Assembly (NCBI GenBank): GCA_034189385.1
Contig: JAXHVD010000019.1
Span: forward strand, 26,181 to 90,180
DNA from: Thermodesulfobacteriota bacterium
GTDB taxonomy: Bacteria > Desulfobacterota > Desulfobacteria > Desulfobacterales > C00003060
Length of the DNA: 64,000 nucleotides
Direction of reading: 5' to 3'
Shown: positions 1 through 64,000 of the stretch, one piece after another
Position numbering within the stretch: the first letter of the stretch is position 1
How the letters are laid out: each line of letters starts with the position of its first letter
Position numbers and translations under genes: made by a program
The notes under the pieces: model-generated
What the model saw: the letters and a program-made list of their open reading frames with translations, nothing else
Told to the model about the DNA's origin: nothing
Databases searched by the model: none

Positions 1-2
1 CA

Positions 3-764
3 ATGCAAGCAGGCCGACCTTTCACTGAAAACAACGGAATGGCCGCCAACAACATCCACCGTCACAAGACCTTCTGAAAGACTCATGGCAAGTTCTATGG
101 AATCGGCCAAACGGTTCCTGGCGGAGTCCTTGACAGCCAGGCGGTCTACTACTACCTCCACTGTGTGCCGCCTGTTCTTGTCAAGGGTGATGCCTTGCTC
201 CAGGTCATAAATCTTGCCGTCTATCTGGACCCTGGCAAATCCGTCCCTTCTGAGCCTTTGAAGCAGTTTCTGATGGGTTCCCTTCTGTCTGCTCACCACT
301 GGAGACAAGATGATAATCCTGGTCCCGTGCTCGAGGGCCATGACTTGGTCCACCATCTGCTCGACCGTTTGGGCGGAAACAGGCTGCCCACACTGATAGC
401 AGAAGGGATCTCCAACTCTGGCAAAAAGGACCCGCAGGTAATCATGGATCTCGGTGACGGTCCCTACGGTAGATCTGGGGTTTTTCGTAGTCGATTTCTG
501 CTCAATAGCGATAGCCGGAGAAAGGCCTTCAATGATGTCCACATCTGCCTTGTCCATACGCTCCAGAAACTGGCGCGCATAGGCAGAGAGTGATTCCACG
601 TATCGGCGTTGTCCTTCGGCATAGAGCGTATCAAAGGCGAGTGTAGATTTGCCGGAACCTGACAGCCCCGTCACCACCACAAGTCGATTCCTTGGAATGT
701 CCACATCGATATTCTTAAGATTGTGCTGTCGTGCACCGCGCACGACAATGGCATCAAAGGACAT
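3..764 (-). CDS. uvrA: Excinuclease ABC subunit A, 5' part (runs off window start)
   Basis: Manual minus-strand translation from ATG at 764: [67 protein letters not shown], the canonical UvrA N-terminus with Walker A. Absent from the ORF track because the stop lies outside the window. Confidence 0.97.
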
Positions 765-1401
765 TTTGCTCAATCCGGTGCCCTATTTTAAGGTCACAAA
801 GGGGTTGATGAAATGGCAAACGAGCTGTTGTAACCACGCCGAGTCCGCTGCAAGGGAAGCAAAAAAAGATTTGAGATGTGCACTTCAACCAAGGCCCACT
901 CTTTTGGATCGTGAGTCTTGGTTTTCCTGTGCCTGCCGACGGAAACATCGTGGGTGCCCTCCTTATGCTCATAAGAATGGAAAGACCGGATCTCACCGCC
1001 AAATGGTGACGAAAAGGGCGTCCGTCTGTCATTGTCCATGGCAAAGGGCCTATCGTCAACAGATATTCATGGGTCCCAGTTGCGAGCCATAAGGCTATAT
1101 TTATCTGTATTCTGGTTTTGGTGGAGTTGAACAAGGCAAGCAGGAGATTCGCCGGTGGCAAGATAGGCGCTGTGACCAATCTCGTTTCCATCTCGGTCGC
1201 TTTGTTGTCTCTTGCCGACTAGGTGTTTGCTTGACCAATATCTCCCAGAGAAAGCGTTTTTTCCCCCAAACGCTCTTCACGATAGGCCACCTGTCCTACC
1301 TGGCTTTTGGCGGCATCAGGATCGCCAGTGACTGACATCTTCAACAGGAGTAGAGCCCCCCAGTCTCCCGTTGGATTTCTCCTTTCCCAAGATATCCTTA
1401 C

Positions 1402-1605
1402 TTAACGGGATGTTGCCCAAACCGCAATCTCTTTGACCGGTTCGTTGGGGCGTTTTTTGCCGACAAATCTTGGCGATGCGAAAAACGAGCGATTTCAACT
1501 TCTTGAGCCCGAAGGGCGAGTTTTGAAAGCGCCTGGAGCAAGCCTTAGATTTGTCAAAAAACGTCTCAGAACAAGGGAAAAGGGATTTGGGCAACAGCCC
1601 GTTAA
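1402..1605. mobile_element. ~200 bp MITE, copy 1 (TTAA-flanked, terminal inverted repeats)
   Basis: Starts TTAACGGGATGTTGCCCAAA and ends TTTGGGCAACAGCCCGTTAA; homologous over its length to 1923-2125 in the opposite orientation. Confidence 0.85.
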
Positions 1606-1811
1606 CAAATGGCCCAAGCCATGTTCTTTCTGACAACTCGAGGCAAAAACGACAAGACCCTCTTTTATAAATATCTTGACTTTATGGCCGCCACCGCTAC
1701 CCTGCAAGACACTGGTTGCTTTCATGGAACAACACCTGCAACAGACTGGCAAGCAAAACGCCTCAATGGGCCCTTAAGTAAAATGGAATAGCCGTCTTTT
1801 CACGGTGCTGT

Positions 1812-2232
1812 CATGGTTGACGCCTCCGTAGAAAGCCTTTTTCGGGCGACATAGCGCATTTTGAGAGAAAAGCAACGAGGATGTTCGGCGTTAAGAAATG
1901 CTTACTGTTTGAGGGCCTTAGCTTAACGGGCTGTTGCCCGAATCCCTTTTCGCTTGGGCTAAAGCGCTTTTTGACAAATGTAGGGCTCGCTCCAGGCGAT
2001 GTCAAAACTCGCCCTTCGGGCTCAAGCAGTTGACATCGCAAGTCTTCCACTTTGCCAACATTTGTTGGCAAAAGACGCCTTAATGCCCGCTCAAAGGAAT
2101 TCTTGTTTGGGCAACAGCCCGTTAAGTCTTAACATTTTAGCCGAACATTACAAGTGCCCCCATCTCTTTTCAAGCCCGCAGGCGCAAATGCTCAGGGAGA
2201 GAGAAAAAGGGACTCTTCCCAACGTCATCATG
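1812..2232. mobile_element. Degenerate palindromic MITE-like element hosting the 1923-2125 insertion
   Basis: Imperfect inverted ends CATGGTTGACG..AGCCTTTTTC / GAAAAAGG..CGTCATCATG, plus internal inverted arms (TGTTCGGC / GCCGAACA) symmetric around the inserted MITE. Confidence 0.5.
1923..2125. mobile_element. ~200 bp MITE, copy 2 (inverted relative to copy 1)
   Basis: TTAACGGGCTGTTGCCCGAA ... TTTGGGCAACAGCCCGTTAA; its reverse complement shares the core TTGAGCCCGAAGGGCGAGTTTTGA with copy 1. Confidence 0.85.
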
Positions 2233-2362
2233 GGTGATGGAGGTGAAGCTCCAACAATCGAGAATATGCAATAAATTCTGTGGGATTGTATGTGAGTTGT
2301 TACCTGTAATCTTCAAGCCGGATGCCGACAAAATGGCGTCCCAAGAGCAAAAAGGTGAAATC

Positions 2363-2668
2363 ATGGCCATTGCAGAAATCAGCGTGGTTCCCATCGGCAC
2401 AAAGTCGACCAGCCTCAGCAGCTATGTTGCCGCGTGTCTCAAGGTTTTGGAGGACTCTGGCATGACCTACGAGCTTCACGGCATGGGAACCAACATTCAG
2501 GGGGACCTAGAAGCCCTCTTCGAGGTTGTCCGGAAAATGCACGAAGTGCCTTTTGGGCGAGGGGCACTTCGAGTAGTGACCAACATCAAGATAGATGACA
2601 GGCGAGACAAAAAAGGCTCGGCAAAGGGCAAGGTGGACGCCGTGTTGATGAAACGACGACAGGTCTGA
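2363..2668 (+). CDS. MTH1187/YkoF-like thiamine-binding protein
   Basis: MAIAEISVVPIGT..SLSSYVA..YELHGMGTNIQG..RVVTNIKIDDRRDK family signature; start moved to ATG 2363 after AAGGTG. Confidence 0.9.
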   Translation: MAIAEISVVPIGTKSTSLSSYVAACLKVLEDSGMTYELHGMGTNIQGDLEALFEVVRKMHEVPFGRGALRVVTNIKIDDRRDKKGSAKGKVDAVLMKRRQV

Positions 2669-3288
2669 TCTTTCCAATCCGCTCTCGAAAGCCCCCTTTT
2701 TCCGTCCATTGTGCGCTACATTCATCCGAAGAAGCTAAGGGGCCTCGTCTCCATAGTAAATAATGGGCCCCTTATGGCCAAAGGCCCCAAGGAACAGGCC
2801 TGTCATCCTCATCGCCGCACCGATTACGACTATCTCCATTTTTCTTCCAGACAAGAGACGAACGAGATGATCTGTTTACAAAACAAAGACTTCCCGAATC
2901 TTGACCCAGAAGGGGAACTTCTTCATATACGCCTCTCTCTAACTCATGTCTTGTATTGCCTGTTTCACAATAGGGACATTTGGGCCTTGCACTTAAAGGG
3001 GACATATTTGGTCTGGTAACACAATTCTCCTATCCACGCCTTGATAGCCTGTGTCACAGGATGGTATAGGTCAAGCTGTAAGCTAGGCCTTCTCTTGCCA
3101 TGAGTTCTGTGCAATGGTCTTGCTGGAACAAGACATGGTCCCCAAAATGCCCACGACGCGTCCAAACGCTCCGACATGGGCCCTTTGACTGGTGTCACGT
3201 ATCTCTAAGGCACCACACAAGATGGATCAAAGAGTTCATATACGAGTGAAAGGGCGATAAAGGGCTCCAGCTATTCTGGAGGGCTGTA

Positions 3289-5517
3289 GTGGTTCGTCTA
3301 CCCATAGAGCTCAATTTCTGGATTATACCTCCCCTTGTAAGTTTTCTGACACTCGTCTTTCTAGCCGGCCTGGCCCTGGGCAAGGGAAAGGGCCGGAAGG
3401 TGAATCTTCTTCTTGCCGGCATTTGTCTTCTGGGGGCCTTTTTGAGCTTGGAGAAGGCCCTGGCGGCAGTCATGACTGATCCTGCTTTAGCTTTGCGTAT
3501 CAGTCGCCTAGACCACCTGTTCGTAGTCTTCTTCATCCCTTTGTACCTCCACTTCACCTGTACGTTTCTGGGAATAACCAAGCGAAAATGGTTAATCGGT
3601 TTGGCCTATGCTTTGAGTGCGTGCTTGAGTCTTCTTTCACAAGGAGACGACTACCTCATTGAGGTACGGCGCTACTTTTTCGGGTACCACGCCAAGGGTG
3701 GGCCTTTGATATATGTCTTTGGAGTGGCAAGTACAGCAAACACCCTCTATTGTCTCTATGTCCTTTTCTGCGCCCTTAGGCGGGAGAAAGACCCGGATCG
3801 AAGGAACAAGACCAAATACATCATCCTGGGACTCGGTGGCGCTGCCCTCATGGCCCACTTCAACTTCTTGCCTCTGGCGGGCATTGTTTTCTATCCCCTA
3901 GGAAACATCGCCTTTGTCCCCCTCCTTCTGCTGGGCTTTGCCGTGTTGAAACACGACTTACTCGACATCGGTTTCGTGGTTCAAAAAGGGCTTCTTTATT
4001 CTCTTCTCACAGGTTTGGTCACGGGGTCTTACGCACTTATGATCATTCTGTTCAATCAGGTCTTTCAGGGCCTAGGCCAGAGATGGTCCATTTTGTTTTC
4101 CGTCCTTTTTTTCATTGTGATCGTGTTTGTTTTTGAACCGCTCAAGAAGCATGTACAAGTGGTCATTGACAGATTGGTCTTCAAGGGCAAATACGATTAT
4201 CAGAAGACGCTCATGGCATTGAGCGATACCCTGGCCTCCATGCTAAACCTCGATGAGATCATGGAGAAGACCCTCACGACCCTTACAGAGGCCATGTATG
4301 TTGACTGGGGCTGCGTGATGCTCATGGATGACACCAAGGCCCGGTTTCAGATTCAAAGTCAGAAGGGGGCCTTGTCCAGCGTAAATGGCCAGTCCATTAG
4401 TGAGGCAAGCCCCTTGATTGTGGAATTGGGCCACAGAAAGAGGGAGGCTAGCCGCTACAGCCTTGAAGAATGGTCGGAGCGTTCCGAGGACCCCGCCGGA
4501 CTAAGAGAAGATTTCAACTCCTTAGGTGGCACGGTGATCATCCCCATGATCTTCAAAGGGCGGATAAACGGGCTTCTGGTTTTGGGAAACAAGAAGTCAG
4601 GAGATCTTTTTACGGCACAGGACCTTGAACTCCTCCGTACCCTGGCCAATCAATGTGCTGTGGCCATCGAGAACGCCAAGGCATACGCACTCATAGAGGA
4701 TCTCAATGCCAACCTTGAGAGCATGGTAGAGGAGCGGACCAGGGCGCTCACGAGGGCACTGGAAGAGAAGGAGAAGACACAAGATCTTCTCATTAGATCT
4801 GAGAGCTTGGCTGCTGTGGGGGCTCTTGTGGCAGGTGTTGCCCACGAACTCAACAACCCCCTGACGAGTGTTTCCAGCTTGGTGCAGTCGGCCGTTGAGA
4901 CAATGGAAGAGATTCCCCCTGGGCAGGTCCTTGGATCCAAGGGCCCCTCGGAAGAAAGGAAAGAGTTGATCGATGATTTGCATTTCAGCCTGAAGGAACT
5001 GAACCGCGCCAAAGATATCGTGGCAAGCCTCCTCGGCATATCCCGCCAGACCCAGGAATACTCTGAGCCTGTTATGTTGAATGATGTCTGCCGTAATGCC
5101 CTCAGGGTTCTTCACAATCAGGTCAAACGCACGGGCATTGTGATGGTGGAGGACTATGGGACGGATTTGCCGCAGATAAGAGGAAACTTTGCAAACTTGG
5201 GCCAAGTATGTCTGAACATCCTGACCAATGCCATCCAGGTGCTGGGCAATGGGCCCGGGGAGATCGTTGTCAGGACGCGGTACAGGGAGGGGGAAGGCGT
5301 GGTGGTGTTTGAATGTGAGGACAACGGTCCGGGAATCCCCCGTGAGGTCATGAAAGACATCTTTAAACCCTTTTTCACGACCAAGGAGGTAGGCAAAGGA
5401 ACGGGCTTGGGCCTATATCTTTCCTATGAGATTGTCCGCCGACACCAAGGTGATATTGTGGCTGAAAACAGTCATCAGGGCGGTGCCACCTTCCGTGTGA
5501 AACTGCCCGTGGCCTAA
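3289..5517 (+). CDS. Membrane sensor histidine kinase (multi-TM N-terminus, GAF, HisKA, HATPase)
   Basis: Many hydrophobic helices; GAF motif (GLLVLGNKKSGDLFTAQDLELL); H-box AHELNNPL; N/G1/F/G2 boxes (NILTNAIQ, DNGPGI, FFTTK, GTGLGL). Confidence 0.92.
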   Translation: MVRLPIELNFWIIPPLVSFLTLVFLAGLALGKGKGRKVNLLLAGICLLGAFLSLEKALAAVMTDPALALRISRLDHLFVVFFIPLYLHFTCTFLGITKRKWLIGLAYALSACLSLLSQGDDYLIEVRRYFFGYHAKGGPLIYVFGVASTANTLYCLYVLFCALRREKDPDRRNKTKYIILGLGGAALMAHFNFLPLAGIVFYPLGNIAFVPLLLLGFAVLKHDLLDIGFVVQKGLLYSLLTGLVTGSYALMIILFNQVFQGLGQRWSILFSVLFFIVIVFVFEPLKKHVQVVIDRLVFKGKYDYQKTLMALSDTLASMLNLDEIMEKTLTTLTEAMYVDWGCVMLMDDTKARFQIQSQKGALSSVNGQSISEASPLIVELGHRKREASRYSLEEWSERSEDPAGLREDFNSLGGTVIIPMIFKGRINGLLVLGNKKSGDLFTAQDLELLRTLANQCAVAIENAKAYALIEDLNANLESMVEERTRALTRALEEKEKTQDLLIRSESLAAVGALVAGVAHELNNPLTSVSSLVQSAVETMEEIPPGQVLGSKGPSEERKELIDDLHFSLKELNRAKDIVASLLGISRQTQEYSEPVMLNDVCRNALRVLHNQVKRTGIVMVEDYGTDLPQIRGNFANLGQVCLNILTNAIQVLGNGPGEIVVRTRYREGEGVVVFECEDNGPGIPREVMKDIFKPFFTTKEVGKGTGLGLYLSYEIVRRHQGDIVAENSHQGGATFRVKLPVA

Positions 5518-5560
5518 GATGCCCGGGGGCGCCTCCGCCTTATGCCTCCCTTGTTTTCTG

Positions 5561-6592
5561 TCATTTGCCCTTTGAAGGGTCTTCTCTGTTTTTTGCCCTC
5601 TCCGCTGCCTGGTGGGCGGCCATACCTATGGCAGCTATAAGGCTCCCCGGATCTGCCTTGCCTGTGCCTGCAATGTCATAGGCAGTACCATGGTCGACGG
5701 AGGTTCGCACAATGGGTAGCCCTAGTGTTGTATTCACCCCATCTTCGAAGTGGACCATCTTAAAGGGGATGAGGCCCTGGTCATGATACATAGAGATGAC
5801 GGCATCCCATTTGCCCTTTAGGGCCCAGTAAAAAAGGGTGTCCGGTGGATAAGGGCCGGACACATCAACGCCTTCAAGGGCAGCCTTGTCTATAGCCGGG
5901 GAAATGAGGCGGACCTCTTCATCTCCAAACAGGCCCCCTTCCCCTGCATGGGGGTTGAGTGCCGCCACAGAGAGCTTGGGCCTTGGGATGCCAAAGGAGC
6001 GTCTCAGGGCCTCATGGGTGATGCAGATAGTCTGAAGCACTGCCTCGGTCGTAAGATCCTTGGAAACCTGGGCCAAGGGAAGATGAATGGTCACCAAGGC
6101 CACTCTGAGTCTGCTGCCTGCTAGCATCATCACATACTCTGAGGTCTTCGTCTGTTTAGCCAAGAGTTCCGTGTGCCCCTCAAAGCCAAATCCGGCCTTG
6201 CGCAGGGCCATTTTGTTAATGGGACAGGTGACCAAGGCATGGGTGCGGGCCTCCATGGCCCAGTCAGCACCTTGGGTGATATAGCCTACCATGGCCCGAG
6301 CAGTCTCTTTGGTAGGATGGCCGAGCCTGAGCCGGCCATCATCCAGGCTGGAAAGGCCAACCACATCTATTTCCCCAAAGCGGTAGCGTCCCGCCTCTGG
6401 GCCCTCAACAGGTCTTACGGATAGATCTGTTTGAAGCCGCTGGGTTGCCCCACGCAACACCTGGATGTCACCTAACACCAGGGGCCGGCAAAGGTCATAC
6501 AAAGAGGTCTGTGAAAGGGCCTTTAAGACAATCTCAGGCCCGATGCCCACAGGGTCTCCCATCGTGATGCCAACAATTGGACGGTTCATCAT
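5561..6592 (-). CDS. pdxA: 4-hydroxythreonine-4-phosphate dehydrogenase
   Basis: ITMGDPVGIGPE, PINK, GHTE, LNPHAGE, MYHDQGL, RTSVDHGTAYDIAG motifs; start probably ATG 6592 or 6589. Confidence 0.96.
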   Translation of the reverse strand: MMNRPIVGITMGDPVGIGPEIVLKALSQTSLYDLCRPLVLGDIQVLRGATQRLQTDLSVRPVEGPEAGRYRFGEIDVVGLSSLDDGRLRLGHPTKETARAMVGYITQGADWAMEARTHALVTCPINKMALRKAGFGFEGHTELLAKQTKTSEYVMMLAGSRLRVALVTIHLPLAQVSKDLTTEAVLQTICITHEALRRSFGIPRPKLSVAALNPHAGEGGLFGDEEVRLISPAIDKAALEGVDVSGPYPPDTLFYWALKGKWDAVISMYHDQGLIPFKMVHFEDGVNTTLGLPIVRTSVDHGTAYDIAGTGKADPGSLIAAIGMAAHQAAERAKNREDPSKGK

Positions 6593-6672
6593 GGTTTCTA
6601 CCAAGTCCTTCAGCGCTGCATGAAAGTTTTTCTACAGGTTTTAGAAAAAGAAGTCAAATATCTCACCCCACG

Positions 6673-6773
6673 ATTGAACCCTCCCCGTGGCGACTCGACT
6701 GAGCTCGTCGAAGTCAAGCCACGGGGGCTGCGGTAGCTCTCCTGTGGAGAATGCCCTCGCTTATTCGGTTCAA
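6673..6773 (-). mobile_element. Non-autonomous IS200/IS605-like hairpin element (PATE-like), internally deleted, with a 24-bp palindromic insert
   Basis: Reverse complement reads TTGAACCGAATAAGCGAGGGCATT...CCCCGTGGCTT[insert]GCCACGGGGAGGGTTCAAT, matching both ends of 53493-53613. Confidence 0.8.
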
Positions 6774-7096
6774 AGTCCAAAGTCCCTTTACAGGGCTCGA
6801 GGTACAGGCCCCACCGTCACCACATATATCCCAGGTCTCCCTTCTACAAAGACTTTATCCTGGGAAAAACAGAGCATTATGGCTTTGCGGTATTTTTGTG
6901 GACAATTTATAGAAAATAGAAGAAAACCGAAGAAAATGAGAGATAGTGATAATTGCGAGATTTGACAATATCGGTTACAGAACACGCAAAACCTCAAAAA
7001 TACACGCACATGAGAGGGCGGTCAGGAAGGGGTACATGACAGAGCTTTTTGAAAGGGTACTGCTCAAAGTGATACGAGATTAAATGGTTATGAGAT

Positions 7097-7116
7097 GTTG
7101 AAAAATATTTCACGAA
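7097..7116. promoter_or_regulatory. Possible Rex-like operator upstream of the dnaA paralogue
   Basis: GTTGAAAAATATTTCACGAA resembles the Rex palindrome TTGTGAA-N4-TTCACAA with a good right half and a poor left half; TTGACA at 7144 lies just downstream. Confidence 0.35.
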
Positions 7117-7359
7117 CTGATCAGGACTCGCCCCCTTCCGGTTTGACAATAGAGCAGTAATAACCTAAAAGCCACACATCCTTTCAGAATTCAAGGCTAC
7201 TTTTTCCCAACATTCTCATCAAAATCCCGTATTTTGGTTTTTTTTTGAAGGCTTATACCTGGCACATGATTCTTTAGTCCCTGGAGCTTTTACTAACCTT
7301 TTAAAGGCCATGAGGCAACAGAGCCGGGCGTCAGCCCATGGTGCCTTGCCTTTCCATCT

Positions 7360-8748
7360 ATGATGAATCTAACATGTTCAGTTCCTAGTGAGGCCTGTGA
7401 TAGAACCATGGAGACTGTCTGGGATGAAGCCAAAACCCGTATTCACGAGAGGATGCCCCACCATAGCTTTATGCTGTGGGTTGAACCACTGGAGTGTCTC
7501 TCGCAGCACGATAGGGGAATCGTCTTAGGTTGCCCCACCAGCTTCTTTAAGAATTGGGTTACACGGCACTACCTGAGTCTGATGAAAGCGGAGTTGGAAG
7601 GGGTGTGGGGAGGACCTTGTGGCATTTCCCTCAAGCTCTGCGACAAGCAGGATGCAAATGGAGACAATAGGCCACAATACGACCAACTTGTTTTTCCTCA
7701 TGTCACAGATCAAGGGTATCTGCCGGCTCATTTTCACAGGGACTTCACCTTTGATCAGTTCGTAGTGGGGATATGCAATAACTTCGCCTACAATGCTGCC
7801 CTCTCATTGGCCTGCACGGACAGCATCAACCACAATCCTCTTTACCTGCTATCGAATATAGGCCTGGGCAAGAGTCATTTGTCCCACGCAGTGGCGAACC
7901 ATGTACTGTCGAAGGATCCAACCATTCGCGTCTGCTATGTCACGGCAGAAGAGTTCACCAATGGCATGATTCGCGCACTGCGCCATGACAGAATAGAAGA
8001 ATTCAAGGAGCGGTATCGGAGACAGTGTGACGTCTTGCTGCTGGAAGATGTGCAGTTTCTCAGTGGCAAGGTCAAGACACAGGGCGAGTTGGCCTGTACG
8101 TTGGACGCACTCCTTGAAGCCGAAAAGAAACTTATTTTCACAGGTACCTATCGGCCTGGTGACATCCCTAAGATGGACGAAAAGCTTACGTCCCGCCTTT
8201 CCGCAGGCGTCATCTCAAATATCGAATCTCCGGACTACGACACCCGTGTGCGCATTCTAAAGAAAAAGGCTGCACTGAAGCAGATCAGCATATCCAACGA
8301 CGTGGTCCATTATCTGGCAAGCGAACTGACACAAAATGTGAGGCAACTTGAAAGTGGGCTGATCGGGGTTTCGGCCAAAGCCTCGTTGTTGAATCTGCCC
8401 ATAGAGGTTGATCTGGCCCGCAGTGTGGTGAAGAACATCGTTCGACGTTCACAGGAAATCACGGTAGAGCGTATACAAAGGCTCGTGTGCAAGCATTACA
8501 ATCTGACCATGGAAGAATTCCTGTCCCGGTCACGGAAACGCAGCATTGCCCAACCTAGACAGATTGCCATGTATTTGGCCCGCCGCTACACAGGCCAATC
8601 CCTCCAGGCCATTGGCCGAAGCTTCAATCGGTATCACGCTACTGCACTATATGCCATAGGTACCGTAGAAAAACTCATCCGAGAGAAAGGGCCTGTCCAG
8701 AAGCAGGTGGAATTCCTTTCCCAAAAGTTGGAGTCCGGCGACATTTGA
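7360..8748 (+). CDS. dnaA: DnaA-family replication initiator, divergent paralogue
   Basis: FTFDQFVVG, NPLYL..GLGKSHL, LLLEDVQF, NVRQLESGL and PRQIAMYLAR motifs; start could be ATG 7408 (METVW). Confidence 0.9.
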   Translation: MMNLTCSVPSEACDRTMETVWDEAKTRIHERMPHHSFMLWVEPLECLSQHDRGIVLGCPTSFFKNWVTRHYLSLMKAELEGVWGGPCGISLKLCDKQDANGDNRPQYDQLVFPHVTDQGYLPAHFHRDFTFDQFVVGICNNFAYNAALSLACTDSINHNPLYLLSNIGLGKSHLSHAVANHVLSKDPTIRVCYVTAEEFTNGMIRALRHDRIEEFKERYRRQCDVLLLEDVQFLSGKVKTQGELACTLDALLEAEKKLIFTGTYRPGDIPKMDEKLTSRLSAGVISNIESPDYDTRVRILKKKAALKQISISNDVVHYLASELTQNVRQLESGLIGVSAKASLLNLPIEVDLARSVVKNIVRRSQEITVERIQRLVCKHYNLTMEEFLSRSRKRSIAQPRQIAMYLARRYTGQSLQAIGRSFNRYHATALYAIGTVEKLIREKGPVQKQVEFLSQKLESGDI

Positions 8749-10133
8749 TCCCCGTCATCTCCAAAGTTGCAGCCATTGTGGGCCAACCATATGTAAGCAC
8801 GGCAAACGAAGATTTGCTCTGCTACGCTTACGATGCCACGAACCGTCACCACCTGCCAGATGGAGTGGTCTTTCCGGGAAAGACGGAAGAGGTCTCGGCC
8901 ATCATGAAGGTGGTAAACGAAGCTGGTGTCTATGTGGTACCCAGAGGTGCCGGCACCGGGATGAGCGGGGGCGCCCTTGCCGTTCAAGGCGGATTGGTCA
9001 TGGTGATGACCCGGTTCAATCGCGTTCTTTCCGTAGATGTAGACAATCTTCTGGCCGAGGTGGAACCTGGAGTCATCACGGCCCATTTTCAGGAAGTCGT
9101 GGAAAGAAAAGGGCTATTCTACCCCCCTGATCCTGCCAGCGCCAAGTACAGCACACTCGGGGGAAACGTGGCTGAATGCGCTGGAGGTCCCCGGGCCGTA
9201 AAATATGGCGTAACCCGTGATTACGTTCTCGGCCTTGAGGTCGTTCTTCCATCGGGAGAGATCATCACCACCGGGGTGCATACGGCCAAAGGTGTGGTAG
9301 GATACGATCTGACCAGGCTGATAGCCGGCTCTGAAGGAACACTTGGGATCGTCACCAAGATCGTCCTTCGCTTGGTTCCGTTGCCCGAAGTGGTGCGCAC
9401 CTTAGGGGCTGTCTTTGGACGCATCCGGGATGCTGCAAGGACAGTCTCTGAAATTGTGCGCTCCGGTCTTATGCCTAGAACCTTGGAGTACATGGACCAA
9501 GCCGCTATCAGGTGCGTTGAAGACTACTTGAAGATTGGGCTCCCTGTGGACGCGGGGGCCATGCTCTTAGTGGAGGTGGACGGGAGTCCGCCAGCTACTG
9601 ATACGGCCCTTCAGCATCTTGCAACCATTTGCGAGAAAGGCGGGGGCCGCGAGATCAGAGTGGCCCATTCTGAACAGGAGGCCAAAGCCCTTTGGCGGGC
9701 CCGTGAGGCCATATCTCCGGCCCTTTTCCGTCTCGGACCCCACAAGATCAACGAAGACATTGTCGTGCCTCGGAACCGGATCCCAGACATGGTGGAATGG
9801 ATAGAGGATCTTAGGAAACGTACCGGCCTCACCATGGTGACCTTTGGCCATGCAGGCGACGGCAACATCCATTTCAACATTATGTTGGACAAGGGGGACA
9901 AGAAGGCGGTCAACAAGGCCGAGGCCGCGGTAGAAGAGCTTTTCAGGCATACTATTTCCCTGGGGGGAACCATCTCTGGAGAGCACGGGGTGGGGATCAC
10001 AAAGGCCCCTTACCTGGAGATGGAGCTTGGAGACCCGGAGATTGCCCTTATGAAGCGCATCAAGGCCGCCTTTGACCCCAAGGGCATCCTGAACCCAGGA
10101 AAGATATTTCCTCCTCCAGTGCCATTCCATTGA
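8745..10133 (+). CDS. glcD: FAD-linked 2-hydroxyacid oxidoreductase, GlcD family
   Basis: PRGAGTGMSGG, YPPDPAS, TLGGNVAECAGG..VKYGVT, GSEGTLG, GHAGDGNIH, GEHGVG, DPKGILNPGK; overlaps the dnaA stop (TTGA). Confidence 0.88.
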   Translation: MIPVISKVAAIVGQPYVSTANEDLLCYAYDATNRHHLPDGVVFPGKTEEVSAIMKVVNEAGVYVVPRGAGTGMSGGALAVQGGLVMVMTRFNRVLSVDVDNLLAEVEPGVITAHFQEVVERKGLFYPPDPASAKYSTLGGNVAECAGGPRAVKYGVTRDYVLGLEVVLPSGEIITTGVHTAKGVVGYDLTRLIAGSEGTLGIVTKIVLRLVPLPEVVRTLGAVFGRIRDAARTVSEIVRSGLMPRTLEYMDQAAIRCVEDYLKIGLPVDAGAMLLVEVDGSPPATDTALQHLATICEKGGGREIRVAHSEQEAKALWRAREAISPALFRLGPHKINEDIVVPRNRIPDMVEWIEDLRKRTGLTMVTFGHAGDGNIHFNIMLDKGDKKAVNKAEAAVEELFRHTISLGGTISGEHGVGITKAPYLEMELGDPEIALMKRIKAAFDPKGILNPGKIFPPPVPFH

Positions 10134-10330
10134 CAGAGCTGAAGTCAGAATCCCTGCCATCAACCAGACAGGCGATCCCTGTTGCCGGTTCCTCAGGGTG
10201 TGGTGGCAGAAGCAATCGGAAAGGCCCCTATAGGTGAGTCTTCTGAGCCTGCCTACATCTGTTGACACAGACTGAATTATTTGACAGATTGAGCCACCAA
10301 CTGAAGCCCTGTGAGAAGAAAGGTAGATTC

Positions 10331-10843
10331 ATGATGAACTGGATCAAGGTCGTCCTTTTGGGTCTGCCACTGTGCTTCTGCTCCTGCCTTACCACTAGTG
10401 ATATCAAGAGTAGCCTCAATACCTTTGCCTTGCCCCGACCTACGAAGCCGGTCCGCTATTCAGGCGTAGCAAATATGAAACTGTATTCGAAGCCCAATTG
10501 CGAGAGCAGCTTTTTGGAGAAATTGCCGTTAAACGAAAAACTACTCCTTTTAAAGACCAGGCTCACATGGGCCTTTGTAGAAGTCACCAGGACAGGTGCC
10601 ACCGGGTGGGTTGAGAAGGCGTACCTGGAGAAAAACCCTCTGGCCGTGAAGACAGGCCCAAAGGCGAACATAGACAGACCACAGCGTGAAGCTGCCTCCA
10701 AGGCCACTGAAAAGAGAAGTGAGGAAACGACCAGAAAAAATGTGCTCGACGTCCTTCAGCCCGACGGAGCCACTGCGGCCCCTGTGGAAGAGCCACCGCC
10801 GGCCAAGGCCCGAAAAGGGGCTGACGCATTTGATGCCTTCTAG
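10331..10843 (+). CDS. Putative lipoprotein with bacterial SH3-like domain
   Basis: Signal peptide ending CFCSC; SH3b-like segment WAFVEVTRTGATGWVEKAYL; low-complexity tail. Confidence 0.7.
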   Translation: MMNWIKVVLLGLPLCFCSCLTTSDIKSSLNTFALPRPTKPVRYSGVANMKLYSKPNCESSFLEKLPLNEKLLLLKTRLTWAFVEVTRTGATGWVEKAYLEKNPLAVKTGPKANIDRPQREAASKATEKRSEETTRKNVLDVLQPDGATAAPVEEPPPAKARKGADAFDAF

Positions 10844-10902
10844 CGGGTGTTTCTGTCTGCCACGCCATTTTCGGTTCTTGTTGTGACCGCTATGACAAGC
10901 CA

Positions 10903-12708
10903 GTGACTGACAAAGAGAGCCAATCAAAATTTGAGAAACTCCAGGAAAAGGGCCGCGCCTTTGCCGCAAAGCGGGCTCAGGATGCCAGGGCTCTTGCCGC
11001 AAAGGGGACACAGGAGGCCAAGGAATTTTATGCCAGATCCAAGGAAGCGGTCATTGACGGCGTTTGTGAACTGTTGTCTATTTCAGACAAGAGAAAAAAG
11101 GCCATCGCCGATGACATCGCACGAGGCTCGACCCCCCATACCAGTTATTACATCTTGATGTCTGTTTCGGCCCTGATTGCCAGCTTCGGCCTGGTAGCGA
11201 ACAGCCCCGCTGTTGTTATTGGAGCCATGCTGGTATCCCCGCTCATGACCCCGATTTTTGGTGTTTCTCTCGGTCTGGTCCGAGGGGACATGTCTCTTTT
11301 AAAAAAGGCCCTGCAAGCCGAGGTCGGGGGTGTGGCTCTGGCCATTGGGGTGGCGACCTTCTTTGGCCTCTTGCCCCTGTCTTTGGAAGTCACTTCGGAG
11401 ATGCTGGCTCGTACTAGTCCCACCTTGTTGGATCTCCTGGTGGCTGCCTTGGCCGGTTTGGCAGGTTGCCTTGCCATGATTGATGAAAGAATCAGCCCTG
11501 TTCTTCCCGGCATCGCCATTTCGATTTCCCTGCTACCACCCCTTTCCACCTGCGGCCTCTGCCTTGCCGTGGGGGCTTCCCAAGGGGCCTATGGCGCTTT
11601 TCTCCTGTTCTTTGCCAATTTTTTGGCTATTCTCATGGTGGCCTCGGGCATCTTCATTGTCTCAGGCTTCGTCACCAGGGAGCAAATAGGGCCGAAGTGG
11701 GTCTTTTTGAAGCGGTTTTCAGCCGCCTTTGTGGCCCTTTTGCTGGTGACCGTCCTTCTGACGCAAGCCCTTATCACTATTACGAAAGAGCGAAGGATAT
11801 CAAGAAGAATAGAAGAGGTCTTTGAAGAAGAGCTAAGCTCCATCCCGGCCACTTCAGTAGAGCAGATCATCCACAGGACAGGGGAAGACAAAATAGATGT
11901 GCTGGCTACCCTTAGAACTCCGAAGGTCTTTTCTCCCGACAGGGTCAAAAGGATTGAAGACAAGCTGAATGAACGTATCGACCCAGACACCAATCTTATC
12001 GTCCGGTGCGGCATCGCCAGAGACGTTTCCTCTACCGGTTCCACCAGTGCTGTGGTCACCGAGGACCTGAACGGAGAGTTCATCACCGCCCGATTAGATC
12101 CTGTGGTAGAAACGGTTCAGATGGCTGAGCAGGCGTTAAGAGAGATGTTGGCTGGGCATCCCGAGCTCTTCTTGGAGAACGTGGACCTTGTTGAGCTTGC
12201 AGCAGGGCAGGTCATCTTGGCCAGTATCCAGAGTAGCAGAGCCCTTATTGCCCATGAGGTTGAAGCATTTGAAGATAGAATTCAAGAAAGGTTGGACAAC
12301 CATGATATTCGACTGCTGGTTCGCTGCAATGACCTAGTTGATGTAACCAGCAAAGGCCACGTCCTTTACGGAAAGGCCCATTTCGGCAAACTCTCGCCAA
12401 GTGAGTTGAATCTACAAAAGATGATTGAGAAAAGGACAAAGGAGCAGATTGAAGGTGCGGCAAATATGTTTGCTACCAATGTCGACGCCATATTAAAGGA
12501 TGGGCAATGGTCTGTAAGGGCAGAGGTGGTGGGGCCAAAAATGATGACGCCTGAACAGGTGAGACAGATCGAAAGGGACGTGTCAAGAATCGTTCGACAT
12601 CAGGTAAACATCTATGTTTGGTGCCGTTCCGAGCTTATGGTTACGAAAGAAGCGTATTCATCAGTGAAAGATTTTACCAAGGAGATGATGGAAAAGAAGA
12701 AAAAATAG
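10903..12708 (+). CDS. DUF389/TIGR00341-family membrane protein with long C-terminal extension
   Basis: IASFGLVANSPAVVIGAMLVSPLMTPI, EMLARTSPTLLDL, LPGIAISISLLPPL motifs. Confidence 0.88.
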   Translation: MTDKESQSKFEKLQEKGRAFAAKRAQDARALAAKGTQEAKEFYARSKEAVIDGVCELLSISDKRKKAIADDIARGSTPHTSYYILMSVSALIASFGLVANSPAVVIGAMLVSPLMTPIFGVSLGLVRGDMSLLKKALQAEVGGVALAIGVATFFGLLPLSLEVTSEMLARTSPTLLDLLVAALAGLAGCLAMIDERISPVLPGIAISISLLPPLSTCGLCLAVGASQGAYGAFLLFFANFLAILMVASGIFIVSGFVTREQIGPKWVFLKRFSAAFVALLLVTVLLTQALITITKERRISRRIEEVFEEELSSIPATSVEQIIHRTGEDKIDVLATLRTPKVFSPDRVKRIEDKLNERIDPDTNLIVRCGIARDVSSTGSTSAVVTEDLNGEFITARLDPVVETVQMAEQALREMLAGHPELFLENVDLVELAAGQVILASIQSSRALIAHEVEAFEDRIQERLDNHDIRLLVRCNDLVDVTSKGHVLYGKAHFGKLSPSELNLQKMIEKRTKEQIEGAANMFATNVDAILKDGQWSVRAEVVGPKMMTPEQVRQIERDVSRIVRHQVNIYVWCRSELMVTKEAYSSVKDFTKEMMEKKKK

Positions 12709-12821
12709 CATGGGGGCAGACAATGTTTCTATCGGCCCCTGTTATCACATCTCTGATGATCGCTTTTGAGACAATCCTGTGCCCGGACCTTGGCCGGGCA
12801 CAGGTTCCATGTGGTTCGCAG

Positions 12822-13265
12822 TTAGCTTTTTACCTCGATTTTCTTAAGCTTAGCCTTTTTAGACTTGGGGAGCGTGAGCTTCAGCACGCCGTCCTTATAA
12901 GTGGCATCCACTTTGTCGGTTTCAACGTCAAAGGGAAGTCCGATGCTCCTTGAAAAGGCGCCATAGCTTCTTTCTGTTCGGTGGTAGTTTTCCGCCTTTT
13001 CTTCCTTTTCGTGCCTTTTCTCCCCCCTGATGGTGAGTAGACCGTCTGTGAGATGGATGTCCATATCTTCCTTGTCCATCCCGGGAATCTCACCTCTTAC
13101 GATGAGCTCATTTTCGGTTTCAGATATGTCAAAGGCGGGAGTAAATCCCCCTTCTTCTGTGAAAAGGCCTGGCATTGCGAAATCCTCGAAAAAGCTGTTC
13201 AGGAAATGGCGGCTAGGGGGGCTATACCATCTTCTTCGTCTTAGTATTGGTGTTAAAGCCGTCAT
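12822..13265 (-). CDS. Hsp20/alpha-crystallin small heat-shock protein
   Basis: PAFDISETENE..EIPGM..LTIRGEK..ERSYGAFSRSI.LP..ATYKDGVLKLTLPK; GGAGG 8 nt upstream of ATG 13265. Confidence 0.95.
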   Translation of the reverse strand: MTALTPILRRRRWYSPPSRHFLNSFFEDFAMPGLFTEEGGFTPAFDISETENELIVRGEIPGMDKEDMDIHLTDGLLTIRGEKRHEKEEKAENYHRTERSYGAFSRSIGLPFDVETDKVDATYKDGVLKLTLPKSKKAKLKKIEVKS

Positions 13266-13613
13266 ATTTGACACCTCCCCTGCATATTATTTCAGGCTAT
13301 CACTCACCTGATCCTACCTAAAATTTAATTCCTTTATGCGGACGGTCAAGGGGGGTAATGACATTTTTTTATGCCCCTTTCCTTTTGTCTGAGACATTTG
13401 TTGCTGCGTGCGCAACCGTTTGTCTAACCTCAATTTAGTGGCTTGCTACAAGAATTTGACAAGCATGGCGGTTTCCATTAGGTATGTGTTCCAGAGAACA
13501 TCATCATTGCGCTTGTGAGCATGTCATGGTGTGCTCCTTGTTCCGAAGTTGGCGCCAGAGATGTCTTCCAATGGCAATCATGCACAATCATAGGCCGACA
13601 GGGAATAGAGATC

Positions 13614-14888
13614 ATGGCCCCTGAGTCTTTGAAAAAGCCCCTGCGTTACCGATGGCTCATCTTCTGGGTCCTGGCCCTGAGTTATATACTCGTCTATTTT
13701 CACCGTCTCTGCCCGGCCGTGGTGGCCGTTGACATGATGTCCGATCTCAAGGCGGGAGGGGCTCTGCTCGGGCTGCTAGGATCTGCCTACTTCTATCCCT
13801 ATGCGCTTATGCAGCTACCTGCAGGCCTCCTTTCAGATTCCTGGGGACCTCGTAAGACCATTACCCTCTTTTTCACAGTCGCCTTTGCGGGTTCTATGCT
13901 GCTGGGCTTGGCTCCCTCGCTGTTTTGGGCCATCATTGGGCGCACGCTCGTGGGCCTCGGTGTCTCTATGCTCTTCGTCCCCACGATGAAGGTTCTAGCA
14001 GAGTGGTTTCGTGTCAAGGAGTTTGCCACCATGACAGCTATTCTCATGGCCATGGGGGGGGTTGGCTCCCTCAGTGCGGCTGCGCCCTTGGCCCTGCTCA
14101 GCACCTCTATTGGCTGGCGTTTTTCCTTTGTTGCCGTGGGGGTGATGACGTTACTCCTCGCAATCCTGGTATGGCTTCTTGTGCGGGATCGGCCTGCTGA
14201 TTTGGGCTGGCCCTCGCCTTCCGAGCCCGCAGGACCCAGTGCGCCTTCAGTTGCGCTTCTAGAGGGAATGAAAAAGGTCCTCACCTACCCGAGATTCTGG
14301 CCCATTGCCATCTGGTTCTTTTTTGACTGTGCGGTCTTCTTCTCTTTTGGCGGGCTTTGGGGAGGACCCTATCTCATGCAGGTCTACGGGTTCACAAAGG
14401 CAGAGGCAGGCCAGATCCTTTCGATGCTCGCTGTTGGCATGATTGTGGGAAGTCCCATCCTCAGCTTTTTGTCCAATCGCATCTTCCAAGGACGAAAGCC
14501 GGTACTTATCCTTTCTAGCTCTGTCCTGCTATGCCTTACGGCGCTGTTGGCCTTTTACACGGAAGAGATTCCCCTTGCAGGCCTGTACCTCGTCTGCCTG
14601 GGTCTTGGTATCTTCTCAAGTGCTGTGGTGGTGATCGGCTTTACCACCACCAAAGAACTCTTCCCAGTTCAGATAGCAGGGACATCCACCGGCCTGGTAA
14701 ACCTCTTTCCTTTTGCCGGGGGCGCTGTTTTTCAACCCCTGATCGGATATGTGTTGGAGCGCCAGGGCCGTGTAGAGGATGCCTTTGCTTTGGCAGGCTA
14801 CAAGCAGGCCTTCTTTGTCCTTTTCATCTGTGGCCTCATTTCCTTTGCTGCCACGCTGTGCCTCAAGGAGACATTGTCCAAGAAGTGA
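13614..14888 (+). CDS. MFS transporter
   Basis: About 12 hydrophobic segments; motif A-like GLLSDSWGPRK; start at ATG 13614. Confidence 0.92.
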   Translation: MAPESLKKPLRYRWLIFWVLALSYILVYFHRLCPAVVAVDMMSDLKAGGALLGLLGSAYFYPYALMQLPAGLLSDSWGPRKTITLFFTVAFAGSMLLGLAPSLFWAIIGRTLVGLGVSMLFVPTMKVLAEWFRVKEFATMTAILMAMGGVGSLSAAAPLALLSTSIGWRFSFVAVGVMTLLLAILVWLLVRDRPADLGWPSPSEPAGPSAPSVALLEGMKKVLTYPRFWPIAIWFFFDCAVFFSFGGLWGGPYLMQVYGFTKAEAGQILSMLAVGMIVGSPILSFLSNRIFQGRKPVLILSSSVLLCLTALLAFYTEEIPLAGLYLVCLGLGIFSSAVVVIGFTTTKELFPVQIAGTSTGLVNLFPFAGGAVFQPLIGYVLERQGRVEDAFALAGYKQAFFVLFICGLISFAATLCLKETLSKK

Positions 14889-15015
14889 GGTTGAGCGCCT
14901 AGCATGGAGCATCAGGTTTCAATGAATCAAGGGACTGGGGGGCACTGAAATCCTTCAACCGCTGACTGCCTGTGTGGCAGGGAGTCCAGTGTCACGGGAG
15001 CAAGAGATCCCATCC

Positions 15016-15618
15016 ATGGTGCACCACAATAGGAAGCAAAAGTCGAAACTGAGGCAAAAACGCCGGAGGGCGGTGCGCTTTCCAACTGTGGGCATCGAAC
15101 TACTCTTCTGCCCCGTTGAAGGCAAATGCCTGGACCATGTGGGAAGATATCTGATGGAAGCTGCCGGCGTGGATATGAGTCTATCTGGAATAGCCTTTGA
15201 TGTTGATCGCCCCCTGCGGCCGGGGCAGAAACTCCTAGTGATTGTGGAATCGCCCGCGGGCCGGGCTGGCGAAAAGCTAGTTACTGAGGTGCGTTGGTGC
15301 AACGCGTTGCCTGACGGCAGTTACAGGGTCGGCACGGCCATACAGGAGGCACAACCACTGGATGACCTGGGAGAAAAACTGAACATCAAGCCGGAACCCA
15401 TTAGTGCAGGGCCGGAATTCCCGTCTGAAGTGGAGTTCTTCTGCCCCTCCTGTCATAAGAAGGCAACCTTCCACTTCCTGGGGGTGCAACCGGGAACATG
15501 GCCAAAGGGGATGCTTCCGCTCTATGACTGCTCCTGCTGTAACTCCACTCTCACGATCACATCAATTCTAAGATACAACCGTCAGCTCAAATTTGGTCAG
15601 AACCTTGGCAATTCGTAA
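15016..15618 (+). CDS. PilZ-domain protein with C-terminal Cys-rich (Zn-ribbon-like) domain
   Basis: RRAVR (RxxxR) and DMSLSG (DxSxxG) PilZ motifs; C-terminal CPSC...CSCC. Confidence 0.75.
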   Translation: MVHHNRKQKSKLRQKRRRAVRFPTVGIELLFCPVEGKCLDHVGRYLMEAAGVDMSLSGIAFDVDRPLRPGQKLLVIVESPAGRAGEKLVTEVRWCNALPDGSYRVGTAIQEAQPLDDLGEKLNIKPEPISAGPEFPSEVEFFCPSCHKKATFHFLGVQPGTWPKGMLPLYDCSCCNSTLTITSILRYNRQLKFGQNLGNS

Positions 15619-15636
15619 ATGGGCAAGAGGTTAAGG

Positions 15637-15951
15637 TCAACAGGCACAGGAACAGCTGCCACACGAATCTGGCCGTTGCATTGCTGAGGAAATGGAAAAC
15701 CCAGAACCCATGGGCGATTCAACATAATCCACTTTTACTGGGTTTATCCGTTCAAACAACCCCTTTTCAATCACATAGGTAAGTCCCTCTACGTCAAATA
15801 TGGCGTCTTCATCTCGTGACTCATCCAGAGCCATTCCCAGTGCAGGTCCCGATCATCCGCCTCTGAGCATGATACGGATAGGTGATATCTCTTCTCTGTC
15901 TCTCAATGCCTCTTTGATCATATCACTGGCTTTTTGTGTCACCTCAAACAT
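15637..15951 (-). CDS. HesB/IscA-like selenoprotein (Sec at in-frame UGA 15855-15853)
   Basis: ATG 15951 after GAGGAGG gives MFEVTQKASDMIKEALRDREEISPIRIMLRGG-U-SGPALGMALDESRDED...SCGSCSC. GG-U-xGP is the HesB-like selenoprotein motif, and a SECIS-like hairpin follows. Confidence 0.92.
15817..15833 (-). other. SECIS-like stem-loop of the HesB-like selenoprotein
   Basis: UGGCUC-UGGAU-GAGUCA; loop starts 25 nt after the UGA with G in the second loop position. Confidence 0.65.
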
Positions 15952-16123
15952 GCAACGAACCTCCTCATTCATGCTGACTTTATGTTCCTTGGGTTTGTAA
16001 ACATTATGCAGTTAGGCCCATTTGTCAACCAAAGAAAAGCCCTTTTCCCTGCCTCCCCTCGTCTGGGTGGCCACATTTCAGGGTAATGAAAAACACCAGC
16101 CTTCCCCTGGGTGTTAGCCATGA

Positions 16124-19066
16124 TCATTTGAGATTTAGGTCCACACGGCTGTCCCGCAAGTTTTCTTGCTTGCCTGGAGCAAGAGACTTGGCTTCCACCA
16201 GGAAAACCCTTCCCGGATCAACCTTTCCAGATCCCAGGATATAGTCTTTCACTTGCTGTGCGCGCTTGAGGGCGAGTAACCTGAGATCGTTATCTGAGAC
16301 CTCAACATGTTGCAGAATCAGTCTCTCCATCTCGGGCACCGGCAACCGCTTGGTAAGGCCCACAGGATTTTTAGGCTTCTCAAATTTTTCAGCCTTGTAC
16401 ACTTTTTTGAGATATTTTTCGTACTCATCAGCCTCTATCGTGATCTCGTCTACGGAGAGATGTGCCGTGCCTTTCTTCACCAGTCTCTTCAGTTTCACGG
16501 CCTTCAGTTTCTTCTTGAATAAATACTGCCGCAGTCCCTCCCTGTCCTTTTCAACGTCAACGTGCCCTTCAATGTCCATTTTCAGAGAAGGTCTCTCATA
16601 GAGCACCTCTATGATGGTATCCAGCTTCTTCTGAGTCTGTTCGGTCAGAGGATAGGTGCCGTAGTCAAACTCCAGGGCATTGCATTGTTCTCCCACTGGA
16701 AGCATGGCCCCCAGTAGCGAAAATGGGGAGGTAGCGGCCTTTGTAAGAAGATTCGTAAGCACTTGGACAATGACCCTGCCGAGGCTAAACTCAGGGTCAT
16801 CGGTACGACCAGAGACAGGCAGATCTAAATGGATCTCTCCGTTTCTGTCCTTGAGCAGAGCAACTGCCAGTCCTACGGGGAGATTGACTGCGTCAGGGCT
16901 CTCCACCCTCTTTCCAAAGGTAAGCTGATCAATAAATACACGGTTTTCAGAATCAAGCTTCCTTTCTTTAATCAGGTATTCTAGATCAAGAAAGAGCTTG
17001 CCCTTTTCGAGGGTCTGGCCCACAAATTTCCCGGCATAAGGGCTCATGGGGCTGAGATCTATGTCCTTGAGAGAAATCACAAGGTCTACCAGGAGATCCT
17101 TTGTCAGGGGGTTAATCTTGCCACGGATCTCAAGGGGCGCGTGGTCGTCCAACTTGCCGTCCACAAGGACCTCGGCAGTTGTCGTTTCCTCAGAAGAGAT
17201 GCCGGATATGGTACCCTTAATCTCCACCAGGTCCGATGAGTAATGGGGCTCAATCTGTCTGTCCAAGAAACGAATGTGCCCACCGTCAAGAGTGATGCTT
17301 TCCACGGAAACGGGTATCACGGCTTCTTCTTTCTTGGCAGCAGGCGGCGTCTCTTCAACCACCTTTTCCTTCTCTTTCGTGACGGTCTGAATATTTGTTT
17401 TCCCCTCAGGGTCTACGATGATCCAACTATAGAAATCGGTTAGGGAAAGTTCCTTGATACGGATGTGGGTAGGATTGTAGCCGAGGTCTATGTCACGAAC
17501 ATCCAGAGAGCCCCACTTTAGGAAATCGTCGGCATGGAGCTTGTCCACGGAGTTGAGGCCAGACAAAGCAGCCTTCCCCAAATACCTCACGCCAAGTCCC
17601 TTGTGCGAAGACTGGGACAAAGCCAGTTTGCCGGCCGTGGAAAAGGTGCCATTCGTTACCATGATCTTTACTTGATCCGTGAAATAGGGCTCCAGCCATC
17701 GCACCTCCACGCCTTCCAGAGTCAGGTCCACATCGGCAGAAAATGGAGTAATCCCGACGACTGCTTCAGCAGACAAGGGGCCCTTTCCGTTCAACTGACA
17801 GGCAAGGTGGGCTTTGCCCCTGGTGTCTTTAACTGTAGAGATGGCTTGTGCCGTGACATCCATGTCGTCGACCCTGAGTGTGACCGGAGCCCCTGTTTCG
17901 GAGGACGAGCCAACAGAAAAATCCGAAAAGATGAAGCTCCCGTCACGCACCCCTATGTCGTCCACGGTAACAGTGGGTGGAGTGGCAGGCCCTTGTGAAG
18001 AGGGAGGTTCTTTCTCCTCTTCGCGCACGGGAATGATCGACTGGATGCTTAATTCCCCTAACGCATCGCGTGTGCACTGAACTTCAGGCGAATCGAGCAG
18101 GATCTTGGACAGGTGGAACTCTTTGGACATAAGGTCTGAGGAGGCGATGGAGATGTGAAGCAGGGGGAAGGAGAGCAGTGGACGTTCCTCAGCGTCTACG
18201 ATCTCTACGGTTTTCAGAGAGATGTCTCCCGTGACTGAAAGGGACGGCGGTCCGTCAATCTGCTGCATGTAAGAGAGCGCGGCGCTTGTGTTAAGATGCC
18301 CCGTGAGAACCTTTGCCTGCCAGCCAAGGGGCACATAGGCAAGATAGTATGGAATATCGATATCGTCCAAAGTGATCTCTAGAATCGTTTCTGCGGAATC
18401 AGCAAAGGGCTTTGTCTGCCCCTTAAAGGAGACAGGCCGTTCATTGATTTTTGCCGAAAAGGAAGGTTCCACAAACGTGTCTACGTGATAGGGCAGATTA
18501 GATATGAACGGAACGGTGACATTGAGGTCAGTGACTTGGTGATCCCTGTTTTTGGGCACGTCAAGGAAATGGATACGGCCGCTCAACAACTGGATGTTGT
18601 TCAAGGAAAACTTGACAGGCCTTGATTCTGGTTCAGGGGCCTGTGGTTCTGATGGTTTTTCTTTTATCAGATCAGAGAAATTGTACTGTCCTTCTGAGTC
18701 ACGGACAATATTTACATTAAGCCCGTTGAGCCTGAGTTCTCTGATGATGGGGGCTCTTTTGAACAGGGACATGATCTGAACGTTGGTGTACAACCGATCA
18801 AAAGACACAAAAGTCTCCGAACCTTCAGGCTCCTTTATTACAAATCCTTGCACAGTCGACGAGAGGACGTAGGGGTTCACATCTACGTCTTCAATGGTCA
18901 CGTGACGATGCAGCTGTTCTGTGAGTTTTTTTTCCAACAGCCATTTGAAAAGGCTGGGAAGGACGAGAAAGCCGACTATGGTGTAAAGAAAGAGGCAGAT
19001 CCCTATCCCTATCAGCCATTTGTTCAGCAGACCGGTGGTCCTCATCTTCTGGAACCGTGACATCAT
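16124..19066 (-). CDS. DUF748-repeat (AsmA-like) envelope protein with C-terminal OmpA-like domain
   Basis: N-terminal TM anchor (YTIVGFLVLP), repeated beta-rich modules, LPVGLAVALLKDRNGEIHLDLPVSG, C-terminal LALKRAQQVKDY..RVDL. Confidence 0.85.
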   Translation of the reverse strand: MMSRFQKMRTTGLLNKWLIGIGICLFLYTIVGFLVLPSLFKWLLEKKLTEQLHRHVTIEDVDVNPYVLSSTVQGFVIKEPEGSETFVSFDRLYTNVQIMSLFKRAPIIRELRLNGLNVNIVRDSEGQYNFSDLIKEKPSEPQAPEPESRPVKFSLNNIQLLSGRIHFLDVPKNRDHQVTDLNVTVPFISNLPYHVDTFVEPSFSAKINERPVSFKGQTKPFADSAETILEITLDDIDIPYYLAYVPLGWQAKVLTGHLNTSAALSYMQQIDGPPSLSVTGDISLKTVEIVDAEERPLLSFPLLHISIASSDLMSKEFHLSKILLDSPEVQCTRDALGELSIQSIIPVREEEKEPPSSQGPATPPTVTVDDIGVRDGSFIFSDFSVGSSSETGAPVTLRVDDMDVTAQAISTVKDTRGKAHLACQLNGKGPLSAEAVVGITPFSADVDLTLEGVEVRWLEPYFTDQVKIMVTNGTFSTAGKLALSQSSHKGLGVRYLGKAALSGLNSVDKLHADDFLKWGSLDVRDIDLGYNPTHIRIKELSLTDFYSWIIVDPEGKTNIQTVTKEKEKVVEETPPAAKKEEAVIPVSVESITLDGGHIRFLDRQIEPHYSSDLVEIKGTISGISSEETTTAEVLVDGKLDDHAPLEIRGKINPLTKDLLVDLVISLKDIDLSPMSPYAGKFVGQTLEKGKLFLDLEYLIKERKLDSENRVFIDQLTFGKRVESPDAVNLPVGLAVALLKDRNGEIHLDLPVSGRTDDPEFSLGRVIVQVLTNLLTKAATSPFSLLGAMLPVGEQCNALEFDYGTYPLTEQTQKKLDTIIEVLYERPSLKMDIEGHVDVEKDREGLRQYLFKKKLKAVKLKRLVKKGTAHLSVDEITIEADEYEKYLKKVYKAEKFEKPKNPVGLTKRLPVPEMERLILQHVEVSDNDLRLLALKRAQQVKDYILGSGKVDPGRVFLVEAKSLAPGKQENLRDSRVDLNLK

Positions 19067-19401
19067 CTAGCTCTCCCGCCTGTCCATAGGCGTCTGTCCA
19101 AAGCTTCAGGTGTGAAGATCCATTGGAAAGGTAAAGTACCACGACATAGCCTTTTGAGTCAAGGATATGAAGCAGTTAGATCGACTTGGAGGAAGTAAAG
19201 TGGCCTCGTGCGGTTTTCGTTCTGCAAAGGCAGGCCCCTTCAACTCACTATACAAATTGACACTGGCCCTCGGACTATGCGATCCTATTCACACCATCTT
19301 CAAGGGTGGCAATAAAAGGGGGGGCCTTTTTGCCACCCCCCTGGCCAAAGGCTCACGCAGAAGAAGCGGTCAGGGGTTGAGTCTAAATGGAGGGAGGTAT
19401 C

Positions 19402-19755
19402 ATGCTGTCTTTAGAAGAGCTAAAGAAAGAAAACGATGTCATCAATGAGATCAGTTGGGATCTGGGGCCGGAGGATGCGGTGAAGCTTTACCTGGAATGG
19501 GGAAATACGGACTGGGGCAGTGGGAAATATGTGATCCGTTCGAAAAGCGACTATTCAACGTATTTTGCGGTGAATTGTTGGAACAAGCCCTACTATATAT
19601 ACCTCATCCGCCGCAATTCTGAAGAGGCTGTTGAGCTGGCGAAATTTGAACTCCCCAAGCAGTTTGAAAAAGACGTTTGTGAACTGAAAGGGGTTTATGC
19701 CCTTGGGGACGACGTAAAGGCGTGGCTCAAAAAGGAATTGGGTGCAGAGAGGTAA
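19402..19755 (+). CDS. DVU0772-family protein
   Basis: ISWDLGPEDAVKLYLEWGN..YFAVNCW..LIRRNSEEAVELA..KGVYAL..VKAWLK; GGAGG RBS before ATG 19402. Confidence 0.8.
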   Translation: MLSLEELKKENDVINEISWDLGPEDAVKLYLEWGNTDWGSGKYVIRSKSDYSTYFAVNCWNKPYYIYLIRRNSEEAVELAKFELPKQFEKDVCELKGVYALGDDVKAWLKKELGAER

Positions 19756-20312
19756 AGAGGACCTATCTTCGAATCTGCGGGCCCATGTTCCCTGACAGGG
19801 GATAAGGGCATCCACGCTCGGCATAGTCAAAAAACATGCCCAGGATTGGTCAAATTTCCACCTCTTGCCCTGAAGGAAGGCCGGTGAATGCCCTTTTTGG
19901 TTGACGATGAACGCATACGAGCCAGATAACCGACTTAAGTTTCGCACTCTTCTCAACCGTTAGAAATTACGGCCAAAAGTGTGCTGAGGTTCGTAGAAAA
20001 CGGAAGGGCCCTGCCTTGGACCCTTTTGATGCAATGGGAGCCTCGGTTGAGGGACATCCGCTTCTCTTCGGCCTCCAATGCCTTTAGTACCTGTGCGAAG
20101 ATTCTGGGTCGCAAGGGCTGTAGGCCTTCGTTCACCGAATTTCCCGCTCCCTCTGTTGCATATCCCAGGGGGTACAAGTCTTGACAGAGCTACTATGAGT
20201 GAAAAGGGGGGGCGAAACTTGAGGAACCTATTCATGTCTGCCGAAAAGATGGTTCTAAAGGATGTGGTCACGCCGGTCAAAAACGGGGCCCAGGGACCGG
20301 GGCGTTGACACT

Positions 20313-20558
20313 TCAAGCTGCTTCCAAGGTGATCCTTTGGACACGTCGGCATATGTGTGATGGCACCTGGCCATAGAGGTCCATCCCACCGGCCCCCTGG
20401 TCTATTTTCAACGGTTGCACGGTGGACTTGTAGGGGCACTCAGAGCAGTCCCAAGAGGGCCAGTACTCTTTAGCCGCTTGATCCAAGCATTGGCCATAAT
20501 GGGGGCAATACACATTTTTCTGATCGGTCTTGTCGCACGCTCTAGGTCTCCGTTGCAC
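20313..20558 (-). CDS. Small Cys/Trp-rich hypothetical protein
   Basis: AGGAGG RBS before GTG; motif CPHYGQCLDQAAKEYWPSWDCSEC; overlaps the end of the upstream response regulator. Confidence 0.7.
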   Translation of the reverse strand: MQRRPRACDKTDQKNVYCPHYGQCLDQAAKEYWPSWDCSECPYKSTVQPLKIDQGAGGMDLYGQVPSHICRRVQRITLEAA

Positions 20559-20946
20559 TGTCTATGCCTCCTTTCTGTCTGTCAGAAAGTGTCGATCCGA
20601 GGAGGGCAGCGACCTCTGAAAGATCTAACGATCCCTTTGAAACAAATCCGTCAGCTCCTGCATTGTAAGCCGCCTCTCTATATTCCGGCAAATCGTGGTG
20701 GGTAAGGATGAAGATTGTCATCTCCGGATAACGCTTCTTGATCGTTCTGGTCAGCTCAACGCCACTCTGTCCAGGCAAGCGGACATCCACGAAAAGGACA
20801 TCGGGCAAGAATGTCGTCACTTTTTTCAGTGCCTCCTCTGCGTTGGCAGCCTCTTCAATGAAGACAGATGGAAACCTTCTGCTCAGGGCGTCCCTGAAGG
20901 TCCTCCGAAACAGAGTGCTGTCTTCGACAAGCAATATCTTCAACAT
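20542..20946 (-). CDS. Stand-alone response regulator receiver (NarL-like REC)
   Basis: ILLVED, PDVLFVDVRLPGQSG, ILT, GADGFVSK. Confidence 0.9.
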   Translation of the reverse strand: MLKILLVEDSTLFRRTFRDALSRRFPSVFIEEAANAEEALKKVTTFLPDVLFVDVRLPGQSGVELTRTIKKRYPEMTIFILTHHDLPEYREAAYNAGADGFVSKGSLDLSEVAALLGSTLSDRQKGGIDSATET

Positions 20947-21295
20947 GTTCTTTCAGCCACAATGACCGCCAAGATGGATGATTTGTAGAACATTTTAGGA
21001 GTTGTCCACTGACTTGGACCTTTCACGTCGCCCCGATGGGCCCCAAAAAGCTTGCAATGGTCGGTCAAAGTAGTTGTGCAGGGCTCTGCAAGATCCTCTC
21101 ACCTGTATTTGCCAAGGTTGTTTAAAGGCCACAGTGTTGCAAAACAGACTTTACGGGACTTTTTCTTGGTGGTAAATGGGGTGAATGACGTATTTGTGAC
21201 TGCGACAGGCTGTATTTTGAGCCTTCTCGATACAGTAGGCTGAGGAAGTCTGGGGGTTGTATGACGACCAGTTGAGAAGGCTCCCCGAGGCGATT

Positions 21296-21952
21296 ATGGA
21301 CAGGCCATATAGGATTTTCATCGCCGAAGACTACACGATCCTCAGAGAGGGGTTGAGGGCCCTCGTGTCGTCTGACCCGAACTTTGAAGTCGTAGCAGAA
21401 GCCAAGGACGGCCAGAGTGCCATACGAGGTGTTCAGGAGTTTAAGCCGGACCTTGCCTTGATGGACCTCTCCATGCCGAGAATGAGCGGCATGGATGCCA
21501 TTTCCGAAATAAAACGCAGAAGGCCTGAAACGAGGATCGTAGCCCTTACCGTGCACAAGGCAGAGGAATATGTCATTGAGGCCCTTCGGGCCGGTGCTGA
21601 CGGGTATGTCCTCAAGGATGCCAGCCACAAGGAATTGATGGTGGCCATCAAGAGTGTCCTGGCCGGCAGGCGCTATATCAGTCCTGGCATTTCAGACAGA
21701 CTCATAGAGGCTTACCTGGAGATAAAAGGGCCTGGGAAGGTGAAGTCACAGTGGGACAGCCTTACATCACGGGAGAGACAGGTGCTCAAGCTCATCGGTG
21801 AGGGTTACAAAAACAAGGAGATTGCAGATTACCTGTGTATTAGCCCGAAGACCGTTGAAAAACATCGGTCCAACCTCATGAAAAAGCTGGACCTGCACAG
21901 CGCTTCTAAACTCACTGCCTATGCGGCAGTGCGGGGCCTCATCGAGAGGTAG
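21296..21952 (+). CDS. NarL/LuxR-family DNA-binding response regulator
   Basis: REC domain (IAED, MDLSMP, GYVLK) plus LuxR HTH (LTSRERQVL..NKEIA..ISPKTVEKHRSNLMKKL). Confidence 0.95.
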   Translation: MDRPYRIFIAEDYTILREGLRALVSSDPNFEVVAEAKDGQSAIRGVQEFKPDLALMDLSMPRMSGMDAISEIKRRRPETRIVALTVHKAEEYVIEALRAGADGYVLKDASHKELMVAIKSVLAGRRYISPGISDRLIEAYLEIKGPGKVKSQWDSLTSRERQVLKLIGEGYKNKEIADYLCISPKTVEKHRSNLMKKLDLHSASKLTAYAAVRGLIER

Positions 21953-24824
21953 CCCCTTTCCCACTGGGCCACGAGGCCCTGATCAGCGTTCCCGTCCCAG
22001 GCGCAGATTCAACGGCAAAAGTCCCACCAGAAAGCTGGGTCCGCTCCTTCATACTCGTCAGACCGATACCTGCCTTAGGGCCTTTCCCAAAAAACACAGG
22101 GGCCACCTCAAATCCCTGACCGTTGTCCTGGATCGTCAGTTCTGTACAACCGCCTGTTTCATTTAGGGAAATCGTCACCAAGTCTGCATGAGCGTATTTG
22201 GAAGTATTATTCAGGGCCTCTTGTAACACCCTGAAGATCACTATTTTCAGCGGCTCGGGCACGTTTTCTTCTTTGATGTCTACCCTCTTTACGATTCGAA
22301 TTCGCGAATAGAGCCTTTCAAATTCGCGGCAAAACCAAGCGATGGTCGCCACGATTCCCAGATCGTCCAGTAGGGAGGGGCGGAGGTCCGTATGAATCCT
22401 CCGGACCTCTTCACTGGCCCGCTGAACCATGGGGATCACCGCCTGCAGTGTCTGTAGCCCTTCGTCGGTTTCTCCTTTACGAATCTGGCTGAAGGCATTC
22501 TCCGTCCCAAACTTGACGGCTGCCAGGGCCTGTCCAATGCTGTCATGAAGCTCTCTGGAAATCCTGCTCCTTTCCTCCTCCTGCACGCTGAGCAGCCTCT
22601 TGGACAGGCGGCGAAGATCTTCTTCTGATCTTCTGACCGCATCCTCTGCCCTCTTTCGGTCGGTGACGTCAATCCCAAGCTCCAGTACCAGGGGCGATCC
22701 GTCTATGTCAGTGAAGGGATAGTCGTAGACATGGTATGTCCGTGCCCGAGCATGATCGAACCATTCCCATTCTTCCGGGCTCTTTGTCTGAAAGACCCTG
22801 AGTGTGGGGCACTCTTCACATGGTTTGTTACGGTCCCTCAGAACCTCATAGCATCTTTTTCCTTTAGGATCACCAAAGGCCTTTCGGAAGTATCTGTTGG
22901 CAAAACGAACCGTATAATCTTCAGCCTGAAGATAAACAAAAGCTGGAAGTTCCTCCAAGAGCGAAAAAAACCTCTTTCGTTCCAGGGTGATTCGCTCTTC
23001 CGCCACTCTAAGATCGGCCTCTGCCCTCAGTGCCGTAATCCCGTACGCAAGATCGGCTGCCAGGTCAGATAACAGCCCCACTTCCTCCTTGTCAAATGCA
23101 CCTGGTTCACAGGCGTAAATGCTCAGGGCACCAAAGGCCCTTCCTTTTTCTATCAAGGGCAGAGCAATCGAAGCTGTATAACCACGTTTTAGGGCCTCTG
23201 CGCGCCACGGTGCGAAATGAGGATCCGTCAAGATGTCCCTGGCCACACAAGGCTCCTTTGTGCGTATAGCCCTTCCCGTGGGACCGCGTCCCCTCTCTGT
23301 ATCGGCCCAGGAAATATCCGCTGTTGCCAGATATCCCTCTTCAAAACCGCTCTGGGCTGCAGGACGCACTGTTTTTGCCTCGTCCTGTTCGGCGAGGCCC
23401 ACCCATGCAAGACAATATCCCCCGTCATCCACAATGATGCGACAGACCTCATCCATGAATGCAAAGGCGTCACTGGCGCGGATCAACGCCTCATTACAAC
23501 TACTCAGAACTCCCAGGGTTCTGTTGGTCCGAAGAAGGGCGACTTGGGCATCTTTTCGCTGTTCTATTTCGTCTCTGAGCTGCTCATTTGCTCGGGCCAG
23601 TTCTGCCGTCCGATTTGCTACCCGATCCTCTAGCTCTTCATTGGCTCTTCTGAGGGCCTCTTCTGCCTTCTTGCGTTCTGTGATGTCACGGAAGATGCCC
23701 TGGACGAGCGGTGGTTCTCCAACCATGGTTACTGAAGCAGTAATCTCGACGGGCACGATTTTGCCTGATCCTGTCACGATCTCTGCCTCGTCATTCAGGG
23801 AGCCCTTTTCCGTGATGTGCCTTTTGAATTTATCCCGATAGTAGTCTGCCCTGCCTGGCGGATGGAGGCTCGTGTGGTGCTTTCCGATGATGCTGTCACG
23901 TCCCTTTTCCAACAGCACTTCTGCGGCCCGATTGCACCTGGTAATCAAGCCGGTCTCTGGGTCAGCCCAGAATATGGGATCTACTGCGCTTTCAAATGTG
24001 AGTCTAAACCGCTCTTCGCTCTGGTGCAACGCCTTCTCTATCTGCTTGCGGTGAGTGACATCGCGTACGATGATAAGATCCGCCGGTCTGTTTTGATAGG
24101 TGATGAGGCCTCCGCTGATCTCGCCATATATGGCCCTGCCATTCTTATGAAGGAGTCTTAACTCATACCCTATGGGCACATCTTTTCCTTCTATCCTCCG
24201 GCCGTAGTACTCAATGGCCTTGGTAACATCGTCAGGATGCACCAAGTCCGAAAATTTCCTGTCGACAAACTCTTCGACACGATAGCCCCCCATGGCCGAG
24301 AGTCGGGGATTGGCATACTTGACCGTGCCGTTCTGGATGATGCCGATACCGTCATTGGCCCTCTCAACTAAACTGCGATATTTGTTCTCACTCTCCCACA
24401 GGGCCTCGTTGGCCAGTTTCCGTTCAGTGATGTTCTCATGGACCACTACGATATAGGTGCTTCCATCCCTTGTGAAGCGACTGATCCTTCCAACAAACCA
24501 CAGGTGTTCTGTGGGGGTATGGCAGGGATACTCCCTTTCGCATCGCTCCCTTTGCCCAGCGAGGACGGCTCGAAGGTCTGCTGCAAAGGCAGCTGCCCCC
24601 TCGCTGCTACCCCCAAGGGCAGCATCACAGACTTTCAGGTAATTGGCGCCCTCACCCACTTTGTCCGTGGAAGCAGAATGGGCTGTAGCAAAGTCGCGAC
24701 ACGACTGATTCACCGCAACGATCATGCCCTTTTCATCAAGAAGCGCGATGTGAGCAGACAGTGCATCGATAGTGGCTTGGGCGAAGCGTTCCTTGTCGTC
24801 AGAAGCGCTCACGATTTCCTCCAA
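21939..24824 (-). CDS. Cytoplasmic PAS/PAS/PAS/GAF/PAS HisKA_3 (NarX-like) histidine kinase
   Basis: Multiple PAS/PAC ends (NITERK, DVTHRK, DITERK, DVTDRK), GAF, EERSRISRELHD, QEALNN, DNGQGF, GIGL. Confidence 0.93.
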   Translation of the reverse strand: MEEIVSASDDKERFAQATIDALSAHIALLDEKGMIVAVNQSCRDFATAHSASTDKVGEGANYLKVCDAALGGSSEGAAAFAADLRAVLAGQRERCEREYPCHTPTEHLWFVGRISRFTRDGSTYIVVVHENITERKLANEALWESENKYRSLVERANDGIGIIQNGTVKYANPRLSAMGGYRVEEFVDRKFSDLVHPDDVTKAIEYYGRRIEGKDVPIGYELRLLHKNGRAIYGEISGGLITYQNRPADLIIVRDVTHRKQIEKALHQSEERFRLTFESAVDPIFWADPETGLITRCNRAAEVLLEKGRDSIIGKHHTSLHPPGRADYYRDKFKRHITEKGSLNDEAEIVTGSGKIVPVEITASVTMVGEPPLVQGIFRDITERKKAEEALRRANEELEDRVANRTAELARANEQLRDEIEQRKDAQVALLRTNRTLGVLSSCNEALIRASDAFAFMDEVCRIIVDDGGYCLAWVGLAEQDEAKTVRPAAQSGFEEGYLATADISWADTERGRGPTGRAIRTKEPCVARDILTDPHFAPWRAEALKRGYTASIALPLIEKGRAFGALSIYACEPGAFDKEEVGLLSDLAADLAYGITALRAEADLRVAEERITLERKRFFSLLEELPAFVYLQAEDYTVRFANRYFRKAFGDPKGKRCYEVLRDRNKPCEECPTLRVFQTKSPEEWEWFDHARARTYHVYDYPFTDIDGSPLVLELGIDVTDRKRAEDAVRRSEEDLRRLSKRLLSVQEEERSRISRELHDSIGQALAAVKFGTENAFSQIRKGETDEGLQTLQAVIPMVQRASEEVRRIHTDLRPSLLDDLGIVATIAWFCREFERLYSRIRIVKRVDIKEENVPEPLKIVIFRVLQEALNNTSKYAHADLVTISLNETGGCTELTIQDNGQGFEVAPVFFGKGPKAGIGLTSMKERTQLSGGTFAVESAPGTGTLIRASWPSGKGATSR

Positions 24825-25067
24825 TGAGTTTCCTTCTGCACTTATGGCCCTTTTCTAAACTTGTTACATATGTCTGTGCACTGCTTTTTGTCAAGGCCGA
24901 CGGCTTTGCCCAAAAGTCTTTGTCTTGGTGAACACCGGGGCTGGGGAGGATTCAGGCCCGCTCAAGAGACTCGCTGGGTTGCATATCTGCAGCAGGAGGA
25001 AGGGTCAGGGAATGGCCAGTGGGGCCAAGAAAGGCTTTTCGCAGGACCTTTATGAAGACAAGGCAAA

Positions 25068-26513
25068 TCAGGCCATCTTGGGCAACGTGAAGTGAAAGGT
25101 CGACCCTTGGCTCTTTTCGGACTCTACCCAGATCTGGCCACCATGATCATTGACGATCTTTTCAACAATGGTAAGGCCTAACCCTGTTCCTTCTTCATCC
25201 TGCACTTCTCGAATGCGGAGAAACATCTCAAAGACCTTTCGATGATACTTGGGATCAATCCCGATACCATTGTCTTTCACATAGAACTGGTGAAAGTCCC
25301 CGCCATCGTGATGGCCGATTTCAATCTCGGGGTCTTCCCTGTCCCCAATGAACTTGATGGCGTTTACGAGGAGATTCTCGAAAACTTGATGGATCTTGTT
25401 CCTGTCACAGTAGGCTGGAGGCAGGTGGTTTGTGACCACAAGCTCTATGCCCTTGTCTTTCAGTCTGGCTGCCAGACCTGTGGTCACGTCTTTTACAATC
25501 TCCGAAACAGGCACGTCTTGGAAGACATACTCGGCCTGACCCACCCTTGCCACTGCCAGCAGGTCAGAGACCAGCAGCTCCATTCTTCGGGCATTGACAT
25601 GAATGCGTTCAAGGCACGCCTGGTCCTCGTCCGTCAGGTCCCCTTGGCGCCTATCGAGCAAGATAGAGGAAAACCCCTGGATGTGGGCGATAGGGGTTCT
25701 GAGGTCATGAGAGACTACGTGAACAAAGTTTTTCAGCTCTTCATTCTTCTTGGTGACGGCCTCTTCGGCCCGTTTGCGCTCACCTATTTCTGCTTCCAGC
25801 TGTTTGTTGGCCTTGCTGAGTTCTGCTGTTCTCTCTGTTACCCGCATTTCCAACTCATCACGAGATTTCTGCAGGGCCTTTTCGGCCCGTTTGCGCTCCG
25901 TCATCTCTCTGGACACACTTTGTATGGTTTGGTTTGTCACCTGCTTCAAAGACTCCAAGAGTTCCACAGGAGAACTTCCAGCCACGTGGGCACCTAGGTC
26001 GCCCCTTGAAACCCTATTTAAGACGTCAAAGTGTTCAGCAAGGCCCATGGCAAACTCGTGAGACAGATCAACGATTTTTCTAAGTTCTGTGGCCGTGAGG
26101 TTAACGATATGCTTCAGTTTGACAATCAACTCCAGTCGGGAGCTTTCGTCTAAGTGTACCTCCGGGTTTCCTGCAGCAATCTCTCTCAAGGCCTGGAACA
26201 CTTCTGACAGACCCAGGGCTAATTCCATGCTGGTCTCTGCCAACTCCCGATCTCGTTCCTCGACCATGGCCCTGAACTCTGCGAATTGTCGGCTTGTCAC
26301 CCAAAGGGTATCTTGAATGGAATCCACCCCGATGTTTGCCTTAAAGGGCTCGCATACAAGACACATCTCCATCTTTTCTAGAAATTTACCCTGTATCTCA
26401 TTGCGACAATGGGTACCTGAGATAAGCCAACACTTCCGTTCCCTTGCCTGATAAACCGGGCACGCCTCTTCATGGCAATCAAAGTATTCCCAGCACAGTG
26501 TCCCTTTTTTCAT
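25068..26513 (-). CDS. Histidine kinase with N-terminal Cys-rich two-CW-type domain and tandem HAMP-like repeats
   Basis: CWEYFDC..CPVY..CWLISGTHC..CLVC; SHDLRTP; NLLVNAIKF; DNGIGI; GTGLGL; AAGGAG RBS before ATG 26513. Confidence 0.9.
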   Translation of the reverse strand: MKKGTLCWEYFDCHEEACPVYQARERKCWLISGTHCRNEIQGKFLEKMEMCLVCEPFKANIGVDSIQDTLWVTSRQFAEFRAMVEERDRELAETSMELALGLSEVFQALREIAAGNPEVHLDESSRLELIVKLKHIVNLTATELRKIVDLSHEFAMGLAEHFDVLNRVSRGDLGAHVAGSSPVELLESLKQVTNQTIQSVSREMTERKRAEKALQKSRDELEMRVTERTAELSKANKQLEAEIGERKRAEEAVTKKNEELKNFVHVVSHDLRTPIAHIQGFSSILLDRRQGDLTDEDQACLERIHVNARRMELLVSDLLAVARVGQAEYVFQDVPVSEIVKDVTTGLAARLKDKGIELVVTNHLPPAYCDRNKIHQVFENLLVNAIKFIGDREDPEIEIGHHDGGDFHQFYVKDNGIGIDPKYHRKVFEMFLRIREVQDEEGTGLGLTIVEKIVNDHGGQIWVESEKSQGSTFHFTLPKMA

Positions 26514-27402
26514 GCCGCAATCACTCCTTCTCCCTTCGCAGATCCCACTGCTCACAGTGGACACTGCCTGATCATGTCAAAAGACCCTCTTGATGATGGC
26601 TGGCAGGGCCCACATGGCCCGCCCTAGCCACAAGTGCCCTTAGTTCTTTTTGACGGTAGTAGGGATTGGCGTATCCTGCGTGAGCATAGGTAGGTTTTAC
26701 GTCCAGGTCAAGGAAAAGGCGCAGGACGTGCATTCATTGCCTTCAACTCTTCACACCGGCCTTTTGCTAACGGGAGAGTAATGACGCATCATCATTCTCA
26801 AAGATGTCACTTGCCTCCTGCTCCCTTGACCCCTTCCACTCGGTTTGTTTACGGCAGAGGCGAAGAGAACATGTCCATCTTGTCATGGTGACAGATATAC
26901 AATATGATACATGCCGAATGCCATGGAACCCATTTATGGCAGGAGTTAAGGACAACGAGTCCCAGGGGAGGGTTCTGCCAACGTCTATGGTAGCGTTCCT
27001 GTGGGCGCAAGGCACCAGTGTCAAGACAGGCCTTGTTGAGTGCATTTGTCGGCTGCCTTGGGATGGTGAGGGGGGCGCGAGCAGTGTAAAAGGGTTTCCC
27101 ACGAAAGAAAAATCATGGGGGAGGTAGACTTATTGTCCGCCTTGTCCGTCTAAGATAGGAGCTTGGGTGGATGCATATACCAGAGAGTGCTCCTCCATGA
27201 ATGGCATCTTTTGCCCCCGTATGTTCTCCCCGGATTTGCGCCTGCGGTGAAAACCCATACGGGGCCTTGTCTTGGGAAATAACCTGCATTTTTGGGGTAC
27301 CCATTGCCGACTCCGGCGGGATGAGCGGTCCGCCCTGGCGGATCAAAAAGCTTACCAGAACCAAGTGAGAAGGGAGTGCAAAGGTCTCAATAAGGGTGGG
27401 CG

Positions 27403-28668
27403 ATGAAACATATGCGTATTTGTGTGATCATTTTTCTATTGACCTTCTCTTTAACAGCCCAAGGGGCGGCTCAAGAGGTTCTCACCTGGCCCGATTGTGT
27501 CAGGAAGGCACTGAAGCACCATCCTGATGTGATCTCGGCAAAGGAGAAGGTGAGGCAGGCGGAAGCTGATAAGAAGATCACAAAAAGTGCCGTCCTGCCG
27601 CAGGTGACAAGCGAAGTGAGTGGCAAAAAGTCGAAGACGGAAAAACAGCCGGAGCAAGAAAGCTATGCCTATCGCATTAGTGGAAATCAGCTCCTCTTTG
27701 ACGGCTTTAAGACTAGGTCTGATCTAAAGGCGGCAACGCAGATCACGTTGGCGCAACAGTACGATTATGCCGTGGTATCGTCAAATATCCGGTTAGCGTT
27801 GAGAAAGGCCTTTGCCTCTCTTCTAAGGGCCCAGGAACTCATCTCCTTGACCGAAGAGATTGCCGAGCGCAGGAAGCAGAATGTGGACTTGATTCAGCTC
27901 CGGTACGAGGCCGGCAGGGAGCACAGGGGGGCCTTGCTCACAGCCCAGGCAGATTTGGCTCAAGCTACCTTTGAAGTAGGCCGGGCAAAGAGGAATCTCT
28001 TCGTCGCCCAGCGGGAGTTGTCCAAGGAGCTCGGCCGAAAAGAGTTTGGTCCCATCACAGTGACGGGGTCCTTTGACATGGAGCCCGTTGCCGGCGACAG
28101 GCCTGACTTTGAATCCTTGGCAAAGGAGACGCCTTTTCTAAAAGAGCTTATAGCCAGAAAAGAGTCCGCCCGGTGGGGTGTGAAATCGGCAAAGGCCGAG
28201 TATCTTCCCCAGGTCTATCTAAATGCCGCTTTTGGGGAAACTGCCACAGACTGGCCTCCGGAAGAGGGCGAGTGGTCGGCCGGCCTCACCCTTTCTCTTC
28301 CTATATTTGAGGGGGGCAGCAGGCAGGCCCGGGTCTCCAAATCCAAATCTCAACTGAGGCAACTAGCAGCCGATGAAGAGAGTGGAAAGGACAGCGTTGT
28401 GCTGACATTGGAAAAGACCTGGAAGGCCTTGCAAGATGCTGCCGACTTTGTCTCAGTTCAGAAGAAGTTTTTAGATGCCGGCCGGGAGCGGGCCAAGATA
28501 GCCGGTGCCCAGTATTCCACAGGGCTAGTGGCTTTTGACGATTGGATTATCATCGAAAACAATCTTGTCAGTGCCAAGAAGGCGTATCTTGACGCCCAGG
28601 CAGATCTGCTCGTAGCCGAGGCGAACTGGTATCAAGCCAAAGGAGGCACACTGGAAGATGTTCAATAA
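27403..28668 (+). CDS. TolC-family outer-membrane efflux protein
   Basis: Signal peptide; two OEP repeats (LPQV..QLLFDGF; YLPQV..LSLPIFEGG). Confidence 0.9.
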   Translation: MKHMRICVIIFLLTFSLTAQGAAQEVLTWPDCVRKALKHHPDVISAKEKVRQAEADKKITKSAVLPQVTSEVSGKKSKTEKQPEQESYAYRISGNQLLFDGFKTRSDLKAATQITLAQQYDYAVVSSNIRLALRKAFASLLRAQELISLTEEIAERRKQNVDLIQLRYEAGREHRGALLTAQADLAQATFEVGRAKRNLFVAQRELSKELGRKEFGPITVTGSFDMEPVAGDRPDFESLAKETPFLKELIARKESARWGVKSAKAEYLPQVYLNAAFGETATDWPPEEGEWSAGLTLSLPIFEGGSRQARVSKSKSQLRQLAADEESGKDSVVLTLEKTWKALQDAADFVSVQKKFLDAGRERAKIAGAQYSTGLVAFDDWIIIENNLVSAKKAYLDAQADLLVAEANWYQAKGGTLEDVQ

Positions 28669-29620
28669 TAGGACCATTGCCGTTGTTTCCATCCTGGCAC
28701 TGTCGGTTGCAGCGATTGTTTCTTTCTACAAACTCAGAGGCAATACAAACGGCACCTCTTTCACCAAAGAGATCCGCCCTGTGGTGGGCGATATACAGAT
28801 CGCGGTGATGACCACGGGCGTGGTGGAGCCCCAGAATCGTCTTGAGATCAAACCTTCCATCAACAGCCGGATTGAAGAGATCCTCGTTCAGGAAGGAGAC
28901 CAGGTCACCAAGGGCCAGGTCCTTGCCTGGACGAGTTCCACGGAACGGGCGGCCCTTGTGGATGCCGCCCGGTCCCAGGGAGACAAGGCCCTGGCCTACT
29001 GGGAGCAGGTCTACAAGCAGACGCCCATCATATCGCCCATTGACGGAGAAGTGATTGTCCGTTCCATTGAGCCCGGTCAAACGGTGACGACTAATGACAC
29101 CGTATTGGTTTTGTCGGACCGGCTCATCGTGAGTGCGCAATTTGACGAAACCGATATCGGAAGGGTGAAGTTGGGAAAAGACGCAGTCATTGCCTTGGAT
29201 GCTTACCCAAGTGTGAAGATCAAAGGCACGGTCGATCACATTGCCTATGAATCCGAACTGGTCAACAACGTGACCATCTATGACGTGGATATTGTCCCTC
29301 GGCAAGTGCCCCCCTTTTTCCGCTCCGGCATGAGCGCAAACGTGGAGGTCTTGGAAAAAAGGCGACAAGGCGTGCTCCTCATCCCTGTGGAGGCGATTGA
29401 AAGGGAAGACGGAAAGGCCTTTGTGACAGTAAGAAGAAAGGGAGGAACCGGCCTTGAGCGGCAGGCCATCGAGATCGGCATCCTGAATGCAAAAAACGCA
29501 GAGGTTGTCTCTGGTTTGACCGTTGAAGATGTACTCATTGTGCGTGATCAGGCCTATACCCCCCCAAAAAAAGCTAGTGGGACCAATCCCTTCTTGCCTT
29601 TTCGGGGAAAGAAGAAATGA
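28658..29620 (+). CDS. macA: Efflux periplasmic adaptor, MacA-like
   Basis: N-terminal TM, lipoyl-like halves (VQEGDQVTKGQ; ISPIDGEV), DETDIGRVKLG, RSGMSANV. Confidence 0.85.
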   Translation: MFNNRTIAVVSILALSVAAIVSFYKLRGNTNGTSFTKEIRPVVGDIQIAVMTTGVVEPQNRLEIKPSINSRIEEILVQEGDQVTKGQVLAWTSSTERAALVDAARSQGDKALAYWEQVYKQTPIISPIDGEVIVRSIEPGQTVTTNDTVLVLSDRLIVSAQFDETDIGRVKLGKDAVIALDAYPSVKIKGTVDHIAYESELVNNVTIYDVDIVPRQVPPFFRSGMSANVEVLEKRRQGVLLIPVEAIEREDGKAFVTVRRKGGTGLERQAIEIGILNAKNAEVVSGLTVEDVLIVRDQAYTPPKKASGTNPFLPFRGKKK

Positions 29621-31578
29621 TCAGGGTAAAGGGCCTCTCTAAAACCTATTGTGCCGGAAAGGTGCCGGTGCCGGCCTTGCAGGACGTCACCCTTGAGATC
29701 GGCCAAGGGGAGTTTGTGGCTGTCATGGGACCGTCGGGCTCAGGAAAGTCCACCCTGTTGCATATCCTGGGATGCTTGGACCGTCCTGACAGCGGCTCGT
29801 ACAGCCTGCTCGGAACAGAGCTCTCCGAGTTGACGGACGACCAGTTGGCGCAGCTCAGAAATGGCCTGGTGGGTTTCGTCTTTCAACAGTTCCATCTCCT
29901 GCGGCGGGTAAGCGCCATTGAAAATACAGAGCTTCCCCTCATCTATGGGGGCAAGAAAGAGATCAGAAAAAGGGCCTACGAGAAGCTTCAGGCCGTGGGG
30001 CTGGCAAGACGGGAAGATCACCGCCCAAACGAACTTTCAGGTGGCGAGCAGCAACGGGTGGCCATTGCCCGGGCCCTGGTGGCAGATCCCATGATCATTT
30101 TTGCAGACGAGCCCACAGGAAACCTGGATAGCAAGAGCGAAAAGGAGATCATAGACATTCTTAAGACACTAAACGGCCAGGGAAAGACCATTATCATGGT
30201 GACCCACGAACCAGGGGTGGCAAGGCACGCCCAGAGGGTCATTTCGATGCGGGACGGAAAGATCGTCTCTGATGAGGTCAAGAAGGCGCCTATGTCAACG
30301 CGCCTGAAGACCGATGGGTCAATATTAGATATCCTCTCCCACAAGCGCTTGTCTTTCGGCCGCATGGCCTTTGTGCAGCACTTGCGTCAGTCCATGCGGG
30401 CGATTCTGTCCAACAAGGTGCGCTCCTTTCTTTCCATGTTGGGTATCCTTTTTGGGGTTGCCGCTGTGATCGCCATGCTCGCCTTGGGAGAAGGGGCCAA
30501 GGCCTCCATCGAGGAAAAGCTAAAGAGCCTGGGGTCGAACCTCCTTTCTGTCCGGGCCGGTTCGGCCAAGGTGAGGGGGGTGGCTGCGGCAGCCGGATCG
30601 GTGACCCGATTTACCTTTGATGACGTGGCGGCCGTCCGGGAGCTCACCCCCTTGGTGAGCAAGGTCAGCGCCTATTCCAGGGGAAGCGGACAGGTAGTCT
30701 ATGAAAACGAGAATTGGAGCACCAGCGTTCAGGGTGTGGGCTTTGATTACGGTACTATGCGCGCCAGTGTTCCCACTGTGGGGAGGTGGTTTACCCAAGA
30801 GGAGATCGGCAGGCGCGAGAAGGTGGCCATCTTGGGTCAAACGGTTGTGGAGCACCTCTTTGGCAACACCAGCCCCGTTGGCGAGACCGTTAAGATCAAT
30901 CGCATCTATTTCAAGGTCATCGGTATCGCCCCTGAGAAAGGCTTTGGCGGGCACCGCGATTTTGACGATACCGTCTATGTCCCTGTCACCACGGCCATGT
31001 ACAGGGTCCTAGGCAAAGACTATCTTGACGGCATCTATGCGGAGGTGGCAGACGCAGACTCTGTGGAAAAGGCCCAGGAAAAGATCAGCCAACTGATCAG
31101 GAAGCGTCACAGACTCCCCAAAGACGACGAGGACTCCTTCTATATCAGAGACATGAGCGAGATTCAGGAGATGTTAACAAGCACCACCGAGACCATGGGT
31201 CTCCTTTTGGGGTGCATTGCCGCCATCTCCCTTATCGTGGGGGGGATCGGGATCATGAACATTATGCTGGTCTCTGTGACAGAGCGCACAGGCGAAATTG
31301 GCCTCCGCAAGGCCGTGGGGGCCTCTGGGGCAGACATCATGTCCCAGTTCTTGATCGAATCGGTGGTCATGACTTTTAGTGGGGGGATCATCGGGATTCT
31401 CTTGGGCGGCGGCACGGCATTTGTGATGTCTGCAGTCGTGGGATGGTCTACGGAGGTAACCCTTTTCAGTATTGTCTTGTCCACCACCTTTTCCATTGCC
31501 GTAGGGATCGGGTTTGGTCTTTGGCCGGCCCGCAAGGCCTCGGAGTTAAACCCCATAGAGGCATTGCGGTATGAATAG
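29617..31578 (+). CDS. macB: MacB-type fused ABC ATPase/permease
   Basis: [71 protein letters not shown]. Confidence 0.95.
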
Positions 31579-31951
31579 GCTTGGGTGGTGTGCAACTCCC
31601 TCTTTTTTCTGATCGGTTGTTCCTTCCTATGGACGTCCTATGGGGCGATGCTCTATGTGAAAAGCCGAACCCGAGCCGAGGCCCGTCTGAATCTTCGTGT
31701 GTGGGCACTTGGTTTGCTCTGTCTCTGGGGTCGTAGTGGGCCTCTGGGTTTGTGCTTACTAGCCTCTCGCCGGAGATCCATGTCTTCCCCAACCCTGATG
31801 ATATTGAACCACAGGGGCGATCTGCGACACGGCACCGCCCGTTTCCCACCCAGTGGATTGTTTCCTGGACAGGGTAGCCCCCACATCAAGTGCTCCACCC
31901 TGCGTCAACCCATGAAAGGGCACGCTGTCAGACGGGAAACAAATACATGCC

Positions 31952-32032
31952 TTATATATTATTATTTATATATAGATATATTAAATAGTATATTATATAT
32001 TATATATTTATGTTTAAATTCATGAAATATAT
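31952..32032. other. Extreme A/T tract
   Basis: 31952-32020 has only three G and no C in 69 nt, within otherwise mid-GC sequence. Confidence 0.9.
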
Positions 32033-32471
32033 GCACAGGATATTTCTCATCCTAGAGGATCTCATTTTTTATTTTCCCTTTTGGGGTTGCCTATTAGAAT
32101 TTCAATTCCTATTATATAGATCTGTTTCATTGGAGACAGAAAACTTTGTTGCCCCTAGGCGACAACCCAAAAGACCAGGACCTGTGTTGGAACCTAAACC
32201 CCATTGAAGTTCTAAAGAAAAACGCAATCACAGCTAACGGCCACAGTTGGCCCACGTTTTCTATGCCAAATAAGGAAAAGGCGTGGCGTGGCGCGGGCGA
32301 AAAGTCCCGTGCTCCCCTTAGACTAAGTACAGGAAAGGAGGGTTTTGGACATATTCTTTATCTAGAATGCAGTTCACCTAAAAGGGTAAATAGCCCTTGG
32401 AAAACTTATATCCACAGTACCCTCGGCTTCTGCAACACCAGGGGCAAGACAAGAGAAAGGAGAAAAGAGGA

Positions 32472-33023
32472 ATGCAAAGAATGTGTGTATTGGTGATGAT
32501 GGCAATCATTCTGGCGGGCGCGGTGGGCTCCCCGCAGGTCGTGTTGTCGGCCTGACCCCCTGTGAGCACGTCTCCTCCGGCGGGGGGGACAGTGGCGCCC
32601 AGCGCACCTGCGCCTGTAAGAGAATTAGGCATAAGTGAACCGATGAGAGATTTTCTGGACAACATCGCCCCAGCGAGGGAGCCCGGCATCAGCCCCTTGG
32701 ATCGCTTCAGAAACCGATTATCGGGGGGCGTTTTAGGGAGCACTCCCACGTCGGCAGGGGCACTCTTTGGAAGACCACAGGGTGTTCTCGGCAGGGTATT
32801 AGGGGGCCTGAACGCCCGCAGCGGGCTGGAACGCTTCGGCCTTTTTGCATCAGGCACAAACGGCACGGCATCAGGGCCGCCCGTTTCCAACCAGGGCGGG
32901 TATGACACCAACAAAGAGCCTGGTTCCGCCTGTGGTGATACGGCACCACCTTCTGTCATCGGGGGCTGGGCCTTTGAGACTCCCGTTGCCACTCCGCCTG
33001 AACCTTGGTACCAGTTGCAGTAG
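32472..33023 (+). CDS. Candidate exported (lipo)selenoprotein, 183 aa, Sec at in-frame UGA 32553-32555 (alternatively a nonsense pseudogene)
   Basis: AGGAG/GAGG RBS; signal peptide MQRMCVLVMMAIILAGAVGSPQVVLSA, then TGA, then in-frame PP plus the 153-aa ORF 32562-33023; SECIS-like hairpin; terminator downstream. Confidence 0.6.
32567..32594 (+). other. SECIS-like stem-loop
   Basis: CAC-GUCUCCUCC-GGC-GGGGGGGAC-A-GUG; the G-initial apical loop begins 23 nt after the UGA. Confidence 0.6.
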
Positions 33024-33034
33024 TCCACACATAA

Positions 33035-33075
33035 GCACCGGCTGCCCTCTGCAGGGCCCGGTGCCAGTGCTTTTT
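33035..33075 (+). terminator. Probable intrinsic terminator after the 32472-33023 gene
   Basis: GCACCGG-CT-GCCCT/AGGGC-CCGGTGC stem followed 6 nt later by TTTTT. Confidence 0.55.
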
Positions 33076-33346
33076 ACCACAGATCCACTCCAACCCACAA
33101 AGGCTAATGCCTGACCGAATTGGCCAGGCATTAGCTTCGCGCTCTTCCACAAAGTCCGTAGTATCTCTTATTCAAAAGGTTATTTGGCGGAAAGCTGCTG
33201 GCCAGGGCCATTCGCCCGCCAAAACCTCCCACAAGCTTCCCCTTTGGGCCATTTTTCCGCTTTTTTACCTCTTCTTGTCTCTTGATCAGTTTTCTCGGAA
33301 CATATCAAAGGCTTGTAGGCTACTCTGGGCCTGCCAGACGCTATGG

Positions 33347-33405
33347 CTAATCAATTCTTGACGCCACCTTAATTAAATGGACATCGTCCTAACAGAATGC
33401 TAATA
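33347..33405 (+). promoter_or_regulatory. Pho-box-like 11-bp-spaced repeats upstream of the PiT transporter
   Basis: CTAATC/TTGACG/TTAATT at 33347/58/69 and TGGACA/CTAACA/CTAATA at 33378/89/400. Confidence 0.45.
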
Positions 33406-33717
33406 AAACGCCGCGTGGCCATGAGGCCACGGGGTGTCTGGAAAAAACGGCGCTGCTTCGCAAGGTCGCCCCAAAAAGGCTTGTTCTGTCCAGTCTCTAA
33501 CCTTCAAAGCGTTTCCGCTATACGTGACAGTCGCCTACTACCTCCGCGTCACATACAGTCGCGTCACGGAATACGCTTTTGTAGTGCCGCCCATTCGTCA
33601 ATGATGGAGACAGCGAGCCACACCGGCCATGCCCCTCGTGAGGCCTTCATGATGAGGCCGTTCGATGTGCGAGTGATCGCTATCAGGTAAGGGCAACCAT
33701 CTGAAAAAGGCCATTGT

Positions 33718-35955
33718 ATGGATCTCTATCTGTTGTCAATATTCGTACTGATCGGTCTTGCGATTTCCGACCTGATTGTCGGCGTTGTCAATGACGCCGT
33801 CAACTTCTTGAACTCTTCAATAGGCTCCAAGGTAGCGCCACGCCATGTGATTATGATCATCGCAAGTCTGGGAATACTGGCAGGTGTGACCTTTTCCAGT
33901 GGAATGATGGAGGTGGCAAGAAAAGGGATATTCCATCCAAAGTTTTTCGTCATGCCGGAACTCATTACCATTTTTCTGGCCGTTATGCTTACGGACATCA
34001 TCCTTCTCGATCTTTTTAATACTTATGGCCTGCCCACATCAACCACGGTATCCATCGTCTTCGAGCTCCTGGGCTCTGCCGTGGCCGTATCCTTGATTAA
34101 GATTTACACGGCGGGCCATAGCCTTGTTACACTGGTGAATTACATAAACACTGGGAAAGCCCTCGCCATTATTTCCGGAATTCTCCTGTCCATTGTGATT
34201 GCATTTTTTTCTGGAGTCATTGTTCAGTTTATAGCTCGCGTTGCATTGACATTTGATTACAGAAAACGTCTTAAGCGTTTTGGGGGTATTTGGGGGGGCC
34301 TCTCCCTCGCAATCATAACCTATTTCATACTGATAAAGGGTGCCAAGGGGACATCATTTCTAACGCCCCAGTCCATTGCCTGGATCAGCACTCATGGGTT
34401 GATCATACTGTCACTTGGCTTTGGGGTTTTTGGTCTTATTTTTCAACTGTTGGCAATCTATACGAAGATCAACATCCTGAAACCGATTGTCTTGCTTGGA
34501 ACCTTTTCCCTTGCAATGGCCTTTGCCGGCAATGATCTTGTAAATTTCATTGGTGTTCCCCTGGCCGGACTGAATGCCTATCATATCGCTTCAGCGTCTC
34601 ATGAACCCCTGCGCGTGACCATGGATGCCCTTCAAAAACCTATCCAGACGAATACATTGCTGCTGCTGATCGCCGGGGCAATCATGGTCGTCACCTTATG
34701 GGTGTCCAGGAAGTCCCGCACAGTCACTCAAACAGAAATCAGTCTGGGCAGGCAGGAAGAAGGCCTGGAACGCTTTTCTTCTTCGGTACTTTCAAGAAGT
34801 ATTGTACGTCTGTCTCATGCGGTCTTTTCCTTTTCAAATAGATTCATGCCCGTATCTTTGAGGAAGACAATCTCCCGCCGTTTGGACCCAGGTGCCTACA
34901 GTTGTGCACCTTCAATAGACGGGAAAATGCCTTCTTTTGACCTGGTACGCGCTTCTGTAAACCTTATTGTTGCAAGTGCTGTCGTTTCCTTTGCAACATC
35001 ATTGAAGCTTCCGCTTTCAACAACGTACGTTACATTCATGGTGTCTATGGGAACATCGCTTTCGGACCAGGCGTGGGGAAGAGAAAGCGCTGTCTATAGA
35101 GTGACAGGGGTGCTTACGGTAATAGGTGGATGGTTTCTGACAGCACTTGTGGCGTTTTCAGTCTCCCTTGTTTTTGCATTTGCCATATATTACTTTAAAC
35201 TCCTGGCCGTTTTAGGCTTACTGGTGCTTTTGATTTCTGCTGTAGTCCACAGCTACCGTCTTCATTTCAGAAGGGAAAAAGAGAGCCGTGCGATCGAAGC
35301 CTTCAGCCTAAAGGACATCAGTGATTCCCACGCTGCAATCAACGCTTCTTTTGAGCAGACCGGGTGCTTTCTAAAGGAGATCAGCGATAGTCTGGGGCTG
35401 TCTTTTGAAGCCGCCTTTTCGGAGGACAGGCAAAGGCTGAGAGATACTACGACCTGGACAGATAGGATTCAGAAATGGGCTAACATTATTATCATAAATG
35501 TTTTTGAAACGCTTTTTCTTCTTCGTGATAATGCTGTGGACAGCACGCAGAAATACGCAAGAACCATAAGCTGCATACAGGGTATTGTGGCAAGCCACAG
35601 AGATATCATCAAGCGCTCTTATGTGCATTTTGAAAACTGTCACGAAGGATTTAGTGATGTTCAGAAAGAAGAGCTAAGGCGGATCAAAACATATATTACC
35701 CGGCTGTTATGGAACACCTCCATCATGTTAAGGCAGAGGAAAAAAGTTGATTACGATTATGTTGCTAACCAACGTCGGAAATTGAACAACCTGGTTACTG
35801 AATTTGACAAGAACCAGATAAGACGGATACAACACGCTGAATCCAGGACCCGCTTGAACATTCTCTATTACGGATTGATGGAAAACTCCGTCAACATTGC
35901 CCAACACACACAGAATTTGCTTGATATCTTCAGGGAATCTTTCAGAGCGAAATAA
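33718..35955 (+). CDS. Inorganic phosphate transporter (PiT/PHO4 family) with C-terminal helical PhoU-like region
   Basis: GVVNDAVNF, GLPTSTT, FAGNDLVNF, LPLSTT PiT signatures; long soluble helical tail. Confidence 0.9.
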   Translation: MDLYLLSIFVLIGLAISDLIVGVVNDAVNFLNSSIGSKVAPRHVIMIIASLGILAGVTFSSGMMEVARKGIFHPKFFVMPELITIFLAVMLTDIILLDLFNTYGLPTSTTVSIVFELLGSAVAVSLIKIYTAGHSLVTLVNYINTGKALAIISGILLSIVIAFFSGVIVQFIARVALTFDYRKRLKRFGGIWGGLSLAIITYFILIKGAKGTSFLTPQSIAWISTHGLIILSLGFGVFGLIFQLLAIYTKINILKPIVLLGTFSLAMAFAGNDLVNFIGVPLAGLNAYHIASASHEPLRVTMDALQKPIQTNTLLLLIAGAIMVVTLWVSRKSRTVTQTEISLGRQEEGLERFSSSVLSRSIVRLSHAVFSFSNRFMPVSLRKTISRRLDPGAYSCAPSIDGKMPSFDLVRASVNLIVASAVVSFATSLKLPLSTTYVTFMVSMGTSLSDQAWGRESAVYRVTGVLTVIGGWFLTALVAFSVSLVFAFAIYYFKLLAVLGLLVLLISAVVHSYRLHFRREKESRAIEAFSLKDISDSHAAINASFEQTGCFLKEISDSLGLSFEAAFSEDRQRLRDTTTWTDRIQKWANIIIINVFETLFLLRDNAVDSTQKYARTISCIQGIVASHRDIIKRSYVHFENCHEGFSDVQKEELRRIKTYITRLLWNTSIMLRQRKKVDYDYVANQRRKLNNLVTEFDKNQIRRIQHAESRTRLNILYYGLMENSVNIAQHTQNLLDIFRESFRAK

Positions 35956-35998
35956 CTATTTGAAATGAAGGGATTTTTCTCGGCACGAGGAGGGGGTA

Positions 35999-36694
35999 AT
36001 GCGTATTCCATTTCTTTCGGGGTTTTCCATCTCGCCATTTGACGGTCTCCAGGAACATGCAGAGAAGGTCAAAGAGTGTGGATGGGCATTTCAGCAGGCC
36101 ATAGAGTGCCATGCCGCAGAGAAATGCAAGATGTTTGACGAATACCGTCAGGAAGTCACTAGGCTGGAGAATGAAGCTGATGCTGTAAAACGCAGGATCC
36201 GTGGGCACTTACCAATGGGAACAAGGCTCCCCGTGAGTCGATTTCAGGTGTTCATGTACTTGAAGGAACAGGACAAGGTCCTGGATTCTGTTGAAGAGGC
36301 CCTTAATTGGCTCTCCTATCGACGTACCCCACGCATCGGGAATAACGAAATAAAGGAGTCGTTGTTCCGTCTTGTTGATGCTGTGCTTGAACCCATTGAA
36401 GAGCTAAGTAGATTGGTGGCTGAGGCGAAGAAGTACTTTGACAGTTACTCTGAGAAACAGCGCAACATTGTGAAAGATATTATTCGCAATCTTCGAAAGA
36501 GGGAGCATGAGGCGGACATGGTTGAAGACGAATTGAAATACAAGGTCTTCAGTATGGAAACAGACCCAGTAGCCATATTTCATCTCGTCAAGCTTGCTGA
36601 AATCATCGGTGCTGTTGCTGATCATGCAGAAAATACGGGAGATGTGATGAGGGGTATGATTGCACGGAAAGAAAAGACCTTTTTTGGTAAATAG
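35999..36694 (+). CDS. DUF47/TIGR00153 Pit-accessory (PhoU-like) protein
   Basis: SPFDGLQEH, LENEADAVKRRIR, EQDKVLD, EHEAD, IGAVADHAEN. Confidence 0.92.
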   Translation: MRIPFLSGFSISPFDGLQEHAEKVKECGWAFQQAIECHAAEKCKMFDEYRQEVTRLENEADAVKRRIRGHLPMGTRLPVSRFQVFMYLKEQDKVLDSVEEALNWLSYRRTPRIGNNEIKESLFRLVDAVLEPIEELSRLVAEAKKYFDSYSEKQRNIVKDIIRNLRKREHEADMVEDELKYKVFSMETDPVAIFHLVKLAEIIGAVADHAENTGDVMRGMIARKEKTFFGK

Positions 36695-36868
36695 ACAAGG
36701 GGGCTTTTTACGCCAGAAAATACCCTGTCCTTCGCGCCAATATCAAAGTCCTCTTGAAGGCCTGTGCCCCTGTATTTGCACTGCAGTGTAAGATCAAGGC
36801 CCTTACGAAGGCCCTACCAGGAAGTGGGCACGGGCCCCCATCCAAGGACGTCTGTCAGATGACAGAAC

Positions 36869-37792
36869 CTAGGTAATGCCATGAATGAGGATAAAAGACA
36901 GAAGGCCCGTCGAAACTGGCGTCAAAACCCAACCTATCCCTATCTTGGTAAGCATGCGCCCGCTAACGGTGCGCACCCCCCCCACGAGACCTACCCCTAC
37001 CACTGCCCCTACCACTGCCTGAGAAGAGGAGACCGGGACTCCGATTTGGGTGAAAACATGGAGGGTGCATCCAGTAGCCAGGACACAGATGAGGGCAGAA
37101 AAGGGATCCAGGGGGGCAATTCCCTTGCCCACAGTCATCATGACCTTTTGGCTATAAGTCAGCACCCCGCTGGCAATGCTCAAGCCTCCAATGAGTGAAG
37201 CTGTCCCAGTCGATAAGATCCCTGCCCCTACGTAAACGCCAGTGACGTTGGCCACGTTATTACAGCCCAAGGCATAGGCGGCGTAGGCGCCTGTGGTGAT
37301 GATCCCAAATGCATAGAGCATATTCCTGTATGTCATACTCTTGATTGTCAAGGCTAGGGTGTAATCCAAGAGGCGATGAAGGAAATAGGCGACGACGATC
37401 CCCATGACTGGCGTCAAGATCCAACACAGGACAATCCCCAATAGCTTAGAAAAATCGGGAGAACCCCCAAGAACGCTGGCACCAACGATAGCACCAATAA
37501 TTCCCTGGGAAGCCGAAGCAGGAATGGCAAGGTAGGTAAGGACAATCATGATAACGGCTGTGGCCAAGGTGCAACAGAATGCGTGCATGGGTGAAAGGCG
37601 AGATACTTCGTTCAACGTGGTCATGCATTTTGGACCCTCAAGGAGAGAGCCCAGCAGAACGAAGGCTGCAGTCAACAAGATGGCTGTTCTATATTGTATC
37701 GTTCCTGTGGCAACCCCCGTGCCGAAGATGTTGGCAGAGTCATTTGCACCCAGGCTCCAGCCCATGGAAACACCGCTGATTATCTTCCACAT
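36869..37792 (-). CDS. Inorganic phosphate transporter (short PiT family)
   Basis: GANDSANIFGT, PASASQ, GCNNVANV, GVPVSSSQAVVG. Confidence 0.92.
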   Translation of the reverse strand: MWKIISGVSMGWSLGANDSANIFGTGVATGTIQYRTAILLTAAFVLLGSLLEGPKCMTTLNEVSRLSPMHAFCCTLATAVIMIVLTYLAIPASASQGIIGAIVGASVLGGSPDFSKLLGIVLCWILTPVMGIVVAYFLHRLLDYTLALTIKSMTYRNMLYAFGIITTGAYAAYALGCNNVANVTGVYVGAGILSTGTASLIGGLSIASGVLTYSQKVMMTVGKGIAPLDPFSALICVLATGCTLHVFTQIGVPVSSSQAVVGAVVGVGLVGGVRTVSGRMLTKIGIGWVLTPVSTGLLSFILIHGIT

Positions 37793-37866
37793 TATCTACA
37801 TCTGTGCCCCAACTACACCTTTGAGACAAAATGGCGCCTTTCCCAAGGTGCCCGCATGTCATTCGG

Positions 37867-38499
37867 CTATTTCATAGCAACGTTGATGATCTGTACATAG
37901 TCGCTTGCGTCCTCAATGATGTCACTTATGGTGGTGAGACCGGAGAGAAAGTCAGCCAACACCTTTCCCTCCCAAAAGTTGTTTATTGGCGTTTTCCGAA
38001 TGTCTCTAAACAGGTCGAACTTGATGTCATCGACCTTCTTTTCGTATATTCTCACGGCAAGCGTCTTCTCACTGAGATCCTCCCCTTTCAACATGGCCTC
38101 AAAGGTCAAGAGGAGCATTTCACATATTCTCTGATTCAACAAAGCCACCCTCACACACTCGTCTTGCATCTCCTCCGGCAGTTTTGCGTCCAGATAGAAA
38201 AGAGCCGTGTCTTCTAAAATGTCAAAGACACCATCAACGACTTCAACGAATTTGCACAGATCCGGCCGAATATAAGGCAAAAAGGCCCCGTCATGTACCT
38301 TTGAGATGATCTCTCTGCGAATGGAATCGCCTTCACGTTCCAGGTCGATGACATCATGCACGAGGCTTCGATTATCCTTCTCCAAGGCAGACTTGAAGGA
38401 ACCACAGGCAGTGCAAAGAAGCCTGATATGCCGCTTCATGTCTTCCACGACTTGCCGCTCCCGTTTGCCCTGAGATAGCGCCTTTCTAAGAAAGATCAT
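37867..38499 (-). CDS. DUF47 Pit-accessory protein
   Basis: LEREGDSIRREI..GAFLP..RPDL; YEKKVDDIK; ISDIIEDASD. Confidence 0.88.
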   Translation of the reverse strand: MIFLRKALSQGKRERQVVEDMKRHIRLLCTACGSFKSALEKDNRSLVHDVIDLEREGDSIRREIISKVHDGAFLPYIRPDLCKFVEVVDGVFDILEDTALFYLDAKLPEEMQDECVRVALLNQRICEMLLLTFEAMLKGEDLSEKTLAVRIYEKKVDDIKFDLFRDIRKTPINNFWEGKVLADFLSGLTTISDIIEDASDYVQIINVAMK

Positions 38500-38890
38500 T
38501 TCCCCTCGCCCTTCTCACAAGCGTGGCCGTCATAAGATCCATCAGAGAAACCACGCCAATGATCTTCTCGCCATCGCAAACGAAAATGCGTGCCACGTCC
38601 GCTTCTTGCATTGACTTTGCCATATCATCCAACTCGGTGTTCTTGTCGACGCAATACAAGGGCCTTGATGCAACGTGGGAGGCTTTGGTCTTTTTCAGAT
38701 CGATCCCTTTGGCCAAAGCCTTGAAGACAATATCCCTTGCCGTTATGACACCATTCTCGGTTTCATTTCCAGGAAAGACGACGACCAAAGAACGAATACG
38801 TCTATCCACCATTTTCTCTATGGCGTCATATACCGATTTGTCACAGTCAATAGACTCGATTCTGGTCGTCATGAACTCACGGAACTTCAT
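38486..38890 (-). CDS. CBS-domain pair protein
   Basis: EFMT..SVYDAIEKM..RSLVV..GVITARD; second CBS IIGVVSLMDL; GGAGG RBS before ATG 38890. Confidence 0.9.
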   Translation of the reverse strand: MKFREFMTTRIESIDCDKSVYDAIEKMVDRRIRSLVVVFPGNETENGVITARDIVFKALAKGIDLKKTKASHVASRPLYCVDKNTELDDMAKSMQEADVARIFVCDGEKIIGVVSLMDLMTATLVRRARGNDLS

Positions 38891-39203
38891 AGCAAACCTC
38901 CCACAACGCAGAGTGATCATTGCCCAGGGGTGATACCATGTCCTGATGGATCAGACATGATAAACAACCCATCTACTGAGTCCAGGTACGGCAGGATAGA
39001 TATCACCATTAGCACCTTCCGTCCAATTCGAAAAGCGGTATTCACTGCAACGACAACTTGTTGAAGACTTGACGCATTCCGGCCGCAATGACACGCGTCT
39101 TCAAACGTGCCTTTACATGGGAACCCCGGCACGGAGAGTAAAATTTGAGGATTGATTCCGACGTGTTAATGCTCTATGAAAAGGTATCACGGAGGGGGCA
39201 GGC

Positions 39204-40736
39204 ATGAAGACGAAGTCTATAGAAAAAAGGGTTCAGGCGAGGATTCTCGCTTTGGTCGTGGCGCTAACCTCGATCGTCCTTGGCTGTGCCCACCAGCGCG
39301 GCCTGCAGGGAGACAAAGCGCCGTTCGTTATCCTCATGATCGGGGACGGCATGGGAGGGTGGCACGTAGATGCCACCCGGCGGTATCTGGACGACGGACC
39401 GCTGGCCATGGAAACCCTTGACCACCAGGGGTACATGACGACCTTCATGAGAAACCCCGCTGACAATGTTGGTGCCTATGCCAGTGAGGAGGAGTACTGG
39501 GATGATTCCAGTGAAACGGGCAGTTACGATCCAGCGCTAGGCGGCAAGACCCCCTGGGACATGACGCCAGTGCCCGAGTATGTGCAACAAGGGGCTACAG
39601 ACTCGGCCGCGGCAGCCAGTGCCATGTATTCTGGAAGAAAGACATGTAAATACTGCTTGAACGTTTTGGCCAAGGATGAGGGGTATCCCCGTGAAGCGCC
39701 TTTTTCGGTGAAATATGTCCCCACCATCGTGGACCACGCACAAGCCATGGGAAAAGCTGCCGGCCTTGTCACCTCTGTACCCTTTCATCATGCCACGCCA
39801 GCAGCGGCCGTGGTGAAGACCCAATATAGGAAGAACTGGGCTGAGAAGTCTCGTCAGATGGTTTACTCCGATGTGGATGTCATCATGGGCGCCGGCCACC
39901 CTTGCTATGACAACAATGGCCAACCTCAGGCCTGTGATTACGTCACGTTTCACAAGAACAAGGGGAGCTATCTGGATGACGGGGAGGGCGAGGCCCTTTT
40001 CAACCTGATAGCTGCCGGTTTCAGGGGAAGAACCTTTGTGGGGAAAAGGGCCGACTTTGAAGATCTGGCAGACGGCGACCGGCTATATCGCGGCAGGCCC
40101 ATGCCCTTGCGTGTCTTTGGGTTGGCCCAGGTTGCCGACACCCTCCAGTACAACCGCAACATGGACGATGGCGACGCCTCTGATGACTGGAAAGTGGGCG
40201 GTCAGGCCTACATTCCAAGCGTCCCTAATCTGAGGACCATGACCGAGGGCGCCCTTGCTGTGCTGGAGCAGGACGAAGACGGATTCTGGCTCATGGTCGA
40301 AGGCGGTGCCATTGATTGGGCAAGCCATGCCAATGACATGACCAGAATGCTCGAGGAAACTATTGATTTTGATGATGCCGTTCAAGCGGTCATCGACTGG
40401 GTGGAAGACCCTTCCAACGGCAGTGACTGGACAAATACGCTTTTGATCGTGACAGCAGATCATGAGTGCGGCCACCTCCAGCCGGTAGGCGAGGTCACGG
40501 GAGACAAGGTCATCTCCACCCAGTGCTGGGGAGTAAAGAAAGGGGCCGAAACCGGCACCGTGACCTGCGCTGGCTGGAACCAACATACCAACAGCCTGGT
40601 CCCCATCTACGCCCAAGGGGTGGGGGCTGAGGCCCTTAGGGCGCGTTACAAAGGAGATTGTAGGGACAACACCGACATCTTCAAGATCATGGTCCAGAGT
40701 ATGAAAGGGCACAGGGCGCCTTTGGCCTTTAGATAG
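39204..40736 (+). CDS. phoA: Alkaline phosphatase (PhoA family), probable lipoprotein
   Basis: VLGC lipobox; MIGDGMG, TDSAAA (catalytic Ser), HATPAA, VEGGAIDWASHAN, TADHE metal ligands. Confidence 0.9.
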   Translation: MKTKSIEKRVQARILALVVALTSIVLGCAHQRGLQGDKAPFVILMIGDGMGGWHVDATRRYLDDGPLAMETLDHQGYMTTFMRNPADNVGAYASEEEYWDDSSETGSYDPALGGKTPWDMTPVPEYVQQGATDSAAAASAMYSGRKTCKYCLNVLAKDEGYPREAPFSVKYVPTIVDHAQAMGKAAGLVTSVPFHHATPAAAVVKTQYRKNWAEKSRQMVYSDVDVIMGAGHPCYDNNGQPQACDYVTFHKNKGSYLDDGEGEALFNLIAAGFRGRTFVGKRADFEDLADGDRLYRGRPMPLRVFGLAQVADTLQYNRNMDDGDASDDWKVGGQAYIPSVPNLRTMTEGALAVLEQDEDGFWLMVEGGAIDWASHANDMTRMLEETIDFDDAVQAVIDWVEDPSNGSDWTNTLLIVTADHECGHLQPVGEVTGDKVISTQCWGVKKGAETGTVTCAGWNQHTNSLVPIYAQGVGAEALRARYKGDCRDNTDIFKIMVQSMKGHRAPLAFR

Positions 40737-41011
40737 CACCCATGCACTCCCTTGGTTACAGCCCTTCCTGGCTCACATTCCTGTGGGAAAGGAATCTCCC
40801 TTAGGCGGTCGGCAACTCACCAAGGTCTTCCCCCAATTGAGCAGATGGCCTCCTCATGGCCTGATCCATTGTGAGAGCAATCAATCTGTTGGTAACGTTC
40901 AAAAGTTGAGGCAACCCTCTTAGCAGGCAGTTAAGAGGATAGGGAGAATAGTGGTAGGGGCTACTTAAAAGCATTGGATGCCGAAGAGAAGCGATTCGCC
41001 CTATCCGGAAT

Positions 41012-41029
41012 GTCTATTCAGGAATAGAC
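41012..41029. promoter_or_regulatory. Perfect inverted repeat, candidate operator of the thiolase-like operon
   Basis: GTCTATTC-AG-GAATAGAC, about 215 bp upstream of ATG 41243. Confidence 0.4.
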
Positions 41030-41242
41030 TGTCACAACTTCTGAACCTTACTAATCTGTTAGACATGTAAATGCGTTGTGACTCCCTCACAGGAGGTCAA
41101 CAATTCGGTTGCGAAAAGGGTAAAAATATTGTAGACATAGCCACTATGAGTCTGCCTTAGACCAAGCCACGAGAAAACACCTCTAGATGAATGCACAAAG
41201 CCCGGGCCGATCGAATTCGGCAGAAAAGGGAGGGCACAATCC

Positions 41243-42394
41243 ATGTTAGACAAAGTTGCCATTGTGGGAGTAGGAACCACAGGCTTTCGATCCACCAGCC
41301 CCGATGTCTCATTCCGTGAGTTGACCTATGAAGCAGCAGTCAAAGCCTATGCAGATGCCCGGGTGGAACCCAAAGATATAGATGGGTTTGTGGCCACCTC
41401 TGAAGACTTCTTAGAGGGGTATAGCATTGCTGATGAATACAGCAACGACCAGCTGGGAGCCGTCCATAAGCCTGTGAGCACGGTGGCCGGGGACTTCATG
41501 CAGGCTCTGGCTCAGGGTTGCATGATGATTCAATCGGGATTCAGCCGCATTGTGGCGGTCCAGGCCCTGAGCAAGGCCTCGAATATGCTGACCCAGGCCG
41601 ACCTGGTGAATTTTGCGCTAGACCCTGTATACAATCGACCCCTTGACGTCCATGCCGATTTCATTGCCGGGTTGGAGATGAACCGGTACATGTATGAGAC
41701 CGGGACCACCCGGGAGGCGTGTGCGCAGGTCGTGGTGAAAAACCGGCGAAACGCCCTGACCAATCCCCTGGCTGGCCATGGAGCCATAGTCACCGTAGAA
41801 GATGTTCTAAAGGCCGAGGTCGTCTCCTACCCGCTGACGGAATTGGATATAGCCCCTACCTCGGACGGAGCCGTCGTCCTTGTATTGGCCTCCGAGGATG
41901 CGGCTCAGGCGCTCAGCGACTTGCCCCTGTGGATCCGGGGCATAGGGTGGTCTTCCGACACCCCTACCCTTGAGAGCAGAGACTGGGGGGCAGCAGTCTA
42001 CTGCCAAATGGCCGCAGACATGGCCTACAAACAAGCCGGAATCAGGAGCCCGAGAAGTGAGATCGATTTTGCAGAGATCAACGACGAGTATTCGTACAAG
42101 GAACTTCAGCATCTTGAGGCATTGAGGCTCTTTGGGCCAGGCGAGGCAGGGTTCCTCACAGAATCAGGGGCCACGGAAATCACAGGGGAATTCCCTGTCA
42201 ATGCCTCTGGTGGATCTTTGGGGTCAGGGCGTCTTTTTGAGGCTACTGGTGCCCAAAAGATCCTGGAGGTGGTCCTTCAGTTGCGAGGCCTGAAGGGCAC
42301 AAACCAGATTGAGGATGTCCACGTGGGACTGGCCCAAACCTGGCGGGGGGTCCCCACGACCACGGGAGCGGTGGCAGTTCTGTCCAACGAGTAA
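41243..42394 (+). CDS. Thiolase-like (SCP2-type fold) protein lacking canonical catalytic Cys/His
   Basis: VAIVGVG, KNRRNALTNP, SDGAVVLVLAS, VNASGGSLG; nucleophile loop reads VAGDF and GHP is replaced by GRL. Confidence 0.85.
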   Translation: MLDKVAIVGVGTTGFRSTSPDVSFRELTYEAAVKAYADARVEPKDIDGFVATSEDFLEGYSIADEYSNDQLGAVHKPVSTVAGDFMQALAQGCMMIQSGFSRIVAVQALSKASNMLTQADLVNFALDPVYNRPLDVHADFIAGLEMNRYMYETGTTREACAQVVVKNRRNALTNPLAGHGAIVTVEDVLKAEVVSYPLTELDIAPTSDGAVVLVLASEDAAQALSDLPLWIRGIGWSSDTPTLESRDWGAAVYCQMAADMAYKQAGIRSPRSEIDFAEINDEYSYKELQHLEALRLFGPGEAGFLTESGATEITGEFPVNASGGSLGSGRLFEATGAQKILEVVLQLRGLKGTNQIEDVHVGLAQTWRGVPTTTGAVAVLSNE

Positions 42395-42407
42395 GGAGGT
42401 CATTTAC

Positions 42408-43571
42408 ATGGGAAGGAGAAGAGTGGCGATTGTAGGGGCCGGCATGACAAAGTTCGTCCGCCGGGCCCTTGAGACCCCTAAGGAGTTGGCCTATGAGGCC
42501 TCCAAGATGGCCCTGGATTCCTGTGAGCTGTCTCTTGCCGACATTGACTGTGTGACCATCGGCACAGCACCCGATGCCTTTGACGGCGTCCATATGAACG
42601 GGGAGTTTCTCATTGACGGATCTGGTGCGTATCGAAAACCGGTGATGCGCAATTACGTGGGGGGCGGCACGGGCGTATATGCCCCCATTCACGGCTGGTT
42701 TCATGTGGCCTCGGGCATGTTCGATACCTGTCTTGTGGTGGCAGAAGAAAAGATGTCGAGCTGCCAACCCCACCCCGCAGGTGCTTTTTTAACAATCTTT
42801 GACCACACCACGGAACAGCCCTTGTATCCTACGCTGATCTGGATCTTTGCCATGGAAATGCATCGCTATATGCACACCTATGGCCTCACCAAAAAGGATA
42901 TCGCGCCAGTGGCTGTAAAGAACAAGAAAAATGCCTTGGATCATCCAGCCGCCCAGATTGCAGAGGAGATCACCGTCGAAGATGTCCTCAATTCTGAGGT
43001 CCTGGCCCACCCCGTGCACCGCCTGGACATCAGTCCCACGAGCGACGGGGCGGTGGCGGTGGTTCTTGCGGCAGAGCACGTGGCCAGGCGCATTACGGAC
43101 AAACCGGTGTGGATCGATGGGGTGGGCTATGCCCTGGACACCGCTTACTGGTGTACCCGAGACCTTTGCTACCCGGAATACTTGGAAGTGGCGGCCCGCC
43201 AGGCCTATGAGATGGCAGGCATACGGGAACCTCATAAGGAGATTCACATTGCAGAGCCCTATGATCCTTTCACGTACAAGGAGTTGCACCACATGGAAGG
43301 ACTCATGCTCTGCGGCAAAGGAGAAGCGCCGAGACTGTTGGCAGATGGGGTCACCCAAAGAGACGGGAACCTCCCTGTATGCCCCTCCGGAGGTCTTCTG
43401 GGGGTCGGCAACCCTATTGCGGCCGCCGGCCTGATGAAAGTCGCGGAGATCTTCTTGCAGCTCCGAGGAGAAGCGGGCAAGCGCCAGGTGCCTGGAAGAC
43501 CCACCACCGGTGTGGCCCAGGCCTGGGGGGATTTGATGCAGGTTGGAACCGTAATGGTCATGCGCAGATAA
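42408..43571 (+). CDS. Thiolase-like (SCP2-type fold) protein lacking canonical catalytic Cys
   Basis: VAIVGAGMTKF, SDGAVAVVLA, EPYDPF, PSGGLLGVGNP; AAGGAGG RBS before ATG 42408. Confidence 0.88.
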   Translation: MGRRRVAIVGAGMTKFVRRALETPKELAYEASKMALDSCELSLADIDCVTIGTAPDAFDGVHMNGEFLIDGSGAYRKPVMRNYVGGGTGVYAPIHGWFHVASGMFDTCLVVAEEKMSSCQPHPAGAFLTIFDHTTEQPLYPTLIWIFAMEMHRYMHTYGLTKKDIAPVAVKNKKNALDHPAAQIAEEITVEDVLNSEVLAHPVHRLDISPTSDGAVAVVLAAEHVARRITDKPVWIDGVGYALDTAYWCTRDLCYPEYLEVAARQAYEMAGIREPHKEIHIAEPYDPFTYKELHHMEGLMLCGKGEAPRLLADGVTQRDGNLPVCPSGGLLGVGNPIAAAGLMKVAEIFLQLRGEAGKRQVPGRPTTGVAQAWGDLMQVGTVMVMRR

Positions 43572-43583
43572 GGAGGTCACCCC

Positions 43584-44108
43584 GTGGAGATTACAACAGA
43601 TGTGTTGAAGAAAACGGCAACGCCCCTGAGCTCTAAGCACTTGTCCCAAGGAAAAGTCTTCACAGCAAGCTGTAAGCCGAACCTTGTCTATGCATGGGAC
43701 GACGGCGTGGCCATCGGGCGATACCTCAAAGAACTCAAACGGGGCCGCATCATGGCCAAGCGATGTCGCCAGTGCAACCGCATCATGCTTCCCCCCAGGA
43801 TGTTTTGCGAGCGATGCTGGAGAATCACCGACGAGTGGGTGCCTGTTAAAGACACCGGCAAGGTGAACACCTTTGCCATCAGCCATGTGGATTGGGCTGC
43901 GGGCCGCATCCCAAAGGGCCAACGTTATTTCACCCCTGCAGTCATTGAGATCGATGGGGCCTCTAAGGGGATGGGTATTCTTCATCTCATAGATGAGGTC
44001 AAGCCTGAAAAGATCTTCATCGGAATGCCGGTCAAGGCAGTGTGGCGCCCTGAGGCTGAGCGCGTAGGGGCCATTACTGATATTAAGTATTTTAGGCCGA
44101 TAGGATAG
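43584..44108 (+). CDS. DUF35 Zn-ribbon/OB-fold protein
   Basis: CRQC..PPRMFCERC, GKVNTF, IGMPVKAVW. Confidence 0.9.
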   Translation: MEITTDVLKKTATPLSSKHLSQGKVFTASCKPNLVYAWDDGVAIGRYLKELKRGRIMAKRCRQCNRIMLPPRMFCERCWRITDEWVPVKDTGKVNTFAISHVDWAAGRIPKGQRYFTPAVIEIDGASKGMGILHLIDEVKPEKIFIGMPVKAVWRPEAERVGAITDIKYFRPIG

Positions 44109-44215
44109 TGCTTTGGCGGTCTTTCTTGATGGCGCCGGGTCTGACAGCGGGTGATGGGGTAAGAAAGGGTTGGGGAAAAAGCGATCCGTCGCGATGATTG
44201 TAGGAGGGTCAATAC

Positions 44216-44710
44216 ATGGGACTAGTTGAACGACACGGCAACACGGCAGATCTCACCCATTGGCAAGGAAGAATCCCAGTCAATTACGCCTACACCACAG
44301 GAAGGGCAGGAGAAAAGTTCTTTAAGGGCCTTTTGAATGGGGAGTTCGTGGCCACCAAATGCCCTTCATGCGGCGTGGTCTACCTGCCGCCGAGAATATA
44401 CTGCGAACGTTGCTTTGAAAGGCTTCAAGACAACTACGAGAAGGTTGCCCCCCAAGGCGAGGTCCTCACCTTTACCATTTGTCACAGAAAGATGGATGGA
44501 AGCCCCAGTGATGACCCTGTTATAATAGCCATGGTACGAATTGATGATACGGACGGAGGGCTTGTTCACTGTCTGGGCGAGGTGACGCCCGAAGACGTGT
44601 ATATAGGCATGCCGTTGGAAGCGGTCTTCAAGCCCAAGAAACAGAGGAAAGGCTCCATTTTGGACATCAAGTATTTCAGGCCAAGAGAAAAAGGGGGGCG
44701 ACCAAAATAG
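44216..44710 (+). CDS. DUF35 Zn-ribbon/OB-fold protein
   Basis: CPSC..PPRIYCERC, GEVLTFT, IGMPLEAVF. Confidence 0.9.
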   Translation: MGLVERHGNTADLTHWQGRIPVNYAYTTGRAGEKFFKGLLNGEFVATKCPSCGVVYLPPRIYCERCFERLQDNYEKVAPQGEVLTFTICHRKMDGSPSDDPVIIAMVRIDDTDGGLVHCLGEVTPEDVYIGMPLEAVFKPKKQRKGSILDIKYFRPREKGGRPK

Positions 44711-44857
44711 CCTCTGTAATCAACCGTTAGATATCAATGCCTGCCCTCCTGTCTCCCCCGACCGCTTGAAAGTCTGCCCCCTCATCACGAACCGTGCCTG
44801 TCCGACCAAAAGGAGCTCACCCAATGGAAGAACTTCTGGAAGCTGGCCCCCGGCGAC

Positions 44858-44896
44858 CTAACAAAACCTTTGCACGATTCTCATGGAATGCTAACA
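44858..44896 (+). promoter_or_regulatory. Pho-box-like array upstream of phoB
   Basis: CTAACA/TTTGCA/CTCATG/CTAACA at 44858/69/80/91 (11-bp period). Confidence 0.65.
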
Positions 44897-44959
44897 TTTC
44901 CATTTTACCAATATGGGGTAAGGTCCGCTGTGCACCAAGTTTCATAGTGAGGTTATAAC

Positions 44960-45646
44960 ATGGCAAAAGAAAAGATCCTTGTTGTCGATGATGAGGAAGA
45001 TATCATCGAGTTGCTCAGATTCAATCTGTCAAGAGAGGGCTATCAGGTCTCTTCTGCCAAGTCCGGCGAAGAGGCCTTGACTCTGGTTCGTTCAGAAATG
45101 CCCAGCCTCCTGTTGTTGGATCTGATGCTGCCCGGCATAGATGGCCTGGAAGTGACGAGGCGTTTGAAAAGCAACCCAAACACCATGAACGTCCCCATCG
45201 TCATGTTGACGGCCAAGGGCGAGGAACCGGATATCGTGGCAGGGCTGGAACTTGGGGCGGACGACTATGTTACCAAACCATTCAGTCCCAGGATCTTGGT
45301 CGCAAGGGTAAGAGCGGTCCTCCGTAGAAAAGTCGTCGATCTCCCCAAGGAAACATCATCCTTTCAAATCCATGATCTTGTGATCCACCCGGGCCGCCAC
45401 GAAGTACTCGTAGATGGCAAACCAATTGAATTGACCTTCACAGAGTTTGCTATCCTTGATCACCTGGCAAGAAGACCAGGCTGGGTCTTTACCCGTTACC
45501 AGATTGTTGATGCGGTCCGAGGAACGGATTATCCCGTGACCGACCGTTCAGTGGACGTCCAGATTGTGGGACTGCGCAAGAAGCTTGGCCCTGCCGGCAA
45601 GTACATTGAAACGGTCCGAGGCGTCGGCTATCGGTTCAAGGAGTAG
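44960..45646 (+). CDS. phoB: Phosphate regulon response regulator (OmpR/PhoB family)
   Basis: REC plus winged helix (GLELGADDYVTKPFS, DRSVDVQI..LRKKL, IETVRGVGYRF); pst/phoU context. Confidence 0.9.
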   Translation: MAKEKILVVDDEEDIIELLRFNLSREGYQVSSAKSGEEALTLVRSEMPSLLLLDLMLPGIDGLEVTRRLKSNPNTMNVPIVMLTAKGEEPDIVAGLELGADDYVTKPFSPRILVARVRAVLRRKVVDLPKETSSFQIHDLVIHPGRHEVLVDGKPIELTFTEFAILDHLARRPGWVFTRYQIVDAVRGTDYPVTDRSVDVQIVGLRKKLGPAGKYIETVRGVGYRFKE

Positions 45647-45650
45647 GGCC

Positions 45651-47426
45651 ATGCCCAAAAAGAAACGGCTGCTCTGGCAGCTCTATCCCACCTATCTCTT
45701 CATTACCCTGGCTTGTCTCCTTGCTGCAACCTGGTATGCGTCTACATCTTTGAGGCATTTTTATCTTGACCAGACCGCAGCGGATCTTGAAGCCAGGGCC
45801 CGTCTCGTTGAACAACAGATCGCCCAATATCTCGATCCTCTGGATGAACGGGCCATTGACTTGTTGTGCAAAAACGTTGGCAGACGCGCCTCGACCCGAA
45901 TGACGATCATTCTTCCTTCGGGCAAAGTCGCCGGCGACTCTGAGAAACAGCCTGATAAAATGGACAGCCATACGGACCGGCCCGAATTCATTGGGGCCTT
46001 AAAGGCTCCTTCTTCTATGTCCATGAGGTACAGCCGAACGCTGGGCATGAACATGATGTACGTAGGCTTACCCCTTAAGGCAAATGGCAAGCTCCTGGCG
46101 GTGGTCCGTACGTCTATCCCGGTCAATGCCATAGACGATGCCATCAAGAGTATTCAAATCAAGATTGCCATTGGGGGGCTCGTCGTGGCCATGTTGGCGG
46201 CTGTGCTCAGCTTGATTGTCTCTCGCCATATCAGCCGGCCCATAGAAGAGATCAGAAAGGGAGCAGAATGCTTTGCTCGCGGCGAATTCCAATGCGTCCT
46301 ACCTGCCTCCAAGATAGAGGAAATTGGAGGCCTCTCTGATGCCATGAAGCAGATGGCCCTTGAACTCAGTGAACGTATCAACACTGTGATGGAGCAGCGT
46401 AACGAGATTGAGGCCATGCTTTCCAGTATGGTTGAAGGGGTCATCGCCGTGGACATGGAAGAGCGCGTGATCACCATGAATGATGCTGCCGGTCAGATGT
46501 TTGGATGCAATCCATCTAGGGCCCAAGGCCGGAGTATTCAGGAACTGGTCAGAAATACGGTCCTGCAGCGATTTGTGACGAGGGCATTGTCCAGCCAGGA
46601 GCCTGTGGAAAAAGACATTGTACTATCCTCTAATGGTGAGCGGTTCCTCAACGGCCACGGCACGGTGCTGCGTGACGCAAAGGGCAAACAGATCGGCGCG
46701 CTGGTGGTACTAAACGATGTCACGCATATCCGGAGACTTGAGAAGATCCGCCGCGACTTCGTCGCCAATGTCTCCCATGAAATAAAGACGCCCATCACGG
46801 CCATTAAAGGATTTGTGGAGACGCTCCTCGATGGGGCAATAGGAAACCCCGATGATGCCAAGCGGTTTCTGGGAATCATCCAGAAGCATGCCGACCGTCT
46901 CGAGGCCATCATCGAAGATCTTCTTAGCCTTTCCAGAATAGAGCGGGAGGCCGAAAGAGAGGAAGTGGAAATTGACGAGGGCCGGGTGAAGGACGTTCTC
47001 CAAAGCGCGATCCAATTCTGCGAGATCAGCACTGTGGCAAGGAAGATGGACATGGAGCTTTCTTGTGATGAAGAGATGAAGGCAAGAATGAATCCACCCT
47101 TGTTGGAGCAAGCCTTCGTGAACCTTCTTGAAAATGCCATCAAGTATAGTGATGACGGAAGTATCATTCGGCTGGAAGCCGCTGAGACAGGAGACGAAAT
47201 CGTTATCAGTGTGATTGACCAGGGGTGCGGTGTCGACAGGGAGCATTTGCCCAGACTCTTTGAGCGTTTCTACCGGGTAGACAAGGCAAGAAGCAGGGAT
47301 TTGGGAGGCACGGGACTCGGCCTTGCCATTGTCAAACACATTGCCCAGGCCCACGGCGGCCGCGTGTCTGTTGAGAGTACTCCTGGCAAGGGGAGCACTT
47401 TCTCCATCCACTTGCCCAAGGCGTAA
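45651..47426 (+). CDS. phoR: Phosphate regulon sensor kinase (2TM, HAMP, PAS, HisKA, HATPase)
   Basis: RRDFVANVSHEIKTP, RLFERFYRVDKARSR..GGTGLGL; start at ATG 45651. Confidence 0.92.
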   Translation: MPKKKRLLWQLYPTYLFITLACLLAATWYASTSLRHFYLDQTAADLEARARLVEQQIAQYLDPLDERAIDLLCKNVGRRASTRMTIILPSGKVAGDSEKQPDKMDSHTDRPEFIGALKAPSSMSMRYSRTLGMNMMYVGLPLKANGKLLAVVRTSIPVNAIDDAIKSIQIKIAIGGLVVAMLAAVLSLIVSRHISRPIEEIRKGAECFARGEFQCVLPASKIEEIGGLSDAMKQMALELSERINTVMEQRNEIEAMLSSMVEGVIAVDMEERVITMNDAAGQMFGCNPSRAQGRSIQELVRNTVLQRFVTRALSSQEPVEKDIVLSSNGERFLNGHGTVLRDAKGKQIGALVVLNDVTHIRRLEKIRRDFVANVSHEIKTPITAIKGFVETLLDGAIGNPDDAKRFLGIIQKHADRLEAIIEDLLSLSRIEREAEREEVEIDEGRVKDVLQSAIQFCEISTVARKMDMELSCDEEMKARMNPPLLEQAFVNLLENAIKYSDDGSIIRLEAAETGDEIVISVIDQGCGVDREHLPRLFERFYRVDKARSRDLGGTGLGLAIVKHIAQAHGGRVSVESTPGKGSTFSIHLPKA

Positions 47427-47557
47427 GGTTTGAGGAACCGTCTGCAATTCTTAACGCCCAGCTCATGGCAAATCTTTTTCTCCGCCGTGGCGGACTCAAT
47501 GTCCTTCGGAAAAAAGGGTTTTAAAAAGCGCTAACGTGTTAAGAGGAGAGTTATTAG

Positions 47558-47992
47558 ATGAAAGAGAAAAAGCGGATAGCATTGGTTGCTCACGACCAGA
47601 GAAAAGCGGATTTGCTGAGTTGGGTAGAATACAATATTGACGTGTTGTCAACGCACAAACTGTACGCCAGCGGAACAACTGGCAGAATCATTGCTGAAAA
47701 TTGCTCGTTAGACGTAAACCGGCTGAAAAGTGGCCCTCTGGGCGGAGATCAACAGCTTGGTGCCATGATTGCAAATGGAGAGCTTGACGTTTTGATATTC
47801 TTCTGGGATCCGATGAGCGCGCAACCACACGATGTTGACGTAAAGGCACTGCTCAGAATGTCCGTTTTATACAACATACCAACAGCCTGCAATAGATCCA
47901 CGGCAGACTTCATCATATCAAGCGAGCTGTTTCATCAGGAATATGAGCCTATCGTCAAAGACTACAGCAAATACATAAGAAGAGATGTATAG
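47558..47992 (+). CDS. mgsA: Methylglyoxal synthase
   Basis: IALVAHD..K, SGTTG, SGPLGGDQQ, FFWDP..PHDVDVKALLR. Confidence 0.97.
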   Translation: MKEKKRIALVAHDQRKADLLSWVEYNIDVLSTHKLYASGTTGRIIAENCSLDVNRLKSGPLGGDQQLGAMIANGELDVLIFFWDPMSAQPHDVDVKALLRMSVLYNIPTACNRSTADFIISSELFHQEYEPIVKDYSKYIRRDV

Positions 47993-48422
47993 GGTCTCAG
48001 AAGCATCCCATGTAGCCGGCAACGAAAATGGCAAACATCAAGATGGCGAACACCTTGGCAATGCGAGTCAACCATCGGCCCAACTCTTCCACAAGCTCTT
48101 CGTCCCAACTTTGTCACTTGACGGCGTTGTCCCTCTTTCTCGCTCCTCTGGTTGTCCAGAGAACGGAAATCACCGCCCTCCCAACCCTTTGAAAGAGCGT
48201 CAAAATGGGTCACGAATGGTAATCTAGTCCTTACCTAATGGTCCTCCGACAATTCCTGTCTAGTTTCTTTTTCACTCTTTTTCGGCGTTCAGAAGTTGCG
48301 GCATCCTGTGTTTCTGAGCGTTGCCCGTCTGTTGGTCTGGCTTGCCAGAAGGCCTTTGCACAGGTCATCATTGGTGGGGCATTAGCCATAAACGCTCTAT
48401 AAAGATGACGGCACACTAGAAG

Positions 48423-48450
48423 CTAACACAATCCTAACACAACCCTAACA
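48423..48450 (+). promoter_or_regulatory. Pho-box-like array upstream of pstS
   Basis: Three perfect CTAACA units at 48423, 48434 and 48445. Confidence 0.8.
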
Positions 48451-48506
48451 ATTCTAGAAGATTTTGGTCCTATCATTAGGAACTAAAAGCGATTGGAGGA
48501 GACGAA

Positions 48507-49325
48507 ATGAGATCAAAAATGGTTTGGATCTTTGGACTAACGGCCGCCCTGTGTCTCACAGCAAGCGGCGCTTTTGGCGGAAACCTGGTGATTAAGGGCT
48601 CAACCACGGTGCTTCCTGTGGCCCAGAAAGTGGCAGAAGTTTACATGAAGCAGCACCCTGACGTGAAGATTTCCATTTCGGGGGGTGGATCGGGCAATGG
48701 AATCAAGGCCTTGATCGACGGATCTACTGACATTGCAGACAGTTCCAGGTTCATTAAGGACAAGGAAGTGAAACTTGCCGTGGAAAAGGGTCGGTATCCT
48801 GTGCCCTTTTCCGTGGCCTATGATTGTATCGTGCCAGTCGTGCACCCGAGCAACACTGTAGCCGACCTTACCATGGCCCAGCTAAAAGCCATCTATAAGG
48901 GAGAAGTCAAGAACTGGCAGGAACTAGGCGGTCCCGATAGGCCCGTTGTGGTCATCTCTCGCGATACGTCATCAGGGACCTATGAGGTGTGGGAAAAGAA
49001 GGTCATGAAAAAAGAAAGGGTCTTCCCAGGGGCTCTCCTTCAGGCCTCAAATGGAGCCGTGGTTCAGGCCGTTTCAAAGAACAAGAATGCCATGGGGTAC
49101 ATCGGAATCGGCTATATGGACCAGAGCGTCAAGGCTTTGACTGTAGACGGAATCCAGGGATCTGAGGAAACGACCCTAAACGGAACCTATCCCATCAGCA
49201 GGCCTCTTTATATGTTCACAAGTGGTTGGCCAAAGGGGGACACCCTCAAATTCATCAACTTTGTCTTGCACCCGGAAAAGGGTCAAAAACACGTGAGCCA
49301 GGCAGGATATGTGCCTCTCTATTAG
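48507..49325 (+). CDS. pstS: Phosphate ABC transporter substrate-binding protein
   Basis: Signal peptide; KGSTTV, GGGSGNG, SRDTSSGT, YPISRPLY. Confidence 0.96.
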   Translation: MRSKMVWIFGLTAALCLTASGAFGGNLVIKGSTTVLPVAQKVAEVYMKQHPDVKISISGGGSGNGIKALIDGSTDIADSSRFIKDKEVKLAVEKGRYPVPFSVAYDCIVPVVHPSNTVADLTMAQLKAIYKGEVKNWQELGGPDRPVVVISRDTSSGTYEVWEKKVMKKERVFPGALLQASNGAVVQAVSKNKNAMGYIGIGYMDQSVKALTVDGIQGSEETTLNGTYPISRPLYMFTSGWPKGDTLKFINFVLHPEKGQKHVSQAGYVPLY

Positions 49326-49336
49326 GGCAATTGGAT

Positions 49337-49371
49337 GGCGCCTCTGTTTGGCTGAGCTGTTAAGAGGCGCC
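49337..49371 (+). terminator. Hairpin after pstS (terminator or mRNA stabiliser)
   Basis: GGCGCCTCT...AGAGGCGCC inverted repeat 11 nt after the stop; no clear U-tract. Confidence 0.4.
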
Positions 49372-49403
49372 TCCACCTGCTCTTTTGGATCCTCAGGTCC
49401 ATC

Positions 49404-49546
49404 TTGAACCGATTAAGCGAGCGCATTCCCCGTAGGTTCCGCCTGACGGCAGTGCTTCGCGGGCTGCGGGGTTAGCGAGCGTATATAAAATGAGACATAT
49501 TCCTTACGGTCGAAGATTCCCTGCAGCTTGCTGCAGGGTCTTCAAT
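49404..49546 (+). mobile_element. Non-autonomous IS200/IS605-like hairpin element between pstS and pstC
   Basis: TTGAACCGATTAAGCGAGCGCATTCCCCG...CGGGGTTAGCGAGCGTATA...GAAGATTCCCTGCAGCTTGCTGCAGGG..TTCAAT, homologous to 53493-53613. Confidence 0.85.
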
Positions 49547-49649
49547 GAGACCAGGCATACCTTTTCACTGGAAGCATCCTGATCTGTGAGCAGTACTTCG
49601 AATCCGAATTGGCAGAGGGTGGGAAGCCCAAAGAGGTAACACAAACGTT

Positions 49650-50543
49650 ATGGCAACAGCAAGACGAAGAAAAGAACAGGGCATCCGGGTCTTTTTTTTG
49701 GGGGTTGCCCTGGCTTCAATAACAACCCTGGGGCTTATTGTTCTTTTTCTCTTCATGGAAGGGCTTCCTATCTTCAGAGAAGTCTCCCTCCAAGATTTTC
49801 TGTTCGGCCGTTACTGGTATCCCACTGATGATCCAGGCGAATTTGGAATATTCGCCCTTATTGTGGCCTCTGTTGCCGTAACACTCGTGTCATCGGCCAT
49901 TTCCATCCCTCTGGGAGTGATGACTGCCCTCTACCTTGCGGAGATCGCTTCTTCTAGACTCAGAGAATGGATAAAGCCAATCGTGGAATTGCTGGCGGCA
50001 CTCCCTTCTGTGGTCATCGGGTTTTTCGGAATGGTTATTGTCGCCCCCTTTCTTCAAGAGATTCTCGACGTCGCCACGGGCTTGAACCTTTTCAATGCGT
50101 CATTGATGCTGGCCTTCATGTCCATTCCGACTATTTGCAGTATTTCAGAAGACGCTATTTTCAGTGTGCCTGCGGAACTCAAAGAGGCGTCTCTGGCCCT
50201 GGGGGCTACGCACTGGGAAACCATCGCGCGGGTGATCATCCCAGCATCCCTTTCCGGAATTTGCACAGCCGTCATTCTGGGTATGTCCAGGGCTATCGGC
50301 GAGACTATGGTAGTACTGATGGTGGCAGGAGGGGCTGCCATGGTGCCCTCCTCCCTATTTGATCCTGTAAGACCCATGCCTGCCAGCATAGCGGCAGAAA
50401 TGGCAGAGGCCCCGTTCCGGGGTGATCACTATCACGCCCTTTTTGCCACAGGCATCGTGTTATTTGTCTTCACCCTGCTGTTTAACCTGGTGGCTGATCA
50501 TATCTCCAGTAAGTACAGACAGGTAGGAGCCGCAACACTTTGA
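49650..50543 (+). CDS. pstC: Phosphate ABC transporter permease
   Basis: ELLAALPSVVIGFFG, EASLALGATHWET, RAIGETM. Confidence 0.96.
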   Translation: MATARRRKEQGIRVFFLGVALASITTLGLIVLFLFMEGLPIFREVSLQDFLFGRYWYPTDDPGEFGIFALIVASVAVTLVSSAISIPLGVMTALYLAEIASSRLREWIKPIVELLAALPSVVIGFFGMVIVAPFLQEILDVATGLNLFNASLMLAFMSIPTICSISEDAIFSVPAELKEASLALGATHWETIARVIIPASLSGICTAVILGMSRAIGETMVVLMVAGGAAMVPSSLFDPVRPMPASIAAEMAEAPFRGDHYHALFATGIVLFVFTLLFNLVADHISSKYRQVGAATL

Positions 50544-50556
50544 GAAGGCTCCAAAT

Positions 50557-51504
50557 ATGAAAAAAGATGGAACAAACAAGAATACAGGACTAAGGCGTGG
50601 GTTGGTCCTCTCGCAAGGAAACGTGGCTGTGGACGTAGACAGATCAACAGAGTTGCTCGGTCGTCGAAAACTGTTTCAGAGTGTTACTTTCTGGCTCTTT
50701 CGGCTTTCGGCTGCGGTGAACGGCATCGCGCTCCTTGTTGTGGTCTTCTTTCTTATCACCAAAGGCTGGAGGGCTATCAACTGGACCTTTCTCACCCAGC
50801 CGCCCATGGACTCCATGACCAAGGGGGGCATCCTTCCCTGCATCGTGGGGACGGCCTGCCTTAGCATTGGAGCCCTTGTGGTGGCCTTTCCCATTGGCGT
50901 AGCCTCTGCCATCTATCTTCACGAATACGCCCGCCCTGGCAGGGTGCTGCGCGTCATCCGCCTTGGGATCAACAACCTGGCCGGTGTGCCCTCTGTGGTC
51001 TTTGGCCTCTTCGGCTTGGCCTTCTTTGTAGTGTGGTTAGACATGGGTGTGAGCATACTGGCCGGATCATTGACTTTGGGAGCACTTACCTTGCCCGTAA
51101 TCATTGGCGCCTCAGAGGAAGCCTTAAGGTCGGTTCCAGACACGTACCGGGAGGCATCTCTCGGACTCGGCGCCACCAAATGGCAGACCATTTACAGGGT
51201 AGTGCTGCCAGCCGCTTTGCCGGGCATTCTCACAGGTGCCATCCTCGGCATCGGTCGGGCGGCGGGGGAAACGGCGCCCATTATGTTCACGGCGGCCGTG
51301 TTTTACACCCCCTCGTTACCATCATCCCTGTTTGACGAGATCATGGCCCTTCCTTACCACATATACGTCCTGGCAACGGCCGGCACAGAGATCGAGGCCA
51401 CCCGTCATCTCCAATACGGCACGGCTCTGGTGTTAATTGTCCTTGTGTTGGGGTTGAACCTCTTTGCCATTATCTACCGGGCCCGGCTCCGGAAACGGAT
51501 GTGA
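50557..51504 (+). CDS. pstA: Phosphate ABC transporter permease
   Basis: NLAGVPSVVFGLFG, REASLGLGATKWQT, RAAGETAP; start uncertain. Confidence 0.95.
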   Translation: MKKDGTNKNTGLRRGLVLSQGNVAVDVDRSTELLGRRKLFQSVTFWLFRLSAAVNGIALLVVVFFLITKGWRAINWTFLTQPPMDSMTKGGILPCIVGTACLSIGALVVAFPIGVASAIYLHEYARPGRVLRVIRLGINNLAGVPSVVFGLFGLAFFVVWLDMGVSILAGSLTLGALTLPVIIGASEEALRSVPDTYREASLGLGATKWQTIYRVVLPAALPGILTGAILGIGRAAGETAPIMFTAAVFYTPSLPSSLFDEIMALPYHIYVLATAGTEIEATRHLQYGTALVLIVLVLGLNLFAIIYRARLRKRM

Positions 51505-51582
51505 TTCAGTGGGCAAGATGATATTATACACCTTGGGGCCTGTTCCTGGCCCAAGGGCTGAAGGAGACTCGACGCACCGATA

Positions 51583-52344
51583 ATGAACAAAGTCCCAAAG
51601 ATGAGAATAAAGGATCTGGATTTCTTTTATGGTGACTTCCACTGTCTCCACGAAGTATGCTTGAAATTTGATGCCAATCAGGTGACAGCCCTCATCGGCC
51701 CCTCAGGTTGCGGCAAGAGCACTCTTTTGCGTTGCCTGAACCGGATGAATGATCTGATCTCCACAAGCCGCGTCCAAGGGGAGATCCTCCTGGATGATCA
51801 GAATATCTATGGGCCTGATGTGGATGTGGTGACCCTTCGGCGGCACATTGGGATGGTTTTTCAAAAGCCCAATCCCTTTCCAAAAAGTATTTTTGAAAAC
51901 GTAGCTTACGGCCTGAGAGTAAACGGAGTAAAAGACAAATCGTACATTCAGGAACGGGTGGAAAAGAGCCTCCAAGAAGCGGCTTTGTGGGATGAGGTCA
52001 AAGATAGGATCCATGAATCAGCCTTGGGTCTGTCAGGGGGGCAGCAACAGCGTCTTTGCATTGCACGGGCCATGGCTGTGGAGCCCGCAGTCCTGCTCAT
52101 GGATGAACCGGCATCAGCCCTGGACCCCATTGCCACCCAGAAGATCGAGGAGTTGATCCACAAACTGAAAGAGACCTATACCATTGTCATCGTTACCCAC
52201 AACATGCAGCAGGCAGCCAGGGTTTCTGATGTGACGGCCTTTTTTTACTTAGGAGAGCTTATTGAGGTGGATCAGACGAAAAAGATCTTCACCCGCCCCA
52301 GTTCCCAGAAAACGTCCGACTATATTACTGGTCGGTTCGGATAG
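51583..52344 (+). CDS. pstB: Phosphate ABC transporter ATPase
   Basis: [48 protein letters not shown]. Confidence 0.98.
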
Positions 52345-52371
52345 AATTGGACAATAGGAAGGAAAAACGGC

Positions 52372-53043
52372 ATGGCCGAAAAGCGCCTCCAAAGAGAGTT
52401 GGACAACCTCAAGAAGATGATCCTTTCCCTTGGGGCCATGGTCGAAGAGCGTGTTCGTATGGCCGTTAAAGCCATCGAGACCAGAGATGCGGACCTTGCT
52501 GCTGAGATCATTCGAAGGGACTATGAAATAGACGAGAATGAAGTGGAGGTGGAAGAAGAGTGCCTGAAGATTCTGGCCCTCCATCAACCTGTTGCAGGGG
52601 ACTTACGATTCATTACTGCTGTGATAAAGATCAACAACGACCTGGAAAGGGTGGCTGATGAGGCCAGTAACATCGCAACATGTGTCCAGCATATTGCCGG
52701 CAGGGAAAAGGTGGCCGTCCCTTTTGACTATAATGCCATGGCACAAAAGGCAGAATTCATGGTCAAAACGAGCCTAGATGCCCTCGTAAACCTAGACCAG
52801 GATCTGGCCTTCCGGGTGCTCACATTAGACGATGAGGTGGATCAGATACATAGTGAGATCCACGGGCATATCAGGGTTGCCATTGTTGAGCAGCCCGCTC
52901 GTGCCCGCTATCTGATCAACCTTCTTTTCATTTCCCGCTATCTTGAGCGGATAGCCGATCACGCCACCAACCTCGCCGAAGAAGTAATCTACATGATAGA
53001 AGGAGAGATCGTGAGGCATGGTAAATGGGCCCTGGAAGTCTAG
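52372..53043 (+). CDS. phoU: Phosphate signalling protein PhoU
   Basis: ALHQPVAGDLR, DLERVAD, DDEVD, LERIADHATNLAEEVIY. Confidence 0.97.
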   Translation: MAEKRLQRELDNLKKMILSLGAMVEERVRMAVKAIETRDADLAAEIIRRDYEIDENEVEVEEECLKILALHQPVAGDLRFITAVIKINNDLERVADEASNIATCVQHIAGREKVAVPFDYNAMAQKAEFMVKTSLDALVNLDQDLAFRVLTLDDEVDQIHSEIHGHIRVAIVEQPARARYLINLLFISRYLERIADHATNLAEEVIYMIEGEIVRHGKWALEV

Positions 53044-53271
53044 AAGCCGCCAGACCAGTAGCCCGCCAACCTCGCCTGCGTTCTTGCGCCTCAAGCCGGG
53101 CATCCATCCACAAGCAGAATCCCTTTGACGCACTCTGTCAAAGTCTCCTTGGTCGGACGTGAGTGGGTGACCGGCCCCGGGCAATCTCCTATTTCTGGCT
53201 GGGCACCATCTGACACGATTCTATGGCCCAGGGGCGCCTATAACAACTCCAGCCCAAAAACGGCGCCAGTC

Positions 53272-53310
53272 CTAACCAAAATCTAACAGTATCATCATCG
53301 CCCTTTAACA
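53272..53310 (+). promoter_or_regulatory. Pho-box-like array upstream of the porin gene
   Basis: CTAACC/CTAACA/ATCATC/TTAACA at 53272/83/94/305; a further TTAACA at 53325. Confidence 0.6.
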
Positions 53311-53333
53311 ATTCTGTTTTTATCTTAACAATC

Positions 53334-53475
53334 TTGATGAAGGAGAAGCTGGGCACGGGGTGGCTCTCTTTAAGTCGTACGGCGCAATCTTAGCGCTACC
53401 TTGCAATTTCAGCCAGTTAAAAAACCCGTGCCCCCAGATTTCCACCGGAGAGACGACCTTTTTGTGATTTCATCA
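53334..53475. repeat. Degenerate inverted-repeat element
   Basis: CTGGGCACGGG ... CCCGTGCCCCCAG arms, and outer TGATGAA ... TTCATCA ends. Confidence 0.4.
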
Positions 53476-53492
53476 CACTTTTGTGTCAACAC

Positions 53493-53613
53493 ATTGAACC
53501 GAATAAGCGAGCGCATTCCCCGCTGCTTGCGGCGGGGTTAGCGAGCGTATAGTTAAAATGACAACATCCTTGCGGTGAAGATTCCCCGTGGGTTGCCGCG
53601 GGGAGGGTTCAAT
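53493..53613 (+). mobile_element. Non-autonomous IS200/IS605-like two-hairpin element (cleanest copy)
   Basis: ATTGAACC...CCCCGCTGCTTGCGGCGGGG...CCCCGTGGGTTGCCGCGGGG.AGGGTTCAAT; the first hairpin is identical to 63899-63918. Confidence 0.88.
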
Positions 53614-53735
53614 GAACTGCAAAACAGGTCTGAACACAAGACCGGATACTATTTAAAAGGGGGTGAGCGTTTTAGGCCAAGGGAACACGTAACTTATGCA
53701 TAGCAAGAATATTATGAAGGAGGAAAGTATAGCGC

Positions 53736-55037
53736 ATGAAAAAAATGACATGTATCGGATTCATGGTGACGATCTTGTTGGTCGGCCTGGGATACGGTCC
53801 TTCCTATGCCAGAGCGGGCTCCCAGCAGGGCCCTCTGATTGACAAGCTGATTGAAAAGGGCCTCATTACTGAAGAGGAGGGGAGGGCGATAAGGAAGGAA
53901 ACAGAGTTTTTAGAAGAGCACGATCGGGAAAAAGGGGATCAACACCTGATCTTGCCAAAGGGCCTGAAAGGTGTGAGCGTGGGGATGCTCGCCTACATAG
54001 ACTATTCGTCCGGCGTTGAACCAGAGCACGGTGGTGACGAGTCCAGCTATAATGAGTTCAGGCTCACCCGGGGCTACTTCACCGTCAAGAAGAAGCTTTT
54101 CCCCTGGATGCACACTCGGGTCACTATTGATACCCATCAGGACGAAACCGGCGATTACAAGAATCGCCTCAAGTACCTCTACGCGGAATTGAGGCCACCC
54201 GATCTTGGATTTCTCACCAACATGAAATCTGAAATCGGTCTGGGGCATATCCCCTGGCTGGACTTTGAAGAACACATTAACCCCTATCGCTGCCAGGGGA
54301 CCATGGCCATTGAGCGCGCTGGGACCTTCAATTCCGCCGACACTGGAGTGAGTCTTCGCGGTTATCTTGGTGGAAAGCTAAAAGATGCAGAGGAGAAGAC
54401 GGGAAGTCACTATTATGACGGCCGTTACGGAAGCTGGCACCTTGGCGTCTACAATGGATCAGGGTACCACGCAAGCGAAGATAACAATAATAAGGCGCTG
54501 GAGGGCAGGCTTACGGTCCGTCCCCTGCCCGAGGCCGTACCCGGTCTGCAATTGAGCTATTTCGGCATCTGTGGCGAAGGCAACAAAGAGGCTTCTGACG
54601 GAGACTATCCAGACTACAACGTGAACCTGGGCATGGTAAGTTACGAGCATCCCAGGGTGACGCTCACAGCCCAGTATTTTCAGACCGAGGGCAATGCCAA
54701 GGGAAAATGGGTGGATGCAACAGGAGATGCCCTGGATACAGCAGGATACTCCTTCTTCGGCAAGGTCAAGCTGCCTGTGATGGATGAGAAGCTTTCATTA
54801 TTTGCCCGGTACGACCATTTTGATCAAGACGATGACGACCGGATCGCCGACGACACAGCCTACGACATGTTCATGAGCGGTCTGGCCTGGGACGTCTACA
54901 AGGGCAATCTACTCATGCTGGTTTACGAGACTACGGACTATGAAGACAATGCAGGCAAGAAGACAAAGGCCCCGGAAGTAGATAGTGACCTTGGAGATGA
55001 CCATAGAATACAGGCCGTTTGGCAGATCAAATTCTAA
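53736..55037 (+). CDS. Outer-membrane beta-barrel porin, probably phosphate-related
   Basis: Signal peptide, LIDKLIEKGLITEEE periplasmic leader, alternating beta strands, C-terminal WQIKF; directly downstream of pst-phoU. Confidence 0.75.
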   Translation: MKKMTCIGFMVTILLVGLGYGPSYARAGSQQGPLIDKLIEKGLITEEEGRAIRKETEFLEEHDREKGDQHLILPKGLKGVSVGMLAYIDYSSGVEPEHGGDESSYNEFRLTRGYFTVKKKLFPWMHTRVTIDTHQDETGDYKNRLKYLYAELRPPDLGFLTNMKSEIGLGHIPWLDFEEHINPYRCQGTMAIERAGTFNSADTGVSLRGYLGGKLKDAEEKTGSHYYDGRYGSWHLGVYNGSGYHASEDNNNKALEGRLTVRPLPEAVPGLQLSYFGICGEGNKEASDGDYPDYNVNLGMVSYEHPRVTLTAQYFQTEGNAKGKWVDATGDALDTAGYSFFGKVKLPVMDEKLSLFARYDHFDQDDDDRIADDTAYDMFMSGLAWDVYKGNLLMLVYETTDYEDNAGKKTKAPEVDSDLGDDHRIQAVWQIKF

Positions 55038-55120
55038 TGATACCTTGGAAACTGCCTTGTAAGACATCCTTGAGCATTCTGCTCATGGCAGATGGATGCT
55101 AGAGGAGATTGGTCCACCTT

Positions 55121-55151
55121 GGCGGGGCTGTTTAAAACAGCCCCGCCTTTT
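55121..55151. terminator. Intrinsic terminator between convergent genes
   Basis: GGCGGGGCTGTT-TAA-AACAGCCCCGCC followed by TTTT. Confidence 0.8.
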
Positions 55152-55223
55152 CATATTGAGACGCTCTATCTGGTCATGCTGTCCGTTCCTCCCTCTTCTG
55201 CCAACATCCTGTCAAAGGGGTCT

Positions 55224-55658
55224 TTATGGTTCTTTGGGTTCGGGGCAGGCTGCCAGGGCAGCCTGAAGGGTTTCAGCGGCCAGAAAGGCACAGTGGATGT
55301 CATCTTCAGGAAGGCCTCCAAGGACCTCTAGGATCGTCTCGCCGGTCACGTCTGACAACGCTTCGGTTTTCTTCTTTAGGGCCAGTTCACAGGCCACCGA
55401 AGCGCATACCGAGCTGCAACCGCAGCCGTCGGTCACGTATGAGGCATCTGAAACAACGCCATCCTCGAGGCACAAAAAGATCTGCATCGTATCACCACAG
55501 CTTCCTGTGATGCAGCCGTGTCCCGTAGGGCTCTCCATAGGTCCCATGAACCTTGGACGACGCCATCGCTCATAGACCTCTTTTCCATAGGTCTCAACAA
55601 CATCTTGGTTGATCTCATCCTGCAAGCGATCGGCAAAGTCATCAAGAGAATTGGACAT
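55224..55658 (-). CDS. NifU_N/IscU-like Fe-S scaffold protein
   Basis: GSCGDTM, DGCGCSSVCAS, GGLPEDDIHCAFLA; GAGGGAGG RBS. Confidence 0.9.
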   Translation of the reverse strand: MSNSLDDFADRLQDEINQDVVETYGKEVYERWRRPRFMGPMESPTGHGCITGSCGDTMQIFLCLEDGVVSDASYVTDGCGCSSVCASVACELALKKKTEALSDVTGETILEVLGGLPEDDIHCAFLAAETLQAALAACPEPKEP

Positions 55659-55888
55659 CTGTTTTAAGCCTCCCTCAAAAGATCTACTCTATCGTAAAGG
55701 GAAATCCCCTGTTGCGACATTACAGGACAAGCTCCCTGCTGTCTATCCATAAATCGCTCTTTTCCCCATGAGCACCGTCGTCCACGGATTCTTGGCCCTG
55801 ACCCGCCGGTAGGCCAGCCAAATGGGACTCAGCGTTCCCGCAGTCCACTTATCCCTGGCACAGTCTCTCCACTGGCGTTACAATTCCC

Positions 55889-55955
55889 GTCATGCCGGAC
55901 TTTGATCCGGCATCCAGCTCCTTTTCTGGAGTCCCCGGTCAAAGCGGGAAATGTC
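55889..55955. repeat. REP/REPIN-like palindromic pair
   Basis: GTCATGCCGGACTTTGATCCGGCATCCAG followed by a degenerate inverse CTGGAGTCCCCGGTCAAAGCGGGAAATGTC. Confidence 0.6.
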
Positions 55956-56173
55956 CACCTCCGGCCTATTTTTGTCACGTTCATATTGTTTGTCAATGAA
56001 TGGGAGACACAACGCTAGATCATCGGGATGACCATTATTTGCGACGCAAGGAGGAATATGCCCGGTCCGTTGACATCCTGTTAGGGATCATGTAGTGTCT
56101 TCATTCACAACTGAGGGTGCGGCACGAAGAACCATGGTAACGTGCCACCACAGACACATGGGGAAGGAGTAGC

Positions 56174-56524
56174 GTGACAATCGGAGCAGAATCGCCAAAG
56201 GAGGAAAGACGAAGCCCGCGGATAGACTTCCGTTTGGAGGTTACGATAAGGGGGCGCCATGGGTTGGAAACAGTAAAGAACTTCAGTCTCTATGGCGTCT
56301 TTGTTCACACTGAAAACCCTTCACAGTTTGAAGTTGGGGACGAAGTTCAGCTGACCATGAAATTTCCTTCTGAGAAGAAGCCCTTAGAGCTTAAGGCCCG
56401 GGTTATCCATATTTCTGAGAAGGGAATCGGGGTTGAGTTCTTGGATTTGCCGCCTAAGGATGCCATGACCATTGAGTATTCCTTTAATGTCTTTAAACAT
56501 ACCGTCCCCCTCCCAGGTAACTAA
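56174..56524 (+). CDS. Single-domain PilZ protein
   Basis: ERRSPR and NFSLYG motifs, GIGVEF; AGGAG RBS. Confidence 0.88.
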   Translation: MTIGAESPKEERRSPRIDFRLEVTIRGRHGLETVKNFSLYGVFVHTENPSQFEVGDEVQLTMKFPSEKKPLELKARVIHISEKGIGVEFLDLPPKDAMTIEYSFNVFKHTVPLPGN

Positions 56525-56728
56525 GAAGCTGCCACACCCTGGGTCATGACCACCCCTGTCACCGAAGGAGCCAGTCCGTTGCTCGACTCGGCCTCCGTCG
56601 TGGTCTGTGTCAGTTTCCTCTTCCCTTCCATTGAAAGAATGGTACCGGCATTTATTCGCCACGTGTTGTTGGCCGCTCGGCACTCTCGGTTCCCCACCGA
56701 TTACAGATAGAAAAAGAGGAGATCGCCC

Positions 56729-56950
56729 ATGTCTAAATCTCAAGACACGATTGTTGTCCGTGCAAACGTGGAAATGACCAGCGCCGCTCTTCAGGCCATC
56801 GTGCAAAATGCTAAGCAAGTTGCAGGCCCCGATGAAAGGGGGGTCTATCGGCTTGACACAGCCGATGCGGTTTCTGAAATGATTTCCCGTTTCTTGCTGG
56901 AAAATGGTTTTGAGGCTTTTGTTAAGGATATAGACAATTACAAACGCTGA
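56729..56950 (+). CDS. Small hypothetical protein
   Basis: GAGGAG RBS, 73-aa ORF co-oriented with the helicase; no family recognised with confidence. Confidence 0.75.
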   Translation: MSKSQDTIVVRANVEMTSAALQAIVQNAKQVAGPDERGVYRLDTADAVSEMISRFLLENGFEAFVKDIDNYKR

Positions 56951-57018
56951 GGACGGACTTTTCAATGACAGAAGCCGACTGGTAGGCCCCTTTTGGAGAT
57001 GTCTCACGGTCTGAGCCC

Positions 57019-59019
57019 ATGACACAATACGTCATCACAAAACGGCCCTGCAAACCAGAAGACAGGGCCTTTTCTATACCTTATGAGCAGGTCCTCAACC
57101 CTTCCCAATATGAGGCTGTGACCACACTGGAAGGGCCCATTCTGGTCATTGCAGGCGCGGGCAGCGGCAAGACCAGGACCCTCACATACAGGGTTGCCAG
57201 GTTGGTGGAGCAAGGCGTACCACCTGGCTCTATCCTGCTTCTCACCTTTACACGGAAGGCGTCGGCTGAAATGCTTCGCAGGGCAGCTGTCCTCCTGGAT
57301 CAGCGCTGCGAAAGGGTGGCTGGCGGCACCTTTCATTCCTTTGGCAATTCTACGCTGAGAAGATACGCCCAGAAGCTCGGATTTGAGTCGGGATTCAACA
57401 TACTGGATCGGGCGGACGCAGAAGACGCCATCAGCCTCCTTCGAACCAGGCTGAAGCTCAATGTCAGGGGGCGGCGCTTTCCAAGAAAGAGGACCATAGC
57501 GAACATATACAGCAAGGCGGTGAACAAAGTTTTGCCCATTGAGGAGGTCATCTTCGAAGACTACCCGCATTTCACTAGGGAGATAGAAGATCTCCTTCGC
57601 CTTCATGACCAATATGAAAGGCACAAGAAGAAACATCTTCTCATGGATTACGATGATCTCTTAGTGGGCCTTAAGACCTTGCTCGAAGAGAACCAGGACG
57701 TACTGGAGAGGCTTTCCCGTGCCTATCGTTACATCATGGTGGACGAATATCAGGACACTAACAAGATACAGGCGGACATTGTGAGACTCCTTGGCGCCTT
57801 GCACCATAACGTGATGGTGGTAGGAGACGACTCTCAGTCCATCTATGCCTTTCGAGGGGCCAGTTTTGGAAATATCATGAACTTTCCAAAGATATTTCCT
57901 GAGACAAAGGTCGTCAAGCTGGAAGAGAATTATCGGAGCACCCAGCCTATACTCGACGTAGCTAATATCATTATCGATCGTGCACAAGAAAAATACACGA
58001 AGGTCCTTTTCACCCAGAAGAAAAACGGCGAACCGCCAGCCCTGGTAGCAGCAGAAAACGAAGAGATGCAGTCGCAGTTTGTGGCTCAAAGGATCCTAGA
58101 ACTGAGAGAAGAAGGCATACCGCTGGGCAACATGGCTGTACTGTTTCGAGCCAGTTACTATTCCTTTGATCTGGAGATTGAACTCAACAGGAGGAATATC
58201 CCCTTTGTGAAGGTGGGCGGGTTCAAGTTCATGGAAACAGCTCATATTAAAGACCTTCTGGCCCATATGAAGATCCTGGCCAACCCTCACGATTCTGTCA
58301 GCTGGCACCGGGTGCTCCTTTTGCTGGAAAACGTGGGGCCCAAGGCAGCAGATGATATTTTTGAAGAAGTGGTAAGATCCGGGAAGGGCGTTGGGGGTCT
58401 TGCCACCTTCACACCCAAGCCTCCCTATGCCGAAGCCTTTGAAAGGTTCGCAGAGGCACTGCAAGAGCTCCAGACAGACAGGCTCCCCGTTGCCGAGATT
58501 GGGGCAAGGCTGGCCCATTATTATCAACCCCTTCTGGAAAAAAGGTTTGATGATTATCCCAAGCGGGCCAAGGATCTTGAACACGTCCTCACGATCATGG
58601 AGCGATACGAAAGCCTCGAAAGATTCCTCTCTGATATGGCCCTAGAACCTCCCAATGCCAGCGTAAACGATGTGCTTGCCACTGACTACGATGACGAAAA
58701 GCTGGTCCTTTCCACGATTCATTCTGCCAAGGGGCTGGAATGGGATACGGTTTTTATCCTCTCGGCCTTGGAAGGCCGCTTCCCGAGTACCTATGCTGCG
58801 CGGAGTGACGAAGAGATGGAAGAAGAGCTTCGTCTGATGTACGTAGCTGCCACTCGGGCCAAAGAGAGGCTTTACTTCACTTATCCGATCGACATATATG
58901 ACAGGAGCTCCGGGATGGTGCTCTCCAGGCCTTCGCGGTTCATCGAGGATATCCCTACCGATGTCTTGCAGCCGTGGTCCCTGCTCACCGATTTTCAAAC
59001 CGACGACGATGTCTGGTAA
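57019..59019 (+). CDS. UvrD/Rep/PcrA-family ATP-dependent DNA helicase
   Basis: AGAGSGKT, TFHS, VDEYQD, VGDDSQSIYAFRGA, LEENYRST, TIHSAKGLEW, EELRLMYVAATRA. Confidence 0.96.
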   Translation: MTQYVITKRPCKPEDRAFSIPYEQVLNPSQYEAVTTLEGPILVIAGAGSGKTRTLTYRVARLVEQGVPPGSILLLTFTRKASAEMLRRAAVLLDQRCERVAGGTFHSFGNSTLRRYAQKLGFESGFNILDRADAEDAISLLRTRLKLNVRGRRFPRKRTIANIYSKAVNKVLPIEEVIFEDYPHFTREIEDLLRLHDQYERHKKKHLLMDYDDLLVGLKTLLEENQDVLERLSRAYRYIMVDEYQDTNKIQADIVRLLGALHHNVMVVGDDSQSIYAFRGASFGNIMNFPKIFPETKVVKLEENYRSTQPILDVANIIIDRAQEKYTKVLFTQKKNGEPPALVAAENEEMQSQFVAQRILELREEGIPLGNMAVLFRASYYSFDLEIELNRRNIPFVKVGGFKFMETAHIKDLLAHMKILANPHDSVSWHRVLLLLENVGPKAADDIFEEVVRSGKGVGGLATFTPKPPYAEAFERFAEALQELQTDRLPVAEIGARLAHYYQPLLEKRFDDYPKRAKDLEHVLTIMERYESLERFLSDMALEPPNASVNDVLATDYDDEKLVLSTIHSAKGLEWDTVFILSALEGRFPSTYAARSDEEMEEELRLMYVAATRAKERLYFTYPIDIYDRSSGMVLSRPSRFIEDIPTDVLQPWSLLTDFQTDDDVW

Positions 59020-60223
59020 GATAGCAGTCATTGGGGCAGGGCCAGCCGGATCGCACCTTTCCTATCTTCTGAGTAAACAGGACCAGAGTGTCACCCTGTA
59101 TGAGTCAAAGGCCTTAGACAAGGAAAAGCCGTGCGCCGGCGGCCTCACCTACAAAATATTTTTAGACACGGCCATCCCTCAGGAGCTACCTATTCCGGCG
59201 CGTCCTTTCAATTCCTCAAGGGTGATCTCCTGGGACGACACCTATGTTGACGTCCCTCTTCAGAAGGAAGTTGCCGTCGTCAGACGCAGGGACCTTGACC
59301 GATGGCTGCTCGAAAGAGCCCTCCAGGCAGGGACCAGGTTCGTGAACAAGAGAGTAAGGGCCTTGGAGCAGACTCGCAACGGATGGTCCCTTTCTACACG
59401 GGGCAGATCTGAGCCATACGACCTTGTCGTCGGTGCCGACGGGGCAAGCAGCCTGGTCAGAAGGACCCTCTCGTCCAGGTTCAAAGCCCATGAGTTTTAC
59501 AAGGCTTGCGGGTATTTTATAAGAAGACTGGGCGAGACGAGAATCATTGTCAAGTTCTTCCACGGTCTTGAAGGGTACGCCTGGGTCTTTCCTGGCGTGG
59601 AGTATGCTTCAGCAGGAATATGCGGCACAGGACATAGACATGGCACCGCTGGCCTCAAGAGAAGGCTCACCAAGTTCTTGGCCGGTCATTACTCGGAGAA
59701 TCAGTTACAGGACAGAAGATCCTTTGCATGGGTCATCCCTTCTCTTTCCCACGGCGATTTCAGGCATCTCAAGATCGCAGGCTGTGACTGGGCCTTGGTC
59801 GGAGATGCTGCCGGATTGGCTGACCCCATAACCGGTGAAGGCATTTACTACGCCATCAGATCAGCGGAAATCCTCGCCAAGTCTCTTTTGGATGACCGCA
59901 TGGACCGCTACGCCGCTACGATCTACAAGCAATTTGGTGCAAATCTCGCAAGGGCGGCTTCCCTGAAAAGACTGTTCTTCTCTCCAGGTTTCATAGAAAA
60001 CACAGTCCTGCTGGCCAGGGCAAGTCCTGCCATAAGAACCGTCTTGTCAGATCTCTATACTGGGGCCCAGGACTATCTTTCTCTGGAACAACGGCTGGTC
60101 AAATGCGTGGGGCCCTGTATGAAAGCCATGATGTCTCCTGAAAGGCTTCCCTTTCTGGCCCGTGCCCTTTTCAATATCGGACGCATGGCACGCACCTACC
60201 GCCAGGGAAAACTGGTTGACTAG
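59009..60223 (+). CDS. Geranylgeranyl-reductase-family FAD-dependent oxidoreductase
   Basis: IGAGPAG, KPCAGG, GADGASS, GYAWVFP, GDAAGLADPITGEGI; ATG 59009 overlaps the helicase end. Confidence 0.88.
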   Translation: MSGKIAVIGAGPAGSHLSYLLSKQDQSVTLYESKALDKEKPCAGGLTYKIFLDTAIPQELPIPARPFNSSRVISWDDTYVDVPLQKEVAVVRRRDLDRWLLERALQAGTRFVNKRVRALEQTRNGWSLSTRGRSEPYDLVVGADGASSLVRRTLSSRFKAHEFYKACGYFIRRLGETRIIVKFFHGLEGYAWVFPGVEYASAGICGTGHRHGTAGLKRRLTKFLAGHYSENQLQDRRSFAWVIPSLSHGDFRHLKIAGCDWALVGDAAGLADPITGEGIYYAIRSAEILAKSLLDDRMDRYAATIYKQFGANLARAASLKRLFFSPGFIENTVLLARASPAIRTVLSDLYTGAQDYLSLEQRLVKCVGPCMKAMMSPERLPFLARALFNIGRMARTYRQGKLVD

Positions 60224-60310
60224 TCACGTGGCTCTTGCACAGCCCACAGGGCCGCTGAGTGTTTGGTTCATGCCACCACACGGACTCAAACCCAGACGCC
60301 CCGCAACGGG

Positions 60311-60505
60311 CCGATGGTCGGCCTGATTTCTCCTCTCAAGAAATCGGGCCAAAATAATAGATGATCTCGGCGCTCTCTGTGAACTTCAGCGCCCCTGCCT
60401 TCGACATGAGTCATTCGACCCTGAGACTTATCGGCGAGCTCAAGTCGAGCCGCTCATAACCGAAGGGCTCAGGCCGAATGTAGCCCAGTCGATGGGGAAG
60501 CGGGC
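60311..60505. repeat. Cluster of nested short palindromes (REP-like)
   Basis: GGCCTGATTTCT/AGAAATCGGGCC; CATTCGACCCTGAG/CTCAGGCCGAATG enclosing CGGCGAGCTCAAGTCGAGCCG. Confidence 0.55.
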
Positions 60506-60661
60506 AAGAGGACATGCTCTGACCTACCTGGATAGCAAATCCTGCACCATCAGCTTGGCTGAGGGTTTAAGATGCTAATGAACATTGCCCGAAGCCTGAA
60601 AACGGGGGCATCGACATCTTGGTTGACTCGATAATCCACCTCTGATAGTTTTTTTTGACAT

Positions 60662-61633
60662 ATGATTCCCATTCGAGACACCATCCGGTCGGAAACCTAC
60701 CCCATCGTCAACACGGCTCTCATTGCGGTCAACATCGTGGCCTTTCTGGTGCAGATGTCTCAGGGGCAAGCATTTAGCAAGTTTATCTTTGTTTACGGCC
60801 TCGTCCCCGCCCGATACTCCATGCCCCAGATCTCTGCCTACTTTACTGCGGCCCAGCAGGTACTTCCTTTTCTCACCTTTATGTTCTTACACGGCGGCTT
60901 CCTTCACTTGCTGGGCAACATGTGGTTTCTCTACATCTTTGGAGATAACGTGGAAGACCGCCTGGGGCACCTCCGATACCTTGCCTTCTATCTGTTATGC
61001 GGATTGGCTTCCGGCCTTTCCCACCTGGCCCTGAACTGGCACTCAGAAATCCCTACTATCGGTGCCAGCGGCGCCATTGCCGGCGTCATGGGCGCTTACT
61101 TTCTCCTCTATCCTGCAGCCAAGGTGCTCACCCTCGTGCCGATCTTCATCTTTTTTCAATTTTTGGAAATTCCGGCATTTGTTTTCATGGGGGTGTGGTT
61201 CTTGTTCCAGTTTCTGAGCGCCGCAGGCGCCTCAGCCAACGCAGGAGGCATTGCCTGGTGGGCCCATATTGGCGGCTTCATCTTTGGTATGGTCTTCCTT
61301 AAGCTCTTTCAGGTATTGCCTGAAATGGCTTTGGCCAAAAAGTCCCGGGCCATAACGAGGAAACACACAACCCCACGCCTCCAGGTCGTTCACCCTGTTG
61401 CCGTGGGATATGAGCCGGATCTTCATGGCGTGATTTCCGTAAGCGAGCGTGAGGCCCTCTTTGGGGCACGCAAACTGGTCAACGTGGCCCAGGGTTTTAA
61501 GAAAAGGACGTTCATGTTGACCATACCAGAAGGCATTTCAGACGGAAGTAGGCTTCGCCTGGCAGGCATGGGACGCGAGAGGCCAGATGGTTCAAGGGGG
61601 GATCTCTACCTAAAGGTACAAATAAGAGGTTGA
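60662..61633 (+). CDS. Rhomboid intramembrane serine protease with C-terminal DnaJ_C-like domain
   Basis: MFLHGGFLHLLGNM, GASG (catalytic Ser), WAHIGG (catalytic His); tail IPEGISDGSRLRLAGMG..GDLYLKV. Confidence 0.9.
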   Translation: MIPIRDTIRSETYPIVNTALIAVNIVAFLVQMSQGQAFSKFIFVYGLVPARYSMPQISAYFTAAQQVLPFLTFMFLHGGFLHLLGNMWFLYIFGDNVEDRLGHLRYLAFYLLCGLASGLSHLALNWHSEIPTIGASGAIAGVMGAYFLLYPAAKVLTLVPIFIFFQFLEIPAFVFMGVWFLFQFLSAAGASANAGGIAWWAHIGGFIFGMVFLKLFQVLPEMALAKKSRAITRKHTTPRLQVVHPVAVGYEPDLHGVISVSEREALFGARKLVNVAQGFKKRTFMLTIPEGISDGSRLRLAGMGRERPDGSRGDLYLKVQIRG

Positions 61634-61761
61634 CGGCCACTGGTGATGGGCTTGCTTATTTTTCCCGGGATTGGTATTTCATAAATAGGGCTCCAGGTTC
61701 AGAGTTGCGAGGCCTGAATGAATAACACAAGTGACAAGTGACAAAGAGAAGGAGGGACTAG

Positions 61762-63183
61762 ATGACGACCCAAGCATTGCAATCATTGCTGGCTGATCTG
61801 GATGGTTCTGTGACTGTGGATGATGAGAGGGTGTCCGTTGGCGATGAGAAGAAGCTGCGTGGGACTCCCATAGACGCATTGGCCCATGCGGCTGTGTTTG
61901 GCGAAAAGGGGAAACAAGCCTCTGCCAGATGGCTCCTCTGGGAACTAGGACAGACAATGGGGATCTACCCGGCATCTATCAACGAGCTCTATATGGCAAG
62001 GGGCCGGGGTGAGGTCCCCCTGAACTTCACGGTGCCTGCCATCAATCTGCGGGCCATGACTTATGACAGTGCCCAGGCGGTCTTCAGGGCCGCCATCGGA
62101 CGGGATGTGGGTGCCTTGATCTTTGAAATTGCCCGCTCAGAGATTGGATACACAGACCAGCGGCCAGCCGAATACTTGAGTGTGGTCATGGCAGCGGCCA
62201 TCAAGGAAGGCTATCGGGGGCCCCTCTTTGTCCAGGGCGACCATTTTCAGGTCAATGCCAAGAAGTTCAAGAGCGATCGAGATACAGAGCTCAAGGCCGT
62301 ATCGGACCTAGCGGCCGAGGCCATTGCCGCTGGTTTCTACAATATTGACGTGGACACGTCCACCTTGGTGGATCTGAGCTATGATACAGTCGATGAACAG
62401 CAACGGAACAACTACGAGATATGTGCTGACCTGACCCGCTTTATCCGTGAGCGAGAACCTAAGGGGGTAACCGTCTCCGTGGGCGGGGAGATTGGCGAGA
62501 TAGGCGAAAAGAACAGCGATGAGACGGAATTGCGGGCCTATATGGACGGCTATAACAGGAGCCTTCCCAAGGGGATGGTGGGGCTTTCCAAGATCAGTAT
62601 CCAGACCGGCACGGCCCACGGAGGCGTTCCGCTCCCTGATGGGACCCTGGCGCAGGTGAAGATCGATTTTAATGTGATCAAGGAGTTGTCAAAGGTGGCC
62701 CGTGACGCCTACGGCATGGGAGGGGCGGTGCAGCACGGGGCATCAACGCTGCCTGATGAGGCCTTCAACCAGTTCGTGCAAAATGAGGCCACAGAGGTCC
62801 ATCTGGCCACCGGGTTTCAGAACATCGTCTATGACCATGAGGCCTTTCCTGCAGACCTTCGCCAACGTATCTACGATCACATCAAGACCGCCCACGCCAG
62901 CGAACAAAAAGAGGGACAGACAGAAGAACAGTTTATCTATAAGACACGAAAGAAGGGCTTCGGCCCCTTCAAGGAAGCCCTCTGGGGCCTTCCGGAAGAG
63001 GTGCGAAAGGCCATTCGGGGAAGCCTTGAAGAGAAATTCGGTTTCCTTTTTGATCAGCTAAACGTGGCAAACACCATGGAAACAGCCAAGCGCTATGCAC
63101 CGCGCGTAGAAATCCACAAGAGCCTGGCCGATTTCGGGGGGCCGGCAGCTAAAGGCGAGGATGTATCAGATTTGGCAGACTGA
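61762..63183 (+). CDS. Class II fructose-bisphosphate aldolase-family protein (long form)
   Basis: VPAINL, QGDHF, GGEIGEIG, GTAHGG, VQHGAS, EVHLATGFQ. Confidence 0.85.
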   Translation: MTTQALQSLLADLDGSVTVDDERVSVGDEKKLRGTPIDALAHAAVFGEKGKQASARWLLWELGQTMGIYPASINELYMARGRGEVPLNFTVPAINLRAMTYDSAQAVFRAAIGRDVGALIFEIARSEIGYTDQRPAEYLSVVMAAAIKEGYRGPLFVQGDHFQVNAKKFKSDRDTELKAVSDLAAEAIAAGFYNIDVDTSTLVDLSYDTVDEQQRNNYEICADLTRFIREREPKGVTVSVGGEIGEIGEKNSDETELRAYMDGYNRSLPKGMVGLSKISIQTGTAHGGVPLPDGTLAQVKIDFNVIKELSKVARDAYGMGGAVQHGASTLPDEAFNQFVQNEATEVHLATGFQNIVYDHEAFPADLRQRIYDHIKTAHASEQKEGQTEEQFIYKTRKKGFGPFKEALWGLPEEVRKAIRGSLEEKFGFLFDQLNVANTMETAKRYAPRVEIHKSLADFGGPAAKGEDVSDLAD

Positions 63184-63692
63184 TTCCGACGTTGTGAACG
63201 ATTTTTAAAAAGAAAGCGGTCTGCTACGAATCCGCCTAGGACGTTCCCGTGCAAAAAGGGCCAGACCATGGGTGCTACTCCGTCTGGTCTTGCCGTTGGG
63301 ATATCCGTTACAAATCTTTTATAAAGTCGATTAGTTGTCAACCGCCACCTATGGACAAGCAATCCAACCAGACCGGAAGGCACTCCCCGGCTACGTAAGG
63401 GCAGGTAATCCATATTCTTCCCTAGGCTGGAATAATCGTCAAATATCGACGCTTTTTGACCGTCGGTCTTTGTTCTGATATCTCTGGCACCTTTAACTTC
63501 AGGTGTTCAAGACAGAAGTTTGCCGCATAATTCAAATAATACCGAAAACTGTTATACTGCAAAAATGCAATATAATACCGCTCTGTCTGGGATTATACGG
63601 CTAATGCGCCGTATTTTTTCGATTATCCTGCAATAACGCCCTATTATAATACGGCTTTTGGGAAGTCTATTTCAAAGCTAGAGCAGTAAATC

Positions 63693-63887
63693 ATGTCGTG
63701 GCAAATTGAATTTGACGAGGAACGCCAAGTGATCTTCCTGACCTTTAAGTCGGACATTTCTAAAAAGGATATCCACGAATCCAGCGCTGCCTTTATTAAA
63801 ATGATGCAAGATAAGAGTACCCGCAAGATCTTAACGGATTTCACCGATGCCCAAACCCTGGCAGCCTCTACGTTTGATATTTATTAC
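63693..63887 (+). pseudogene. Small STAS/SpoIIAA-like gene apparently interrupted by an IS
   Basis: MSWQIEFDEERQVIFLTFKSDIS..KILTDFTDA..STFDIY runs directly into the IS end hairpin; the ORF-track tail YPAACGG is hairpin-encoded. Family assignment is tentative. Confidence 0.55.
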
Positions 63888-64000
63888 TGTTTTCAATACC
63901 CCGCTGCTTGCGGCGGGGTAAAAGGCGGTGTTATATAGCCGTCTTATGGAATTAGGAAAGACATCACACAGCGTATACAAAATCCGTTATCACATTGTAA
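63888..64000 (+). mobile_element. IS200/IS605-family element, left end (runs off window)
   Basis: Subterminal hairpin TACCCCGCTGC-TT-GCGGCGGGGTA (63897-63920) followed by the tnpA start; exact boundary uncertain. Confidence 0.8.
63946..64000 (+). CDS. tnpA: IS200/IS605 Y1 (HUH) transposase, N-terminal 18 aa
   Basis: MELGKTSHSVYKIRYHIV matches the SH-x-VY-x3-YHIV N-terminus typical of IS200 TnpA. Confidence 0.8.
   Translation, partial: MELGKTSHSVYKIRYHIV

Follow-up and report, generated by a model that had tools for sequence, protein, structure and literature searches.

A conserved exported gene with an in-frame UGA at codon 28, probably a selenoprotein without a Cys twin and linked by its C-terminal tail to a bacterial sheath-like system

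The window analyzed here, a stretch of 64,000 nucleotides, contains at 32472..33023 a gene that is real, conserved and mis-annotated, and sequence comparison places around it a small family that was overlooked in a preliminary description of the same DNA. This family is probably new and composed of selenoproteins that have no Cys twin and that are linked by a short tail to a bacterial sheath-like system. We consider it likely that the UGA at codon 28 is decoded as selenocysteine (Sec), because the hairpin following it can be taken together with a conserved TGA and a Sec-rich host. Given Sec, an association with the sheath-like system appears probable, if a little less firmly so, and given both, a role in cross-linking, which is the weakest step, has about an even chance. 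As one composite reading, an exported, non-lipidated selenoprotein tied to a sheath-like system is the explanation that we favor, at somewhat less than an even chance. The main gap in the case for Sec arises because a Cys homologue is missing; according to the available part of a recent review, nearly all selenoproteins have a Cys-containing homologue (PMC13188914).

The gene, its alleles and their selection

The features of the locus are as follows.

32456..32462, plus strand: ribosome-binding site AAAGGAG, 9 nt 5' of ATG 32472, the same in 6/6 aligned loci
32472..33023, plus strand: whole gene, 183 codons given read-through of the TGA; whole-gene dN/dS 0.38-0.56 in 6/6 pairs
32472..32528, plus strand: predicted signal peptide, residues 1-19, with a hydrophobic core at residues 4-18; cut position placed by cleavage-site comparison
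to 32552, plus strand: alternative signal ends, by a cut after residue 27 or at a lipobox LSA-U
32553..32555, plus strand: in-frame TGA, codon 28, likely selenocysteine, present in 4/4 distinct alleles
32567..32594, plus strand: SECIS-like stem-loop, core stem 32570-32578 with 32582-32590, GGC loop 23 nt past the TGA
32643..32849, plus strand: residues 58-126, short amphipathic segments within a Pro/Gly/Ser/Ala-rich chain (hydrophobic-moment scan, conserved positions, composition)
32931..32933, plus strand: Cys154, sole Cys of the mature chain, in S-x-C-x-D, the same in 9/9 aligned family members
32997..33020, plus strand: C-terminal tail PEPWYQLQ, common to sheath-like paralogues
33030..33069, plus strand: probable terminator, a hairpin followed at short distance by a T run (z -3.2)
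33101..33137, no strand assigned: second, near-perfect inverted repeat (z -4.1), which L031 has too

Twenty-seven codons lead from ATG 32472 to VVLSA and are followed by TGA 32553-32555, by 155 sense codons and by TAG 33021-33023. The ribosome-binding site, start, VVLSA and TGA are as given in the preliminary description, but its count of 156 codons after the TGA is one too high. The 12-bp stem-loop with a G-first loop 23 nt after the UGA, which it had also reported, was found again with one bulge and a 9-bp core, and the single Cys that it had seen in the mature chain is C154. It had also mentioned a terminator-like hairpin; downstream of the gene, folding bears out hairpins at 33030-33069 and 33101-33137, but a simple terminator scan picked up neither of them. 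By composition, the mature chain is Gly/Pro-rich and of low complexity, and the dicodon coding score of the gene is neutral. The gene is solitary, with an ABC exporter operon on one side and a phosphate-transporter-like gene on the other (as labeled on reading the translations); its neighbors vary between alleles, and no sheath gene adjoins it. Upstream, L029 matches a non-coding-looking stretch of the window at 31617-32175 to 74-84%, and contigs C64, C27 and C1 of the host genome (G000) contain similar copies of that stretch, which we therefore read as probably a small repeat or the remnant of an element.

Relatives of the candidate are few. A protein search gave 7 matches among 657 candidates, including the window's own product, a profile search over 1.84 billion representatives gave 10 matches (4 family members, 3 of these new), and a metagenome scan proposed 161 candidate stretches, 5 of which held up; three of the six weak profile matches were read and are unrelated repeats. 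Three further distinct alleles were obtained in this way, one at loci L029 and L030, one at L031 and one at L032 and L033, with 61-84% protein identity to the window. In all four alleles, which are close kin and not independent events, the TGA at codon 28, the gene length, the stop, the GGC loop at 23 nt and a UGA-CCC/CCA context are kept. All 10 called homologues, one of them a partial record, start past codon 28, which bears out the earlier expectation that gene callers truncate the gene. Several of the homologues in NCBI are labeled 'Thermodesulfobacteriota bacterium', and the runs listed are marine or marine-sediment metagenomes.

The comparison of homologues at the TGA, proposed in the preliminary description as a check, gave a divided answer: the TGA stands in 4/4 alleles, but no Cys-containing homologue aligned to the UGA was found in protein, profile, metagenome and order-level searches, with the upstream DNA of 7 called homologues outside the comparison. 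No further DNA homologues were found in 200 relatives, 36 congeners, a GTDB pattern scan and viral contigs, nor in 400 genomes of the order, in which four weak matches (E 0.02-0.06) were taken as chance. Pfam, NCBIfam (June 2026), PDB sequences and Rfam gave no real match for the candidate, in agreement with the earlier statement that no known family was recognized. Furthermore, it matches no family by name or motif in Table 1 of a 2026 review (PMC13188914), and no reviewed selenoprotein family in the selenoprotein lists checked and in NCBIfam of June 2026.

Since the TGA and the hairpin are conserved, the TGA is no private nonsense mutation, and such a mutation or an assembly error was rejected because four alleles, as well as contigs assembled from several runs, have the TGA. 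The sequence support for the TGA, on which the preliminary description had made its proposal depend, includes a contig, from a sequencing run that may be the source of this DNA, that is identical to the window over 32470-32590. Among the matches listed, contigs 84-95% alike have no change at 32553-32555; signal-peptide codons vary freely in the region-matching contigs. The variant contigs of records 5, 10, 11 and 14 keep the TGA by per-run tallies and depth ranking, which did not resolve records 12 and 13 singly.

Purifying selection of moderate strength appears to act on both sides of the TGA. Over codons 8-183, dN/dS is 0.38-0.56 in all six pairs, and past codon 57 it is 0.38-0.54 (6/6 pairs); in the signal peptide it is 0.30-0.34 in four of six pairs, while a fifth pair gives 1.14 and the sixth no defined value, and over codons 29-57 it is noisy (0.30-1.89). 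The allele at L032 has no ATG, GTG or TTG from the TGA to Met58, so that its codons 29-57 are readable only through the TGA; the frame is nevertheless kept in them, and comparison with each of the three remaining alleles gives dN/dS 0.30-0.54. The allele at L029:866-1417 and L030:641-1192 has lost 2 nt in codons 6-7, so that its ATG is no longer in frame, with TGA and hairpin intact; this copy is probably dead, and the frameshift means that the gene is dispensable in some strains.

The hairpin after the UGA and selenocysteine decoding in the host

The host genome (4.13 Mb analyzed, 90% complete) carries selA, selB, selC (tRNA-Sec) and a Sec-type selD with its own TGA, which supports the view that the host decodes Sec, as had been supposed from a HesB-like selenoprotein in the window. 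The latter was located at 15855 (minus strand) with the motif GGUSGP, and a G-loop hairpin lies 25 nt past its TGA. Of 159 candidates for read-through, the 110 ranked highest were inspected by eye, and 22 genes that we take to be selenoprotein genes were chosen and named by motifs that we presume to be characteristic.

Scored by our own scripts, the best G-loop hairpins of these 22 presumptive Sec genes lie 16-26 nt past the UGA, mostly 21-24, and the SECIS hairpin of host fdhA has the same geometry as the candidate, its GGC loop likewise lying 23 nt past the UGA; in loop sequence and distance the candidate is also matched by three Sec genes of the Fe-S oxidoreductase type in the host. On our own constrained score the candidate hairpin reaches -14.5 kcal/mol, compared with -2.1 to -14.4 for the 22 presumptive SECIS elements, a value that is also reached by 20/5000 random TGAs and by 6/91 GC-matched TGAs. 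It is the single hairpin of that strength over 160 codon positions of the gene, and the most stable G-loop hairpin among 85 genomic combinations of a ribosome-binding site with a signal-like peptide ending in TGA. Moreover, the first 24-nt bin of the hairpin is the most conserved bin of the gene (20/24 columns). The published SECIS consensus, in the part of the source available, comprises a loop of 3-9 nt with G first or second, a stem of 4-16 bp, a distance of 16-37 nt and a stability of <= -7.5 kcal/mol (PMC13188914). The candidate agrees with it in all four points, as do 17/22 presumptive Sec genes; the consensus is loose, since 1030/4000 random TGAs agree with it as well.

Compared with shuffles, the 51-nt hairpin region folds no better (z 0.17), and equal stability arises in 14-42 of 1000 synonymous recodings (1.4-4.2%) and in 30-106 of 1000 base shuffles (3-11%); the synonymous recoding test indicates that Pro-Pro/Gly-Gly codons can pair by themselves. 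Among the 9 stem pairs in the 4 sequences, none has a compensatory two-sided change, one has a consistent one-sided change, two are each broken in one allele, and six are invariant. The hairpin, for which the preliminary description had proposed such a comparison, is kept together with its GGC loop. Taken alone, the hairpin is only suggestive as a Sec signal.

With fdhF/FdhA-type selenoprotein genes the candidate has in common the in-frame UGA, a 3-nt G-first loop, a 9-bp stem, 23-nt spacing, a stability below -7.5 kcal/mol and a selABCD host. It differs from them in having no Cys homologue, no redox motif (neither CxxU nor UxxC), no redox fold, and a low-complexity chain.

The PEPWYQLQ tail, its paralogues and the end of the signal peptide

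The last eight residues of the candidate, PEPWYQLQ, recur elsewhere in the genome. The preliminary description, which recognized no family for the protein, had not noticed this C-terminal octapeptide, which is common to sheath-like exported proteins of the host. It ends six long exported paralogues of 287-307 aa in genome G000, all beta-rich and each with a signal peptide, an S-P-P-V-P-P-P start and the PEPWY tail:

C6:9478-8606, minus strand: exported paralogue
C18:23954-24835, plus strand: exported paralogue
C20:4924-5787, plus strand: exported paralogue
C34:88011-87148, minus strand: exported paralogue
C49:1402-2295, plus strand: exported paralogue
C64:110789-111712, plus strand: exported paralogue

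The tail also ends two shorter exported proteins and one fragment, and altogether the motif ends 12 of 81,194 stop-bounded frames of the genome, with 10 of the 12 belonging to the exported set. The eight other full-length proteins bearing it all start with a signal-like peptide (8/8); the candidate combines a signal peptide with PEPW[YF] at its end, and belongs to the set on condition that its TGA is decoded and not a stop. Within the tail, Glu-Pro-Trp is the same in 9/9 members, down to 39% identity, and the tail is borne by three unlike protein bodies in the genome, a distribution of sequences that suggests a working signal. Short proteins or fragments with unlike bodies, bearing the tail or the last sheath-like strands, were seen at L022:4122-4631 (minus), L028:5605-6084 (minus), and, in G000, at C20:48044-48220 (plus) and C2:7713-7240 (minus), and point to modularity of this C-terminal signal.

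When profiles of the candidate and the long family are compared, the last 15 residues only are aligned (probability 75.8, E 2.3e-5). Because no more than these align, the candidate is no sheath subunit, and we infer from its sequence that it would be at most an accessory of the sheath-like system. The two-sheet, amyloid-like beta core of SH/MspA sheath proteins is absent in its Gly/Pro-rich chain. That the gene is a frameshifted remnant of a long paralogue was rejected, since no other frame of the locus aligns among the matches listed.

The protein collection yields 157 relatives of the long family, whose mature start is nearly always S-P-P-V and in which one Cys is invariant in an alignment of 119 rows. 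The family was found in 1/36 congeners, with one weak match in 400 genomes of the phylum; in one congener the long family is present and no copy of the candidate gene was detected. Longer relatives of the family were not found, which is weak evidence. In a distant genome of the phylum, L053 (G401:C186:2850-3197) weakly matches the C-terminal half of the long family at E 1e-10; its tail is another one, and a short part of it is masked or unread. An AF2 model of a long paralogue has long beta strands (pLDDT 82, pTM 0.76); Foldseek gave no match for it in PDB or BFVD, and the ESM Atlas gave no real match (best score 0.75). By eye, the motifs of the long family follow one another in the same order as in an SH-like protein of a Methanospirillum virus and as in the first strands of SH proteins from ANME-1, both taken from the supplement of PMC11576556. 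In the available text of that source, from 2024, no homologue of archaeal sheath SH proteins in Bacteria is reported (PMC11576556).

One long paralogue has a csgG gene about 2 kb upstream. At this locus (L023:3193-8992, contig C18 of G000), csgG is followed by three genes for exported proteins, a long paralogue among them and the other two Cys-tailed, and by what may be a CsgF-like gene; the Pfam CsgF model has no match there. Literature linking sheath and CsgG gave nothing relevant among the matches listed. About 0.5 kb upstream of another long paralogue, a second hidden exported gene (L024:3724-4416, contig C20 of G000) carries A-A-P-U-G-C after its signal peptide and has a G-loop hairpin 17 nt past its TGA; this U-G-C gene is compatible with Sec being used locally on the surface of the cell and is no proof of it.

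For the candidate, the end of the signal peptide can be placed in different ways. Before the TGA, the hydrophobic core (residues 4-18) does not run straight into LSA-U; it is followed by the polar, helix-breaking GSPQ. When a matrix is built on 104 cleavage sites in the long paralogue family, cutting after residue 19 receives a higher score than cutting after residue 27 in 3/4 alleles; every score being negative, this counts as weak evidence. The sequence S-P-Q-V at residue 20 matches the mature start of the long paralogues about as well as a start at U28 does. In one allele, taken from a single contig, Gly19 is Ala, giving A-V-A before S-P-Q-V, which resembles AxA before S-P-P-V in the paralogues, and Leu25 at -3 is Phe. 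By the -3 rule, signal peptidase I (SPase I) would not tolerate this Phe for a cut at residue 27. We favor a cut after residue 19, which would probably put Sec at mature position 9. The proposal of the preliminary description that Sec is the first mature residue is therefore not the favored one, the matrix preferring residue 19 in 3/4 alleles; a Sec at +1 after an SPase I cut has a small chance, about that of lipidation. After their cleavage site the long paralogues carry Ser; descent of U28 from this Ser was rejected, their codons being AGT/AGC, two changes from TGA.

The lipobox reading, in which Lgt would attach diacylglycerol to the selenol, LspA would cut before U28 and the Pro-rich chain would be membrane-anchored, is improbable in our judgment. 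In its favor, L-S-A precedes U28 in 4/4 alleles, within 15-35 residues and after a basic n-region, and fits the PROSITE-type lipobox pattern [LVI][ASTVI][GAS] with U in place of C; a Pro/Ser/Thr-rich linker follows, as in Lgt/LspA prolipoproteins, and Leu, or Phe in the contig allele, is poor for SPase I at -3. From these prolipoproteins the candidate differs in Pro-Gln before the box, Pro at +2, and U for C: among 34 predicted lipoproteins of the host, 0/34 have both Pro and Gln/Asn/His at -10 to -4, and 1/34 has Pro at +2. GSPQ splits the core from the box, the lipoprotein-signal models of Pfam and NCBIfam do not match a Cys version of the candidate, no Cys-lipobox homologue was found, and the contig allele offers A-V-A before S-P-Q-V as described. 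Hence the lipobox option of the preliminary description fits by its LSA-U residues but not by what precedes them. Were it true, which has only a slim chance, it would be the first seleno-lipoprotein, with the lipobox Cys replaced by Sec, a diacylglycerol selenoether, and an archaeal-type bacterial sheath tethered to the membrane via the PEPWY tail; it would be far more surprising than the reading that we favor, and it is the less likely one. No literature on selenocysteine at a lipobox was found in full text, judged by the titles and abstract starts of the papers listed, nor any on selenocysteine with a lipoprotein signal peptide and diacylglyceryl, subscription papers being outside the scope of both searches.

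Readings of the locus and comparison with known systems

In the reading that we favor, SelB would bind the GGC loop and Sec28 would be inserted; the protein would be exported by the Sec pathway and then be cut by SPase I after residue 19, with a cut after 27 less likely; and the PEPWYQLQ tail would route or dock it with the CsgG-linked sheath-like system. Sec28 and Cys154 might then be linked, by Se-S or S-S bonds, to the Cys that is invariant in the sheath-like subunits, or catalyze exchange. The product would be a largely unstructured, low-complexity accessory that accompanies sheath-like subunits and may help to cross-link a surface coat. Se-containing links withstand reduction better than disulfides and would suit a reducing, anoxic habitat. 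For Methanospirillum, disulfides between sheath monomers were proposed to join the sheath rings (PMC10593813, part of the source). With the long PEPWY paralogues and archaeal SH/MspA proteins, as far as described in the accessible parts of the sources (PMC6242892, PMC10593813, PMC11576556), the candidate has in common a signal peptide, an S-P-x-V start if the cut falls after residue 19, and a conserved Cys; the PEPWY tail is shared with the bacterial paralogues only and not with archaeal SH/MspA, and the candidate differs from both in being without the beta-sheet core.

The remaining explanations part from this one either at the UGA or at the tail. An exported selenoprotein outside the sheath-like system, whose tail is an evolutionary leftover and whose Sec28 and Cys154 form a periplasmic or surface pair for redox or metal binding, would draw equally on all the evidence for Sec, and the solitary gene, its variable neighbors and the mere 15 residues aligned with the long paralogues suit it; the constancy of Glu-Pro-Trp over all 9 members and its use on three protein bodies suggest, however, a working signal, and we regard this alternative as unlikely. 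Slightly less unlikely is that the UGA is a true stop, the locus being an old shared pseudogene, or a 27-aa peptide with a separate cytoplasmic protein started at GTG31 or ATG58, or the shadow of an antisense ORF at 32378-33028. With it agree the frameshifted allele, dN/dS values only moderately under 1, the start codon that three of the four alleles have at position 31, and an antisense frame that is open in the window and in L029 and shares third positions, so that dN/dS does not discriminate against the antisense ORF. However, alleles 71-72% alike in DNA keep ribosome-binding site, frame, length and stop without a further nonsense codon, L032 has no start before codon 58, neither a signal peptide without passenger nor an export-type tail on a protein lacking its leader sits well with this reading, and the antisense frame is broken in 2/4 alleles (L031 and L032), on which ground it was rejected as a real gene.

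A UGA followed by C is a weak stop. A programmed leaky stop without Sec, at which the hairpin stalls the ribosome and Trp or Cys enters now and then to yield a minor low-dose component, would make use of the UGA-CCC/CCA context of all alleles, and the want of a Cys homologue and a redox motif as well as a hairpin unexceptional for its GC content are in line with it. Yet loop sequence and distance match those of host fdhA and the three Fe-S oxidoreductase-type Sec genes, C after UGA occurs in 7/22 presumptive Sec genes as well, and the host is Sec-rich; we give this explanation little chance, and keep to an exported, non-lipidated selenoprotein.

Among described selenoproteins, the exported or lipoprotein selenoproteins SaoB, SaoC and SaoX resemble the candidate in that Sec occurs in a protein with a signal peptide and gene callers truncate the gene; in the available part of the source their Sec belongs to CU/TU motifs, located within the mature protein or at its end, and aligns with Cys, and it lies neither at a lipobox nor beside the cleavage site (10.1101/2022.07.06.499078). 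Most bacterial selenoproteins in the catalogues are redox enzymes that have a Cys twin, and searches based on Cys/Sec pairs would miss a family without twin and fold. If Sec is confirmed, the candidate would be a selenoprotein that serves structure or assembly on the cell surface, tied to a sheath-like polymer. The short C-terminal tail common to unrelated exported proteins is a candidate sorting signal for a CsgG-type pore. The gene raises the questions whether Sec can withstand export when it lies beside a signal peptide, whether a selenol is accepted by Lgt, and which function the PEPWY tail has.

Elsewhere in G000, in-frame TGAs with coding signal on both flanks and no family assigned were seen at C39:4756 (plus), C45:13991 (plus), C63:30866 (minus), C63:20557 (plus), C64:136405 (plus), C1:286103 (plus) and C4:26373 (minus). 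Their motifs are GIUPE, GVUPE, FNGUAGG, GKGUMQS, GYVUPV, MPYUTV and VEDUSV, and some of them may be uncatalogued selenoproteins.
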